Below are positions 1-64,000 of a stretch of DNA of 64,000 bases, piece by piece (the stretch's first letter is position 1; every line of letters begins with the position of its first letter). The notes below the pieces were generated by a model. It did no database searches, was not told the DNA's origin, and saw only the letters and a program-made list of their open reading frames with translations. The stretch lies in the NCBI GenBank assembly GCA_902600635.1, contig CACKKE010000001.1:15194-79193 (forward strand), read 5' to 3'. Both the position numbers and the translations under genes were made by a program. The stretch comes from an uncultured Pelagibacteraceae bacterium (GTDB taxonomy: Bacteria > Pseudomonadota > Alphaproteobacteria > Pelagibacterales > Pelagibacteraceae).

Positions 1-173
1 CCATAAGGGATTTTAAAAATACGAGAGGCGATCAAGGTAATTTTCAAAAAGAGTTTAAGGTCTATGGTAGAGACAAACAAAAATGTAAAAGATTTAGTTG
101 TTTGGGAACAATTAATAAAATAACTCAATCAAATAGATCAACATTTTTTTGTGAAATATGCCAAAAACAATAA
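1..173 (+). CDS. mutM: Formamidopyrimidine-DNA glycosylase, 3' fragment (truncated by window edge)
   Basis: Hand translation from nt 3: IRDFKNTRGDQGNFQKEFKVYGRDKQKCKRFSCLGTINKITQSNRSTFFCEICQKQ*. This is the Fpg C-terminal 4-Cys zinc finger (VYGR..C..C....RSTFFC..CQ). Confidence 0.9.
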   Translation, partial: IRDFKNTRGDQGNFQKEFKVYGRDKQKCKRFSCLGTINKITQSNRSTFFCEICQKQ

Positions 174-181
174 ATATATTA

Positions 182-210
182 TTGACCAGACCTATTTAAG
201 CGGTTATACC
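182..210 (+). promoter_or_regulatory. Candidate sigma70 promoter of rpsT
   Basis: TTGACC (182-187), 17-bp spacer, TATACC (205-210), 11 nt before the ATG. Confidence 0.55.
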
Positions 211-221
211 CCTGCAAAATT

Positions 222-482
222 ATGGCTAATACAAAATCAGCAATTAAAAGAATTAGACGAGTATCTAAACAAACTGCGGTTAACAAAGTGAGAAAAAGTA
301 GATACAAAATTGCATTAAAAAAGATGAACGTTCTGATTGAAAATAAAAAAAAATCAGAAGCTTTAAAGTTCTTACCCAAGTTGAATTCTGAGTTAATGAA
401 GATTGCTAAAACTGGAATTATAAAAAAACAAAATGCATCCAGGAATGTATCAAGAATTACAAAAAAAATAAGTTCCCTATAA
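222..482 (+). CDS. rpsT: 30S ribosomal protein S20
   Basis: MANTKSAIKRIR N-terminus, 86 aa, basic. Confidence 0.97.
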   Translation: MANTKSAIKRIRRVSKQTAVNKVRKSRYKIALKKMNVLIENKKKSEALKFLPKLNSELMKIAKTGIIKKQNASRNVSRITKKISSL

Positions 483-657
483 TTTTCTATACCTCAAGTT
501 GATTCAACTTTAAGAATACGCTTTATATATGATGCTTTAATCTTAGATTACAATATTTAGAATTAGTAAAAAAATATTATATTTAATTCAATCATAAATT
601 TTATTTATTTTTTAAATACATAAAAAAAAAATTTGTCAAAGAAATTTTTAAAAAAAT

Positions 658-666
658 TTTTACACA
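658..666 (+). promoter_or_regulatory. Single DnaA-box-like 9-mer upstream of dnaA
   Basis: TTTTACACA matches TT(A/T)TNCACA. It may occur by chance in AT-rich DNA. Confidence 0.3.
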
Positions 667-753
667 ATCCCAGATTTTATTTATTTTTGGTTTATTAAAA
701 TAATTTGTTGCAATAACCATCATTATTGATGTAACTGGAGTCTCTCCAAAAAA

Positions 754-2154
754 ATGAACAATACGTATATAAATAAAAGTTTTGATAAGATTAATCTTGA
801 TTGGAAACTTATTCAGTCTGAATTAAAACTTAAATTGGGAATAGAAGTTTACGAAAGTTGGATAAAAAAAATCAATTTACATGAAGAGTTTAATAATTAT
901 ATATTATTAACTGTTCCTACCAGGTTTATTCGTGATTGGATTACATCAAGATATTTAGATCAAATTTTACAAACTATCAAAAAACATAACAAACAAATTA
1001 TAAGAATAGAATTTAAGATTATAGAAAAAAGGGATAATAAAAGTGAAAAGTTTAATGATCTTAACCAAACAAACAATACTGAAAAAGTCTCATTTATAAA
1101 AGACTCTCATCTCCAATATAGTCGAATAGATCTCAATAAAAGATTTGAAAATTTTTTAATTGGCTCAAGTAATAAAATAGCGTTTGAGGCTTCCCTAAAA
1201 GTATCTGAGAATATTTCTTATTATAATCCACTTTACATTTATGGTGGCGTTGGTTTAGGCAAAACTCACCTTTTAAATTCGATAGGCCATGAAATGAGCA
1301 AAAACAAAAAAGTAATGTTTATTTCTGCTGAACGTTTTATGTATCAATTTGTAAAGTCAATAAAATCTAATGATATGGTCAAATTTAAAGAGCATTTTAG
1401 AAATACAGATGTTTTATTAATTGATGATATTCAGTTTATGAATGGTAAAGAGGCTATGCAAGAGGAGTTTTTTCACACTTTTAATGCACTTTTGGAAAAA
1501 GGATCTCAAATAATTGTTTCTGCGGATAGGCCTCCTAGTAAGTTATCCAGAATTCAAGAGAGAATTAAATCAAGATTTTCTGGGGGTTTGGTAGTAGATA
1601 TTCAAAAACCTGAATACGATTTGAGAAGAAAAATAATAAACCACAAGATTAATGAGTTAACAACACTATACAATGATAAATTAAACATCACAGATGAAAT
1701 TCAAGATTTTATAAGCAACAAAATTACAACCAATGTTAGGGAATTAGTAGGAGCAATAAATCGAATAATTTCATTTACAAGAATTTACAACAAGGTGCCA
1801 AGTTTATCAGAAACAAAAGTTATTTTAAAAGATTTATTAAATTTAACAGAAAATAATGTGTCCATAGACTCAATACAAACAATTGTTTGTAAGTTTTTTA
1901 AAATTAGTAAAAATGAAATGTTATCCTCAAGGAGATCAAGATATTTAGTAAGACCAAGACAGACTGCTATATATTTAACAAAAATTTTAACTACAAAATC
2001 GTTACCAGAAATAGGAAGAGAATTTTCAAATCGGGATCATACGACTATAATTCATTCTGTAAAAACCATTGAAAAATTAAAAGAAAAAAATTCAGATATG
2101 AATGATAACATAAATAAATTAAAAAATATTATTCTATATAATAAGGGAGAATGA
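754..2154 (+). CDS. dnaA: Chromosomal replication initiator DnaA
   Basis: Walker A GGVGLGKTH, LLIDDIQF, QEEFFHTFN, C-terminal RDHTT DnaA-box-binding motif. Confidence 0.98.
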   Translation: MNNTYINKSFDKINLDWKLIQSELKLKLGIEVYESWIKKINLHEEFNNYILLTVPTRFIRDWITSRYLDQILQTIKKHNKQIIRIEFKIIEKRDNKSEKFNDLNQTNNTEKVSFIKDSHLQYSRIDLNKRFENFLIGSSNKIAFEASLKVSENISYYNPLYIYGGVGLGKTHLLNSIGHEMSKNKKVMFISAERFMYQFVKSIKSNDMVKFKEHFRNTDVLLIDDIQFMNGKEAMQEEFFHTFNALLEKGSQIIVSADRPPSKLSRIQERIKSRFSGGLVVDIQKPEYDLRRKIINHKINELTTLYNDKLNITDEIQDFISNKITTNVRELVGAINRIISFTRIYNKVPSLSETKVILKDLLNLTENNVSIDSIQTIVCKFFKISKNEMLSSRRSRYLVRPRQTAIYLTKILTTKSLPEIGREFSNRDHTTIIHSVKTIEKLKEKNSDMNDNINKLKNIILYNKGE

Positions 2155-3263
2155 AACTTAACATTAATCAAAAAGAGCTTCAGGAAGCTCTAAGCTACTG
2201 TCAGGGTGTAATAGAGAAAAGGAGCACCTTACAGATACTTTCCAATATTTTACTAGATGCTAGTAATTCAAAACTAACCATTACAGCCACAGATCTAGAT
2301 TTAATTTTTATTCATCAGATAAAAAATGTAGAAATTTTAGAGGAGGGAAAAACAACAACAACTTCGTCAATCATGTTTGATATTGTGAGAAAATTTTCTT
2401 CAGATAAAAAATTGAATTTATCAATGAAAAATGGAAGTAAACTTCAGTTAGAGTCTGAAAAGTCAATATTTAATTTAAATTGTATTAGCCCCTCAGAGTT
2501 TCCACTTACTGATGAAAATTTTAATGAAAATGTTTTTACTTTAGAATCTAAAAAATTTTTGAAGCTATTGAATAAATGTAAATTTTCAATTTCAAATGAT
2601 GAGACACGACATTATTTGAGTGGTATATATTTTCACCAAACGGAAGTTGAAGATAAGATTTATTTAACTGCTGTAGCTACAGATAGTCATAGAATGTCAA
2701 TTTCGAAAATAAGGTTAAGTGAAAAAATAAATTTTAATCCAATTATTCTTCCCAAAAAAACTATTTTTCAACTTTGTTCTTTATTAGATAATTATGATGG
2801 AGATCTTAAAATATCAAATTTAAAATCGAAAATTAAGTTTGAATTAGCTAACAGCACTTTAATTTCTAAATTAATTGATGGAAAATTTCCAAATTATGTA
2901 CAAGTTATTCCTAAAAATAATCAAAAAAAATTAGAAACTGATCTAAAATTATTTTTAGGATCTATTGATAGAGTTGCATCAGTATCACTAGATAAAAAAG
3001 ATGGAGTTAAATTTAAATTATCAAAGGATACATTGAGTCTTTCAGTCAATAATACTACCAGTGGAGATGGGAATGAAACTTTGAATGTTCAGTTTAATGA
3101 TGATTTAGAAATTAGTTTTAATTCAAGATACTTAATAGATGTTGCTTCACAGTTGGATGGAGAAAAAATAGAGCTTTTTTTAAATGATACTGGATCTCCA
3201 GCTTTAATAAAAGATCCTAGTGATTTTGATAGTATCTACGTTGTGATGCCTATGAAAGGCTAA
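2151..3263 (+). CDS. dnaN: DNA polymerase III beta clamp
   Basis: ATDSHR, GKFPNY, C-terminal VVMPMK; follows dnaA. Confidence 0.97.
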   Translation: MKLNINQKELQEALSYCQGVIEKRSTLQILSNILLDASNSKLTITATDLDLIFIHQIKNVEILEEGKTTTTSSIMFDIVRKFSSDKKLNLSMKNGSKLQLESEKSIFNLNCISPSEFPLTDENFNENVFTLESKKFLKLLNKCKFSISNDETRHYLSGIYFHQTEVEDKIYLTAVATDSHRMSISKIRLSEKINFNPIILPKKTIFQLCSLLDNYDGDLKISNLKSKIKFELANSTLISKLIDGKFPNYVQVIPKNNQKKLETDLKLFLGSIDRVASVSLDKKDGVKFKLSKDTLSLSVNNTTSGDGNETLNVQFNDDLEISFNSRYLIDVASQLDGEKIELFLNDTGSPALIKDPSDFDSIYVVMPMKG

Positions 3264-3961
3264 TTGATCAGATTTAATTCTGAATAAATTTTGTCCTCTA
3301 AAGTCTTAAGAAATATATCTTTGTCTAAGTCATTATTTATTCGTTGCAGGATGGAGATAGTTATAGTTCTATTACTTATTTTTTTACCTGATTTAGGCCA
3401 GACATATCCAGAATTAATGGCAACTGGCTGACAAGTAATTTTAAGTTTCTCATAAATTCTAGAAGCGCCTTTTTTAAAAGGTGGTCTTTCATTAGGCAAA
3501 ACTCTGGTTCCTTGAGGAAAAATTATTAGAGGCCTGTCTGAATTTGAAACTACACTTAAAATTTCATCATAAAAACTGAGATTATCTTTTGTAATTTGAT
3601 CTCTTTTAACTGATATGGATCCAATTTTTTTCAGATACCATCCAAAGATAGGTATGAGTAATAATTCTTTCTTAAGAACGAATACTGGTGAGTTGAATAT
3701 AGTTTGAAGAAAGAAAGTTTCAAACATTGATTGATGTGAGGCTGCTATAAAAAATTTTTCATCTCTAATAATATTTTCAGTCCCTTTAATTATTATTTTT
3801 GTTGAAAGAAAAAATCTTAAGCAAAAACTCGTCCAGTGACCCATTAACTTACCACCAAATAACACTACTTGTTTAGGTAAGAAAAATGAGGGCAAAAAAA
3901 TTATTGAAATAATAATAATTCCAGTAAAAAAAAATAATGAAAATATAGAGTTTCTAAACAT
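3260..3961 (-). CDS. plsC: 1-acyl-sn-glycerol-3-phosphate acyltransferase (PlsC family)
   Basis: SHQSMFE (HxxxxD/E-like) and IFPQGTR acyltransferase motifs. Confidence 0.85.
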   Translation of the reverse strand: MFRNSIFSLFFFTGIIIISIIFLPSFFLPKQVVLFGGKLMGHWTSFCLRFFLSTKIIIKGTENIIRDEKFFIAASHQSMFETFFLQTIFNSPVFVLKKELLLIPIFGWYLKKIGSISVKRDQITKDNLSFYDEILSVVSNSDRPLIIFPQGTRVLPNERPPFKKGASRIYEKLKITCQPVAINSGYVWPKSGKKISNRTITISILQRINNDLDKDIFLKTLEDKIYSELNLIN

Positions 3962-3972
3962 TCTGTTAAAAG

Positions 3973-5187
3973 CTAGATTATTTCCGTGTACTTTTGTCTT
4001 TTTCTAATTACATTAATCTTTGAACCTTTAATTAATAATTCTGTTGGCTTAAGCCTTAGATTATAATTAGAGCTCAATGACATACCATAAGCGCCAACAT
4101 CGCATATAGCTATTAAATCTTTTTCCTTTAATTTTTGGAATTTTTTTAAAGTTATAAATCTATCAGTGCTTTCGCAAATTGGACCAACGAATTCATAAGG
4201 TTTATTTGATATTTTATTTGATCTTATTACTGGCAATGTTCTATGAAAAGCACCGTATAATGCGGGTCTCATAAGATCATTCATAGCAACATCTAAAATT
4301 ATAAATTTTTTCCTACCAATATCTTTAATATAAATGACTTTACTAATTAACATACCGGTATTGCCAATTATAGATCTACCAGGTTCAAAAATAATTTTTA
4401 CTTTGTGCCTTTTGAGAAAATTATTAATTGCAGTGTTATACTTTTTATAATTAAGTGCTTTGTTTTTATCAGAATAATTAATTCCCATACCTCCACCTAA
4501 ATCAATAAATTCGAATTGGTGATTAGTCTTGTCTAAGATATGACTGACAGCTTTAAGCATTTTTCTATAGGGCTTGTGATCTAAAATTTGGCTACCTATA
4601 TGAACACTCAAACATTTTAAGTCTATATTTTTTGAACTTTTACAAAAATTAACAATTTTATGAAGTGTATTTTTATTTACTCCAAATTTATTCTCTTTTT
4701 TCCCAGTAGAAATTTGATTTAGTGTTTTTGCATCTGTATTAGGATTAAGTCTAACCCCTACTCTAACTTTTTTGTTTCTTAATTTTGCAAGTCTATTTAT
4801 TTCCATTATTTCACTCAATGACTCAGCGTTAATGAGTAGTATTTGTTTATTTATTGCAAAATTCAGTTCACTAGAAGTTTTTCCGACTCCAGAAAATACT
4901 ATCTTATTTGGTTTTATTCCTGCCTTTAAGGCCATCATAAGTTCACCCAAAGAAACTACATCAGCTCCTAAACCAAATTTTTTAATTTCCCTAATTAAAT
5001 TAACATTGGCATTAGATTTTACTGCAAAACAAATTAATGGTGAAAAAGACTTAAAATTTTTTTTAAATCTATCTATATTTTCTTTTAATTTTGAATATGA
5101 ATAACAATAAAAAGGTGTTCCAAATTTTTTAGCAATTCTCTGGAAATTGACTTTTTCCATTGTGAGTCTTTTATTAATGTATTTCAT
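3973..5187 (-). CDS. lysA: Diaminopimelate decarboxylase
   Basis: FAVKSN PLP lysine, HIGSQ, DLGGG, EPGR, GPICES. Confidence 0.96.
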   Translation of the reverse strand: MKYINKRLTMEKVNFQRIAKKFGTPFYCYSYSKLKENIDRFKKNFKSFSPLICFAVKSNANVNLIREIKKFGLGADVVSLGELMMALKAGIKPNKIVFSGVGKTSSELNFAINKQILLINAESLSEIMEINRLAKLRNKKVRVGVRLNPNTDAKTLNQISTGKKENKFGVNKNTLHKIVNFCKSSKNIDLKCLSVHIGSQILDHKPYRKMLKAVSHILDKTNHQFEFIDLGGGMGINYSDKNKALNYKKYNTAINNFLKRHKVKIIFEPGRSIIGNTGMLISKVIYIKDIGRKKFIILDVAMNDLMRPALYGAFHRTLPVIRSNKISNKPYEFVGPICESTDRFITLKKFQKLKEKDLIAICDVGAYGMSLSSNYNLRLKPTELLIKGSKINVIRKRQKYTEII

Positions 5188-5318
5188 GAAATTTTGTTAA
5201 TTATAATCGTTGGTATTTTAATTTCTTTATTTAAAACTTTATATTCAGGATCACCTTTCTTTCCACAAGAAACTAAAATACAACAAACTGAAATAACAAA
5301 TGTAATTTTTTTAATCAT
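5184..5318 (-). CDS. Small lipoprotein, LptM/YifL (LppL)-like, 44 aa; not in the ORF track
   Basis: MIKKITFVISVCCILVSCGKKGDPEYKVLNKEIKIPTIIINKIS*. It has a lipobox LVSC followed by GKKG, and ATGA overlaps with both the argH stop and the lysA start. Confidence 0.8.
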   Translation of the reverse strand: MIKKITFVISVCCILVSCGKKGDPEYKVLNKEIKIPTIIINKIS

Positions 5319-6706
5319 CTAAATTTTTTATATTTCCTTATCATCTTTTTGATATTATCAAAAGATGTTCCACCATAAGATTTTTTGGAATTGACAGAAT
5401 TCTTTAAATCAAACACTTTTAGCACATCTTTTGTTAATGTTGGTTCTACCTTTTTTAAGTCTTCTAAGGATAATTCATTAAGTTTTTTCTTTTTCTTTTC
5501 AGCTGAATTCACTACTAAAGCTGTTTTTTGGTAGGCTTTTCTAAAAGACATTGAATTATTCTTAACAAGATAGTCTGCTAAATCTGTTGCAGTAATGTAA
5601 CCTGAGTATGCTAATTCAAGCATTCTTTTTTTATTAGGACTTACATTCTTAAGAATTTCATTAAATATTTTTAAACTTTCAAAGAGAACATCATATGATT
5701 TAAAAATAATCTCTTTATCATCTTGAAGATCTTTGAAATATGAAAGAGGCAATCCTTTTAATATGGTAAACATTGAAAATAAATTACCAAAAGTTATTCC
5801 AGATTTACCTCTTAAGTACTCTAAAAGATCAGGATTTTTTTTCTGTGGCATTATTGATGAACCAGTTACTATTTTATCTGAGAGCTTAATCAGATTAAAA
5901 CCATCAGAATTCCAAATAATTAATTCTTCGGAAATTCTCGATAAATGCAACGAACAAACAGAAACACTATAAAGAAAATCTAAAACGAAATCTCTATCCG
6001 CTACAGTGTCGATTGAATTATTTGTAGGCTTTTCAAAACCAAGTTTTTTTGTCGTATATTCCCTGTCAATGTCAAATGAAGTTCCAGTTAATGCAGCAAC
6101 GCCTAATGGATTTTCATTTAAACTGTCTAAATTATTCTTAAATCTGTCTTTGTCTCTTTTAAACATCTCTACGTATGCCATTAGATAGTGTGCAAATGAA
6201 ACTGCTTGTGCATTTTTCAAATGAGTAAAACCTGGCATAATAGTATCTATATTTTTTTCAGCTAAATTAATTGAATTTTTAATTACGTTATTTAACATCA
6301 CACTAATTTTCTGATTTGCAGATTTAATCCAGATCTTAAAGTCGGTTATTATCTGGTCGTTTCTTGATCTTGCTGTATGAACATATCCCGCTTCTTCACC
6401 AATTATTTGAAACAGTCGTTTTTCAATATTTATATGAATGTCCTCGTATTTTTTATTAAATTCAAATTTTTTATTAGATATTTCTTTTTCAATTTTATTT
6501 AGTCCATAAATAATTTTATTTTTTGTTCTAAAAGAAATTATTTTTTGTTTAAATAACATTTCTACATGAGCAATAGAACCATTTATATCCTCCTTATAAA
6601 GTCTTTTATCTACATCAATAGAGCTACCTATTTTTTGTGAGAGATTAGACGAATTATTTTTAATTCTTGTATTCCATATTGTCTGGTTGTTTTTATTTTT
6701 TACCAT
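5315..6706 (-). CDS. argH: Argininosuccinate lyase
   Basis: HTARSRNDQ, MPGFTH, GSSIMPQKKNPD signature. Confidence 0.97.
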   Translation of the reverse strand: MVKNKNNQTIWNTRIKNNSSNLSQKIGSSIDVDKRLYKEDINGSIAHVEMLFKQKIISFRTKNKIIYGLNKIEKEISNKKFEFNKKYEDIHINIEKRLFQIIGEEAGYVHTARSRNDQIITDFKIWIKSANQKISVMLNNVIKNSINLAEKNIDTIMPGFTHLKNAQAVSFAHYLMAYVEMFKRDKDRFKNNLDSLNENPLGVAALTGTSFDIDREYTTKKLGFEKPTNNSIDTVADRDFVLDFLYSVSVCSLHLSRISEELIIWNSDGFNLIKLSDKIVTGSSIMPQKKNPDLLEYLRGKSGITFGNLFSMFTILKGLPLSYFKDLQDDKEIIFKSYDVLFESLKIFNEILKNVSPNKKRMLELAYSGYITATDLADYLVKNNSMSFRKAYQKTALVVNSAEKKKKKLNELSLEDLKKVEPTLTKDVLKVFDLKNSVNSKKSYGGTSFDNIKKMIRKYKKFR

Positions 6707-6730
6707 GATAATTAATTATACCTATTTAAT

Positions 6731-7240
6731 ATGAGATTATTAATAATATTTATTTTAATGCTATCAAATTCTTTTGCTAGCGAAGCTTCCGATATAAAAA
6801 ATTTAGTCATTAATAAAGAGTTAAAAAATTACAGTGATATAACGTTTTTGAACATTAAAAATAAAGAATTAAATTTAAATGATTATAAAGGAAATCTAGT
6901 TTTATTGAATTTTTGGGCAACTTGGTGTGCTCCATGTAAAGATGAAATGCCATCTTTAGATTTGTTAGCTGAAAATCCAAATTTAGATAATCTAAAGATA
7001 TTTCCTATAAATATTGGTAAAGATACTAGCCAAAAATCTTTAACTTTCTTTAATGATTTGAAGATTAAAAATTTAGAAATATATTTTGACTCACCCAATA
7101 CATTGGCAAAGAAATTTAAATTAAGAGGTCTTCCTACAACTATACTTTTTAACAAAGATGGACTTGAGTTTGCGAGAATAATTGGATCAATCGACTTTAT
7201 TGATGAAAAATTTATTGAGTGGTTAATTAATTTTAATTAA
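6731..7240 (+). CDS. tlpA: TlpA-family thiol:disulfide oxidoreductase (exported)
   Basis: Signal peptide, NFWATWCAPC, GLPTT; divergent from argH. Confidence 0.85.
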   Translation: MRLLIIFILMLSNSFASEASDIKNLVINKELKNYSDITFLNIKNKELNLNDYKGNLVLLNFWATWCAPCKDEMPSLDLLAENPNLDNLKIFPINIGKDTSQKSLTFFNDLKIKNLEIYFDSPNTLAKKFKLRGLPTTILFNKDGLEFARIIGSIDFIDEKFIEWLINFN

Positions 7241-7440
7241 TTTTTAAAAAAATATGCAAAAGCAACTAAAGCTATAATTGCTATAAATTGTAGTAAGACT
7301 CTTAATTGCATTAATTTATTAGAGTATTTCTTACTTGTTTCTCCACCTTTAAATAAAGTTCCAATACCAAGAATTAGAACTAAACCAACAGCCACTAGTA
7401 AGATTATAGATAAAATTTTTACTAATATTCCAGAAATCAT
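7237..7440 (-). CDS. Twin-transmembrane-helix small protein (HIG1-like)
   Basis: Two hydrophobic helices flanking GG...SNKLMQLRVLLQ. Start reassigned to the ATG at 7440 because the longer ORF overlaps the next gene. Confidence 0.8.
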   Translation of the reverse strand: MISGILVKILSIILLVAVGLVLILGIGTLFKGGETSKKYSNKLMQLRVLLQFIAIIALVAFAYFFKN

Positions 7441-7489
7441 AAAATTATAGTAGGTTGTTTTATAGATAAAAAAACATAAATCAATTACT

Positions 7490-8143
7490 ATGACATTTTG
7501 CCTTGATACGACCATTATAAAACCAGAAAAAGATGTGAAAATTGAAAACGCAGTCATTTTACTACATGGCTACGGAGGTGATGGTAATGATATAAGTATG
7601 CTTTCATTAAATTGGAAAAGACACCTTACAAATACAATTTTTCTCTGCCCGAATGGTCATGAACCTTGTCCAATAAACCCATCTGGATATCAATGGTTTG
7701 ATCTTACAAAAGATGATCCAAAATACATTTTAAATGAAACAATCAAGGCTGAAAAAAAACTCAATGAATTCATAGATCAGGTAAAAATTAGATATAATTT
7801 AGAAAATGATAAAATTTGTTTGTCTGGTTTTAGTCAAGGATGTATGATGTCAATTAATTTAGGGCTTACATCTAAAAATAAATTTAGTTGTGTTGTAGGT
7901 TTTTCTGGCAAGATTATTAATCAAGAGGATCTCGAGCAAAGAAAGAGAACATCAGCAAATATTCTTTTAATTCATGGTGATTCTGATCAAGTTGTCTCAC
8001 CCAATTATATGTTAGAGGCAAAAGATTTCTTTATTAGATCTAATATTGAAATAGAGACACATTTAATTAAGGATTGCGACCATCATATTCCCATCGAAGC
8101 TTCCAGCATAGCATTGAATTATATTTTAAAAAAAATAAAATGA
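7490..8143 (+). CDS. Phospholipase/carboxylesterase (alpha/beta hydrolase)
   Basis: LLHGYGG, GFSQG nucleophile, HGDSD, late His. Confidence 0.88.
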   Translation: MTFCLDTTIIKPEKDVKIENAVILLHGYGGDGNDISMLSLNWKRHLTNTIFLCPNGHEPCPINPSGYQWFDLTKDDPKYILNETIKAEKKLNEFIDQVKIRYNLENDKICLSGFSQGCMMSINLGLTSKNKFSCVVGFSGKIINQEDLEQRKRTSANILLIHGDSDQVVSPNYMLEAKDFFIRSNIEIETHLIKDCDHHIPIEASSIALNYILKKIK

Positions 8144-8188
8144 GTTCTTAATATTGAAATCATTTTTTATTTAAGCTAAAATTAATTT

Positions 8189-8758
8189 ATGAACAACTTT
8201 ATTGAACAAGATGTATCATTAGAAAAATGTCCTGCATTAGTTTTAAATGCTGATTATAGACCTTTAAGCTATTACCCATTATCATTATGGTCTTGGCAAG
8301 ATACAGTAAAGTCAGTTTTTTTAGATAGAGTAATTATAGTAAGTAGTTATGATAGAATTGTAAGAAGTCCATCATTCAAAATGCAGCTTCCAAGCGTTAT
8401 TGCTCTTAAAGATTACATAGTTCCACAATCTAAACCAAGTTTTACAAGATTTAATGTTTTTTTAAGGGATAAATTTTCTTGTCAATATTGTGGAAGTGGA
8501 GAGGAATTAACTTTTGATCATTTGTTACCAAGATCAAAAGGTGGAGAAACACACTGGGATAATGTTGTAACAGCATGTTCAGCATGTAATGTTAAAAAAG
8601 GTGGAAAATTATTAAAATCCTCAGGAATGAAACTCAATCAATATCCTTATCAACCATCAACTGAAGATTTACATAGAAATGGAAAGAATTTTCCCCCTAA
8701 TTATTTACATAAAAGTTGGATGGACTATTTATATTGGGATGTTGAGCTGGAAGCATAA
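8189..8758 (+). CDS. HNH endonuclease family protein
   Basis: RDKFSCQYCG...DHLLPRSKGG...NVVTACSACNVKK. Confidence 0.9.
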   Translation: MNNFIEQDVSLEKCPALVLNADYRPLSYYPLSLWSWQDTVKSVFLDRVIIVSSYDRIVRSPSFKMQLPSVIALKDYIVPQSKPSFTRFNVFLRDKFSCQYCGSGEELTFDHLLPRSKGGETHWDNVVTACSACNVKKGGKLLKSSGMKLNQYPYQPSTEDLHRNGKNFPPNYLHKSWMDYLYWDVELEA

Positions 8759-8760
8759 AA

Positions 8761-9291
8761 TTAAATTTTCTCAGAAATATTTATTGCTAATTTAGATCCA
8801 GTTTTAATAATTCTATCCATTATAGCGTATAAGCCTTTTTTTGTTGCACCCTCTTCATAAGCAATATCCTTATGATCTAATTCATCTTGTCTAAATTTTG
8901 TAATTTTCTTTTTTAATTCTTCTTCTTCAGGACCAAGCTGATTAATTTGATCTAAATAATGTTTATCAATAACTTCTTCAACGGATGCCGTACATAGCAT
9001 CGCAGCTTTTTTACCTAATAATGTAGATCCAAATCCCAATCCAACACCTAATAAATCCCATAAAGGTAAAAATTTTGTTGGTTCAATATTTCTTTTCTTT
9101 ATTTCGTTTTCAAAAAATTGACAATGTTCTATTTCATGTTCTTTCATATCTTCAATTGTTTTTTTTAAACTTTCATTTCTTACAATAGTGTTTAAAGCTA
9201 ATAATTGACCTTCATAGATTTTAACAGCACCTCTCTCTCCAGCATGATCAACTCTGATAAATTCCTGTACTCTTTTATTTGTTTTTTTCAT
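8761..9291 (-). CDS. coq7: Demethoxyubiquinone hydroxylase (Coq7 di-iron)
   Basis: IRVDHAGERGA, EIEH, VEEVIDKHY, DELDH di-iron ligands; ATG at 9291. Confidence 0.9.
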   Translation of the reverse strand: MKKTNKRVQEFIRVDHAGERGAVKIYEGQLLALNTIVRNESLKKTIEDMKEHEIEHCQFFENEIKKRNIEPTKFLPLWDLLGVGLGFGSTLLGKKAAMLCTASVEEVIDKHYLDQINQLGPEEEELKKKITKFRQDELDHKDIAYEEGATKKGLYAIMDRIIKTGSKLAINISEKI

Positions 9292-9760
9292 ATCTCTCAA
9301 AAATTTTTAGAAGTGTTATAATAAACAATAAACTAATTACAATATTAATACTTGTTAATGATAATCCAAAAATCCTAAATGTCACATCTCTACAGCTTAT
9401 TATTTTTTCATTAAATTGTTTTAGTAAATCTTCTTTGGTGATACTTTCAGTTAAATTCTTCACCCCACAAACAGTGGACTCCTTAAAAAAACCTTGTTCA
9501 ATTCCATAATGATAAAATGAAATTGCAAAAGAGAATATAAAAGTCAGAATTAATAACAAAACTAAGAATTTTTGATTTTTTTGGATTAAAAAAAACACCA
9601 TTATTATCATCATACTTAATCCATAAGGGATTCTCTCTATTAAACATAAATTACAAGGCTGGTGACCAAGAACATATTCTATAAAAAATGCAGAAATTAA
9701 AGCAATAAAGCTAAATAGAAAAATTATTTTTAAATAAAATTCAGCTTTGAAATTAAACAT
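9275..9760 (-). CDS. dsbB: Disulfide bond formation protein DsbB family
   Basis: PCNLCLIER, four TM helices, second Cys pair. Confidence 0.85.
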   Translation of the reverse strand: MFNFKAEFYLKIIFLFSFIALISAFFIEYVLGHQPCNLCLIERIPYGLSMMIIMVFFLIQKNQKFLVLLLILTFIFSFAISFYHYGIEQGFFKESTVCGVKNLTESITKEDLLKQFNEKIISCRDVTFRIFGLSLTSINIVISLLFIITLLKIFERYEKNK

Positions 9761-10358
9761 TATATTTAAAAATTAGATAAACTACTAATCCTACAATAAC
9801 AATTAATATTCCAATTATCGTAAACCATTTTGACCCATGTTTATCCATAAAGTCAGTAAATAAGTTTCCAAACCTGTAAGAGAGATATGACACTAAAAAA
9901 AATCTTAATCCTCTAGAAATTAAGCTAATCAAAACAAAAATTAAAAAGTTAAAACCTATAAGACCGCTTGCAATCGTAAAAACTTTATAAGGAAGAGGCG
10001 TAAAACCCGCTAAAAAAAGTATTCCGAGCCAGGCATAAAAACCATCATTTCTAATCAAACTCTCTTTTATATTATATAGTTTATTCTCATAACCATAAAA
10101 ATTCATAATTTGTGTTCCAAATTCAAAAAAGAACGCGCCAATTACATAACCGAGCATACCACCTAAAACTGAAAATACTGTTGTAATAAGAAAAATTTTT
10201 TTAAATTCAGTTTTTTTGGAGATTACCATAGGAATAATCATAACGTCTGGGGGAATAGGAAAAAATGAACTCTCAATAAATGAAACAATCGCCAAGTAAT
10301 ATTTAGAACTTTTATGACCCGCTAAATCTAAACATTTTTTGTAAAGATTTTTAAACAT
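9753..10358 (-). CDS. YqaA/DedA (VTT domain) membrane protein
   Basis: SFIESSFFPIPPD and TPLPYKVFTIASG motifs. Confidence 0.88.
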   Translation of the reverse strand: MFKNLYKKCLDLAGHKSSKYYLAIVSFIESSFFPIPPDVMIIPMVISKKTEFKKIFLITTVFSVLGGMLGYVIGAFFFEFGTQIMNFYGYENKLYNIKESLIRNDGFYAWLGILFLAGFTPLPYKVFTIASGLIGFNFLIFVLISLISRGLRFFLVSYLSYRFGNLFTDFMDKHGSKWFTIIGILIVIVGLVVYLIFKYNV

Positions 10359-10416
10359 TTTTTGGTTTTAATATAATTTTAGTTCTTATACTATTTAATA
10401 AATTATTTAACAATCG

Positions 10417-10501
10417 GGGCGAATGGCGGAACTGGTAGACGCGCACGACTCAAAATCGTGTTTCGCAAGAAGTGAGAGTTCGATTCTCTCTTCGCCCACC
10501 A
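10417..10501 (+). tRNA. tRNA-Leu(CAA)
   Basis: Acceptor GGGCGAA/TTCGCCC, anticodon arm CACGA-CT-CAA-AA-TCGTG, long variable arm, GTTCGA, encoded CCA. Confidence 0.97.
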
Positions 10502-10505
10502 AATT

Positions 10506-12206
10506 ATGCAATTAAGTAGAATAAACAGTTTAGTAGAACTTTTTTTTACAAAGTACAAAGAAATAAATTCAGTTGCTGATAAGCCATTTTTAAAATGGTT
10601 AAAAGAAAATGAAAAAGATTTTTTGACTTGGAAACAAGTCGCGTCAAACATTCAAATTTTATCTGAATACTTAAGAGCAAATTTAACTAAGGGAGACCGG
10701 TGCATCCTATTATCTGAAAATAGACCGGAATGGCTTATCTCTGATATATCAATTATGAATGCAGGTGGTGTCACAGTACCATTATTTACAACTTATTCAG
10801 AGAAAGACTATGAATACATAATTAATGATTGTAAGCCAAAAATTTGTGTCGTCTCTAATGAAGTCCAATTAAAAAAAATTGAAAAATTTATATCAGATGA
10901 AATAAAAGTTTTATCTATTGAATATATAAATGAAAGAGTTGAAAGTATAGAGAATATATTCGAAGAATATCTAAAAAAAAATAAATCAGATCTTCTTATA
11001 AGTTTTAATCCAAATCTTGAGAGAAAAGATCTTGCTTGTATAATTTACACATCTGGAACAACTGGTAATCCAAAAGGAGTAATGCTTAGTCATGGAGGAA
11101 TTTTATCAAATTGTGAGGGAGCTCAAGAGATATTAAATCAATTAGTTCTAAATAGTGAACCTACCTTTTTAACATGGCTACCGTTATCTCATTCGTATGA
11201 GCATGCAGTTCAATTCGTTCAAATTTCGCTTGGTGCAAAAATTTATTATGCTGAAAGTCTGGAGAAGTTATTATCAAATATGTCTATTGCAAAACCTACA
11301 ATCATGACAGCCGTTCCGAGATTTTATCAAAATTTGTACAGTAAGATTTCAATGAATTTTTCAAAGCAAAAAGGTTTTAAGAAAAAATTGATATCATCAA
11401 CTATCTCACTTGGAACTAAAAAACTTAATAATGAGAATTTAACATTGAAAGAAAAATTAATTAATTTCTTATGCGAAAAACTTGTAAGAAAAAAGATTAA
11501 AAATCAATTTGGTGGAAAACTTAGGGCTTTTGTATCTGGGGGTGGTGCTTTAGATCAAAAAATTGGAGAATTTTTAAACGCTATAGGATTACCCACTCTC
11601 CAAGGCTATGGTCTTACCGAGGCCTCACCTGTAGTAAGTTGTAATATTCCTGGAAAAATCAAAATTGATACAGTTGGACCTCCTTTTAAAACAAACCAAG
11701 TGAATATAGCCGAAGATGGTGAAATTTTGGTCAAAGGTGAAAATGTCATGCTTGGTTATTGGAACATGAAAAAAGAAACAGCTGATGTCATAAGGAATGG
11801 TTGGTTACACACTGGTGATATTGGAGAGATTACAGAAGATGGAAATTTAAAAATTACTGATAGAAAGAAAGAAATAATAGTTAGTCTTGGTGGAGATAAC
11901 ATTTCACCATCTAAAATTGAAAATTTATTATGTTTAAATGAGCAAATTAAACAAAGTTTTGTTTATGGAGATAAAAAAACTTATTTAGTTGCGTTAATTG
12001 TAACTGAAAGCACTGAAAATAGAAAAAAAATTGAGATTTTTTTAGAAAGTTTAAATAAAACTTTATCTTTAGTCGAAAAAGTTAAAAAATTTAAATTAGT
12101 TGAAGAAGAATTTTCAATTGAAAATGGAATGTTAACACCAACATTAAAACTAAAAAGAAAAAGAATTTTAGATAAATATAAAGAAGATTTAGAAAAACTT
12201 TATTAA
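10506..12206 (+). CDS. Long-chain fatty acid--CoA ligase (AMP-binding)
   Basis: YTSGTTGNPKG, QGYGLTE, WLHTGDIG, LTPTLKLKR. Confidence 0.93.
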   Translation: MQLSRINSLVELFFTKYKEINSVADKPFLKWLKENEKDFLTWKQVASNIQILSEYLRANLTKGDRCILLSENRPEWLISDISIMNAGGVTVPLFTTYSEKDYEYIINDCKPKICVVSNEVQLKKIEKFISDEIKVLSIEYINERVESIENIFEEYLKKNKSDLLISFNPNLERKDLACIIYTSGTTGNPKGVMLSHGGILSNCEGAQEILNQLVLNSEPTFLTWLPLSHSYEHAVQFVQISLGAKIYYAESLEKLLSNMSIAKPTIMTAVPRFYQNLYSKISMNFSKQKGFKKKLISSTISLGTKKLNNENLTLKEKLINFLCEKLVRKKIKNQFGGKLRAFVSGGGALDQKIGEFLNAIGLPTLQGYGLTEASPVVSCNIPGKIKIDTVGPPFKTNQVNIAEDGEILVKGENVMLGYWNMKKETADVIRNGWLHTGDIGEITEDGNLKITDRKKEIIVSLGGDNISPSKIENLLCLNEQIKQSFVYGDKKTYLVALIVTESTENRKKIEIFLESLNKTLSLVEKVKKFKLVEEEFSIENGMLTPTLKLKRKRILDKYKEDLEKLY

Positions 12207-12324
12207 TTTATTTAAAATATTTGATTATAAAGCGCATAAACATTAACTTTTTTACACTTTTAAAAATATAAAAATAATATTTTTATAAAATTTTTTTTTA
12301 AAATTTTTAACTTTAATTAAAGAA

Positions 12325-12354
12325 TTGACATAACGTATATAAAAAAATAAAAAT
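12325..12354 (+). promoter_or_regulatory. Candidate sigma70 promoter for the small basic peptide gene
   Basis: Perfect TTGACA (12325-12330), 17-bp spacer, TAAAAA (12348-12353); AT-tract-rich upstream region. Confidence 0.6.
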
Positions 12355-12363
12355 AAGTTAATC

Positions 12364-12382
12364 ACGAATCAATTTGATTCGT
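12364..12382. repeat. Perfect inverted repeat ACGAATCAA-T-TTGATTCGT in the peptide leader
   Basis: 9-bp arms seen directly; flanked by GTTAA (12357-12361) and TTAAC (12383-12387). Confidence 0.75.
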
Positions 12383-12404
12383 TTAACTAAAAAGGGAGCT
12401 AAAG

Positions 12405-12482
12405 ATGCCTAAGAGAAGAAAAAAAGCAAAGAAGGCTAAGAAAAAAGCTAAGAAAAAAGCTAAAAAAAGAAGAAGAAGATAA
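12405..12482 (+). CDS. Unannotated 25-aa Lys/Arg/Ala-rich peptide (protamine/histone H1-like or eL41/bS22-like)
   Basis: MPKRRKKAKKAKKKAKKKAKKRRRR followed by TAA TAA; SD AAGGGAG at 12392-12398; dedicated promoter and terminator. Confidence 0.8.
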   Translation: MPKRRKKAKKAKKKAKKKAKKRRRR

Positions 12483-12500
12483 TAACTTAGTATTCTTTAT

Positions 12501-12545
12501 AAAAAACGCTTCTCATAACTTTTTGTGTGAGAGGCGTTTTTTTTT
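12501..12545 (+). terminator. Intrinsic terminator between the peptide gene and convergent carD
   Basis: CGCTTCTCATA...TGTGAGAGGCG stem with two G:U pairs that form only on the + strand, followed by a 9-T run. An A-run on the other side suggests possible bidirectional use. Confidence 0.85.
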
Positions 12546-13407
12546 ATTCTTCTATTTGTTCATCATCCTCTGAAATTGGCTCTTCAACAGTTAATTCATT
12601 TGTACTCGTTGTTGAACTTGAAGTTTTAGTACTTTTATCCTCTTCCTTTACCTCTTTATTAAGATTTCTTTTAAGAGCTTTATCAAGTTTTTTTTGTGTA
12701 TCTTCTCGTGATACATTTAAAACAATTTGAAATTCTGAAAGAATTCGATCATAGGCTTTCTCAAACAGTTGTCTTTCACTGTAAGATTGATCAATCATTA
12801 GATCATCACCTTTATTTAGATCTCTTACTACCTCAGCTAATTCATAAATTTTACCAGAAGAAATTTTTGCTTCATATTCTTGAGCTCTTCTACTCCACAT
12901 AGACCTTTTAATTTTTGGTTTACTTTTCAAAATTGAAACACTTTTGTTTACTTGATTAATTGTAGAAAGTGGACGTAAATGAGATTGTTTATTGACTGGC
13001 ACCATACCGTTAGCTTTGTCTTTTTCGAACTTTATAATATAGGTTTCAACATCAATCCCACCAATATTGATTTTCTTGAATTCCGTAATTTGACCTACTC
13101 CATGTTTAGGATATACAACATAATCTTTAATTTTATATTCTCTCTTTTCAGTATTTTGTTTTTTTACTTTTTTGATTTCAGGTTTAAGTTCATTGCTCTT
13201 AGAAATTCTTAGATTTTCATTTTGAACTTCAGTTTTCGGCTTTATCTTTTTCTGAACCTTCTTCGGAATTTTTGAAATTTTCTTTACTTTTTTTAATTTT
13301 ATAATTTTTGCTTTCTTAACTTTTGTAATTGGTTTTTTTTTGACTTTTACCTTAGTTTTCTTTTTAAAGGTTTTCTTTAAAATACTTTTCAAACTTATTT
13401 TGCTCAT
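12544..13407 (-). CDS. carD: CarD/CdnL RNA polymerase-binding transcription factor with Lys-rich N-terminal extension
   Basis: [13 protein letters not shown] domain, MWSRRAQEY with the conserved Trp, SYSERQL. Start placed at ATG 13407 (uncertain). Confidence 0.9.
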
Positions 13408-13690
13408 TTTTATATTTTTCGTGATCCGAAGGTGGATCTTTTTTCTCACTTATGTTGGGCCAGATCTCAGAATATTTTTTATTGATTTCTAACCACTTTT
13501 CACTGCCTGGCTCTATATCTGCTTTAATTGCATCAACAGGACATTCAGGCTCACAAACGCCACAATCTATACACTCATCAGGTTTAATTACAAGCATATT
13601 TTTCCCTTCATAGAAACAATCTACAGGACAAACTTCAACACAGTCCATTAATTTACACTTGATACATTTATCATTTACTATGTAAGTCAT
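13364..13690 (-). CDS. fdxA: Ferredoxin, FdxA (7Fe) type
   Basis: [17 protein letters not shown] and [12 protein letters not shown]. Confidence 0.93.
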
Positions 13691-14097
13691 GATTGGATTT
13701 TATTTTTAATTCTTTCTTTAATATCGCCCATTAATTTACTGTCAATATATAATAGTCCACCTAGTCTTCTCATTAAACTTGTCTCATAAATGTCTGCCTC
13801 ATTATTCGAGTAAATTATTCTCCAAAGTGTTTCAACTATTTTAATTTTATCATTTTCTTCCATATTTTTAACCTCTTTTGTAAACTCTAAAATTTGATTT
13901 GAGTTTTCTTCAATTTTTTTACCATCAAAAAATATTTTTTCTAAATTTTCATTGTTTGCACCTATTTGTAAAAGAGATTGTTTTATTATTGTTTCTTCAC
14001 TTTTTGAAAAGTTTTCATCAATTTTAGCTGCGTGAATTAAAAGTGCAGCTATTTTAGATAGATTATTATTTTCATTCTTATTCTTTTTAAAAAACAT
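13687..14097 (-). CDS. TerB-family protein
   Basis: [15 protein letters not shown]...LW...[11 protein letters not shown] pattern. Confidence 0.7.
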
Positions 14098-14101
14098 AAT
14101 T

Positions 14102-16579
14102 TTAATTAAGATTTAAATTTTTTAGAACACCAAAAGGATTTTCTTTAATATTATCTTTATTTTGAAACTTTACCTTCTTTTTTGGAATATATTTAAAGAA
14201 AACTTCATTATTTTTTTCTAAAATTTTATAACTCATAGCTTTGAGTAATTTTTTAAAGTCCTCTTTGTTACATCCCAATAAATTTAACATCTCTGGTATC
14301 ATTTTTATTTCATTCATATTCTTTGTATCTGAGTTTATTATTTGTACAAATAATCTCTCCAAAATGTCTATTCTAATATAGAAATTATTAAATTTTTCAA
14401 ATCCGCAAAGTAACATAAAGTTTTTATTTTGAATTTTGTTATCATTTAAAAAATTTAAACCAAAAGTAGGAGGTTCTAAATTAAAGTATTTTTGATTATG
14501 ATTTTTCCACAAAAGGGTTCTTAATGAGACTGGTTCTGGTTTTATCAATTTAAATAAAAAGACATGATATCTACCAAATTTTACGCCCAGGTCTCTTAAA
14601 ATTTTTCTATCATCTTGGTCTAATTTATTTAAGTATTCAGAGACCATATCTCTCTTAATAACACCATTATTTTCGTAAAGTTGATAAGCTAATGCTTTTA
14701 TAGATGAGTTTTTATCCTTTAGATCCTTTAAATCATAGAGACTCTTTAAAACTGTTGAAATTTTATTCTTTAGCCATTTTTCTAAAAAAGTAATCAATTT
14801 ACTTTTTTGATTTTGCTCTAACATTTCATCCACTAATAATTCTATGTTAGGGTTCAAATAATCTTTACCAGGAATTAGTTTACCAATTGTTGCATTATTC
14901 CAATATATTTTAGAGTCATTTTTTAACTCAACTAAACCTGTATCTATTATAATTTGAACTCTCTTTTCAAGTTCCGGCCCTATCGTCTTTCTCGCAGCCT
15001 TTTTTAAAGATTTAATATCAGTCTCCAAAGCTCCTTTCTTAAGATCAAGTTCTAATTTAAGTCCATTTATTTTACCTATAAATTGATCATCGATCATAAC
15101 ATTATTATTTTCTAAAATTTTGGTATCAAATTCCATATCTTGTTTTAAACCTCTTGCAAGTACGCTTGCCCTTTTATCAATAAAAGTTTTTGTGAGTTCT
15201 TCATGAAGTCTATCTGAAAGTTTATCCTCTAAGAATTTAGTTTTTTCAATCCAGTAATTTTGATTTTCAACCCAATTGTTTTTATTTGAAACATATGACC
15301 AAGTTCTCACATTTGCAATTCTATTTGCTAAAGAATCTACATTTCCATCCAATTTATCTAGCTTCATAAGCTGTAAATGCATAAAATTATCCGATATTTT
15401 GCCTTTGTCACTGTTTAAAAAATTGAATACTTTTTCAACAACATCGATGTGATTACCGTAGGTTTTCTTTACAAAGTCAGGAATTTGACAGCATTCCCAT
15501 AGTAGTGTCAGTGTATCTTTTACAGTAGGCAAATTATATAGGCCCAACTTCTTTAAGAAATATTTTAAAACTTTCTCATCTTCACACTCATGGATCTTTC
15601 TAAGCCAATCTTTATTTGGCTTCTCTTCAAGTGATTTTAATAATGAGGCGGGATTGTTAAAATTTAAATCTGAATTTCTCCAAAATAAAGTTCTAATATT
15701 TTCAAATTTATGATTTTCTAAAAGTTCAACTTCTTCAGCTGTAATTTCTTTGCAATCTCCCGTGATGCCGAAATTACCATCATTGAGATATCTACCTGCT
15801 CTTCCAGCAATTTGACCTATTTCAGATAGACTAAGTTTTCTTAATTTTTTTCCATCAAACTTTTTAAGATTTGAAAAATACACTTGATCTAAATCCATAT
15901 TTATACCCATTCCAATCGCATCAGTTGCTACTAAAAAATCAACATCCCCTGATTGGTATAAGTCTACTTGTGCATTCCTTGTTTTTGGACTTAAAGATCC
16001 CATAACAATTGCAGCTCCGCCTTTTTGTCTTCGTATTAATTCTGCTATTGCATAAACTTCCTCTGTTGAAAAAGCTATAATCGCTGTTTTTCTATTTATA
16101 CGTGAAATTTTTTTGTGACCCGAGTAAGTGAGTTTAGATAATCTTTTTCTATCAATGAATTCAATATCGTCATTTAATTTTGAAACTATTCCTTTAATTG
16201 TGTTCGAACCCATAAACATTGTAAGTTTACTTCCTCTCATATTGAGCAATCTGTCTGTAAAAATATGACCTCGTTCATGGTCTGCACACATTTGAATTTC
16301 ATCAACACCTACAAATTCTAAATCTTTATCTATTGGCATTGACTCTACTGTACACAAAAAATATTTTGCATTTGAAGGTATAATTTTTTCTTCACCAGTT
16401 ATTAAGGCAACTTCATCATATCTAGTTTTTTTAATTACTTTGTCATAGACTTCTCTAGCTAAAAGTCTTAATGGAAAACCAATCATTCCAGTATCAAAAG
16501 AGAGCATTGTTTCTATTGCCAAATGGGTTTTACCGGTATTTGTTGGACCAAGCACTGCCGTGATTCTATTTTTATTCAT
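14102..16579 (-). CDS. SUV3/MgpS-like ATP-dependent helicase
   Basis: LGPTNTGKT, DEIQ, VATDAIGMG, QIAGRAGR. Confidence 0.9.
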   Translation of the reverse strand: MNKNRITAVLGPTNTGKTHLAIETMLSFDTGMIGFPLRLLAREVYDKVIKKTRYDEVALITGEEKIIPSNAKYFLCTVESMPIDKDLEFVGVDEIQMCADHERGHIFTDRLLNMRGSKLTMFMGSNTIKGIVSKLNDDIEFIDRKRLSKLTYSGHKKISRINRKTAIIAFSTEEVYAIAELIRRQKGGAAIVMGSLSPKTRNAQVDLYQSGDVDFLVATDAIGMGINMDLDQVYFSNLKKFDGKKLRKLSLSEIGQIAGRAGRYLNDGNFGITGDCKEITAEEVELLENHKFENIRTLFWRNSDLNFNNPASLLKSLEEKPNKDWLRKIHECEDEKVLKYFLKKLGLYNLPTVKDTLTLLWECCQIPDFVKKTYGNHIDVVEKVFNFLNSDKGKISDNFMHLQLMKLDKLDGNVDSLANRIANVRTWSYVSNKNNWVENQNYWIEKTKFLEDKLSDRLHEELTKTFIDKRASVLARGLKQDMEFDTKILENNNVMIDDQFIGKINGLKLELDLKKGALETDIKSLKKAARKTIGPELEKRVQIIIDTGLVELKNDSKIYWNNATIGKLIPGKDYLNPNIELLVDEMLEQNQKSKLITFLEKWLKNKISTVLKSLYDLKDLKDKNSSIKALAYQLYENNGVIKRDMVSEYLNKLDQDDRKILRDLGVKFGRYHVFLFKLIKPEPVSLRTLLWKNHNQKYFNLEPPTFGLNFLNDNKIQNKNFMLLCGFEKFNNFYIRIDILERLFVQIINSDTKNMNEIKMIPEMLNLLGCNKEDFKKLLKAMSYKILEKNNEVFFKYIPKKKVKFQNKDNIKENPFGVLKNLNLN

Positions 16580-16753
16580 TTCTATCTTTGGTATGTTTAA
16601 TATTTTACCTACAAGATGTAGTTACTAGTAAAGAACAAAAATAGACTAAAACATGACCGAATCGTTCTATAAAAAGTTCTCATTTTAAATTCTTAAAAGA
16701 TTTAACTTAACATAATATGATTTATTGTCCAAATTACTATCAATTATAAAGTC

Positions 16754-17158
16754 TTAAGACTTTATCTTAAGAATTTTCCAAACTCCAGAAGCAGATGTGA
16801 TTATTTTGTCATTACATTTTAATTCACAAAATAAAAATACTAAAGTTTTTGTTTTTTTTAAAATTTTTACATGCCCTATGATCTCATCACCAATTTTTGA
16901 AGCACCGATATATTTAAGATCTAGAGAAATTGTTACACATGGTGCATTTTGAGCACTACGGTGTGCTGCTGTTCCTGCTCCGGCATCTATCAAAGCTGCT
17001 AAGTATCCTCCATGAGTTATACCTGCCGTGTTCAGATGATTTTCATTTATAATCGATTTGAATTCATATTCGCTTTCAGAGATATTTCTAAACATAACAC
17101 CACCGTTATGTCTCATAAAACCATGTTTTAAACTTATTTGTTCAAATGAATTAGACAT
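16754..17158 (-). CDS. PaaI-family hotdog thioesterase
   Basis: HLNTAGITHGGYLAALID motif. Confidence 0.88.
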   Translation of the reverse strand: MSNSFEQISLKHGFMRHNGGVMFRNISESEYEFKSIINENHLNTAGITHGGYLAALIDAGAGTAAHRSAQNAPCVTISLDLKYIGASKIGDEIIGHVKILKKTKTLVFLFCELKCNDKIITSASGVWKILKIKS

Positions 17159-17164
17159 AATTTG

Positions 17165-17263
17165 TTAAAGTATAAAAGTTAAAATAATTAAAACTATAAG
17201 AATAATTATAAAAAAATAAATCACAGACATCTGAAGAGAGGATTTAATCAGCCATTTCATCAT
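17165..17263 (-). CDS. Possible 32-aa hydrophobic membrane peptide
   Basis: MMKWLIKSSLQMSVIYFFIIILIVLIILTFIL* fills the gap between tRNA-Arg and the thioesterase; no clear SD. Confidence 0.3.
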   Translation of the reverse strand: MMKWLIKSSLQMSVIYFFIIILIVLIILTFIL

Positions 17264-17278
17264 AATTCATCTCATTAA

Positions 17279-17355
17279 TGGTGCGCCTGCTAGGAGTCGA
17301 ACCCAGAACCTCCTGGTCCGTAGCCAAGCGCTCTATCCAGTTGAGCTACAGGCGC
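17279..17355 (-). tRNA. tRNA-Arg(ACG)
   Basis: Reverse strand GCGCCTG...CTTGG-CT-ACG-GA-CCAGG...GTTCGA...CAGGCGC-A-CCA. Confidence 0.97.
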
Positions 17356-17427
17356 ATTTTTAAATTTTATTTATTATTGTATATCATTTTTTAGTGTATT
17401 TTAATGCTAAGACAAATTTAAATTATT

Positions 17428-18603
17428 ATGAATAATTCAATGAATGAAGTTGTGATTGTAGAAGCTATCAGAACTCCAATTGGAGCTTATAAAGGATCTC
17501 TTAAAGAATTAAGCGCTGATAAGCTGGGATCAATTGTTATTAGGGAAATTTTAAGAAAAAGTAAATTAGGTAAAAATGATATTGATGAGGTAATTATGGG
17601 CCAAGTGCTCACAGCTGGTGGAGGCCAAAATCCTGCAAGACAGGCTGCGATAAATGCAGGTATAAATATTTCTAAACCGGCCTACATAGTAAATCAAGTT
17701 TGTGGCTCTGGACTTAGAGCTGTAATCTCAGGTTATCAATCAATTAAATTAGGAGAGGTAAAAAATGTAATTTCTGGTGGACAAGAAAACATGTCATTAG
17801 CCCCACATTCAATTTTTTACCGGGACAGTAAAAAAATTTCAGAGGAACATTTGATAGATACAATGATAAATGACGGATTGATAGATGCATTTAATAATTA
17901 TCATATGGGTGTAACTGCTGAAAATGTTGCAAAGAAATTTAATATTTCACGAGTTGAACAAGATGACTTTGCATTAAATTCTCAAAAAAAAACAGAAACT
18001 GCAATTAATACTAATAGATTTAAGGAAGAACTAATTAAAATAAATCAATCTGGTATTAATCTTGAGAAAGATGAACATCCAAGAAAAGATCTTAATAAAT
18101 CAGATTTAGGCGGGCTAAAAGCAGTATTTTTAAAAGATGGGACCGTGACACCTGGAAACTCATCAGGAATTAATGATGGTGCTGCCGCTTTATTATTAAC
18201 AACCTTTGAAGAGGCAAAAAAAAGATCAATTCAACCTTTAGTAAAGATAATCTCATGGGCCTCGGTTGGAGTTGATCCAACTTTGATGGGTCTTGGACCA
18301 ATTGAAGCTGTACGTGAGGCAGTTAAAAAAGCAAAATGGAATTTAAATGATGTAGACCTTTTTGAAATTAATGAGGCTTTTGCCGCTCAAAGCATTGCAG
18401 TAATACGTGAGTTAAATATTGATGAGAATAAAGTCAATGTTAATGGAGGAGCTATAGCTTTAGGTCATCCTATAGGAGCATCAGGTGCCAGAATATTAGT
18501 TACTCTCATTCATGAAATGATAAAACAGAAAAAGAATAAAGGTTGCGCCACACTATGCATAGGTGGTGGAATGGGTATAGCCATATGTGTTGAGAGAATT
18601 TAA
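17428..18603 (+). CDS. Acetyl-CoA C-acetyltransferase (thiolase)
   Basis: NQVCGSG, NEAFAAQ, GHPIGASG, LCIGGGMG. Confidence 0.95.
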   Translation: MNNSMNEVVIVEAIRTPIGAYKGSLKELSADKLGSIVIREILRKSKLGKNDIDEVIMGQVLTAGGGQNPARQAAINAGINISKPAYIVNQVCGSGLRAVISGYQSIKLGEVKNVISGGQENMSLAPHSIFYRDSKKISEEHLIDTMINDGLIDAFNNYHMGVTAENVAKKFNISRVEQDDFALNSQKKTETAINTNRFKEELIKINQSGINLEKDEHPRKDLNKSDLGGLKAVFLKDGTVTPGNSSGINDGAAALLLTTFEEAKKRSIQPLVKIISWASVGVDPTLMGLGPIEAVREAVKKAKWNLNDVDLFEINEAFAAQSIAVIRELNIDENKVNVNGGAIALGHPIGASGARILVTLIHEMIKQKKNKGCATLCIGGGMGIAICVERI

Positions 18604-18716
18604 GAATTAATTTTTTTAAATTTCTCTTCAAGTAGAATTTTTTGTATCCAAATTTTAGCATCAATGTAAGTACTTTCTTTTGGTTGCAAGACTATATTTA
18701 ATAACTTTTTAATCAT
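18600..18716 (-). CDS. Possible 38-aa hypothetical protein
   Basis: MIKKLLNIVLQPKESTYIDAKIWIQKILLEEKFKKINS*; its stop overlaps the thiolase stop. Confidence 0.35.
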   Translation of the reverse strand: MIKKLLNIVLQPKESTYIDAKIWIQKILLEEKFKKINS

Positions 18717-18815
18717 TTTTAAAGGATACTTCAGAAGAGTGTCAAAAAATTGAGCAGAATGTGTTAAAATTAGCAATTAAGTAAAATTATATAGTGTATA
18801 AGATCTAAATACTAA

Positions 18816-21800
18816 ATGAGCGAAAAACTATTAGTTCCTGATATAGGCGACTTTGAAAATGTAGAGGTCATTGAATTGCTTGTCAAAGAGGGGCAAAAAA
18901 TTGCTAAGAACGATCCAGTAGTTACTATAGAAAGTGATAAATCGAGTGTTGAAATACCTTCAACGTTATCAGGCATAATTGAGACAATAAAAGTTAAAGT
19001 AGGTGATAAAGTTTCAAAAGGTGATTTAATTTTGAATATTTTAGGGTCAAATGAAGAACATTCTACAACAAAAACTATTCCAAAAGACACAGAAAATTTG
19101 ATTAAAGAAGCAGAAAAATCATTAGAAAAAAAACAAGAGCAAATCATCCATACAAATAATATTGAGAGAAAAAAATCAGAAATAATTCAAGTAGTTAATG
19201 ACAGCGATATTGATCCATTAGAAACTAGTGAATGGTTAGAATCACTTACTGCAGTAATTGAAAAAGATGGAAATCAAAGAGCCCATTATTTAATAAAGGA
19301 ATTAATTAATAAAGCTTATATGGAGGGTGCAAATATTCCCTACACACAAAACACACCCTATATAAATACAATTCCAGTAAATGAGGAGAAAAAATCAAAT
19401 GGTGATCAAAATATTGAAAGAAGAATTCGGTCATTGATAAGATGGAATTCTGCAGCAATGGTAGTTCGTGCAAATAAAAAATTTCCTGAACTTGGAGGAC
19501 ATATTGGAACATTTGCATCCGCGGCTACACTTTATGATGTAGGAATGAATCATTTTTGGAGAGCAAAAAATAATAAATTTGGAGGAGACTTAATTTATTT
19601 TCAAGGACATAGCGCTCCAGGTATGTACGCAAGAGCATTTCTTGAGGGGAGATTAAATGAAAAACAATTAGATAGTTTTAGACAAGAAGTTAATCCAGGA
19701 GGTTTATCATCTTATCCACATCCTTGGTTGATGCCAAACTTTTGGCAATTTCCAACAGTCTCAATGGGTTTAGGACCAATGTTAGCTATATATCAAGCAA
19801 GATATATGAAATATTTAATTAACAGGGGTTTAATCAAAGATGAGGGACGAAAAGTTTGGGCTTTCTTAGGAGATGGGGAAATGGACGAGCCAGAGTCTTT
19901 AGGGGCAATTGGTTTAGCAGCAAGAGAAAAATTAGATAATCTAATATTCGTGATCAATTGTAACCTTCAAAGATTGGACGGACCTGTGAGGGGTAATGGA
20001 AAAATCATACAAGAATTAGAGGGTATTTTTAGAGGAGCTGGATGGAATGTTATTAAAGTAATTTGGGGTTCTTATTGGGATCCGCTATTGGCTAACGATA
20101 AAACTGGTCATTTAATTAAAGTTATGAATGAAACTGTTGATGGTGAATATCAAGCAATGAAAGCAAGAGATGGAGCTTATGTGCGAGAAAAGTTTTTTGG
20201 TAAGTATCCTGAGACTAAAGAGTTAATCTCAAGCCTTTCAGACAAAGATATATGGAGATTAAATAGAGGTGGACATGATCCTCACAAAGTTTTTGCAGCT
20301 TACGATAAAGCCTCAAAAAATATTGGAAGCCCAACAGTTGTAATTGCTAAAACTATTAAGGGTTATGGAATGGGCAAAAGTGGTGAGAGTGTAAATACAA
20401 CACATCAAACTAAAAAATTAGATATAGACGATTTGATGTATTACAGAGACAGGTTTGATGTTCCTCTAACTGATAAACAGGTACAAAATATTGAGTATTA
20501 TAAGCCAGACCAAAACTCACCTGAAATAAAATATATTAAAGAAAGAAGACTTCAGTTGGGAGGATTTATCCCAGAAAGAACTACGTATGCAAAACCTATT
20601 AAAGCTCCCCCAAAAACTATTTTTGACAATATGAAAGAATCAACAGGTCAAAAAGAAATGTCTACTACGATGGCATTAGTAAGAATGCTTACCAATCTTC
20701 TTAGAGATAAAAATGTTGCTTCAAGATTAGTACCAATTATTCCTGATGAGGCGAGAACATTTGGTATGGAGGGTTTTTTTCAAAAAATCGGTATTTATGC
20801 TCATGAGGGACAAAAATATGAACCTGAGGACTCGGCGCAATTAAGTTCATATAGAGAAGAAAAAAGTGGACAAGTTTTAGAGGAAGGAATTAACGAGGCA
20901 GGGGCAATGTCTTCATGGATTGCTGCAGGTACTTCTTACACAAATCATGATATTGAAATGATCCCTATCTATCTTTTTTACTCAATGTTTGGTTTTCAGA
21001 GGATAGGCGACTTTGCTTGGGCAGGGGCAGACAGTCAATCAAGAGGATTTTTAATTGGTGCTACTGCTGGGAGAACAACTTTGGCAGGAGAAGGTTTACA
21101 ACATCAAGACGGACACAGTCATTTAATGGCATCAACTATTCCAAACTGTAAGTCTTATGATCCAACATTTCATTATGAACTTGCAACAATCTTTAGAGAA
21201 GGATTGAAAAGAATGCATGAGAAAAAAGAAAATATTTTTTATTACATTACAACAATGAACGAAAATTATCCTCATCCTGCTATGCCAACTGAAAAATCAT
21301 GTGAAGAAGGCATTTTAAAAGGAATGTACAAAATTAAAGAATTTAACAAATATAAAAAAACTAAAATTCAATTTCTAGGATCAGGCACAATTTTAAGAGA
21401 AATGATAGCTGGTGCTGAGATTCTACAAAAGGAATATCAAATTGATAGTGAAGTTTGGAGCGTAACTAGTTTTAATGAATTAAGAAGAGATGGCTTAGAG
21501 GTTGAAAGGTATAATTTATTAAATCCTGAAAAAGAACCAAAAAAATCATATGTTGAAAGCTGTTTAGGTAAAACTGAAGGTCCAATTTTGGCTGCATCAG
21601 ATTATATGAGGATGAATTCAGACCAAATTAGACCTTATATTAATAAGAGCTTTTATTCGTTAGGAACAGATGGATTTGGTCGAAGTGATACCAGAAAAAA
21701 TTTGAGGAAGTTCTTTGAGGTTGATAAAGAACATGTCGTTGCATATGGACTAAGTGTTTTAGCTAAAGAACAATTAATTGCATCTAAATATGCTCAAGAG

Positions 21801-21854
21801 GCAATAAAGAAGTATCAAATTGATAAAGATAAACCAATGCCGACAAAATTATAA
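18816..21854 (+). CDS. aceE: Pyruvate dehydrogenase E1 (homodimeric AceE type) with N-terminal lipoyl domain
   Basis: N-terminal ESDKSSVEI lipoyl motif; DIDPLETSEWLESL, GDGEMDEPES TPP motif, LQHQDGHS. Confidence 0.95.
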   Translation: MSEKLLVPDIGDFENVEVIELLVKEGQKIAKNDPVVTIESDKSSVEIPSTLSGIIETIKVKVGDKVSKGDLILNILGSNEEHSTTKTIPKDTENLIKEAEKSLEKKQEQIIHTNNIERKKSEIIQVVNDSDIDPLETSEWLESLTAVIEKDGNQRAHYLIKELINKAYMEGANIPYTQNTPYINTIPVNEEKKSNGDQNIERRIRSLIRWNSAAMVVRANKKFPELGGHIGTFASAATLYDVGMNHFWRAKNNKFGGDLIYFQGHSAPGMYARAFLEGRLNEKQLDSFRQEVNPGGLSSYPHPWLMPNFWQFPTVSMGLGPMLAIYQARYMKYLINRGLIKDEGRKVWAFLGDGEMDEPESLGAIGLAAREKLDNLIFVINCNLQRLDGPVRGNGKIIQELEGIFRGAGWNVIKVIWGSYWDPLLANDKTGHLIKVMNETVDGEYQAMKARDGAYVREKFFGKYPETKELISSLSDKDIWRLNRGGHDPHKVFAAYDKASKNIGSPTVVIAKTIKGYGMGKSGESVNTTHQTKKLDIDDLMYYRDRFDVPLTDKQVQNIEYYKPDQNSPEIKYIKERRLQLGGFIPERTTYAKPIKAPPKTIFDNMKESTGQKEMSTTMALVRMLTNLLRDKNVASRLVPIIPDEARTFGMEGFFQKIGIYAHEGQKYEPEDSAQLSSYREEKSGQVLEEGINEAGAMSSWIAAGTSYTNHDIEMIPIYLFYSMFGFQRIGDFAWAGADSQSRGFLIGATAGRTTLAGEGLQHQDGHSHLMASTIPNCKSYDPTFHYELATIFREGLKRMHEKKENIFYYITTMNENYPHPAMPTEKSCEEGILKGMYKIKEFNKYKKTKIQFLGSGTILREMIAGAEILQKEYQIDSEVWSVTSFNELRRDGLEVERYNLLNPEKEPKKSYVESCLGKTEGPILAASDYMRMNSDQIRPYINKSFYSLGTDGFGRSDTRKNLRKFFEVDKEHVVAYGLSVLAKEQLIASKYAQEAIKKYQIDKDKPMPTKL

Positions 21855-23119
21855 TGTCAAAGAAAGATATAAAAGTTCCAAATATTGGTGAATTCAAAGA
21901 TGTGGAAGTCATCGAAGTTTTAATTAAAAAAGGTCAAAAAATAAAAAAGAATGATCCACTGATAACCATAGAAAGTGATAAATCAAGTGTGGAAATACCA
22001 TCTTCTGATGATGGAACCATAATTTCTTTGAATGTTAAAGTTGGAGACAAGGTATCGGAAGGTGATAAAATTATTGAAATTGAAAGTGAGAAAGAAATAA
22101 AAGAAATAAGTGCTCAAGAATTACCAAAAAGTCAATTACCAAAAGAAATAAAAAAAAATGATGTAAAAAAAACCAATGAGTCTGAAAATATAATAGTTAA
22201 AGATTTTTCTACAAAAGCTTCTGCTTCACCAAAAGTTAGAAAATTTGCGAGAGAACTTGGGGTTAATATCAACAAAGTCCCAGGTAGTGAAAGACAAGGT
22301 AGGGTTACCGAGAGTGATGTAAAGTTATTTGTTGCAACTAAATCTGATAAAAGTTTCAAAGATCAAAATACAACTGAACAAAAAATTGAACTAGAGTATT
22401 CCCATTCAGATTTTGGAGAAGTAGATATTAAAGACATTCCCAGAGTGAAAAAGTTGTCGTCTAAATATTTAATGAACTCTTGGACAAAAATTCCTCACGT
22501 AACCAATCATGATGAAGCTGATATAACCGAATTAGAGGAATTTAGAACTTCTCTTACAGACGTATATACTGGTGAAAAAAAAAAAATTACACCATTAGCT
22601 TTCATCGTAAAAGCATTAACAACATCATTAAAAAAATTCCCAAATTTTAATACCTCAATCGATCAAATTGAAAACGGTAAAATGACTGTTAAAAAGTATT
22701 ATCATGTTGGCATAGCAGTGGATACACCACATGGTTTGATGGTTCCTAAATTAAGAAACGCAGATAATAAAAATATTTCTTTAATAAGCACAGAATTAAA
22801 AAAAATCAGTCAGCAATGTAGAGATCTTAAAATTGATAAAAAAGAGTTATTTGGAGGTTCTATGACGATAACAAGCCTAGGGGGAATCGGGGGATCTTTT
22901 TTTACCCCAATTATAAATTATCCTGAAGTTGCTATTTTAGGAGTAGGAAGAGCTGAAAAAAAACAAGTATTCATGGATGGAAAATTTGTAACGCGCACTA
23001 TGTTGCCACTTTCACTATCTTATGATCATAGAATTATTGATGGTGCGGAGGCAGCTCGATTTAATAATGATTTAAAAGAAAATCTTGGTAAAAATTTTGC
23101 TTATAAGTTAGCTGTTTGA
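21854..23119 (+). CDS. aceF: Dihydrolipoamide acetyltransferase E2
   Basis: One lipoyl domain (ESDKSSVEI), ASPKVRKFARELG binding domain, DHRIIDGA. Confidence 0.93.
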   Translation: MSKKDIKVPNIGEFKDVEVIEVLIKKGQKIKKNDPLITIESDKSSVEIPSSDDGTIISLNVKVGDKVSEGDKIIEIESEKEIKEISAQELPKSQLPKEIKKNDVKKTNESENIIVKDFSTKASASPKVRKFARELGVNINKVPGSERQGRVTESDVKLFVATKSDKSFKDQNTTEQKIELEYSHSDFGEVDIKDIPRVKKLSSKYLMNSWTKIPHVTNHDEADITELEEFRTSLTDVYTGEKKKITPLAFIVKALTTSLKKFPNFNTSIDQIENGKMTVKKYYHVGIAVDTPHGLMVPKLRNADNKNISLISTELKKISQQCRDLKIDKKELFGGSMTITSLGGIGGSFFTPIINYPEVAILGVGRAEKKQVFMDGKFVTRTMLPLSLSYDHRIIDGAEAARFNNDLKENLGKNFAYKLAV

Positions 23120-23127
23120 TAAAAATT

Positions 23128-24024
23128 ATGTCTAAAAGCGTTTCATTGTTAAGTGCTTTGTTGTGTACATTTATTTGGGGAACTACGTTTATTGCTCAAG
23201 ACACTGGCATGGATGATATTGGTCCGTTTACATTTAATGCAGTAAGATTTTTTGTGGGTTTTTTGGCAATTCTACCTTTAGCATTATTATTTGAGACTAA
23301 AAAATTTAAATTAGAATTTAAAACTGGTTTTAGATACTTTGCTATTCTATCTTTTTTAATAGGATTATCATTATTTTTAGGATCGGCATTGCAGCAAGTA
23401 GCTCTGCTTTACACAGATGTAGCTAATGCTGCTTTCTTTACGATTTTTTATGTTCCGATGGTACCAATTATTATTTTTATATTTAAGAGAGACTCATTGC
23501 ATTGGAGTGTATGGCCTTCAGTTATTTTATGTTTAATTGGCGGATATCTTTTAACTAATTTTTATGATGCTACAGTTAGACTTGGAGACACATTGGTCAT
23601 CCTTGGAGCATTATTCTGGAGCACACATATCATATTTACTGGAATGATTGTTAAAACATATAACTTACCTTTAACATTAGGTGCAATCCAAACTTTATTA
23701 GTGGCTTTATTTTCTTTTATTATTGGTTTGATTTATGAAGAATTTGTAATTGAAAATATTCTCAACGAGATAGACTCTATACTCTATGCAGGAATTTTAT
23801 CAGGTGGATTTGCATTCGTTTTACAAATTTACGCTCAAAAAAACATAACACCTGCACCAGCAGCCATAATTTTTTCATTAGAAGGTGTATTTGCAACTAT
23901 CGCAGCATGGGTTTTATTAAGTCAAATTTTAGATTTTAATAATATATTAGGGTGCTTGTTCATATTGTGTGGTGTTTTAATTTCTCAATTATTACCCTTG
24001 ATGAGGAAAATAAATTATCAATAA
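23128..24024 (+). CDS. DMT/EamA-family transporter
   Basis: IWGTTF, about 10 TM helices, two EamA repeats. Confidence 0.85.
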   Translation: MSKSVSLLSALLCTFIWGTTFIAQDTGMDDIGPFTFNAVRFFVGFLAILPLALLFETKKFKLEFKTGFRYFAILSFLIGLSLFLGSALQQVALLYTDVANAAFFTIFYVPMVPIIIFIFKRDSLHWSVWPSVILCLIGGYLLTNFYDATVRLGDTLVILGALFWSTHIIFTGMIVKTYNLPLTLGAIQTLLVALFSFIIGLIYEEFVIENILNEIDSILYAGILSGGFAFVLQIYAQKNITPAPAAIIFSLEGVFATIAAWVLLSQILDFNNILGCLFILCGVLISQLLPLMRKINYQ

Positions 24025-24771
24025 TAAAACTAAAGCAATAATAATTCTATAAATTACGAACACCGTTAAAGAAAAATTCCTAACATATCTTATAAAATAT
24101 TTGACTGTGATAAATGAGAAAATAAAAGAAAGAGTAACTGCAATTAATAATAAATAATTAAATTCAGTAGACTGTTGTACAGCATCTTGAAGACCTAAAA
24201 AACTTGCCCCTGCTAACGCGGGTATAGATAATAAAAAGGCGATTTTGCTTGAGTCAACTCTGTTAAATTTTAGAAATCGAGCTGCTGTTAAAGTTATTCC
24301 TGCTCTACTCACACCAGGTATGAGTGCTAAAATTTGAAATAAACCTATGAATAATATTGATTTTATATTTAAGTTGGTTGATATATTTTGATCAGTATCT
24401 CTTTTATCTGATAAAAATAAGATTAAACCAAAAAATAGTGTTGTCCATGCAATAATTTTTATATTTCTTAGAAGATTAATTATTTCGATCGAATATATTA
24501 TATATCCAAAAATTATAAGAGGTATTGATCCGACTAAAATCAAAACCAATAGTTTTTGATTTTTTCTTAAATTTAGTAAATCTTTTTTAAAGTAATAGAT
24601 TATTGCAAATAAAGAACCCAAGTGCAGACCAATATCAATGAATAAAGAGCTTGAGCTAAAATCATAAAAATTTGATATTAAGATCAGATGGGCCGAAGAG
24701 CTAATAGGTAAAAATTCAGAAATTCCTTGGACTGCAGAAAGAATTAGTATTTCTATAAAATCTTGAAGCAT
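23992..24771 (-). CDS. uppP: Undecaprenyl-diphosphate phosphatase
   Basis: QGISEFLPISSSAH and PGVSRAG motifs. Confidence 0.95.
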   Translation of the reverse strand: MLQDFIEILILSAVQGISEFLPISSSAHLILISNFYDFSSSSLFIDIGLHLGSLFAIIYYFKKDLLNLRKNQKLLVLILVGSIPLIIFGYIIYSIEIINLLRNIKIIAWTTLFFGLILFLSDKRDTDQNISTNLNIKSILFIGLFQILALIPGVSRAGITLTAARFLKFNRVDSSKIAFLLSIPALAGASFLGLQDAVQQSTEFNYLLLIAVTLSFIFSFITVKYFIRYVRNFSLTVFVIYRIIIALVLLLIIYFPHQG

Positions 24772-24954
24772 AAAGATGTCGTAACTTAAAAAATATTCAT
24801 TTTAAACAATTCGATTTAATCATAATAGGTATGCAAAAAATAAATTTCTTACATTTTATGCTAAATAGCGTTAATTATAGGTCATAATTATTGACCTAAA
24901 TAATACTTTTATTAATAAAAACAATGTATAATTTGCCCAAAATTTATAGATTCT

Positions 24955-26394
24955 ATGACTGATAAAATGTTAAAATTTGTGAAAATAGGTCAACAAACTC
25001 CACCTAAAAGAAAGATTGGTACACGAAAAGAGGATTTTAATGAGATCTATGACGAGTTTGTAACTAAAAAAGCTGAAGAACAATCAAGCAGATGTTCTCA
25101 ATGTGGAGTTCCATTTTGCCAAGTACATTGTCCCTTAAGTAACAATATTCCAGATTGGTTAAAACTTACAGCTGAGGGAAGATTAAAAGAGGCCTACGAA
25201 TTATCTCAAAGCACTAACAATATGCCAGAGGTGTGTGGAAGAATTTGTCCTCAGGACAGATTGTGTGAGGGTAACTGCGTTATTGAGCAATCAGGACATG
25301 GAACAGTTACTATTGGTTCAGTTGAGAAATATATTAATGATAAAGCATGGGAACAAGGCTGGGTTAAACCAATTTCTCTAAAATATGAAAAAGACCAAAG
25401 CGTTGGAATAATTGGTGCCGGTCCCGCAGGATTGGCAGCCGCTGAGCAGCTAAGGAAAAATGGATATAAAATTACTGTTTATGATCGATATGATCGCGCA
25501 GGTGGATTATTAATTTATGGAATTCCAAATTTTAAACTTGAAAAACATGTAGTTGAGCGAAGAACAAAGTTGTTAAAGGATGGTGGGATAAAATTTATTC
25601 AAAATTTTGAAGTTGGTAAAGATGCAACTCTAGAACAGTTGCGAAAAAAACATGATGCAATTTTAATAGCGACGGGTGTATATAAACCAAGAGAAGTTGA
25701 ATTACCTGGTAATGATTTAGGTAATATTTTTCCCGCTATGGAGTTTTTGACAGCGTCAAATAAAAAAGGCCTAGGAGATAAAGTAGAGTTATTTGATAAA
25801 GGAATTTTAAACGCTGAGGGAAAAGATGTTGTCGTGATAGGTGGTGGTGACACAGCAATGGATTGTGTAAGAACTTCAGTAAGACAAAAAGCAAAGTCGG
25901 TAAAATGTTTATATAGAAGAGATAAAGAAAATATGCCTGGATCTGCTAGAGAAGTTGCAAATGCTGAGGAAGAGGGTGTAGAATTTGTTTGGCTTTCTAG
26001 TCCAAAAGAATTTAAGGGAAAAAATAAAATCGAAAATTTAGTTGTTAATCAAATTGAATTAGGTGAGCCAGATGAGTCAGGAAGACGAAAACCAGAAATT
26101 AAAGAAGGTTCAGAATTTATGGTGAAAGCCGATATGGTAATCAAAGCTCTTGGATTTGATCCAGAAAATTTACCATTATTATTTGATGCACAAGAGTTAC
26201 AAGTAACAAAATGGGGAACAATTAAAACTGATTTCAATACGATGGAAACAAATCTAAAAGGTGTTTTTGCTGCAGGAGATATTGTAAGAGGAGCGTCGTT
26301 AGTAGTATGGGCAATCAAAGATGGGAGAGATGCAGCTTCTTCTATGAAAACATATTTAGAAAATATGCAATTAAAAAAAACAAAAGTAGCCTGA
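24955..26394 (+). CDS. gltD: Glutamate synthase small subunit
   Basis: CSQCGVPFC..CP, GRICPQDRLCEG, GAGPAG, GGGDTAMDC. Confidence 0.96.
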   Translation: MTDKMLKFVKIGQQTPPKRKIGTRKEDFNEIYDEFVTKKAEEQSSRCSQCGVPFCQVHCPLSNNIPDWLKLTAEGRLKEAYELSQSTNNMPEVCGRICPQDRLCEGNCVIEQSGHGTVTIGSVEKYINDKAWEQGWVKPISLKYEKDQSVGIIGAGPAGLAAAEQLRKNGYKITVYDRYDRAGGLLIYGIPNFKLEKHVVERRTKLLKDGGIKFIQNFEVGKDATLEQLRKKHDAILIATGVYKPREVELPGNDLGNIFPAMEFLTASNKKGLGDKVELFDKGILNAEGKDVVVIGGGDTAMDCVRTSVRQKAKSVKCLYRRDKENMPGSAREVANAEEEGVEFVWLSSPKEFKGKNKIENLVVNQIELGEPDESGRRKPEIKEGSEFMVKADMVIKALGFDPENLPLLFDAQELQVTKWGTIKTDFNTMETNLKGVFAAGDIVRGASLVVWAIKDGRDAASSMKTYLENMQLKKTKVA

Positions 26395-29300
26395 TGGAAA
26401 ATTATAAAAAAAATTTAGAGTTACTCACAAAAAATCATGTTTATTCAAAAGAAATGGAACACGATGCTTGTGGAGTTGGTTTAATCGCATCTACAGAAGG
26501 AAAAAAATCTAGGGCTATAGTTGAGTATGGAATTGAAGCTTTAAAAGCAGTTTGGCACAGAGGTGCCGTTGATGCAGATGGTAAAACTGGTGATGGAGCC
26601 GGAATACACGTTGAAATTCCGAAAGACTTTTTTATAGAAAAAATACAAGTTACCGGACACGATTATGATAATTCTGAAATCTGTGTAGGAATGATTTTTT
26701 TACCTAGAAATGACTATTCAGCGCAAGAGAGTTGCAAAACAATAGTTGAGAGTGAACTAACTAAAAATAATTTTAGTATATATGGTTGGCGACAAGTACC
26801 AGTAAATTCAAAAGTTTTAGGGGAAAAAGCTCTTCAAACCATGCCAGAAATCATACAAGTTCTTTTTAAACCTAATGATCCAAATTTATTAGATAAAAAC
26901 TTAGAGAGAAAAATTTATGAAACAAGAAAGAGAATTGAAAATAAAGCTTTTGATGCCTCATTGAATAATTTTTATATTTGTTCCATTAGTTCAAAATCTA
27001 TAATTTATAAAGGGCTATATTTAGCAGAGTCTTTATCTGACTTTTATTTAGATCTAAGAGATTCAAGATTTATTTCAAGATATGCAATTTTTCATCAAAG
27101 ATTTTCGACAAACACCGCACCGAGCTGGAGCTTAGCTCAACCATTTAGGGCCATAGCGCACAATGGTGAGATAAATACTTATAAAGGTAATAAAAACTGG
27201 ATGAAAGTTCACGAACAAGAAATGAGCAGCCCACTTTTCGAAGACATAGAAAATTTAAAACCAGTAATCCAAAAAGGTGTCTCTGACTCTGCAGCTTTAG
27301 ATAATGTATTTGAATTATTAAATAAATCAGGCCAATCCGCACCATTAGCTAAATTAATGCTAGTACCAGATGCATGGTCAAAAAAAAATAAGACATTATC
27401 AAAAAGTCATCAGCAATTATTTAATTTTTTAAATAGCACAATGGAACCATGGGATGGACCTGCTGCTATTGCTGCTACAGACAATGAATGGGTTATAGCT
27501 GCAAATGATAGAAATGGCCTTAGGCCTTTGAGATATGCCATTACAAAAGACAAAATGATCTTCGCAGGCTCAGAAACAGGAATGATTGATTTAAATGAAA
27601 AAAAAATTTTAACCAAGGGAAGACTTGGTCCTGGTGAAATTATCGGGGTTAGAATTGAAAAAGGTAAAGTTTTTTCTAATAGTCAAATAAAAGATTATTT
27701 GGCTAAAGAATTTAAACACTTCAATTCTCAAATAATTGATTTAGATGAAAAATTATCAATTTCAAATGAAAAACATAATTTTGATGGCGAAAGTTTAAGG
27801 AGAAGACAATATACTTTCGGAATAAGTTTAGAGGATTTAGAACTTATCTTACATCCAATGGCAGAAGATGCAAAAGAAGCAACAGGTTCCATGGGTGACG
27901 ATACCCCTTTAGCAGTGTTATCTGATAAGTATAGACCACTTTACCATTTTTTTAGACAAAATTTTAGCCAAGTAACTAATCCGCCAATTGACTCTTTAAG
28001 AGAAAATAAAGTGATGAGTTTAAAAACTAGATTTGGAAACTTAGGTAATATTCTTGATTTTGATACTTTAACTAAAGAGAATATTTATGTTTTAAATAGC
28101 CCTATTCTATCAAATTCACAATTTAATAAGTTCACTAATTTTTTTGGTAAAAATTCAGTAACTATTGATTGTTCATTTTCACAAGATGACAATTTAGAAA
28201 ATTCTATTAACAGGATCCAAAAAGAATCTGAAATTGCAGTAAGACAAGGTATTACCCAACTGATTTTAAGTGACAAAAATCTCTCATCTGAAAGATTGCC
28301 AATGCCTATGTTATTATGTGTCGGAGCCATAAACACATTTTTGATACAAAAAAAATTAAGAGGTTATGTTTCTATAAATGTTCAGTCTGGAGAGACTATA
28401 GATACTCATTCGTTTGCAACATTAATTGGAGTTGGAGCAACGACAGTAAATCCATATCTGGCTTTTGATAGTTTATATCAAAGATACGAAAAAAAACTTT
28501 TCGGCCAATTTAGTTTTGATGAGTGTGTACAACGCTACATTAATTCAGTTAATGCTGGTTTATTGAAGATAATGTCAAAAATGGGGATTTCAGTTTTAAG
28601 TTCTTACAGAGGTGGATGTAATTTTGAAACAGTAGGATTAAGCAGAACAGTTGTAAATGAATACTTTCCTGGAGTTACCTCTAAAATTTCAGGTATTGGT
28701 TTAGTTGGAATTGAAAAAAAAATAAGAGAAATTCATAAAGAAGCATTTGAAAGTACAGAAACTATATTGCCAATTGGAGGTATTTATAGATATAGGAAAA
28801 ACGGAGAAACACATCAATATCAAGGAAAGCTAATTCATTTATTACAAAGTGCTGTAGGCTCAAATTCATATGAAGCATATAAAAAATATGCTGATGGTAT
28901 ATATAGTTTACCACCAATAAATTTGAGGGATCTAGTTGATTTTAGAAAAAAAAAATTGGGCCCATCAATTAACTTATCAGAAGTTGAACCAATAGAAAAA
29001 ATATTAAAAAGATTTGGTAGTGGAAGCATGTCCCACGGTGCTTTATCTAAAGAAGCGCATGAAACACTCGCTATTGGAATGAATAGAATTAAAGGTGCTT
29101 CTTGTAGTGGTGAAGGTGGAGAAGATGCAGAAAGATTTAAGGTGATGGATAGTGGTGATAGTGCAAATTCTAGAGTTAAACAAATTGCATCTGCAAGATT
29201 TGGTGTGACTGTAAATTACTTGAATAATTGTAATGAAATAGAAATTAAAATGGCACAAGGCGCTAAACCAGGAGAAGGTGGTCAGTTACCTGGCTTTAAA

Positions 29301-30899
29301 GTAACAAAGGAAATTGCAAGACTACGACATTCCACACCAGGAGTAACGCTAATTTCTCCACCTCCACACCACGATATTTACTCGATAGAAGATTTGGCAC
29401 AACTGATTTATGATTTGAAGCAAACAAATCCAAAAGCACGAGTTGGCGTTAAGTTAGTTGCATCATCAGGAATCGGGACTATCGCTGCAGGTGTAGCTAA
29501 AGCGAAAGCAGATATTATTTTAATTTCGGGTCATAATGGAGGAACAGGCGCAACTCCTCAAACAAGTGTCAAATATGTTGGAATACCTTGGGAGATGGGT
29601 CTCACAGAGGCAAATCAGGTTTTAACATTAAACAATTTAAGACACAAAGTTACATTGAGAACTGATGGTGGTATTAAAACTGGAAGAGATGTTGTTATTG
29701 CTGCAATGATGGGAGCAGAAGAATATGGAGTTGCTACAACAGCTCTAGTAGCAATGGGATGTATAATGGTAAGACAGTGCCACTCAAATACTTGTCCAGT
29801 AGGTGTTTGTACACAAGATGAAAAATTAAGAGAAAAATTTACCGGTACTCCAGACAAGGTTGTAAATTTATTTACTTTTATTGCATCTGAAGTAAGAGAA
29901 ATTTTAGCCAAATTAGGTTTTAAATCATTAAATGATATTATTGGAAGAACTGATTTATTAATGCAAGTTAATAAAGCTTCACCAAATTTAGATGATTTGG
30001 ATTTAAATCCTTTATTTGTTCAGGCAGACCCAGGAAACAATAAAAGATACTGCGAGTCGTTGGAGATCAATAAAGTACCAGAAACATTAGACCAGGAAAT
30101 TTGGCCAGAAATAGAAAAATCTTTAGATAATTCAGAAAAAGTTGAGAAAGAATTTATTATTAAAAATACAAACAGGGCAGTTGGTACAAGAATTTCACAT
30201 CATCTTTACAAAAAGTATGGTTACGAAAAACTTGATGAAAATTTTCTTACATTAAATTTCAAAGGCTCTGCGGGTCAGTCATTTGGTGCTTTTTCATCAA
30301 AAGGACTAAAATTAAATCTTAAAGGTGATGCAAATGATTATGTTGGCAAGGGATTATCAGGCGCTACAATCTCGATAAAACTTTCGGATGAAAGTAATTT
30401 AATCTCTAATGAAAATACAATCATCGGAAATACAGTTCTGTATGGAGCTACTTCAGGCAAACTTTTTGCTGCAGGTCAAGCAGGTGATAGATTTGCTGTA
30501 AGAAATTCTGGTGCAACTACAGTTATTGAGGGTTGTGACTCAAATGGTTGTGAGTATATGACTGGAGGAACAGTGATCATTTTAGGAAATGTCGGTGACA
30601 ACTTTGCAGCTGGCATGACTGGAGGCATGGCATTTATCTATGATAAATTTAATGAGTTTGAAAAAAAAGTTAATCCAGACTCAGTTGTTTGGCAAAATGT
30701 TGAAACAGATTATTGGACAAGTTATTTAAAAGAATTAATTTTAGAACATTCAAAGGAGACAGGATCGTTGATATCAAAAGATATTTTTGAGAACTTTGAA
30801 GTTGAAATTAAAAATTTCATTCAGGTTTGTCCAAAAGAGATGATTAATAAACTCAAAAATCCAATTACATTTAAGTCTAAGATTAAAGAGGTTAGTTAA
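26394..30899 (+). CDS. gltB: Glutamate synthase large subunit
   Basis: HDACGVG N-terminal nucleophile, GSMSHGALS, AQGAKPGEGG. Start reassigned to ATG 26394, overlapping the gltD TGA. Confidence 0.96.
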   Translation: MENYKKNLELLTKNHVYSKEMEHDACGVGLIASTEGKKSRAIVEYGIEALKAVWHRGAVDADGKTGDGAGIHVEIPKDFFIEKIQVTGHDYDNSEICVGMIFLPRNDYSAQESCKTIVESELTKNNFSIYGWRQVPVNSKVLGEKALQTMPEIIQVLFKPNDPNLLDKNLERKIYETRKRIENKAFDASLNNFYICSISSKSIIYKGLYLAESLSDFYLDLRDSRFISRYAIFHQRFSTNTAPSWSLAQPFRAIAHNGEINTYKGNKNWMKVHEQEMSSPLFEDIENLKPVIQKGVSDSAALDNVFELLNKSGQSAPLAKLMLVPDAWSKKNKTLSKSHQQLFNFLNSTMEPWDGPAAIAATDNEWVIAANDRNGLRPLRYAITKDKMIFAGSETGMIDLNEKKILTKGRLGPGEIIGVRIEKGKVFSNSQIKDYLAKEFKHFNSQIIDLDEKLSISNEKHNFDGESLRRRQYTFGISLEDLELILHPMAEDAKEATGSMGDDTPLAVLSDKYRPLYHFFRQNFSQVTNPPIDSLRENKVMSLKTRFGNLGNILDFDTLTKENIYVLNSPILSNSQFNKFTNFFGKNSVTIDCSFSQDDNLENSINRIQKESEIAVRQGITQLILSDKNLSSERLPMPMLLCVGAINTFLIQKKLRGYVSINVQSGETIDTHSFATLIGVGATTVNPYLAFDSLYQRYEKKLFGQFSFDECVQRYINSVNAGLLKIMSKMGISVLSSYRGGCNFETVGLSRTVVNEYFPGVTSKISGIGLVGIEKKIREIHKEAFESTETILPIGGIYRYRKNGETHQYQGKLIHLLQSAVGSNSYEAYKKYADGIYSLPPINLRDLVDFRKKKLGPSINLSEVEPIEKILKRFGSGSMSHGALSKEAHETLAIGMNRIKGASCSGEGGEDAERFKVMDSGDSANSRVKQIASARFGVTVNYLNNCNEIEIKMAQGAKPGEGGQLPGFKVTKEIARLRHSTPGVTLISPPPHHDIYSIEDLAQLIYDLKQTNPKARVGVKLVASSGIGTIAAGVAKAKADIILISGHNGGTGATPQTSVKYVGIPWEMGLTEANQVLTLNNLRHKVTLRTDGGIKTGRDVVIAAMMGAEEYGVATTALVAMGCIMVRQCHSNTCPVGVCTQDEKLREKFTGTPDKVVNLFTFIASEVREILAKLGFKSLNDIIGRTDLLMQVNKASPNLDDLDLNPLFVQADPGNNKRYCESLEINKVPETLDQEIWPEIEKSLDNSEKVEKEFIIKNTNRAVGTRISHHLYKKYGYEKLDENFLTLNFKGSAGQSFGAFSSKGLKLNLKGDANDYVGKGLSGATISIKLSDESNLISNENTIIGNTVLYGATSGKLFAAGQAGDRFAVRNSGATTVIEGCDSNGCEYMTGGTVIILGNVGDNFAAGMTGGMAFIYDKFNEFEKKVNPDSVVWQNVETDYWTSYLKELILEHSKETGSLISKDIFENFEVEIKNFIQVCPKEMINKLKNPITFKSKIKEVS

Positions 30900-31638
30900 T
30901 TAAAATTTTTAACTCTTTTTTTAACATGCTTAACCATTTAGGTGAAGATAAGCTGTGATCACCTTTTTTAATGATAACTAATTTTTTTTTAGAATTTATG
31001 AAAATTTTTAAAATCTTTTTTGAATAACTAACAGGGACAGACTCATCCTTTTGTCCATGAACCATAGTAACTTTTAATTTATCGTAAATTTTTTTATGAA
31101 ATACTTTATTTTTTCGGCCGTCCTTAATTAATTGTAAAGAAATTGGATATTCATAATTTCCATGCTTTATATTAATAATTCCATTTTTTTTTATTTCTTT
31201 TTTCATTTCTTTTGAAAATTTATTCCACATTAAACCTTCTAAAAATTGAGGCGCAGAACCAATTCCTAAAAAACCTACTATTTGTTTTTTAAAAAATTTA
31301 AACTGATTTAAAGAGATCCAAGCACCCATACTTGAACCAACTAATATGATTTTATTTTTTTTGACAATTTTTTTTATTAATATAGTCGTTTCTTTAGTCC
31401 ATTTTGAGATATTTCCATTAGTAAATTGACCAGATGATTTACCATGACCAGAATATTCTAGTGCGAGAAAACCAAGTTTATTTTTTTTTGCAAAATTTAA
31501 AAATGCTTTAGGTTTTTTTCCCTCTAAATCAGACATAAATCCATGTAAAAAAACAATATAAGTTGTATTTTTTTGGTAATTTTTTAAATATCTAATCTTT
31601 TTAGAATTATTTATTTTTAAGTAATTGAATTTACTCAT
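30892..31638 (-). CDS. Alpha/beta hydrolase
   Basis: HGFMSD, YSGHGKS, GSSMG, GDH. Confidence 0.85.
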   Translation of the reverse strand: MSKFNYLKINNSKKIRYLKNYQKNTTYIVFLHGFMSDLEGKKPKAFLNFAKKNKLGFLALEYSGHGKSSGQFTNGNISKWTKETTILIKKIVKKNKIILVGSSMGAWISLNQFKFFKKQIVGFLGIGSAPQFLEGLMWNKFSKEMKKEIKKNGIINIKHGNYEYPISLQLIKDGRKNKVFHKKIYDKLKVTMVHGQKDESVPVSYSKKILKIFINSKKKLVIIKKGDHSLSSPKWLSMLKKELKILIN

Positions 31639-31680
31639 AAAAGTTTATTAGTTATCTCTATTATTATATAATCTTAATGC

Positions 31681-32835
31681 ATGTCGTCTAATATAAAAGT
31701 CTTACAGGTAATACCAAAACTAGGTTACGGAGGGGCAGAAACTGGATGTTATGATATTGCTCATTATTTAACAGAAAATGGCTGTGAGTCTTTTATAGTA
31801 ACTAGTGGAGGGGAATTAACAAAATTTGTGGATAAAAAAAAAGTAAAATTAATTAAACTTCCAGTACACAGTAAAAACCCATTATTAATTTTAATTAATA
31901 CAATTTTATTAATTGGGATAATCTTATTTTTTAAGATCTCAATTGTTCACGCAAGAAGTAGAGCACCAGCTTGGTCTTGTTTATTTGCAACAAAGTTAAC
32001 AAATAGAAAGTTTGTAACCACATTTCATGGAACTTACAATTTTAGCGGTAAAATTAAAAAATTTTATAATTCTGTCATGGTAAGATCTGATTTGATAATT
32101 GCGGGATCAAATTTTATTTTTTCTCATATTAAAGAAAACTATTCTGAATTTTTGACAAGCCAAAAAAAATTTTTAGTTATTTTTAGAGGAATAAATGTTG
32201 ATTATTTTGACTCTTCTACAAAATTAGAAAATGATGAAAAAAATTTACTTCAAAAATGGAATATAAATGATGAAAAAAAAATAATTCTAATGCCCGGTAG
32301 GCTTACTTCATGGAAAGGACAAGAATTATTTATTGAGGCAATTAACTTAGTTAAAATTGAATTAGGTTATGAAGCTTTTCACGCGGTTATACTTGGAAAT
32401 GATCAAGGAAGAGATCTATATAAAAAAAAATTAATTCGTCTTACAGAGCAATATCGTTTAACAAACCAAATAAAATTTATAGATCACTGTGAGGATATGG
32501 CGTTAGCCTATAAAGTTTCTGATATAATTGTATCAGCCTCAATAGAACCAGAAGCTTTTGGAAGGGTAGCAGTTGAGGCGCAATCAATGGAAAAATTAAT
32601 TATAGCTAGTAATATTGGAGGATCTAACGAGACAATTAATGATGAAAAAACAGGCTTTTTATTTAAATCAGGAGACGCAGAGTCTTTAAGTAAAAAAATA
32701 ATTCGTGGATTAACAATGGATGAAACATCTATGAATCTAATGGGCAAAGAAGGAAGGAGTAATATAATTAAAAAATTTAATGTTGAAAAAATGTGTTTTT
32801 CTACATATTCAGAGTATAAAAGACTATTAAACTAA
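31681..32835 (+). CDS. Glycosyltransferase family 4
   Basis: GGAETG, HARSRAPAW, EAFGRVAVEA. Confidence 0.9.
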   Translation: MSSNIKVLQVIPKLGYGGAETGCYDIAHYLTENGCESFIVTSGGELTKFVDKKKVKLIKLPVHSKNPLLILINTILLIGIILFFKISIVHARSRAPAWSCLFATKLTNRKFVTTFHGTYNFSGKIKKFYNSVMVRSDLIIAGSNFIFSHIKENYSEFLTSQKKFLVIFRGINVDYFDSSTKLENDEKNLLQKWNINDEKKIILMPGRLTSWKGQELFIEAINLVKIELGYEAFHAVILGNDQGRDLYKKKLIRLTEQYRLTNQIKFIDHCEDMALAYKVSDIIVSASIEPEAFGRVAVEAQSMEKLIIASNIGGSNETINDEKTGFLFKSGDAESLSKKIIRGLTMDETSMNLMGKEGRSNIIKKFNVEKMCFSTYSEYKRLLN

Positions 32836-34755
32836 ATGCCTATAATTACACTACCAGATGGAAAAAATATTGAATTCCCAAAAGAAGTTACAGGTTTAGA
32901 TATTGCAGAAAAAATAAGTAAGTCATTATCAAAACAAGCATTGATAATGAGTGTGAACGGTGAGCTAAAAGATCTATATTTTTCAATTAAAAAAGATTGT
33001 TCAGTAAAAATTTTTACTGCAAAAGATCCCGAAGGTCTTGAAGTTATAAGGCATGACACTGCTCACATTATGGCGATGGCTGTTCAAGAATTATACCCTG
33101 GCACACAGGTAACTATAGGACCAGTAATTGAGAATGGTTTTTACTATGATTTTGCTCGGAAAGAACCTTTTACCAAGAATGATTTAGAAAAAATAGAAAA
33201 AAGAATGTCAGAAATAATTGACAAAGATGTAAAAACAAGAAGAGAGGTTTGGAAAAGAGATAAAGCAATAAGCCATTTCAAAAAAATTGGTGAAAAATAT
33301 AAAGCAGAGATAATAGAGAGTATACCTGAGGGCGAAGAACTAACTGTTTATCATCATGGTGATACATGGCATGATTTGTGTAGAGGTCCACACTTAGTTT
33401 CCTCTGGCAAAATTGGTAAGGCTTTTAAGCTTACAAAAGTTGCCGGAGCATATTGGCGTGGAGATTCAAATAATGAAATGTTACAAAGAATTTACGGAAC
33501 TGGCTGGGCCTCTCAAAAAGATTTAGATGATTATTTAAAAAGAATTGAGGAAGCAGAGAAAAGAGATCACAGAAAACTAGGTAAAGAAATGGATCTATTT
33601 CATTTTAGAGAGGAAAGCCCAGGATCTGTTTTTTGGCATGAGAAGGGTTGGGCGTTATTTCAAAAATTGATTAACTACATGCGGGCTCGCCAAGATGCGG
33701 CAGGATACAAGGAAGTAAATACCCCAGAGGTATTAGATAGATTATTGTGGGAAAAATCGGGACATTGGGAAAAATATGGAGAAAACATGTATACATCCGA
33801 AACTCCTGATGAAAAAGTTTTTGCGATAAAACCTATGAATTGTCCAGGTCATATACAAGTTTTTAATCAAGGTTTAAAAAGTTATAGAGACTTACCATTG
33901 AGAATAACAGAATTTGGCAAAGTACATCGATATGAGCCCTCAGGTGCTTTGCACGGACTTCTAAGAGTAAGGGCTTTTACACAAGATGATGCTCATATTT
34001 TTTGTTCGGAAGATCAAATCACTAGTGAGTGTTTAAATGTAACTAATTTAATTTTGGATATTTATAAAGATTTAGGTTTTGAAAAAGTGGTTTTGAAATA
34101 TGCTGACAGACCAGAAGTAAGAGTGGGCGAAGATAAAGTTTGGGATAAAGCTGAGGCTTCATTACTAGAGGCAGTAAAAGCAACTAAATTAGAATACAGC
34201 ATAAATAAGGGAGAAGGTGCCTTTTATGGTCCAAAAATAGAATTTGTTTTAAGAGATGCAATTGGTAGAGATTGGCAATGTGGAACAGTACAAGTAGATT
34301 TAAACTTACCTGGAAGATTAGATGCTACTTATGTTGACAAGGATGGAACAAAAAAAGTTCCAGTGATGTTACATAGAGCTTTGTTTGGATCACTTGAAAG
34401 ATTTATTGGAATTTTAATTGAGAATTATGCTGGTAAGTTTCCATTTTGGATATCTCCGTTACAAACAGTAGTAATTCCAATCTCAGAAGATTTTGAGGAA
34501 TATGCAAGTAAAGTTTCCAAAAAAATAAAAGAAGCTGGGATGAGTTCAATAGTTGATTTAAAAAATCATAATTTAAACTATAAAATAAGAGAACATTCCC
34601 TTGCAAAAGTCCCTATTTTGTTAATTTGTGGTAAAAAAGAAGTTGACAGTAACTCCGTAACTATTAGAAGATTGGATTCTAATAAACAAGAAAATATGGA
34701 ATTAAATAAATTTTTAAAAACATTTTCTGCTTTAAATAAAGCATCCTCAATTTAA
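32836..34755 (+). CDS. thrS: Threonyl-tRNA synthetase
   Basis: TGS domain, [20 protein letters not shown]. Confidence 0.97.
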
Positions 34756-35301
34756 GTGGCAGATTTTAAGCAAAATTATTTTCAGAGAAGAACTAAAGAT
34801 CGAGGTCCAAGATCTAATAATAGAATTTCATCTCCAGAAGTTCAAGTTATAGGTAGTGACGGAGAAAATTTAGGTGTCATTGGCACAAACGAAGCAATAT
34901 CGATGGCGAGGAATCAAGGTTTAGATTTAATAGAAATAGCTCCAAATGCAAATCCACCAGTTTGTAAAATAATGGATATGGGAAAATATAAATACGATGC
35001 GCAAAAAAAAGCAAACCTTGCTAAAAAAAAACAAAAAATAATTGCATTAAAAGAAATTAAAATGAGGCCTGTAACTGAGACACATGATTACGAGTTTAAA
35101 GTAAAAAATGCAAAAAAATTTATTGCTAAAGGTGATAAAGTAAAATTTACAATAAGATTTAAAGGTAGAGAACTTCAGCACTCGCATTTAGGCAATGAGT
35201 TAATGACAAAGATCAAAGAGGATATGAAGGAAATTGGTAAGGTAGAATTGCATCCGAAGTTCGATGGAAAGCAAATGATAATGGTAATTCAGCCTTTATA
35301 A
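34756..35301 (+). CDS. infC: Translation initiation factor IF-3 (GTG start)
   Basis: PPVCKIMDMGKYKY, KEIKMRP, FKGRE. Confidence 0.95.
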   Translation: MADFKQNYFQRRTKDRGPRSNNRISSPEVQVIGSDGENLGVIGTNEAISMARNQGLDLIEIAPNANPPVCKIMDMGKYKYDAQKKANLAKKKQKIIALKEIKMRPVTETHDYEFKVKNAKKFIAKGDKVKFTIRFKGRELQHSHLGNELMTKIKEDMKEIGKVELHPKFDGKQMIMVIQPL

Positions 35302-35314
35302 GCTTTAATAGTAG

Positions 35315-35343
35315 TTGTAAATTAATAACATTCTTTGTATAAA
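35315..35343 (+). promoter_or_regulatory. Candidate sigma70 promoter of rpmI-rplT
   Basis: TTGTAA (35315-35320), 17-bp spacer, TATAAA (35338-35343), 11 nt before the ATG. Confidence 0.5.
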
Positions 35344-35354
35344 CTCGCAAAATT

Positions 35355-35561
35355 ATGCCAAAACTAAAAACAAAAAGCTCTGCAAAAAAAAGGTTCAAAA
35401 TATCTGCAAAAGGTAAAGTGATTATGGCCCAAGCCGGTAAAAGACATGGCATGATAAAAAGAACTAATTCTCAAATAAGAAAATTAAGAGGCACCACAAC
35501 TATGTCGAAACAAGACGGTAAAATTGTTAAGTCATATATGCCTTACAGTCTAAGGGGTTAA
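35355..35561 (+). CDS. rpmI: 50S ribosomal protein L35
   Basis: [15 protein letters not shown]. Confidence 0.96.
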
Positions 35562-35562
35562 T

Positions 35563-35919
35563 ATGGCAAGAGTCAAAAGAGGTGTAACTAGTAGAGCAAA
35601 ACATAAAAAAGTTTTAAAAGCTGTTAAAGGTCAGTGGGGTAGAAGAAAAAATACGATTAGAGTTGCAAAGCAAGCTATGGAAAAAGCTATGCAATATGCA
35701 TACAGAGATCGAAGAAATAAAAAAAGAGATTTTAAATCATTGTGGATACAAAGAATAAATGCTGGGGTTAGAGCAGAAGGTTTGACATATTCTAAGTTTA
35801 TTAATGGATTAAATAAATGTGGAATAAAAATTGATAGAAAAATTCTAGCTGAGATAGCCTATGATAGTCCAGAAGCCTTTAAAACTATCGTTCAAAAAGC
35901 TCAATCAGCTTTAAATTAA
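35563..35919 (+). CDS. rplT: 50S ribosomal protein L20
   Basis: [29 protein letters not shown]. Confidence 0.97.
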
Positions 35920-35962
35920 TCTTCGCTATTGTTTTATTTCTCTGAAGAAATAATCTGTAAAA

Positions 35963-37030
35963 ATGTCAGATCTTAAAAAAATAAAAGATGAATTTCTTTC
36001 AAAGCTTAGTGGAAAATTAGATATTTCAGAAATAAATAAAATTAAATCTGATCTATTTGGTAAAAGTGGATTAATTTCAACTCAATTTAAAAAGATTGGA
36101 ACAATTGCAGAGTCAGAGAGAAAAAAATTTGCCTCTGATTTAAATATAATTAAAGATGAACTCCAGGATTTAATAAATTCAAAAACAAATGAACTTGAAA
36201 GTGCTGAAATTAACGAGAAATTAGAAAAAGAAAAAATTGATATTACATTACCTGAAAGATCATTTGTTCGAGGAAAAATTCATCCAGTCTCACAAACGAT
36301 CGATGAAATATCATCAATTTTTTCCGAAATAGGTTTTAGCGTTGAAGAAGGACCAGACGTTGAGAATGAATATAATAATTTTACAGCGCTAAATACGCCA
36401 GAAAATCATCCTGCTAGGGATATGCATGATACGTTTTATCTAGATAAAAAAAAGCAGAAACTATTGCGAACACATACTTCTCCAGTTCAAATTAGAACTA
36501 TGTTGAAAGATCAGCCACCATTTAAAATAATTGCTCCTGGAAGAACTTACAGATCAGACAGTGACCAAACTCATTCACCAATGTTTCATCAAGTTGAGGG
36601 ACTTCATATAGACAAGAATATAAACATGGGTCATCTAAAGGGATGTTTAAATTATTTTATTAAAGAGTTTTTTGAGGTAGATAAAATTAAGATGAGATTT
36701 AGACCTAGTCATTTCCCTTTTACAGAACCATCTGCTGAAGTTGACATTGGATACGAGATGAAAGATGGAAAAATTATAATAGGAGAAGGAAATCAATGGC
36801 TAGAGATTTTAGGGTGTGGAATGGTTCATCCCAATGTTTTAAAAAATGTTAAAGTAGACCCATCAAAGTTTCAGGGATACGCATTTGGTATCGGAATAGA
36901 TAGACTTGCTATGCTGAAATATGGAATCAATGACTTAAGAGCTTTTTTTGATTGTGATTATCGATGGTTGAATCATTTTGGATTTGACCCATTGGATGTA
37001 CCTACAAATTATAGAGGTCTCAGTCGATGA
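35963..37030 (+). CDS. pheS: Phenylalanyl-tRNA synthetase alpha
   Basis: [27 protein letters not shown]. Confidence 0.97.
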
Positions 37031-39432
37031 TAATAACATTTGATTGGTTAAAAGATCATCTAAAGACGAATCTAAAAGAAAAAAACCTTTTAGAGCAACT
37101 TACCAATATTGGTCTAGAAGTAGAGAGTGTAAAAAGTCTTTCTGGTGATAATGAATTATTCAAAGTAGCTGAAATTATAAAAACTGAAAAACATCCAAAT
37201 GCAGATCGACTTAAAGTTTGTGACGTAAATATTGGAGAGAATGAAATTAAAAAAGTTGTATGTGGTGCAGAAAATGCAAAAGAGGGATTGCTTACTATAT
37301 ATGCTCCTCCAGGTGCAATTATCCCTAAAACCAAGACAAAATTAGTAGTCGCTAAAATAAGAGGTGTTACTTCTTATGGAATGCTTTGTTCAGAGTCTGA
37401 ATTGAATCTGTCTGATGAAAGCGATGGGATTACTGAATTGTCTAAGGAATTTAGAAAAAATATTGGTAAAAGTTATTTTTCAAAATCAAAATCAAATCTT
37501 ATTGATCTATCCATAACACCTAATAGACCAGACTGTCTTGGAGTTAGGGGAATAGCTAGAGATCTAGCTGCATCAGGTTTCGGAAAGTTAGTAGATTTAG
37601 GGGAAAAAAAAATTCATTCAAAAAATAGACACACCTTAAAAGTAAAAATTAATAAGGAAAGAGGCCAAGGATGTACCGCGTTTGGAAGCTGTTTGATAAC
37701 AAATGTGAAAAATTCTGAAAGTCCTAAATGGCTTAAGGATAAATTAATTTCTATTGGTCAAAAACCAATCTCAGCAATAGTTGACATTACAAACTATGTC
37801 ATGCTCGATATTAATCGACCATTACATGCTTATGATGCTGATAAAATTGAAAAGGGTATAATTGTTCGAAATTCTAAGTCTGGAGAAGAGTTTACAGCAC
37901 TTGATAATAAAAATTATAAACTGGAGAGTGGCATGTGTGTTATTAGCGACAAAAAAGGTGTTTTAGGGCTTGGGGGAATTATTGGTGGTACAAGATCTGG
38001 TACAGAATTTAATACAAAAAATATATTGCTTGAGTCAGCTTATTTTGAACCGGGATCAATAAGAAATACAGCAAAAAAATTAAATCTTGATACCGATGCA
38101 AAGTTTAGATTCGAAAGAGGTATAGATCCGTTATCAATCGAAGATGGTTTAAATAAAGCTGCAAAATTAATAAAAGAGATTTGTGGTGGTGAAATTAGCA
38201 AAATTGATATTCAAAAAATAGAAACTTATAAAACAAAAAAGATTAAATTTGACCCAAATATTTTTGAAAAAATATCTGGTTTTAAAATTTCTTTAAAAGA
38301 AATGGTTAAAATTTTAGTGGATCTTGGTTTTGAAGTAAAAAAGGATAAGGAAAGACTCGAATTAACTGTTCCTTCATGGAGACCAGATATTTCACAGGGA
38401 GTAGATATCGTTGAGGAGTTGGTTAGAATAAGTGGTTATGAAAAGATAAAGTTTATAGAGCCAATTAAACAAAGAAAAAAATCTACTTTAAATAAATATC
38501 AGAAATTATTTCATTTTTTACAAAGATCAGTTGCATCCAAAGGTTATTTGGAGGCAATAACTTGGTCGTTTACAGACAAACATTATAATGATTATTTTAG
38601 AGATATAAAAAAAGAGATAAAAATTATTAATCCTATTAGTTCAGAATTAGGAGTTTTAAGGAATTCAATTTTTTCAAATTTAATATTATATATTAATAAA
38701 AATCTCGACAGAGGTTTTAAAGATTTATCAATATTTGAAATAGGGCCTATTTTTAATGGTTCTAATCCCGGTGAACAAAACACGGTAGTTTGTGGTTTGT
38801 CAGCAGGTAAAAAATCTAGATTATCTTGGATTGAAAAAGATAGAAACGTAGATGTATTTGATGTGAAAAGAGATGTTGTTCAAACTTTAGTTGAAGCAGG
38901 TTATAATTCTGAAAAATTTTTTATCGATAATGAAACACCCAATTATTATCACCCTGGCAAATCAGGAAGATTATTTTTAAATAATAAAAAAAATCAAATA
39001 GCTGCATATTTTGGAGAAATTCATCCAAATATTTTAAAACAAATTGATATTAAAACAGAGTCTTTAGTTGGTTTTGAGATCTTTATGGAAAATTTAGAAT
39101 TACCCAAGAAAACCCTTAAAGATCTAAAATTAAAATTTTCATTTTCAGATTATCAAAAATCTGAGAGAGATTTCGCATTTATCGTAAACAAAGAGGTAAA
39201 AGCCCAAGATTTAATAGATACTATTTCAAATGTAGACGAAAGTTTAATAAAAGATATTAAAGTTTTTGATGTTTATGAGGGTGATAATATTCCTGAAAAT
39301 CAGAAATCGATAGCAATAAGTGTAACGATACAATCATCTGAAAGAACTTTAAATGAGAATGATTTAGAAAAAATTAATAATTTGATAATCAAGACTGTTG
39401 AAGATAAAACTGGCGCAAAAATTCGATCTTAA
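37027..39432 (+). CDS. pheT: Phenylalanyl-tRNA synthetase beta
   Basis: [27 protein letters not shown]-terminus. Confidence 0.96.
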
Positions 39433-39439
39433 TATTTAA

Positions 39440-41248
39440 ATGAACACTATCGACAATATAAGAAATTTTTCAATAATTGCGCACATTGATCATGGTAAAT
39501 CAACGATTGCAGACAGGATAATTCACAAATGTGGTGGTTTAACAGAAAGAGAAATGAAAGCTCAAGTTTTAGACTCTATGGATATTGAAAGAGAGAGAGG
39601 AATTACAATTAAAGCCCAAACAGTTAAACTAAATTATAAAGCCAAAAATGGAAAAGAATACATATTGAATATAATAGATACCCCAGGACATGTTGATTTT
39701 AGCTATGAAGTCAGCAGATCACTTTATGCATGTGAGGGCTCCATACTTATTGTTGACAGTACCCAAGGTGTTGAAGCACAAACATTAGCCAACGTTTATC
39801 AAGCTTTAGATATAAATCATGAAATAATTCCAGTCTTAAATAAAATTGATTTACCAGCATCAGACTTAGAGAGAACCAGTAAACAAATTGAGGATGTAAT
39901 CGGTATTGATACTGAAAATGCCATTCCTTGTTCTGGAAAAACTGGAGAGGGTATTGATGAGATATTGGAACAAATAATAACCCAATTACCAGGACCAAAA
40001 GGGAATTTAGAACAAGATTTAAAATGTTTATTGGTAGACAGTTGGTACGATACATACCTTGGGGTTGTAATATTAGTAAGAGTTATTAATGGAAAAATTA
40101 TTAAAAATATGAAAATTAAGATGTTATCAACCAATCAAGATTATATTGTCGAAAAGGTTGGTGTATTCACACCCAAAGCTAAAGATATAAATGAATTAAA
40201 TGCAGGTGAAATTGGTTTTATTACAACAGGAATAAAAGTTTTATCAGAAACAAAAGTTGGGGACACTATTTGTGATGCTTCAAAACCAACAGTTCAGGCA
40301 CTACCAGGATTTAAACCTAGTAAACCTGTAGTATTTTGTGGTTTATTTCCCGTTGATAGTTCGGAATATCAAAAACTTAAAGATGGCCTGGCAAAACTAC
40401 AGTTGAACGATGCAAGTTTTTCCTTTGAGGCTGAATCATCATCTGCCTTAGGTTTAGGATTTAGATGTGGATTTTTAGGTTTACTACATCTTGAAATAAT
40501 TACCGAAAGACTCGAGAGAGAATTTGATGTTAATTTACTTACAACAACACCAGGAGTTGTTTATAAAGTTCATTTAAATAATGGTGATGTAATTGACTTG
40601 CAGAATCCATCCAGTCTTCCAGATCCGACATTTATAAAATTTATTGAAGAACCTTGGATCAAAGCAACAATAATTACTCCTGATGAGTATTTAGGATCAA
40701 TTATAAAACTATGTCAGGATAAAAGAGGAATACAAACTAATCTAAGTTATTCTGGTAATAGGGCAGTACTAAACTATGAACTACCTTTAAATGAGGTAGT
40801 ATTTGATTTTAATGATCGAATTAAATCTATGACGAGTGGTTACGCAAGTTTTGATTATGAAATTATTGCTCATAGAGAAGGTGATTTAGTCAAATTGGGT
40901 ATATTGGTTAACAGCGAGCCAGTAGATGCCTTAGCAATGATGATACATAAAGATTTTGCTCAAAGAACTGGAAGAGATGTTTGTGAAAAGTTAAAAGACT
41001 TGATTCCAAGACATAATTTTATGATACCGGTTCAAGCAGCGATTGGAGGAAAAATAATTGCCCGTGAAACAATAAAAGGGTTTAAGAAAGATGTTTTAAC
41101 AAAAATTCATGGAGGTGGAGCAACGGATAGAAAAAGGAAATTATTAGAAAAACAAAAAAAGGGTAAAGCTCGCTCAAAACAGTTCGGAAGAGTGGAGATA
41201 CCCCAAGAGGCATTCATTGGTGTATTAAAGATAAACAAAGAAAATTAA
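39440..41248 (+). CDS. lepA: Elongation factor 4
   Basis: [36 protein letters not shown]. Confidence 0.97.
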
Positions 41249-41256
41249 TTTTGAAA

Positions 41257-42051
41257 ATGAAATTTTTTGATTGTTTCATGTATAACAATGAGGATTTAAT
41301 TCTCGATGTTAGATTAAATTCTTTAGATAAGTATATAGATAAATTTGTAATTGTAGAAGCAAAACAAAATCATCAAGGTAAAAAGAAAGATAGCTTTAAT
41401 TTTGAGATAAATAATTTTAAAAAATTTAAAGATAAAATTAAATATTTAAAAATTGAAAATTTTCCAGATAAATATAGCAGCTGGCAAAGAGAAAATTTTC
41501 AAAGAAATTTTATAACCAAAGGACTTCTTGATGCTAATGATGATGATTTTGTTATCATTTCAGATATCGATGAAATTCCAAATCTTGAGTATCTAGATAG
41601 ATTAGTAAAAAGTAATAAAAGATATACTGCCTTTAGACAAAAAATGATCTATTATAAATTTAACTTATTAAATTTAACTGAAGCAGATTGGCATGGTTCA
41701 AGAATGTGTAAATTTAAAGATCTTAAAAGTCCTCAATGGCTAAGAGATCAAAAGGTTAAAAAGTATCCATTTTATAGGCTTGATAAAATAAAGTGGCAAA
41801 TTGTAGATAATGGAGGGTGGCATTTCTCAATGATAATGACACCTACCGAAATAAGTGAAAAGATAAAATCTTTTGCACATACTGAGTTTAATACAGCTGA
41901 ATTTACAAATGTAGAAAATATTGAAAAAAAAATAAAATTGAAACAAGATTTGTTTGGGAGAAAATTTGAATTTCAGAAAATTCTTGATAAGAATGATTTA
42001 CCAAAATACATAACAGAAAATGAAAAAAAATTTTCACAATTTTTAATATAA
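41257..42051 (+). CDS. Glycosyltransferase family 17-like protein
   Basis: DCFMYNNE, RENFQRN, ISDIDEIP, GGWHFS, KIKSFAHTE. Confidence 0.75.
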   Translation: MKFFDCFMYNNEDLILDVRLNSLDKYIDKFVIVEAKQNHQGKKKDSFNFEINNFKKFKDKIKYLKIENFPDKYSSWQRENFQRNFITKGLLDANDDDFVIISDIDEIPNLEYLDRLVKSNKRYTAFRQKMIYYKFNLLNLTEADWHGSRMCKFKDLKSPQWLRDQKVKKYPFYRLDKIKWQIVDNGGWHFSMIMTPTEISEKIKSFAHTEFNTAEFTNVENIEKKIKLKQDLFGRKFEFQKILDKNDLPKYITENEKKFSQFLI

Positions 42052-42058
42052 AACTTTA

Positions 42059-42490
42059 ATGATATATATTTCACATAGAGGTAATGTAGATGGCCCTGTT
42101 AAAGATAAAGAAAATAATATTGATCATATACAGAAAGCATTAAATAAAGGTTTTGAAGTTGAGGTTGATGTTAGATTTAATAAGAATAAATTTTTCCTAG
42201 GCCATGATTATGATCAATTCGAAGTTGATAAAGAGTTTTTGTTAAATGATAAGATTTGGTGTCATGCTAAAACAACGGAGGCATTAATTGAACTAGATAA
42301 GATAAAAGCCCATTATTTTTGGCACCAAGAAGATGATTATACTATCACAAGCAGAGGTTTTATATGGACTTATCCAGGAAAAAAACTTTTTCCTAATAGC
42401 ATTTGTGTATTGCCTGAGCATGCAAATTATAAAGATATTAATTGTAAAGGAATATGCTCTGATTTTATAGATAAGTATAAAAATGATTAA
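42059..42490 (+). CDS. Small PLC/GDPD-like phosphodiesterase-fold protein
   Basis: ISHRGN, VEVDV, LGHD, WCHAK, GICSD. Confidence 0.65.
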   Translation: MIYISHRGNVDGPVKDKENNIDHIQKALNKGFEVEVDVRFNKNKFFLGHDYDQFEVDKEFLLNDKIWCHAKTTEALIELDKIKAHYFWHQEDDYTITSRGFIWTYPGKKLFPNSICVLPEHANYKDINCKGICSDFIDKYKND

Positions 42491-43847
42491 AGTAATTATT
42501 TTTGATTTAGATGGGGTTTTAGTAGATACAAAAATGATACATTTTGAGGCCTTAAATTTATCATTAAAAAAATACGGTTATGAGGAAATTTCCATTGATG
42601 ACCATGTAAAAGTTTTTGATGGACTGCCAACGAACGAAAAACTCAAGATTTTAAATAAAAAAGATAAACTCCCAATTAAAAATTTCTCAAAAATAAACAA
42701 ATATAAACAAAAAATAACCGCAAGTCTTTTAAAGAAAAAAATTAAAAGAAAAACTCATTTATTAGAGATATTTAAATACCTAAACAAAAATCATAAAATA
42801 GCAGTTGCAACGAATGCTGTTAAATCGACACTAAAGATTTGTTTAAAAAACTTAGGAATAGAAAAGTATGTTGATTTTAAGTTATCCAATGAGGATATAA
42901 TCAATCCAAAACCTAACCCAGAAATTTATTTAAGAATTTTTGTACATTTTGGTATTTACCCATCCGAGGCTTTGATAGTAGAGGACTCACATTACGGAAG
43001 AGAAGCAGCAGTTTCCTCTGGAGCAAAATTATTACCAATAAAAAAAATAAATGAATTAAATTTAAAAAAGATTAAATTAAATTTGATTTCTAAAAAAATT
43101 ATTAATGAAAAAAATATTTCCTGGGAGGATAATAAAATGAATGTTTTAATACCTATGGCGGGAGCTGGAAAGAGATTTTTTGATGCTGGCTATATATTTC
43201 CTAAACCGCTAATAGAAGTGGACAATAAGCCAATGATACAGTGGGTCATAGAGAGTTTAAATCTAAATGCAAATTATATTTTCATTATTCAAAAAGAACA
43301 TCAAAAAAAATATAATATAAGTAGCGTCTTAAGAATTCTCAAACCAAACTGTAAGATAATTGAATTAGATCACATTACTGAGGGAGCGGCATGCACAACT
43401 TTATTAGCCAAAAAATTTATAAATAATTCCAACCCTTTGATTATAGCAAACTCTGATCAATATATTAGATGGAATAGCTCAAAAGCCATATATAATTTTA
43501 ACTCAAAAAATTTAGATGGTGCAATTTTGACTTTTGAAGCAATACACCCTAAGTGGTCATATGCAAAATGTGATAAAGATGGATTTGTATTAGAAGTTGC
43601 AGAGAAAAAAGTAATATCTAAAAACGCAACAGTAGGAGTTTATTATTGGAAACATGGCTCTGATTACGTAAAGTCTGCTGAAGAAATGATAAAGAAAAAT
43701 ATCCGCGTTAATAATGAGTTTTATGTGTGCCCTGTTTATAATGAGTTTATATCAAAAAAGAAAAAAGTGAAAATTCATAAAGTAGAGGAAATGTGGGGAC
43801 TAGGTACTCCAGAAGATTTAAATAATTTTATTCAAAGATTGAAATAG
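42483..43847 (+). CDS. HAD phosphatase / NTP-transferase (nucleotidyltransferase) fusion
   Basis: N-terminal FDLDGVLVD, KPNPEIY, VEDS; C-terminal IPMAGAGKRF..PKPLI, IANSDQ, GLGTPEDL. Confidence 0.85.
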   Translation: MIKVIIFDLDGVLVDTKMIHFEALNLSLKKYGYEEISIDDHVKVFDGLPTNEKLKILNKKDKLPIKNFSKINKYKQKITASLLKKKIKRKTHLLEIFKYLNKNHKIAVATNAVKSTLKICLKNLGIEKYVDFKLSNEDIINPKPNPEIYLRIFVHFGIYPSEALIVEDSHYGREAAVSSGAKLLPIKKINELNLKKIKLNLISKKIINEKNISWEDNKMNVLIPMAGAGKRFFDAGYIFPKPLIEVDNKPMIQWVIESLNLNANYIFIIQKEHQKKYNISSVLRILKPNCKIIELDHITEGAACTTLLAKKFINNSNPLIIANSDQYIRWNSSKAIYNFNSKNLDGAILTFEAIHPKWSYAKCDKDGFVLEVAEKKVISKNATVGVYYWKHGSDYVKSAEEMIKKNIRVNNEFYVCPVYNEFISKKKKVKIHKVEEMWGLGTPEDLNNFIQRLK

Positions 43848-43863
43848 AAAATTTTTAAACCAA

Positions 43864-44643
43864 TTATTTAAAAATATATTTCAAACTGTTTATTAATTTT
43901 AATAATTTTATTTTTCTTTTTATCACTTTCATATTAATTTTGTCTTTTAAAGGCACATAGACATGCTTTGTTGGTTTGGCCTCTTCCATTCTAATTAAAG
44001 CGAGATTAAATTTGTGAGCTATTTTAATCCTAAATTTACTTTCAGATAAAAAACAATAAAAAATATATTCAGGATTAAAAACTCTGTTTTCCTGGGAAAA
44101 TTTGTCAAAAAAAGAGAAAATATTTTTAAGTTTTAAAAATGTTTGATATTTTGCAATAAAAAAAAGGTCTGTAATACCTTTAAAATGTCTATTTGATGAT
44201 ATTAAAAATTCCTCATTTTCTAAGTCAATTAAATCATTTTTTAAATTTTCAATACTTTTTAAATTAATTATGTCTGTTCTAAAACGACAAACATAATCAA
44301 CATTTAGATTATTTTCAGAATTTATTTTTTCTAAAAAATGAACATTTTCTACAATTGAGTGCCACATATGAAAAACATTCTCTATTTTCCATGAAAGATT
44401 TTCCTCTCCTGTTACAAATTTGACTGCGTTTATCTTATCATTCCAATTTTTTTGCTTAATTTGGTTAATAAATTTAATTTTATATTTTTCCTTAAAATTT
44501 TCTAGATCTTCTTGATTTTCCCAAATCGAACTGACAATTATAATTTCGAAATCTTTTAAGATTTTTTTAATCTCCTCAAAAAAAACTAAATTTTTTTCAT
44601 AAATTCTTATATTGCCAGAAATTAAAAATGCTATTTTTTTCAT
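43864..44643 (-). CDS. Hypothetical protein, probable glycan-modifying enzyme
   Basis: KIAFLISGNIR, DYVCRFRTD, DLFFIA, PE pattern typical of polysaccharide-cluster proteins (inference). Confidence 0.55.
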   Translation of the reverse strand: MKKIAFLISGNIRIYEKNLVFFEEIKKILKDFEIIIVSSIWENQEDLENFKEKYKIKFINQIKQKNWNDKINAVKFVTGEENLSWKIENVFHMWHSIVENVHFLEKINSENNLNVDYVCRFRTDIINLKSIENLKNDLIDLENEEFLISSNRHFKGITDLFFIAKYQTFLKLKNIFSFFDKFSQENRVFNPEYIFYCFLSESKFRIKIAHKFNLALIRMEEAKPTKHVYVPLKDKINMKVIKRKIKLLKLINSLKYIFK

Positions 44644-44754
44644 AAAATAAATAAAATATTATTATTAATATTATTCTTTTCAAGCTTATATATCTTCGGT
44701 TAATTTATTCCTGTAAATGTATAAAAAAAAATGTAATTTTAACGACTCATACTT

Positions 44755-45876
44755 ATGCTTTTTTTAAAAATAAAAAAAAATTTTCAAAATTTATTCAAAA
44801 CATTAGCACAAAAAATTTTTATGATGATTTACGGAAAAATTGATATTGATGATTCCTCTTCAATGCAAAATCTTAAAGTTTATGATATTGTTAACAAAAA
44901 TATAAATACATTTTTTGGCGATGATTATAAAATTTATCTAATTAATTTTGGTAGAATTTATAATGATAATGTTCAAAATGTTGCGATCATTAATAAAAAT
45001 AAAATTATAAATGGACCATCCTATCAGCAAATTAAAGGAGATCTAAAAGGTGCAGATCATAACATATGTCTTAAAATTGGCACTCCTAGAATAAAAAAAA
45101 AATTTAAAGGTAGAGTTTTAAACTTAGCTCAAGGTGCCAGCGGACATAATAATTTTTCTCATTGGTTATTAGATATGTTACCAAAACTTAAGTTATATAA
45201 TGAAGTCTTTAAATATGAAGATCTAGATTACTTATATTTAAATAAACTCAATTCTTTTCAAAAAAAGTCGTTGGAACTTTTGGGCCTTGAGAATTTAAAG
45301 ATAATTGATTCCGACTATTATCGTCATATAGAGTGTGATCAACTAATCGCTACTCAGCACCCAAGTTATTTTAAAGGTTTTATTTTAGATCAAGCAAAGT
45401 ATGTACCTGATTGGATAATAAAATGGCTAAGAGGTAGTTTTTTAGAAAAATCAAAAAAAATAGAAATTAAAGATAATATATTCATCGACAGATCTTTATC
45501 TAATTTTAAGCACTCTCAAATAGTTAATTTAGAAGAAACTCAAAATCTCTTAAAAGAAAAAAATTTTGATATTGTTAAACTTGAAAACTTGAGTTTTGAT
45601 GAGCAGATATTTGTTTTTAGTAATGCAAAAATTGTAATAGGAGCTCATGGAGCTGGACTTACTAATTTGTGTTTCTCAAAAGAAAAAACAAAAGTTATTG
45701 AGATTAGATCTTCTGAACCAGGATACGGATTTCAAAATAAAGTGTATGAAAGAATATCTGAAATAAATAACTTAAATTATAGCTTATTATCTACTCCGTA
45801 TTTCAGTAAAAAAAATATAAATGGTGATTTATTTGTAGATTTAAAAGTATTAAATGATCATTTAAAGAATATTTAA
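44755..45876 (+). CDS. Glycosyltransferase family 61 (DUF563)
   Basis: NFSHWLLD.LP, IFIDR, EQI..F..A..VIGAHGAGLTN. Confidence 0.82.
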   Translation: MLFLKIKKNFQNLFKTLAQKIFMMIYGKIDIDDSSSMQNLKVYDIVNKNINTFFGDDYKIYLINFGRIYNDNVQNVAIINKNKIINGPSYQQIKGDLKGADHNICLKIGTPRIKKKFKGRVLNLAQGASGHNNFSHWLLDMLPKLKLYNEVFKYEDLDYLYLNKLNSFQKKSLELLGLENLKIIDSDYYRHIECDQLIATQHPSYFKGFILDQAKYVPDWIIKWLRGSFLEKSKKIEIKDNIFIDRSLSNFKHSQIVNLEETQNLLKEKNFDIVKLENLSFDEQIFVFSNAKIVIGAHGAGLTNLCFSKEKTKVIEIRSSEPGYGFQNKVYERISEINNLNYSLLSTPYFSKKNINGDLFVDLKVLNDHLKNI

Positions 45877-45880
45877 AATT

Positions 45881-46732
45881 ATGAAACTTCAAACTTTTTA
45901 CAAAATCTACTACAAACACAGGATCATAAAAGCAAATTTATTACTAAAAATATACCTTCTTTTTGTAATTCCTATTAAATATTTTTTGAATCTGCCTTAT
46001 TCAAAAAAAAAAGTAAATCTTGAAAATTACTCACAAAATAACAAATTTTTATTTGAAAAAAATTTAAATTTTTTATTTGAGTTTTTTGAAAGTGATAAGG
46101 GCGAGAAGTTCGTAAATCAATATAATCAACCAATGAAGCGAGACTCTAACTTAAGAATACAAGGTCACAATTATGCTAAATTTTATGATGAATATTTTTT
46201 TGAAAAAAAAAACAAAGAATTGAATATTTTAGAAATTGGGTCCTTTTATGGTAACGCTGCTGCAGCGTTATATTTTTATTTTAAGAATGCCAAAATATAT
46301 TCAGCAGATATATTTCCTGATTTATTTAGTTATACTTCTGATAGAATTAAAAATTTTTATGTAGACTCCTCTTCGGAAAAATCTATCTCTCAAAATATCT
46401 TAAAAAAGGATAAAAAATTTGAAATAATAATTGAGGATGCATGCCATGCTTACAAAGACCAAATTATTAGTTTATTTATGTTATTCCCAATATTAAGTTC
46501 TGGAGGGATTTTTATAACAGAAGAATTAGATTTCCCAGATACAAGGGCTGATATGAATTTAAATAATGAAAAACCGACATTAAGAGATATTTTATTATCA
46601 ATTAAATCTGGTGAAAATTTTGAAAATCCTCTCATATCTAAAGATCAAAAAGATTATTTTTTAAAAAATTTTGATAAGATTTCTATTTTAAAAGGAAATC
46701 ATAACGAGATAGCAATAATTAAAAAGAAATGA
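45881..46732 (+). CDS. Class I SAM-dependent methyltransferase (probable sugar O-methyltransferase)
   Basis: SDKG, HNYAKFY, ILEIGS, IIIEDACH, GGIFITEE. Confidence 0.72.
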   Translation: MKLQTFYKIYYKHRIIKANLLLKIYLLFVIPIKYFLNLPYSKKKVNLENYSQNNKFLFEKNLNFLFEFFESDKGEKFVNQYNQPMKRDSNLRIQGHNYAKFYDEYFFEKKNKELNILEIGSFYGNAAAALYFYFKNAKIYSADIFPDLFSYTSDRIKNFYVDSSSEKSISQNILKKDKKFEIIIEDACHAYKDQIISLFMLFPILSSGGIFITEELDFPDTRADMNLNNEKPTLRDILLSIKSGENFENPLISKDQKDYFLKNFDKISILKGNHNEIAIIKKK

Positions 46733-47448
46733 AAAAAAAAATTGTAGTAACAGGTGGTTCAGGCAGATTTGGTCAATGTTTAAAAAATTTTGAGACTAAT
46801 CATGAAATATTATTTCCCACAAAAAAAGAATTAGACATTTTAAATTTCAGAAGTGTAGAGAAATACTTAAAAAAGAATAAACCTAATATTTTAATTCATT
46901 TAGCAGGGTTATCTCGACCAATGAAAGTTCACGAGGAAAATATTATCAAAAGTATTGATTTAAATATTATTGGAACTGCTAATGTAACAAAAGTCTGTTC
47001 AAAATTACGAATAAAACTAATTTATTTTTCTACAAACTATGTTTATCCAGGCACAAAAGGAAATTATAGGGAAACAGACCCATTATTACCAGTCAATAAC
47101 TATGCATGGTCAAAATTAGGTGGCGAGTCTGCTGTGCAACTCTATAAAAATTCTTTAATATTAAGAGTTTCAATGACTGAAAAACCATTCGTTCACAAAA
47201 AAGCGTTTGCTAATGTGAAGAGTAGTTTTATTTATCATGAAGATGTAAGAAAATATTTGTTTAAACTATTAAATAAAAAAGGGATATTAAACATTGGTGG
47301 CAAAACTCAATATATCTATAATTTTGCAAAAAAGAGTAACAAAAGAGTTAAAAAAGATTACCTAAAAAAAAATTCAAATCATAATATTCCGTTTAACTCT
47401 TCTTTGAATATTTTAAATTTAAATAAATTCTTGAAGGAAAAAAAATAA
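46729..47448 (+). CDS. RmlD-like NAD(P)-dependent sugar-nucleotide reductase
   Basis: TGGSGRFG, STNYVY, YAWSK. Confidence 0.8.
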   Translation: MKKKIVVTGGSGRFGQCLKNFETNHEILFPTKKELDILNFRSVEKYLKKNKPNILIHLAGLSRPMKVHEENIIKSIDLNIIGTANVTKVCSKLRIKLIYFSTNYVYPGTKGNYRETDPLLPVNNYAWSKLGGESAVQLYKNSLILRVSMTEKPFVHKKAFANVKSSFIYHEDVRKYLFKLLNKKGILNIGGKTQYIYNFAKKSNKRVKKDYLKKNSNHNIPFNSSLNILNLNKFLKEKK

Positions 47449-47464
47449 TTAATTAAAAATTTGA

Positions 47465-48262
47465 ATGGAGAAATTAAGGATTTTTTGCGTTACAAATAAA
47501 GAGATTAAATATCTAGAAAAATTAAATCTTTCATTAGCAGGTGTTGGGAAAAGAAGATTTAAAAAAGAATATATAACCTGTTTGAATGGTAAGAATATTC
47601 AAAAAAAAGAGAAGCATTATTCTGAATTAACTTTTCATTACTGGTTTTGGAAAAATCAATTAAAAAAATTTAATAATAATATTTGGATTGGGTTTTGCCA
47701 GAAACGAAGATTTTGGCTAAATTCAGATACTAAAATAAGAAATTTTAATGACTTACAGAAAAATATTTTGAAAGCTCCGCACAAAAGTTGGAAAAATTAT
47801 GAAAGTATTATTTGTAAGCCAATTAGATTAGATAATCCAAAAAAAATGAAATTAATAAAAAGAGGTTTAAAAAATATTATTAAAGATCCTTCAATTTTTT
47901 TTAATAAAAAAAAACAAAATATAAAACTTCATTTTGATATGCATCATGGTTACGGAATATTAGACAGAGCTATAAAGTATCTTGGGAAAAAGGATAGAAA
48001 TGATTTTCAAAAATTTGTAAATGAAAATTATAGTTTTAATCCTCATATAATGTTTATTGCGAAAAAAAAAGTTATGAATAATTGGTTTAAAAGTCTTTTC
48101 AAGTGGCTTTTTAAATGTGAAAAAGAGTTTGGTTTTAGAAAATTAAAAGGTTATGATCAGCAAAGATTATACGCATATCTTGCTGAAAGATACTTATCTT
48201 TTTGGTTTAAAAAAAATACAAAATATTTAGAGTGGCATTGGAATTTTTTTGAGTTAAAGTAA
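47465..48262 (+). CDS. DUF4422-like polysaccharide biosynthesis protein
   Basis: YSELTFHYWFWKN, IGFCQKRRF, MFIAKK, RLYAYLAER. Confidence 0.75.
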   Translation: MEKLRIFCVTNKEIKYLEKLNLSLAGVGKRRFKKEYITCLNGKNIQKKEKHYSELTFHYWFWKNQLKKFNNNIWIGFCQKRRFWLNSDTKIRNFNDLQKNILKAPHKSWKNYESIICKPIRLDNPKKMKLIKRGLKNIIKDPSIFFNKKKQNIKLHFDMHHGYGILDRAIKYLGKKDRNDFQKFVNENYSFNPHIMFIAKKKVMNNWFKSLFKWLFKCEKEFGFRKLKGYDQQRLYAYLAERYLSFWFKKNTKYLEWHWNFFELK

Positions 48263-48287
48263 AAATACTTAAGCGCTGAAATTAATT

Positions 48288-48377
48288 GGAGAGGTGGCCG
48301 AGTGGTTGAAGGCGCACGCTTGGAAAGCGTGTAAAGGGGAAACTCTTTCATGGGTTCGAATCCCATTCTCTCCGCCA
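48288..48377 (+). tRNA. tRNA-Ser(GGA)
   Basis: GGAGAGG acceptor, CACGC-TT-GGA-AA-GCGTG, long variable arm, GTTCGAATCC, G-CCA end. Confidence 0.97.
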
Positions 48378-48416
48378 TCAAATAAGCCTTAATATATCTA
48401 CCTTATTTGAGATTTT
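48378..48416 (+). terminator. Possible weak terminator or processing hairpin after tRNA-Ser
   Basis: TCAAATAAG...CTTATTTGA inverted repeat followed by a T-rich run. Confidence 0.35.
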
Positions 48417-48468
48417 TATTGGAAATTTGAAATTATAAATGAGCTATTTTTATCAAAAAATGATATAA

Positions 48469-50550
<2,082 letters not shown>

Positions 50551-50552
50551 AA

Positions 50553-51833
50553 ATGAAGTTTTTCGAAACTTCTAAATTTCATACTTTAAAAAAATCTACT
50601 TATATTTCTTTAAGATGGATTGGTATAATAGGCCAATTAATTTCAGTTTATATTGTTTATTTTTTTCTAAATTTCGACTTTAATTTTATTCTATCAAATT
50701 TAATTATTTTTATTGGAATTTTAAGTAATCTTTATTTGATCTTTATTTACAATAAAACACAACTTTCTGATAGATCAGCACTAATTTTTTTGATGATTGA
50801 CATATTTCAATTAGGTTCACTAATATATTTAACGGGAGGTATCGCAAACCCTTTTGTAATTTTTTTATTAATTCCTAGCGTGTTTGCATCATCAAACTTA
50901 GGGATTAGAACTAATTTATTTCTTGTTATTACAACAATATTAATGATTACATTTCTGACATTTTATTCAGAGGATTTACCTGCACCTTTAAATAGTCACT
51001 TTTATGTTGATCCTTATTATTATTATTCTATTCCAATTGCTTTTATAATCGCTCTAATCTTTTTGAATTACTTCGCAATTGTATTTGGCTCAGAGTCTAG
51101 GAAAAGAAAAGAGGCTTTAAGTAAAATGGAGGAAATTATGGCCCAAGAACATGAGATGTTATCTTTAGGAGGTCAAGCAGCAGCAGCAGCACATTCTCTT
51201 GGAACTCCTTTATCCACGATTAAAATTATCTCACAAGAGTTAAAACAACAGTTAAAGGATCGTAAAGAATTAATCTCGGACATACAATTATTATCAAGTC
51301 AAGTTGAAAGATGTAATCAAATTTTGAAAAGGTTGTCTTTAAATCCTATTGAAGAGGATGATTTTATAGATGAGGACTTAAATTTTAAAAAATATATAAA
51401 TCAAATTGTTAACTCATTCGAAGAAACAAGTAATAAAAAATTTATCTTAAATTTTGATCAAGACTCAAGTCCTAGAAAAATTCCAAAATCAATAGAGATT
51501 ATATATGGTTTGAGAAATTTTATTGGAAATGCAAATAAATTTGCTAAAGAAAAAATATTTATAACTCTTAAAAGTAACAATGAATATACTGAAATTACTA
51601 TCGAAGATGATGGTGAAGGATATCCTGGTGAGATATTGTCAAAAATAGGCGAACCTTACTTAAGATCACTTAAAAATAAAAATAAGAATCAAGTTGGTTT
51701 AGGTTTAGGAATATTTATAGGTAAAAACTTACTTGAGAAAAATTTTGCTTCTTTAAATTGTCAAAATTCTAAAACAAGAACTGGAGCGGAAGTGAATATA
51801 AGATGGAAAAATGAAGATCTAAAAAAAATTTAA
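50553..51833 (+). CDS. regB: RegB/PrrB/ActS-family redox sensor histidine kinase
   Basis: TGGIANPF quinone-site motif, [12 protein letters not shown]-box, DDGEG, GLGLG. Confidence 0.9.
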
Positions 51834-53629
51834 TGTAATTTAGCTTTTTTATCAAATAATGAGCTTAATTGGGAAATCATTACATCACCAAGTTCATTTA
51901 CATCAGTGATCTTAATTGCTCTTTTATAATATCTAGAAACATCATGACCAATCCCTATAGCTAAAATTTCTATTTCAGATTTATCCTCAATAAACTTAAC
52001 CATTTTTTTTAAATGTTTTTCTAAAAAATCTCCTGAATTTACTGATAAGGTTGAATCATCAACTGGCGCGCCATCTGAAATTACCATTAAAATTTTTCTC
52101 TCCTCTTTTCTTTTTTTAATTCTATTGAAAGCCCATGTTATAGCCTCCCCATCTATATTTTCTTTCAATAAACCTTCTTTTAACATAAGACCAAGGTTAT
52201 CTTTAGCCTGCCTCCAATGTGTATCAGCTCCTTTATAAATAATATGTCTTAAATCATTCAATCTTCCAGGTGTCTTTGGCTTATTATTTTTATTCCATAG
52301 TTCCCTACTTTGCCCACCTTTCCAATTTTTTGTTGTGAATCCTAATATTTCTACTTTCACTGAGCAACGTTCCAAAGTTCTAGATAAAATATCAGCACAA
52401 ATAGCTGCAATTGTAATTGGTCTACCCCTCATTGAACCCGAGTTATCAATTAGAAGTGTTACCACAGTGTCTTTAAAGTCTAAATCTTTTTCTTTCTTGA
52501 AAGATAATGAATTATATGGATCCATTATAATTCTTGGTAACTTAGAGCTATCAAGTAATCCTTCCTCTAAATCAAACTCCCAAGCTCTATTCTGTTTTGC
52601 TAATAATTGTCTTTGAAGTTTATTAGCAAGCTTAGTTATAACATCTTGAAAACCTATCAATTGTTGATCTAAAGTTTTTCGAAGCTTGTTTGCTTCATCT
52701 GCGTTTTCAAGATTTTCGGCTTTCGTAATTTCGTCAAATTGTGTTGTAAAAATTTTATAATCTATATTTAAATCTTTTAAATTTTTCTTTTGGATAACTT
52801 GTTCAGAGTTTTGTTCATCTGACTCTGTATCTACAAGTTGTTCATCTAATTTATATTCATCAATATTATAATCTGAATCTAAACTAGTTTCTGTTTCATC
52901 CTGCTTATCAGGATCTTTTTTGTCCTCATCCTCACTATCGTCGTTTTCACTTGACTGATTTTCTTTATCATCCTCTTGGTTTTCGTCCTTTTTTTCCTCA
53001 TTTTCCTCTGATTGAAAAATGTCCATTTCTTGTAGTATCTGGGAGAACTTCGAACTATAAATATTCTGATCCTCTAAATTTTGTTTAAAAAATTCTATAT
53101 GTTCAAAAATTGATTTATCAAAATCTTTTTCCCAAAAGTTTAACATTCTTGATGTTAAAGAATTGAGTTTGATATTGTGGAAATTTTTTAGCATATATAA
53201 TTCAAAAGCTTCAACAACAGGCACATCATCTTTGGAGTTAATTTGATCTTTTCTTTTATGGTCGATCATCTGAATATAATTATCTTTCAAATTTTTTTCT
53301 ATTCCTTTTAACATTTTTGATCCCAATTTTTCGTATCTTATTTTTTCAGTGATTGTATATAGTGATTTACAAGACGAGCTAGAGGGTAAATTTTTTTTAA
53401 ATATTGACTCGTCAGAAAATTTCTTTTTAAGAGCTTTGGAGTCTGTTTCTGCTCTAGCCTTAATATAATCTTTTTTTGAATTTAAATTTTCTAGTTCAAT
53501 TAAATCATGTTTTTCAGAGTTTTTAATATTTTTTTTTGGATTGATACCTAAATCATCTGAGATTACTCTTGCTGTAGACGATAGAGCCTGTCTAAGCTTT
53601 TCTTTAAAACTCTCAGTTTTGTTGTTCAT
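51830..53629 (-). CDS. cobT: CobT-family vWA protein
   Basis: Acidic linker, [33 protein letters not shown]. Confidence 0.9.
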
Positions 53630-54603
53630 TAAATTTGAATATTTAATAAGGACTCTGGTAACTCCTCACCAAAACATCTTTGATAATACTCTGCAATTAT
53701 ATTCTTTTCGATTTCATCGCACTTATTTAAAAACGTTACTCTAAAGGCATAACCTGTATCTTTAAAAATTTCTGCGTTTTCAGCCCAGTGTAAAACTGTT
53801 CGCGGACTCATCACTGTTGATATATCTCCGGCTATAAATCCTTTTCTAGTCAATGATGCGACCTTAATCATATTAGAAACTTTTTCTTTACCTTTTGTAT
53901 TATTTAACTCTTTATTTTTCGCTAAGATAATCTCCATTTCTTTATCAAGGCTAAGATAGTTTAAAGTTGTAACAATATTCCATCTATCCATTTGTCCTTG
54001 ATTTATTTGTTGAGTACCATGGTAAAGTCCTGTTGTATCTCCTAAACCAACAGTATTAGAAGTCGCAAATAATCTAAAAAATTTATTTTGTTTAATAACT
54101 TTATTTTTATCTAGGAGTGTAAAATTTCCTTCTGCTTCAAGTACTCTTTGGATGACAAACATTACATCAGGTCTTCCTGCATCATACTCATCAAATACTA
54201 AAGCCACAGGGTTTTGTATGGACCAGGGCAAAATCCCTTCATTAAATTGTGTAACTTGCTTACCATCTTTTAAAACAATCGCATCCTTACCTATTAAATC
54301 TATACGACTTATATGACTGTCTAAGTTTACTCTGATGCACGGCCAATTTAATCTTGCAGCAATTTGCTCGATGTGTGTAGATTTTCCTGTGCCGTGATAA
54401 CCTTGAACCAAAACCCTTTTATTAAAAGCAAAACCTGAAATGATTGCTAAAGTAGTATCACGATCAAATTTATAATTTTTGTCTATTTCTGGCACGTACT
54501 CGCTTTTTTTAGAAAATGCATCGACCTCCATATTAGAATCTATCCCAAAAGTCTGTTTTATTGAGAGTTTTATGTCAGGTTGGTTATTTATATTTGGTGT
54601 CAA
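53629..54603 (-). CDS. cobS: CobS-family MoxR-type AAA+ ATPase
   Basis: [25 protein letters not shown]. Confidence 0.92.
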
Positions 54604-55121
54604 TTTTTTTCTCTATAAGTATTTTTTAACTGCGTATAAGCCAAAGTTATCGACTTAAGTTTTTCCTCAAATTTTTTATTACCGGAATTCATATCAGGGT
54701 GAAATTTTTTAACAAGTACTTTAAATTTATTATAAATTTTTTCCCATTTCGACCCTACTGAAATACCTAATATTTCGAATGCTTTAATGTCTTTGTGATT
54801 ATATCTAAATTGTCCCATATGATTAAAATCGCTTTTTAACTTTTCTTTATCAAGATCATCTCTTAAAGTATTACTCCACAAGACTTTAAAAAAGTTATCT
54901 GAAGAACTAAAACTTTGCGTAGGTTTATGCCAAACCATATCTGATTTTAAAAAGTCAATTACTTGCTCATCATTCATACCCGAAAAATAATTCCAATTTT
55001 TATTGAATTCTTTAACATGATTTAAACATAGTAGTCTAAATTTTTTACTATTATCTTTTTCAACTGGTGCTTTATATTCACCAATTTCATTGCAATTATT
55101 CCAGTCACAGATATTTTTCAT
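54600..55121 (-). CDS. J-domain protein with N-terminal Cys/His motif
   Basis: CDWNNC...CLNHV N-terminus; C-terminal J domain with HPD. Confidence 0.85.
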
Positions 55122-55137
55122 GATATAATTATATCAA

Positions 55138-55398
55138 ATGAATATAGATGAATTAATCACAAACGTAAAAAAAAAAATAAAAAAAAATATAAATATAGAA
55201 AATATTTTAATAGAAGATAAAACGTTTTTACATAGAAATCATCCAGGACATAAAAGTAATAAATTTCATTTAAAAATCAGTATAGAATCTGAGGAGCTTA
55301 AGAAATTAAATAAAATTCAGAGTAATAAAAAAATTTACAAAATATTAGACGAGGAATTAAAAAATCACATTCACTCTTTACAAATTTTAATTAATTAA
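55138..55398 (+). CDS. BolA-family protein
   Basis: EDKTFLHRNH, IY..L..EL...IHSLQI. Confidence 0.8.
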   Translation: MNIDELITNVKKKIKKNINIENILIEDKTFLHRNHPGHKSNKFHLKISIESEELKKLNKIQSNKKIYKILDEELKNHIHSLQILIN

Positions 55399-56493
55399 TT
55401 TCTTTTTTAAAAAAAGTTTGATAGTAACATCTGAAATTTCCTTCTCAATTATTGGACCTCCAATTTTTTTAATTAACATAAGCTTAATATTTTTAGAATT
55501 ATTTTTTTTGTCCCTCATCATAAAGGATATGATCTGACTAATTTTTTTAATTGTAAAATAATTTTTAATAGAAACTGGAAAATGATAATTATTTAGATGT
55601 TTAATCGCAGAATCAAATTCTTTATGGGTAATCAACTTTTTATTTTTACTAAATTCAAACGCAGATTTCATACCCAGAATTACTGCTTCTCCATGATTTA
55701 ATTTTTTTGAAAAATTTAAACTTGCCTCATATGCATGAGCAAAAGTATGTCCAAAATTCAAAATTTTTCTCAAATTTTTTTCTTTTTCATCCTTTTCAAC
55801 AATTGATTTTTTGACTTTACAACTTTCATAGATAGATTTTTCAATAGTTGGAGACTTTAGTTTTAATACGTCATTAATTTTTTTATCCAGAAAATTATAA
55901 AACTTTTTATTTGCAATTAACGCATGTTTCACTATTTCTGCGTAACCACAAACTACTTCTCTAAATGGCAGACTCCTCAAAACGTCTACATCACTAATAA
56001 CAATTTTAGGTTGATAAAAACTTCCAATTAAATTCTTGCCTTGAGATGTATTAATACCTGTTTTTCCACCAACAGATGAATCAACTTGTGATAACAATGT
56101 TGTTGGAATATTTACAAATTTCAAACCTCTTTTGAATAAACTTGCAGCAAAACCTGCTACATCACCGGTAATGCCTCCCCCAATAGATATTAAACAGTCA
56201 TCTCTTGAAAAATTCTTTCGAAGCAAAAGATCTAAAATTTTACTAACATTTCTCTGGTTTTTATTTTTCTCATTTGCATTGTAAATAAATTTGTAAACCT
56301 CATATCTTCTTAGAGATTTTGAAATTTGTTTAACATATCTATTTGGAATATTTTTATCTAAAACTAATAAGCATTTTTTAAAATTGATAGAATTTTTTTT
56401 AAAAATTTTTGATAAATTAGAAATTAAATTTCTCCCAATTATGATAGGATATTTTTCTGTACTAGTTTTAACTATCAGTTTAATTGGCCTCAT
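55387..56493 (-). CDS. aroB: 3-dehydroquinate synthase
   Basis: GGGITGD, PTTLLSQVDSSVGGKTG, LNFGHT, HGEAV. Confidence 0.96.
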   Translation of the reverse strand: MRPIKLIVKTSTEKYPIIIGRNLISNLSKIFKKNSINFKKCLLVLDKNIPNRYVKQISKSLRRYEVYKFIYNANEKNKNQRNVSKILDLLLRKNFSRDDCLISIGGGITGDVAGFAASLFKRGLKFVNIPTTLLSQVDSSVGGKTGINTSQGKNLIGSFYQPKIVISDVDVLRSLPFREVVCGYAEIVKHALIANKKFYNFLDKKINDVLKLKSPTIEKSIYESCKVKKSIVEKDEKEKNLRKILNFGHTFAHAYEASLNFSKKLNHGEAVILGMKSAFEFSKNKKLITHKEFDSAIKHLNNYHFPVSIKNYFTIKKISQIISFMMRDKKNNSKNIKLMLIKKIGGPIIEKEISDVTIKLFLKKKLIN

Positions 56494-56992
56494 AAATATC
56501 TATGATTTTTTTTGCAATTTGTTGTTTTGTAAAATTCTCACAATCTATTTTATATAGTGCTTTAGAGTAAATTATTGAACGTTTTTTTATAATTTCTATG
56601 AGTTCATTTTTACTTGCATTTACTGCCAAAGGTCTTTTTTTGCTGTTTTTTATCCTATTAACTAAGGTATCGATATTCCAATTAAGCCAAAATGATAAGT
56701 GATTTTCTAGAACCTCATTTTTAATAGCTCGATTAATGAACGCACCTCCACCTAGTGCAACTACACCCTTTTTACTTTTTAAAATATTAAGAGTAATTTT
56801 TTTTTCAATATCTCTAAAGAAGTTTTCTCCTTTAATTTCAAAGATTTTTGATATTTTCATTTTTTGATCATTTTCAATTAATTGATCAATATCAAAAAAG
56901 TTGAGATTTAGTTTTTTTGATACCATAGAGCCAATAGAACTCTTTCCAGACCCCATCATTCCGATAAAAACTAAATTTTCTTTTGATTTCAT
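56480..56992 (-). CDS. aroK: Shikimate kinase
   Basis: GMMGSGKS, ALGGG, KRPL; start reassigned to ATG 56992. Confidence 0.93.
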   Translation of the reverse strand: MKSKENLVFIGMMGSGKSSIGSMVSKKLNLNFFDIDQLIENDQKMKISKIFEIKGENFFRDIEKKITLNILKSKKGVVALGGGAFINRAIKNEVLENHLSFWLNWNIDTLVNRIKNSKKRPLAVNASKNELIEIIKKRSIIYSKALYKIDCENFTKQQIAKKIIDIYEAN

Positions 56993-57049
56993 AAGTTTCT
57001 GTATTGAAAAAACACAAATATGTCTTAATTTGAAATTAATTAAACCTAT

Positions 57050-57229
57050 ATGCAATTTACTAGAAAAACAAGTTATAGCAAAAGTATAATTGGATTATTG
57101 ATAAAATTATTTTTAATTGCAATTGTATTTGTTGGAATAATATTTCTTTTAAATAAATTAGACTTCCCAGCACCAAAAAAAACAATTGAAAAAATAATAC
57201 CTAATGAAAATTTTAAAATTGTTAAATAA
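57050..57229 (+). CDS. Small single-TM hypothetical protein, 59 aa; not in the ORF track
   Basis: MQFTRKTSYSKSIIGLLIKLFLIAIVFVGIIFLLNKLDFPAPKKTIEKIIPNENFKIVK*; overlaps the start of the next gene. Confidence 0.7.
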   Translation: MQFTRKTSYSKSIIGLLIKLFLIAIVFVGIIFLLNKLDFPAPKKTIEKIIPNENFKIVK

Positions 57230-58976
57230 AACTTTTTTATCAATTCTAATTATTTTTTCTTTTTCGATAGCCAATTCTTTCTCAGAAAATGAACCTGTGG
57301 ATATATGGAATATTGATAAAGAACAAATTCAAGAAAATTCTGCAAATAAGGAATTAATTTCTATTACTGAAAGTGAACTTGAAACTGAAAAAATTGATGT
57401 GTTTAATATGCAAACTGAAAAAAGATCAGATTCAATTAAAGTTGATGAAACTTTAAATTCCAAAGAAATTAAAATAATAGGTCTCTACGATCCTGAAGAT
57501 TTTGGTTTAAAAATTGATATGTGGTCAAATTCTAATGGTGATCAATTAAAATACCTTTTCTCTAATTTAGCTAAAATAAATTTATCAAGCGATGCTTCAG
57601 AACTTATGAAAATTGTTTTATTGACTAATGCTTATTATCCCAAAAAAAATATAAGTGAGAAGGATTTTTTGAAAATTAAATCAGATTGGTTGATAAAAAA
57701 TAATAACTTAGAACTAATAGAGGATTATTTAATCAAGAATGATATTTTAAATTTACACCCTAAACTAAGTAAATATTTAGTTGATAAATATTTATCCGAG
57801 TCTAAGCTTGATCAAGCTTGCAAAATTTTTTTAAACAATTCAGAACCAATAAAAAATAATTATTTGTCAAAATTTAATATCTATTGTTTGATAAACAATG
57901 GAAAAAAAGATGAAGCACAATTAATTTTTGACTTAAAAAAAGAATTAGGTTTTAATGATCAATATTTTGAAAATAAACTAAATTATCTTTTTGGATATAC
58001 AAATGAAATTGATAAAGCTGTTTCTGAAAAAAGCATCCTGGAGTTTCATTTGGCACATAAAACAAACCCAGAATTTTTTTTTGAACCAAAAGAAAATACT
58101 GATCCATTAATATGGAAATATTTAGCTGCTTCAAATTTATTATACCAAACTAATGAAATCGACTTGGATGAATTAGAAAAAATAGAATTAATTGAGTATG
58201 CCACACATAACAAGAATTATCTTGAAGATGATTTATTTCAAATTTACAAAAGGTTTCAGTTTACGATTGATCAATTTTTGAATGTCAAAACAGTATTTAA
58301 ATCTTTGGCTAATATTGAGGGAAGGGCCCTTTTATATCAAAATGTATTGTTAGAGTCTGACATAAATAAAAAAATAGAATTAATGAAACTTCTAAAAGAA
58401 GCATTTATTAAGGATAAAATTGGTAATGCTTTTGAGGAGAAACTAAAAGATCTGTTACAAGATATTGAATTAGATCAAGTTTCCTCAAGACATACTAGTT
58501 TTTATTTAGAAAATATTAATACTGATGAAAAAAAACAAACTAAAATAAAGTATAATGATGATCTTTTACATCAATCAAAACTTATAAAATATTTTATTGG
58601 AGAATATAATCAAACAAAAATAGAAAAAGATCTCAATAATTTTCTCAAAAAAATAAAAAAGGATAAAAAGTATTCTATCTCAAAAAAAGATATCATTTTA
58701 ATCGAGTCATTGAAATCAGATGGCATAAAAATTGATAAGAAATATGACAATTTATATAAAATTCTAGACTCTGAAATGCCAACCGATATTCAAGTCATGA
58801 TAAATAATAACGAGTCTGCTTCAACAATTCTCAGAATAATAGAGGTTATTGGTCAAGACGAGTTGAGTACTTTAGATGAGGATACCCTATTTTTTATAAT
58901 AAGTGCACTTAATCAACTAAACATAGACTCTATACGTAATAAAATTCTATTAAAAGTTCTTCCTTTAAAAGTTTAA
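57204..58976 (+). CDS. Exported hypothetical protein, 590 aa
   Basis: Signal peptide, then PVDIW...GLYDPEDFGL...MW. No recognised catalytic motif. Confidence 0.8.
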   Translation: MKILKLLNKTFLSILIIFSFSIANSFSENEPVDIWNIDKEQIQENSANKELISITESELETEKIDVFNMQTEKRSDSIKVDETLNSKEIKIIGLYDPEDFGLKIDMWSNSNGDQLKYLFSNLAKINLSSDASELMKIVLLTNAYYPKKNISEKDFLKIKSDWLIKNNNLELIEDYLIKNDILNLHPKLSKYLVDKYLSESKLDQACKIFLNNSEPIKNNYLSKFNIYCLINNGKKDEAQLIFDLKKELGFNDQYFENKLNYLFGYTNEIDKAVSEKSILEFHLAHKTNPEFFFEPKENTDPLIWKYLAASNLLYQTNEIDLDELEKIELIEYATHNKNYLEDDLFQIYKRFQFTIDQFLNVKTVFKSLANIEGRALLYQNVLLESDINKKIELMKLLKEAFIKDKIGNAFEEKLKDLLQDIELDQVSSRHTSFYLENINTDEKKQTKIKYNDDLLHQSKLIKYFIGEYNQTKIEKDLNNFLKKIKKDKKYSISKKDIILIESLKSDGIKIDKKYDNLYKILDSEMPTDIQVMINNNESASTILRIIEVIGQDELSTLDEDTLFFIISALNQLNIDSIRNKILLKVLPLKV

Positions 58977-58999
58977 AAATTAGTTTATTTATTTATCTA

Positions 59000-59524
59000 A
59001 TGAGTATTAAAGATATAATTACAGTTCCTGACGAAACTTTAAAAAAAATCTCCGAACCATTAGAAAAAGTCAGCACTAACGAAAAAAAACTTATTAATGA
59101 TTTATTTGACACAATGTACGCTTCGAAAGGTATCGGATTAGCTGCTGTACAAATAGGTATACTGAAAAGAATTTTAGTAATTGATGTGTCTACTAAAGAT
59201 GAAAAGAAAGAGCCTTTAAGTTTCATCAATCCTGTTATTAAAAAAGTTAGTGACGAAACCTCAATTTATGAGGAGGGCTGTTTATCAATTCCAGATACAT
59301 TTATAGAAATTGAAAGGCCAAAAATTTGTGAAGTAGATTATATTGATATAAATGGAGAAAAAAAAAATTTAAAGTGTGATGGTCTTTTATCAACATGTTT
59401 ACAGCATGAAATAAATCATTTAGATGGAAAATTGATAATTGACCATTTATCAAAGTTAAAAAGAGATATCATCATCAAAAAAATTTCAAAAACAAAAAAA
59501 AATCCTGACAGAATATTAGTTTAG
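59000..59524 (+). CDS. def: Peptide deformylase
   Basis: GIGLAAVQ, EGCLS, QHEINHLDG. Confidence 0.96.
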   Translation: MSIKDIITVPDETLKKISEPLEKVSTNEKKLINDLFDTMYASKGIGLAAVQIGILKRILVIDVSTKDEKKEPLSFINPVIKKVSDETSIYEEGCLSIPDTFIEIERPKICEVDYIDINGEKKNLKCDGLLSTCLQHEINHLDGKLIIDHLSKLKRDIIIKKISKTKKNPDRILV

Positions 59525-59526
59525 AA

Positions 59527-60459
59527 ATGCCTAAAAAAATCATTTTTATGGGTACACCCATGTTTGCAGTTCCAATATTGAAATCACTCTATCAAAATGG
59601 TTTTCCTATAAATTTGGTTTATACACAACCACCCCAAAAATCTCACCGAGGTCAGAAGATAAATAAATCACCAGTCCAAGGTATATCGGAAACTTTAAAT
59701 ATAGAATTCAGATCTCCACAGAACTTGAAAAACAACTCTGAGGAATATGAGTTTTTAAAAAAAATGGAAGCTGATCTTGCAATTGTTGTAGCCTATGGAC
59801 AAATAATTCCTAAAGAATTCTTAAGTTTAACAAAAAAAGGTTTTATAAATATTCATGCATCTATACTCCCAAAATGGAGAGGTGCTGCACCTATCCAGAG
59901 AGCTATAATGAATTTAGATATAGAAACAGGGATTAGTATAATGAAAATTAATGAAGAATTGGATAGCGGACCTGTAAGCAACACTTATAAAATAAAACTT
60001 GATCAAAGTCTGAATGCAAAAGAGGTCTCAGAAAAACTCGCTTTAATGGCAGCAGATAAAATTTTAGATGTTGTGGATGAAATTTTTGAGGGTAAATCAA
60101 ATTTTGTTGATCAAGATAACTCCAAAGCGACTTATGCAAAAAAAATTACTAAAAATGAAGGGCAAATAGACTGGAAAAGTGATGCTTTAAAAATAATTGG
60201 AAAAATTAATGGCTTATATCCCTCCCCAGGAGCTTTTTTCAATTTTAACGGACAAAGATATAAAGTTTTAAAAGCTGAAATTGGAAATGGGATTGGTAAA
60301 ATTGGAGAGGTTATATCAGACGATCTTGAAATAGCGTGTGGAGGTGAAAAATCTATTAAAGTTGTTGAAATACAGAGAGAGGGAAAAAAGGTTCAAAAAA
60401 TTGGAGAGTTTATGCTTGGATCCCAGATCAGAAAAGGTTCAATTATATCTAATGTTTAG
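59527..60459 (+). CDS. fmt: Methionyl-tRNA formyltransferase
   Basis: FMGTP, VVAYG, NIHASILPKWRGAAPIQ. Confidence 0.96.
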   Translation: MPKKIIFMGTPMFAVPILKSLYQNGFPINLVYTQPPQKSHRGQKINKSPVQGISETLNIEFRSPQNLKNNSEEYEFLKKMEADLAIVVAYGQIIPKEFLSLTKKGFINIHASILPKWRGAAPIQRAIMNLDIETGISIMKINEELDSGPVSNTYKIKLDQSLNAKEVSEKLALMAADKILDVVDEIFEGKSNFVDQDNSKATYAKKITKNEGQIDWKSDALKIIGKINGLYPSPGAFFNFNGQRYKVLKAEIGNGIGKIGEVISDDLEIACGGEKSIKVVEIQREGKKVQKIGEFMLGSQIRKGSIISNV

Positions 60460-61192
60460 ATATCAAATATTGATAGAGTATGTAGGTACCAATTTTAGAG
60501 GTTGGCAAATTCAAACAAAGGGCAAAACTATACAAGGTTTTATCCAAGAGAGAATTTCTAAATTATTAAAAGAAAAAATTATTTTGTTTGGCGCTGGAAG
60601 ACTAGATAAAGGAGTGCACGCACTTGAACAATCTGCTCATTTTGAGTGTAAAAAAAAAATTGAAAATTCGAATAAATTTGCCAAATCTTTAAATCATTTT
60701 TTAAATAAAGAAATGATTTCAATCATTAAAATAAAGAAAAGAGGCAATGATTTTCATGCAAGATTTTCTGCAAGAATGAGAATATATAAGTATATAATAA
60801 TTAATCGTCCAAGTAGACCGGCAATAGATAGAAATAGAGGATGGCACATTATTAATAAACTTGATTTAAAGATAATGAAAAAAGCTGCGAAAAAATTAGT
60901 TGGTACTAAAGACTTTTCTACCTTCAGAGCTTCAAGCTGTAGAGCTAAAAGTCCAATCAAAACAATGAAATTAGTAAAAATAAGATCTAGAAATAGTAAA
61001 ATAGAGATAGAATTTCAATCTCAATCTTTTCTACAACAACAGGTTCGTTCAATGGTTGGTTGTTTAAAATATGTAGGTGAAAAAAAATGGACTTTAAAAA
61101 AATTCAATTTTGTTATGAACTCAAAAAAAAGGATTTTGTGTGCACCTCCTGCACCACCTGAAGGACTTTATTTAGCTAGAGTGATTTATTAA
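60452..61192 (+). CDS. truA: tRNA pseudouridine(38-40) synthase
   Basis: EYVGTNFRGWQ, GAGRLDKGVHA, FHARFSA, FLQQQVR; start reassigned to ATG 60452. Confidence 0.93.
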   Translation: MFRYQILIEYVGTNFRGWQIQTKGKTIQGFIQERISKLLKEKIILFGAGRLDKGVHALEQSAHFECKKKIENSNKFAKSLNHFLNKEMISIIKIKKRGNDFHARFSARMRIYKYIIINRPSRPAIDRNRGWHIINKLDLKIMKKAAKKLVGTKDFSTFRASSCRAKSPIKTMKLVKIRSRNSKIEIEFQSQSFLQQQVRSMVGCLKYVGEKKWTLKKFNFVMNSKKRILCAPPAPPEGLYLARVIY

Positions 61193-61663
61193 TTTTTTTT
61201 TGTTACTCATTGCAAACTTTTTATTAATTCTCCATCTTGACTCTTCTCTAACAATATAACCACAGCAATTTTTTGAACCACATTTACAAGGAAATTGTTT
61301 ATAGTCCTCATCATAACCAAATCCGTAATCACATGTAAACTCCTCTCCTTTTTTAATATCACGAATTGCAGTAATCCATACTTTTAAACCTTTGCCATTA
61401 TAATCACAGTTATTATTACAACTATGGTTTACTAGACCTGCAATATTCCATGAAAAATCTCCGTCGAGAGTATATTTTTTATTTAATGTGAATAAGTAAA
61501 TAGGTTTTTTATTATCAAACTTAATTGACTCATCAACCTCTTTATTTGTAATAATTTTACCAATGTAATTAATTATTTTTGTTCCCTCTTTAATATCACG
61601 TGTTGCATAAAGACCTCTTCCTTTTTTATCAATTTTAGATCTTTTAATTCTATAAAGTTTCAT
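61172..61663 (-). CDS. SET-domain protein-lysine methyltransferase with post-SET Cys motif
   Basis: GRGLYATRDI, NHSC, GEEFTCDYG, CKCGSKNC. Confidence 0.9.
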   Translation of the reverse strand: MKLYRIKRSKIDKKGRGLYATRDIKEGTKIINYIGKIITNKEVDESIKFDNKKPIYLFTLNKKYTLDGDFSWNIAGLVNHSCNNNCDYNGKGLKVWITAIRDIKKGEEFTCDYGFGYDEDYKQFPCKCGSKNCCGYIVREESRWRINKKFAMSNKKKLINHSS

Positions 61664-61693
61664 TTGAGTGAATTATTATTAATTAAATTTAAA

Positions 61694-62617
61694 TCAATTG
61701 AATTCTACAAGTGCGTTAACATGTTCATTAGCACTTTCAGATAATGCATTTAAATCATACCCCCCCTCAAGAATAGAGATAACTTTGCCTTGAGTGAACT
61801 TGTTGGTAGCAGCTAAAGCTCTTTTAGTAATTTCATAGAAGTCTTTTGATTTAAGTTTAAATTGAGCTAAAGGATCATCTTTATGAGCATCAAAACCTGC
61901 CGAGAATATAAGAAAATCAGGTTTATAATTGACCAACCTATCTAAAACTCTATTGAATGCATTAAAATATTCCTCCGAGTTTGTGCCTGCTGGCAAAGGT
62001 ATATTTAAAGAGTTATTAAAATCACCCTTATCTTTATCTGTACCTCCTCCAGGATAAAAAGGATATTGGTGTGTTGAAATATATAATGAATTTTTGTTAT
62101 TACGCATAACATCATAATTTCCATTTCCCCAATGCACATCAAAATCTACACATGCAACTCTCTTATATTTATAATTTTTAATTAAGTAATTAGTGGCTAC
62201 CCCAGCGTTTGATATACAACAAAATCCCATTGCCTTATCCTTTTCCGCATGATGTCCAGGAGGTCTTGCTAAACAAAACGCGTTTTTAAATTCTTTATTT
62301 TCTATTCCATCAATGGCCCTAATTGTTGAGCCAGCTGCATCAAATACTGCTTTTTTACTGTCTGGTGATATTACAGTATCTCCATCTAAAAATTTTAGAC
62401 CTTTTTGAGGGAAAGAACTATTTAAATTATCAATATATTCTTTTGAATGTGTCATTGACAATATATCGTCTGGCACATTACCTGGTTTTTTCCAAATTAG
62501 ATCACTTCTTTTTTTTAATTTTTCTTTTATAGCAATTACTCTTTTAGGCTGTTCAGGATGACCGTTACCAGTGTCATGTTTTTCATAAGAGTCTGAATTT
62601 ATAATTGCCGTATTCAT
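61694..62617 (-). CDS. Histone deacetylase family (Zn-dependent) amidohydrolase
   Basis: GHPEQPKR, RPPGHHA, GFC, DFDVHWGNG, SAGFDAH, LEGGY. Confidence 0.92.
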   Translation of the reverse strand: MNTAIINSDSYEKHDTGNGHPEQPKRVIAIKEKLKKRSDLIWKKPGNVPDDILSMTHSKEYIDNLNSSFPQKGLKFLDGDTVISPDSKKAVFDAAGSTIRAIDGIENKEFKNAFCLARPPGHHAEKDKAMGFCCISNAGVATNYLIKNYKYKRVACVDFDVHWGNGNYDVMRNNKNSLYISTHQYPFYPGGGTDKDKGDFNNSLNIPLPAGTNSEEYFNAFNRVLDRLVNYKPDFLIFSAGFDAHKDDPLAQFKLKSKDFYEITKRALAATNKFTQGKVISILEGGYDLNALSESANEHVNALVEFN

Positions 62618-63771
62618 TTGAAATAATTTTTTAAAATATTTTCATAAATTTTTGTTAGTTTTTTAAGATCTTTCAGAGATACTGCCTCATCAACTTTATG
62701 CATAGTTTTTCCAACTAAACCAAATTCAAGACCAGGACATATGGTTCTTATAAATCTTAAATCCGAAGTTCCACCTGTTGTAGATAATTTTGGTTTTAAT
62801 TTAGTTATCTTTTTAATGATATTTTGTATCATAAATGTTGTTTTGTTAGGTTTTGTCAAAAAAGCTTCACCAGAAACTCTGTACTCAATTTTAAATTTTG
62901 ATTTATGTTTTTTGGTCATTTTTTTAAAAATTTTGTTAAGTTTTTTTTTAAGAGAATTTGAGGAATGTTTATTATTAAATCTTATGTTGAATGTTGCTTC
63001 AGCTGTAGCCGGAATAATATTATCTGCAGTATTATTTATACTTATTCTGGTAACCTCCAAATTTGTAGGTTGAAAGTCTCTGGTTCCTTTATCAAACTGA
63101 ATTTCCTTTAATTCTTTTAAAATATTAACAATTATGGTCGAAGGGTTATTTGCTCTGGAAGGATATGCAACGTGACCTTGTAAACCGAATATAATTAATT
63201 TACCAGTTAAACTGCCTCTACGACCAATTTTAATCATTTCACCTAAAACATTTGGGTTAGTTGGTTCACCCACTAAGCAAAAATCAATCTTTTCTCTTTT
63301 TTTTTTTAAAAACTCTACAACTTTTTTTGTGCCATTGACTGCATCACCTTCCTCATCACCTGTTATTAGCAGACTAATTGATCCATTAAATTTTTTATTT
63401 TTTGACAAAAACGTGCTTACAGCTGAAACGAAAGCTGCAATAGAACTTTTCATATCATTTGCACCTCTTCCAATTAAGTGACCCTTTTTTATAGATGGTT
63501 TGAATGGATTAGTTGTCCAATCTTTTATATTTCCTGGAGGTACAACATCTAGGTGACCTGCATAACAGAAGTTTGGACTTTTATTTCCGAATCTTGCATA
63601 TAAATTTTTAACAGGCTTAAAGCCCCTTTCTTTAAATTCGAGTGTTTTTGTTTTGAAACCAAGTCTTTTCAATTTTTTTTCTAAAAATTTCATTATACCT
63701 GCATCTACAGGAGTAATTGAAGGAAATCTAATTAGCTCTTTAGCTAATTGTAACTGATTTAAAGTTTTCAT
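62614..63771 (-). CDS. dapE: Succinyl-diaminopimelate desuccinylase
   Basis: GHLDVVP, GRGANDMK, GDEE, GRRGS, GGTSD, MHKVDE. Confidence 0.95.
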   Translation of the reverse strand: MKTLNQLQLAKELIRFPSITPVDAGIMKFLEKKLKRLGFKTKTLEFKERGFKPVKNLYARFGNKSPNFCYAGHLDVVPPGNIKDWTTNPFKPSIKKGHLIGRGANDMKSSIAAFVSAVSTFLSKNKKFNGSISLLITGDEEGDAVNGTKKVVEFLKKKREKIDFCLVGEPTNPNVLGEMIKIGRRGSLTGKLIIFGLQGHVAYPSRANNPSTIIVNILKELKEIQFDKGTRDFQPTNLEVTRISINNTADNIIPATAEATFNIRFNNKHSSNSLKKKLNKIFKKMTKKHKSKFKIEYRVSGEAFLTKPNKTTFMIQNIIKKITKLKPKLSTTGGTSDLRFIRTICPGLEFGLVGKTMHKVDEAVSLKDLKKLTKIYENILKNYFK

Positions 63772-63772
63772 T

Positions 63773-64000
63773 TTAGTCTCGTAAAAGGTCGTTTATAGAA
63801 GTTTTTGACCTTGTTTTTTCATCAACCTGCTTAATTATTACAGCACAGTACAACGATGGTGCAGCCGAATTATTTTTGTCTGGCAATGAACCTGGGACAA
63901 CAACTGAGTACGGCGGAATTTTACCATAAGTGATATTACCAGTTTTTCGATCGACTATTTTAGTTGATTGACCTATATACATACCCATACTTAAAACTGA
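63773..64000 (-). CDS. dapD: Tetrahydrodipicolinate N-succinyltransferase, 3' fragment
   Basis: [15 protein letters not shown]...PYSVVVPG...[24 protein letters not shown]. Confidence 0.93.

What the first reader, a model, noticed from the sequence alone, without database searches (positions are those of the whole stretch)
61172..62617. Adjacent lysine deacetylase and SET methyltransferase: candidate eraser/writer pair for a bacterial chromatin-like system
Seen: an intact Zn-dependent HDAC-family gene and a SET + post-SET gene lie in tandem (30 nt apart) at the end of the dapD-dapE lysine-biosynthesis run. Neither has an obvious secretion signal. The same window encodes two extremely Lys-rich candidates, the 25-aa KKAK peptide and the CarD tail. 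Established: SET proteins methylate lysines, and chlamydial SET has been reported to methylate the histone-like Hc1/Hc2. Most studied bacterial SET proteins are host-directed effectors, which is unlikely in a free-living streamlined cell. Inference: deacetylate-then-methylate control of endogenous basic proteins, transcriptionally tied to lysine supply. The link to the peptide 49 kb away is hypothesis only.
Basis: partly seen in the sequence, partly recalled or inferred. Interest (0 to 1): 0.75.

Follow-up and report, generated by a model that had tools for sequence, protein, structure and literature searches.

The report
Two lysine enzymes: neighbours, not partners
Genes for a zinc deacetylase and a SET-type methyltransferase do sit side by side in this marine bacterium, but relatives keep, lose, move and swap them separately, so they are likely two independent housekeeping enzymes rather than a paired chromatin switch.

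Summary
Both genes are intact and lie 30 nt apart behind dapD-dapE; 68% of same-strand neighbours in this genome are that close. The pairing is lineage-limited. It holds in 29 of 30 same-genus genomes but only 35 of 100 in the family and 0 of 24 in the sister family, and was never seen beyond. The deacetylase moved from xseB-ispA to dapE; SET came later. Six genera have no SET, and one genus mostly keeps dapE-SET with a different deacetylase elsewhere. SET distances track truA (rho 0.71) better than the deacetylase (0.35). The Lys-rich peptide gene is real (54 of 56 carD loci) but persists in all 23 SET-less family genomes read, one a closed genome with neither enzyme intact. Best reading: a general protein deacylase (no sirtuin in 5 genomes searched) and an independent lysine methyltransferase of unknown, probably basic, substrate. 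A coupled eraser/writer is not excluded (about 12%): the known Legionella pair is not adjacent either. The scan reported this pair twice before on other genomes, with the same verdict.

The parts
61172..61663 (-). SET + post-SET protein, 163 aa, predicted protein-lysine methyltransferase (GxG 15-17, Y33, NHSC 79-82, catalytic Y113, Zn cysteines C82/C126/C128/C133; Cys111 at the F/Y-switch position)
61664..61693 (-). 30-nt AT-rich spacer; no promoter- or terminator-like site called inside it
61694..62617 (-). Zn-dependent classical deacylase, 307 aa, class II-like (H122/H123, D160/H162/D243, Y287); a divergent allele with S136, W163, N167, Y168
62614..63771 (-). dapE, succinyl-diaminopimelate desuccinylase; the deacetylase's stable upstream neighbour across the family
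63773..64000 (-). 3' end of dapD (continues beyond the window; the genome has yidC-argB-HAD hydrolase-dapD upstream)
60452..61192 (+). truA, convergent with SET (21-nt overlap); fixed right border of the slot into which different genes are inserted
12405..12482 (+). 25-aa Lys/Arg/Ala peptide gene; conserved beside carD across the order; not dependent on SET
12544..13449 (-). carD/cdnL with a Lys-rich N-terminal extension of about 100 aa (true start uncertain)

Best explanation
The two genes are intact neighbours that relatives keep, lose, move and replace separately, so they likely encode two independent housekeeping enzymes: a zinc enzyme predicted to strip acyl groups from protein lysines, and a SAM-dependent enzyme predicted to methylate lysines of the cell's own, probably basic, proteins. 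History (gene orders shown, order of events inferred): the deacylase is the common alphaproteobacterial class II-like enzyme that usually sits before xseB-ispA. In this family's ancestor it moved behind dapE, at the end of the yidC-argB-dapD-dapE run where that run meets truA-fmt-def. That junction then took in different genes in different lineages, and SET is the one that landed there in this lineage. The deacylase probably rides on the dap transcript. With no sirtuin found, it is probably the main remover of lysine acylation, much of which may be non-enzymatic. The SET substrate is unknown; a basic nucleic-acid-binding protein is the best guess.
For: Adjacency is 29 of 30 in the own genus, 4 of 31, 1 of 1 and 1 of 1 in three other genera, and 0 of 10 in g5. 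In the sister family it is 0 of 24 (11 genomes have both 57-75 kb apart). It was seen in 0 of 29 other class genomes and in 0 of 28 phylum SET loci. No SET orthologue in 27 genomes of six genera, 22 of which have the deacylase; a subfamily profile finds none in four single-contig genomes. In 12 of 15 g260 SET loci read, SET follows dapE directly; the deacylase there is of another clade and lies elsewhere. The deacylase lies beside xseB and/or ispA in 20 of 27 class loci, and that slot is empty in this genome. The whole block is equally conserved within the genus, and SAR11 gene order is 96% conserved in general (PMC2217521). Distance correlations over 42 loci: SET-truA 0.71, SET-dapE 0.62, HDAC-SET 0.35. 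No SIR2 in 5 of 5 genomes searched. An alphaproteobacterial relative modelled on the same best structure, 5JI5, raises bulk protein acetylation when deleted (AZC_0414, PMC9927263).
Against: A class II-like deacylase is present in 70 of 72 SET-bearing against 23 of 28 SET-less family genomes (Fisher p=0.017; kin are not independent, assemblies incomplete). All 25 g260 genomes with SET and the roughly 42%-identical deacylase hold that replacement, which fits one-way dependence. The proven pair LphD/RomA is not adjacent either (lpp2163 and lpp1683), so broken synteny does not disprove coupling. The partial correlation HDAC-SET stays slightly positive (0.18). Orthology of AZC_0414 to this gene could not be tested. 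No activity was measured.
Confidence: 0.62

Rival explanations
1. Coupled eraser/writer: the deacetylase frees specific lysines on the H1-tail-like peptide, the CarD tail or HU, and SET then methylates them, tuning nucleoid compaction.
For: Adjacent in 27 of 27 same-genus genomes with both on one contig. The SET is nearest to MLL1/Set1 (Z 14.9) and keeps an acidic loop after the catalytic Tyr (D118 in 43 of 48). A Lys-rich peptide gene lies beside carD in 54 of 56 loci. Deacylase in 70 of 72 SET-bearing genomes. Distant SET relatives lie beside gyrB or a topoisomerase in 5 of 28 loci, and g5 SETs converge on gcrA. Precedents: cpnSET methylates Hc1 (PMC3980110) and LphD enables RomA (PMC10104843).
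Against: Independent loss, movement and allele exchange: one genome has a SET 91% identical to this one beside a deacylase only 57% identical, another 67% beside 78%. The peptide is kept in 23 of 23 SET-less family genomes read, including closed genome G382, which has no SET and only a broken deacylase paralogue. G252 has a SET of this clade and no class II-like deacylase. mRNAs are uncorrelated (r=0.32). No Pat-type acetyl writer was found in 5 genomes.
Confidence: 0.13
2. The deacetylase is a small-molecule amidohydrolase (acetylpolyamine or N-acetyl amino acid) that serves the argB-dapD-dapE operon or nitrogen scavenging; SET is unrelated to it.
For: It follows dapE in all 8 family genera where its native locus was read. 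Its protein rose 2.65-fold in N-limited stationary P. ubique (PMC3870248; one peptide). Graf et al. describe an alphaproteobacterial sub-cluster 1c annotated as acetylpolyamine hydrolases, and cluster 1 contains small-molecule hydrolases (PMC11532494).
Against: Leu250 (38 of 38 rows) stands at the HDAC10 Glu-gatekeeper position, as in HDAC6; bacterial polyamine enzymes have Ile there, so this is weak. Solved acetylpolyamine hydrolases match far worse (E 7e-31) than 5JI5 (E 2e-61). Graf et al. found polyamine activity only in cluster 4 among the enzymes they tested. ArgJ is present in 5 of 5 genomes and DapD/DapE is the succinyl route, so no step is missing. Elsewhere the gene sits by xseB-ispA, and most g260 genomes keep dapD-dapE without it.
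Confidence: 0.18
3. The SET protein methylates a small molecule, like BurB (Met to S-methylmethionine).
For: BurB shows that a stand-alone bacterial SET of similar size (172 aa) can do this (PMC12542666). The F/Y-switch Tyr is replaced by Cys here (8 of 48 rows).
Against: BurB ranks 38th (Z 9.7, rmsd 4.0, 24% identity) against MLL1 at Z 14.9, rmsd 2.9, 33%, and is not among the 60 best sequence matches shown. Neighbours across the order show no metabolic cluster.
Confidence: 0.07

Closest known systems
Legionella pneumophila LphD (HDAC-like) + RomA (SET) para-effectors (PMC10104843: abstract and passages)
   Same: A Zn-dependent deacetylase and a SET methyltransferase in one bacterium; the precedent for deacetylate-then-methylate at one lysine.
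   Different: Those are secreted, act on host H3K14, are longer and are not adjacent. The SET here scores 36.6 bits against a cut-off of 550 on the LegAS4 model. No shared target or mutual dependence is shown here.
Class II-like bacterial deacylases: Burkholderia phymatum 5JI5, Azorhizobium AZC_0414 (PMC9927263: passages), Graf et al. cluster 1 (PMC11532494: section 6, passages, supplement search); P. ubique SAR11_0460 'acuC' (PMC3870248)
   Same: Same fold (TM 0.95 to 5JI5), all catalytic residues, similar length. SAR11_0460 is annotated, lies two locus numbers from dapE and is detected as protein.
   Different: Placed behind dapE rather than before xseB. This allele carries unusual S136/W163/N167/Y168. 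Sub-cluster 1c is my inference, not tested.
Bacterial and archaeal stand-alone SET proteins: Chlamydia cpnSET (methylates Hc1), Methanosarcina Go1-SET (MC1-alpha) (PMC3980110: parts 1-2 of 5; PMC10117894: passages)
   Same: Small SET + post-SET protein; precedent for methylating an endogenous basic DNA-binding protein.
   Different: Free-living streamlined host, no known substrate, Cys at the F/Y switch, lost in six related genera.
BurB methionine S-methyltransferase (PMC12542666: parts 1-2 of 4 and passages)
   Same: Stand-alone bacterial SET of similar length.
   Different: Much weaker structural match than MLL/Set1; no DMSP-pathway neighbours seen.

Membership tests
Zn-dependent classical deacylase (class II-like) | His-His dyad, Asp-His-Asp zinc site, GFC motif, GGY catalytic Tyr | tested here: met
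   H122, H123, G131, F132, D160, H162, D243 and Y287 invariant in 38 of 38 rows
Zn-dependent classical deacylase (class II-like) | Arginase/deacetylase fold | tested here: met
   Model pLDDT 96.8; TM 0.95, rmsd 1.4 to 5JI5
Zn-dependent classical deacylase (class II-like) | Hydrolyses acyl-lysine in proteins | not testable with these tools
   Only by analogy with AZC_0414; orthology untested
Polyamine deacetylase (HDAC10 / bacterial cluster 4) | Glu gatekeeper (PEG) or PIS motif | tested here: inconclusive
   P249-L250-A251, matching HDAC6 PLG; bacterial enzymes lack the Glu too
Polyamine deacetylase (HDAC10 / bacterial cluster 4) | Extended L2 loop forming a head-to-head dimer | not tested
   Only the weaker sequence match to solved APAHs was seen
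SET-domain protein lysine methyltransferase | GxG, NHSC, ExxxDY with catalytic Tyr, post-SET CxCx4C zinc site | tested here: met
   G17, Y33, N79, H80, C82, E108, Y113, C126, C128, C133 invariant in 48 of 48 rows
SET-domain protein lysine methyltransferase | Aromatic F/Y switch two residues before the catalytic Tyr (mapping to MLL recalled, alignment) | tested here: not met
   Cys111 here; Tyr in 39, Cys in 8, Ala in 1 of 48 rows. This bears on product specificity, not on family membership
SET-domain protein lysine methyltransferase | Methylates a protein lysine with SAM | not testable with these tools
   No assay
BurB-type methionine S-methyltransferase | Closest structural similarity to BurB | tested here: not met
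   Z 9.7 (rank 38) against 14.9 for MLL1
BurB-type methionine S-methyltransferase | Downstream burI/burD/burE pathway genes | not tested
   Not searched genome-wide; none recognised beside SET
LphD/RomA-like eraser/writer pair | Mutual dependence, read as joint presence | tested here: not met
   Deacylase without SET in 23 of 100 family genomes; SET without the class II-like deacylase in G252
LphD/RomA-like eraser/writer pair | Both act on the same lysine | not testable with these tools
   No substrate known
LphD/RomA-like eraser/writer pair | Secretion into a host | tested here: inconclusive
   No hydrophobic N-terminus; other secretion signals not testable; LegAS4 model far below cut-off
Conserved functional gene pair | Adjacency kept across distant lineages | tested here: not met
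   35 of 100 in the family, 0 of 24 in the sister family, 0 of 29 class genomes, 0 of 28 phylum loci
Conserved functional gene pair | Sequences co-vary more than with other neighbours | tested here: not met
   rho 0.35 against 0.62-0.71 for SET with dapE, fmt, truA
Conserved functional gene pair | Co-expression | tested here: inconclusive
   r=0.32, p=0.31, n=12, low signals, SET identity inferred from position

The most novel reading that the evidence does not exclude
The most abundant ocean bacteria run a minimal chromatin code. An MLL-like SET enzyme methylates the universal H1-tail-like polycation peptide (and perhaps the CarD tail), the sole class II-like deacetylase clears competing acetyl marks, and natural Tyr/Cys variation at the SET F/Y switch tunes the methylation state between lineages. 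SET would depend on the deacetylase one way, which is why lineages with SET replace the deacetylase rather than lose it.
Probability: 0.12. Interest if true: 0.75.

Novelty: new member of a known kind. Interest (0 to 1): 0.27.

Why it matters
As a gene pair it is ordinary: two known enzyme families packed together by streamlining. What remains of value is an open question with a good test system. A SET protein is kept in most genomes of very small, free-living cells with no host to target, and my searches found no paper on its substrate. Natural SET-less genera and Tyr/Cys switch variants give ready comparisons. If the substrate proved to be the conserved polycation peptide, it would be a rare case of endogenous histone-like lysine methylation in a free-living bacterium.

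Tried and rejected
Tight spacing as evidence: rejected, 292 of 431 pairs are as close. Within-genus synteny as evidence: rejected, every junction of the block is as conserved (42-44 of 43-44 loci; those loci were chosen because HDAC and SET were adjacent). Promoter scan: 8 sites against 15.8 expected, 1 terminator-like site against 1.2; uninformative. Metatranscriptome contigs of 4 of 14 RNA runs cover both genes, and three listed contigs bridge the HDAC-SET junction; contigs show neither strand nor single transcripts, and I laid no silent control, so this is not used as evidence. Recent horizontal gain: GC of 26.8% and 32.3% against 29.2% for the genome, and family-level clades in both trees, give no sign of it (quick trees). 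SET as a stand-in for PrmA: no full-length PrmA hit in 5 genomes, including a SET-less one, so no complementary pattern. Deacylase as a missing ArgE step: ArgJ present. Fetching AZC_0414 to test orthology: the first primer gave no match, the second gave 15 loci with no deacylase. The homologue search returned only close relatives of 74-96% identity among the 120 listed, and the Atlas search only SET clusters. Graf et al.'s supplement has 13 Pelagibacter-named rows, of which I saw 2, without cluster labels. A complex prediction was not run, since I do not claim that the proteins bind.

Full report
Observation. The window encodes, on the minus strand, the end of dapD, dapE (62614-63771), a 307-aa HDAC-family protein (61694-62617) and a 163-aa SET protein (61172-61663) that converges on truA. 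The gap between the two genes is 30 nt, dapE overlaps the deacylase start by 4 nt, and SET overlaps truA by 21 nt. Such packing is normal here: 292 of 431 same-strand ORF pairs in the 707-kb, 60%-complete assembly are 30 nt apart or closer. No tool named the organism. I infer a SAR11 (Pelagibacter-like) genome from 29% GC, seawater holders and a gene order that matches the P. ubique locus numbers in PMC3870248.

The deacylase. All catalytic positions are invariant in 38 of 38 aligned rows. The model (pLDDT 96.8) matches Burkholderia 5JI5 best (TM 0.95; E 2e-61); solved acetylpolyamine hydrolases match much less well (E 7e-31). The HDAC10 gatekeeper position is Leu, as in HDAC6, which is weak evidence because bacterial polyamine enzymes have Ile there (PMC11532494, passages). 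An alphaproteobacterial enzyme modelled on 5JI5, AZC_0414, raises bulk protein acetylation when deleted (PMC9927263, passages); I could not test its orthology. No sirtuin was found in 5 of 5 genomes searched, 4 of them near-complete. The only ATP-grasp_5 hits were weak, in frames of about 390 aa that I read as succinyl-CoA synthetase and not a Pat acetyltransferase (label from my own knowledge). Small GNAT proteins are present.

The SET. The SAM-binding motifs, catalytic Tyr113 and four zinc cysteines are invariant in 48 of 48 rows. The nearest solved relatives are MLL/Set1 enzymes by sequence and by fold (Z 14.9). BurB, a SET that methylates methionine (PMC12542666, parts 1-2 of 4), ranks 38th (Z 9.7). 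An acidic loop follows Tyr113, as in MLL3, which fits a basic peptide substrate (inference). The F/Y-switch position is Cys here and Tyr in 39 of 48 rows.

Are they a pair? In a draw of 60 relatives plus this genome, the genes are adjacent in 27 of the 27 same-genus genomes that have both on one contig; 3 have them on different contigs, 2 show only one, and 5 show neither orthologue. In the 24 genomes of the sister family they are never adjacent: 11 have them 57-75 kb apart, 9 on different contigs and 4 show only one (weaker paralogue rows were dropped before counting). In a draw of 100 family genomes at least 85% complete, SET orthologues occur in 72, the deacylase in 93, and adjacency in 35: 29 of 30 in the own genus, 4 of 31 in g260, 1 of 1 in g261 and in g264, 0 of 10 in g5. 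Six genera (27 genomes) have no SET orthologue, and 22 of these have the deacylase. A profile of the subfamily finds nothing in 5 of 5 further checked genomes, four of them single-contig and at least 98% complete (the same profile finds this gene at E 4e-71). One g265 row rests on the unpublished genome G403; without it g265 reads 0 of 11 for SET and 10 of 11 for the deacylase, and nothing changes. Across the class, SET-family hits occur in 52 of 301 genomes and the deacylase in 181 of 301. None of 29 outside genomes with both places listed has them within 5 kb; 9 more could not be checked. None of 28 phylum-wide SET loci has a deacylase within 1.5 kb.

History. The deacylase lies beside xseB and/or ispA in 20 of 27 class loci and in the sister family. 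In this genome that slot, between a tsaC-like gene and the xseB-like/ispA/dxs-like run on contig C2, is empty. In this family the deacylase follows dapE in every genus whose native locus I read, with or without SET, and these copies form one clade (SH-aLRT 99). What follows it varies: truA directly (g258, g259, g262, g265, g266), an acyl-CoA synthetase (g5, g263), a bile-acid-type symporter (G022), Hsp20 (G017, G457) or SET. In 12 of 15 g260 SET loci read, SET follows dapE directly; the deacylase in such genomes is about 42% identical, forms a separate clade and sat after lpxB in 3 of 4 loci read. SET elsewhere lies by gcrA (7 of 7 g5 loci), pnp, a rhodanese-type gene or an inositol monophosphatase-family gene. 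Within 42 of 45 loci where the pair is adjacent, protein distances correlate SET-truA 0.71, SET-fmt 0.67, SET-dapE 0.62 and HDAC-SET 0.35; the two trees share 5 supported splits (pairs are not independent, so I give no p-values). A divergent deacylase allele, found in 13 of 45 loci, is spread without regard to the SET beside it.

The peptide. The 25-aa ORF at 12405-12482 is a real gene by conservation: a Lys/Arg/Ala ORF of 19-91 aa with a purine-rich site upstream lies beside carD in 54 of 56 loci, and the two misses are cut by contig ends. It is present in 23 of 23 SET-less family genomes whose carD locus was returned (23 of 26 loci). One is the closed genome G382, which has no SET, no class II-like deacylase and a paralogue with three internal stops. 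The peptide therefore needs neither enzyme. That does not exclude its modification where they exist.

Expression. In P. ubique (PMC3870248: section 8 and rows of supplementary file 2) the deacylase SAR11_0460 is detected as protein. It rose 2.65-fold in N-limited stationary phase (one peptide) while DapE fell to 0.65-fold. Gene 0459, the SET by position only, had no quantified peptide. Over 12 arrays, 0460 correlates with dapE (r=0.74, p=0.006) at about 8-fold lower signal; 0459 correlates with neither (0.32, 0.24). This supports read-through from dapE into the deacylase but not a lysine-supply switch for the pair.

Against my reading. The deacylase is present in 70 of 72 SET-bearing and 23 of 28 SET-less family genomes (p=0.017), and g260 replaced it rather than losing it; G252 is a counter-example outside the family. 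The one proven bacterial pair, LphD/RomA, is itself unlinked (PMC10104843 abstract and passages; PMC3980110 parts 1-2). Distant SETs lie beside gyrB or a topoisomerase in 5 of 28 loci, which hints at a nucleoid role for the subfamily.

Known and new. Both families are known, and SET proteins of free-living bacteria have been noted (PMC3980110; PMC10117894 passages). Searches returned no paper on a SAR11 SET substrate or on this pair; subscription papers are not covered. I stated my reading before the first look-up of earlier findings; two earlier scan reports on other genomes reach the same verdict. Verdict: a real but ordinary adjacency, interest 0.27; the substrate of the SET is the open question worth a bench test.

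Noticed in passing
window 61694-62617; L034, L210-L220: A divergent deacylase allele (S136, W163, N167, Y168, G191 at otherwise near-constant positions close to the metal site) occurs in 13 of 45 loci and is spread patchily against dapE and SET; it may have a different acyl or substrate preference.
   Followed up: partly
window 61172-61663, residue 111: The SET F/Y-switch position varies naturally (Tyr 39, Cys 8, Ala 1 of 48 rows), which could change mono- versus multi-methylation between lineages.
   Followed up: partly
L032:5419-5859, L033:5256-5696, L038:5671-6111: A second, 146-aa SET paralogue occurs in 9 of 36 same-genus relatives, in two of three loci read between an M24 peptidase and a Rieske oxygenase subunit; a better candidate for a small-molecule methyltransferase.
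   Followed up: partly
L031:5646-6539, L103-L106: A second, distant HDAC-family paralogue (25-29% identical) exists in many family genomes; not found in this 60%-complete assembly.
   Followed up: no
window 12405-12482; L069-L098, L184-L209: The polycation peptide gene varies from 19 to 91 aa by repeat number; the sister family has long AAPKKK-type repeats behind a short non-basic leader.
   Followed up: partly
G013, G374, G375, G037, G169, G000: No sirtuin, no Pat-like acetyltransferase and no full-length PrmA match in the five genomes of each search.
   Followed up: partly
L267, L273, L274, L253, L257: Distant SET relatives lie directly beside gyrB or a type I topoisomerase, and often beside a biotin ligase.
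   Followed up: no
G019:C6:30610-31505, G010:C3:13824-14719, G381:C1:877296-878215: The deacylase gene is split into two matches in these three genomes: a frameshift, an insertion or an assembly error.
   Followed up: no
G000:C2:36835-41884: The ancestral tsaC/xseB-ispA-dxs/aroC neighbourhood survives in this genome without the deacylase, with 20 nt left at its former place (xseB named by position only).
   Followed up: yes
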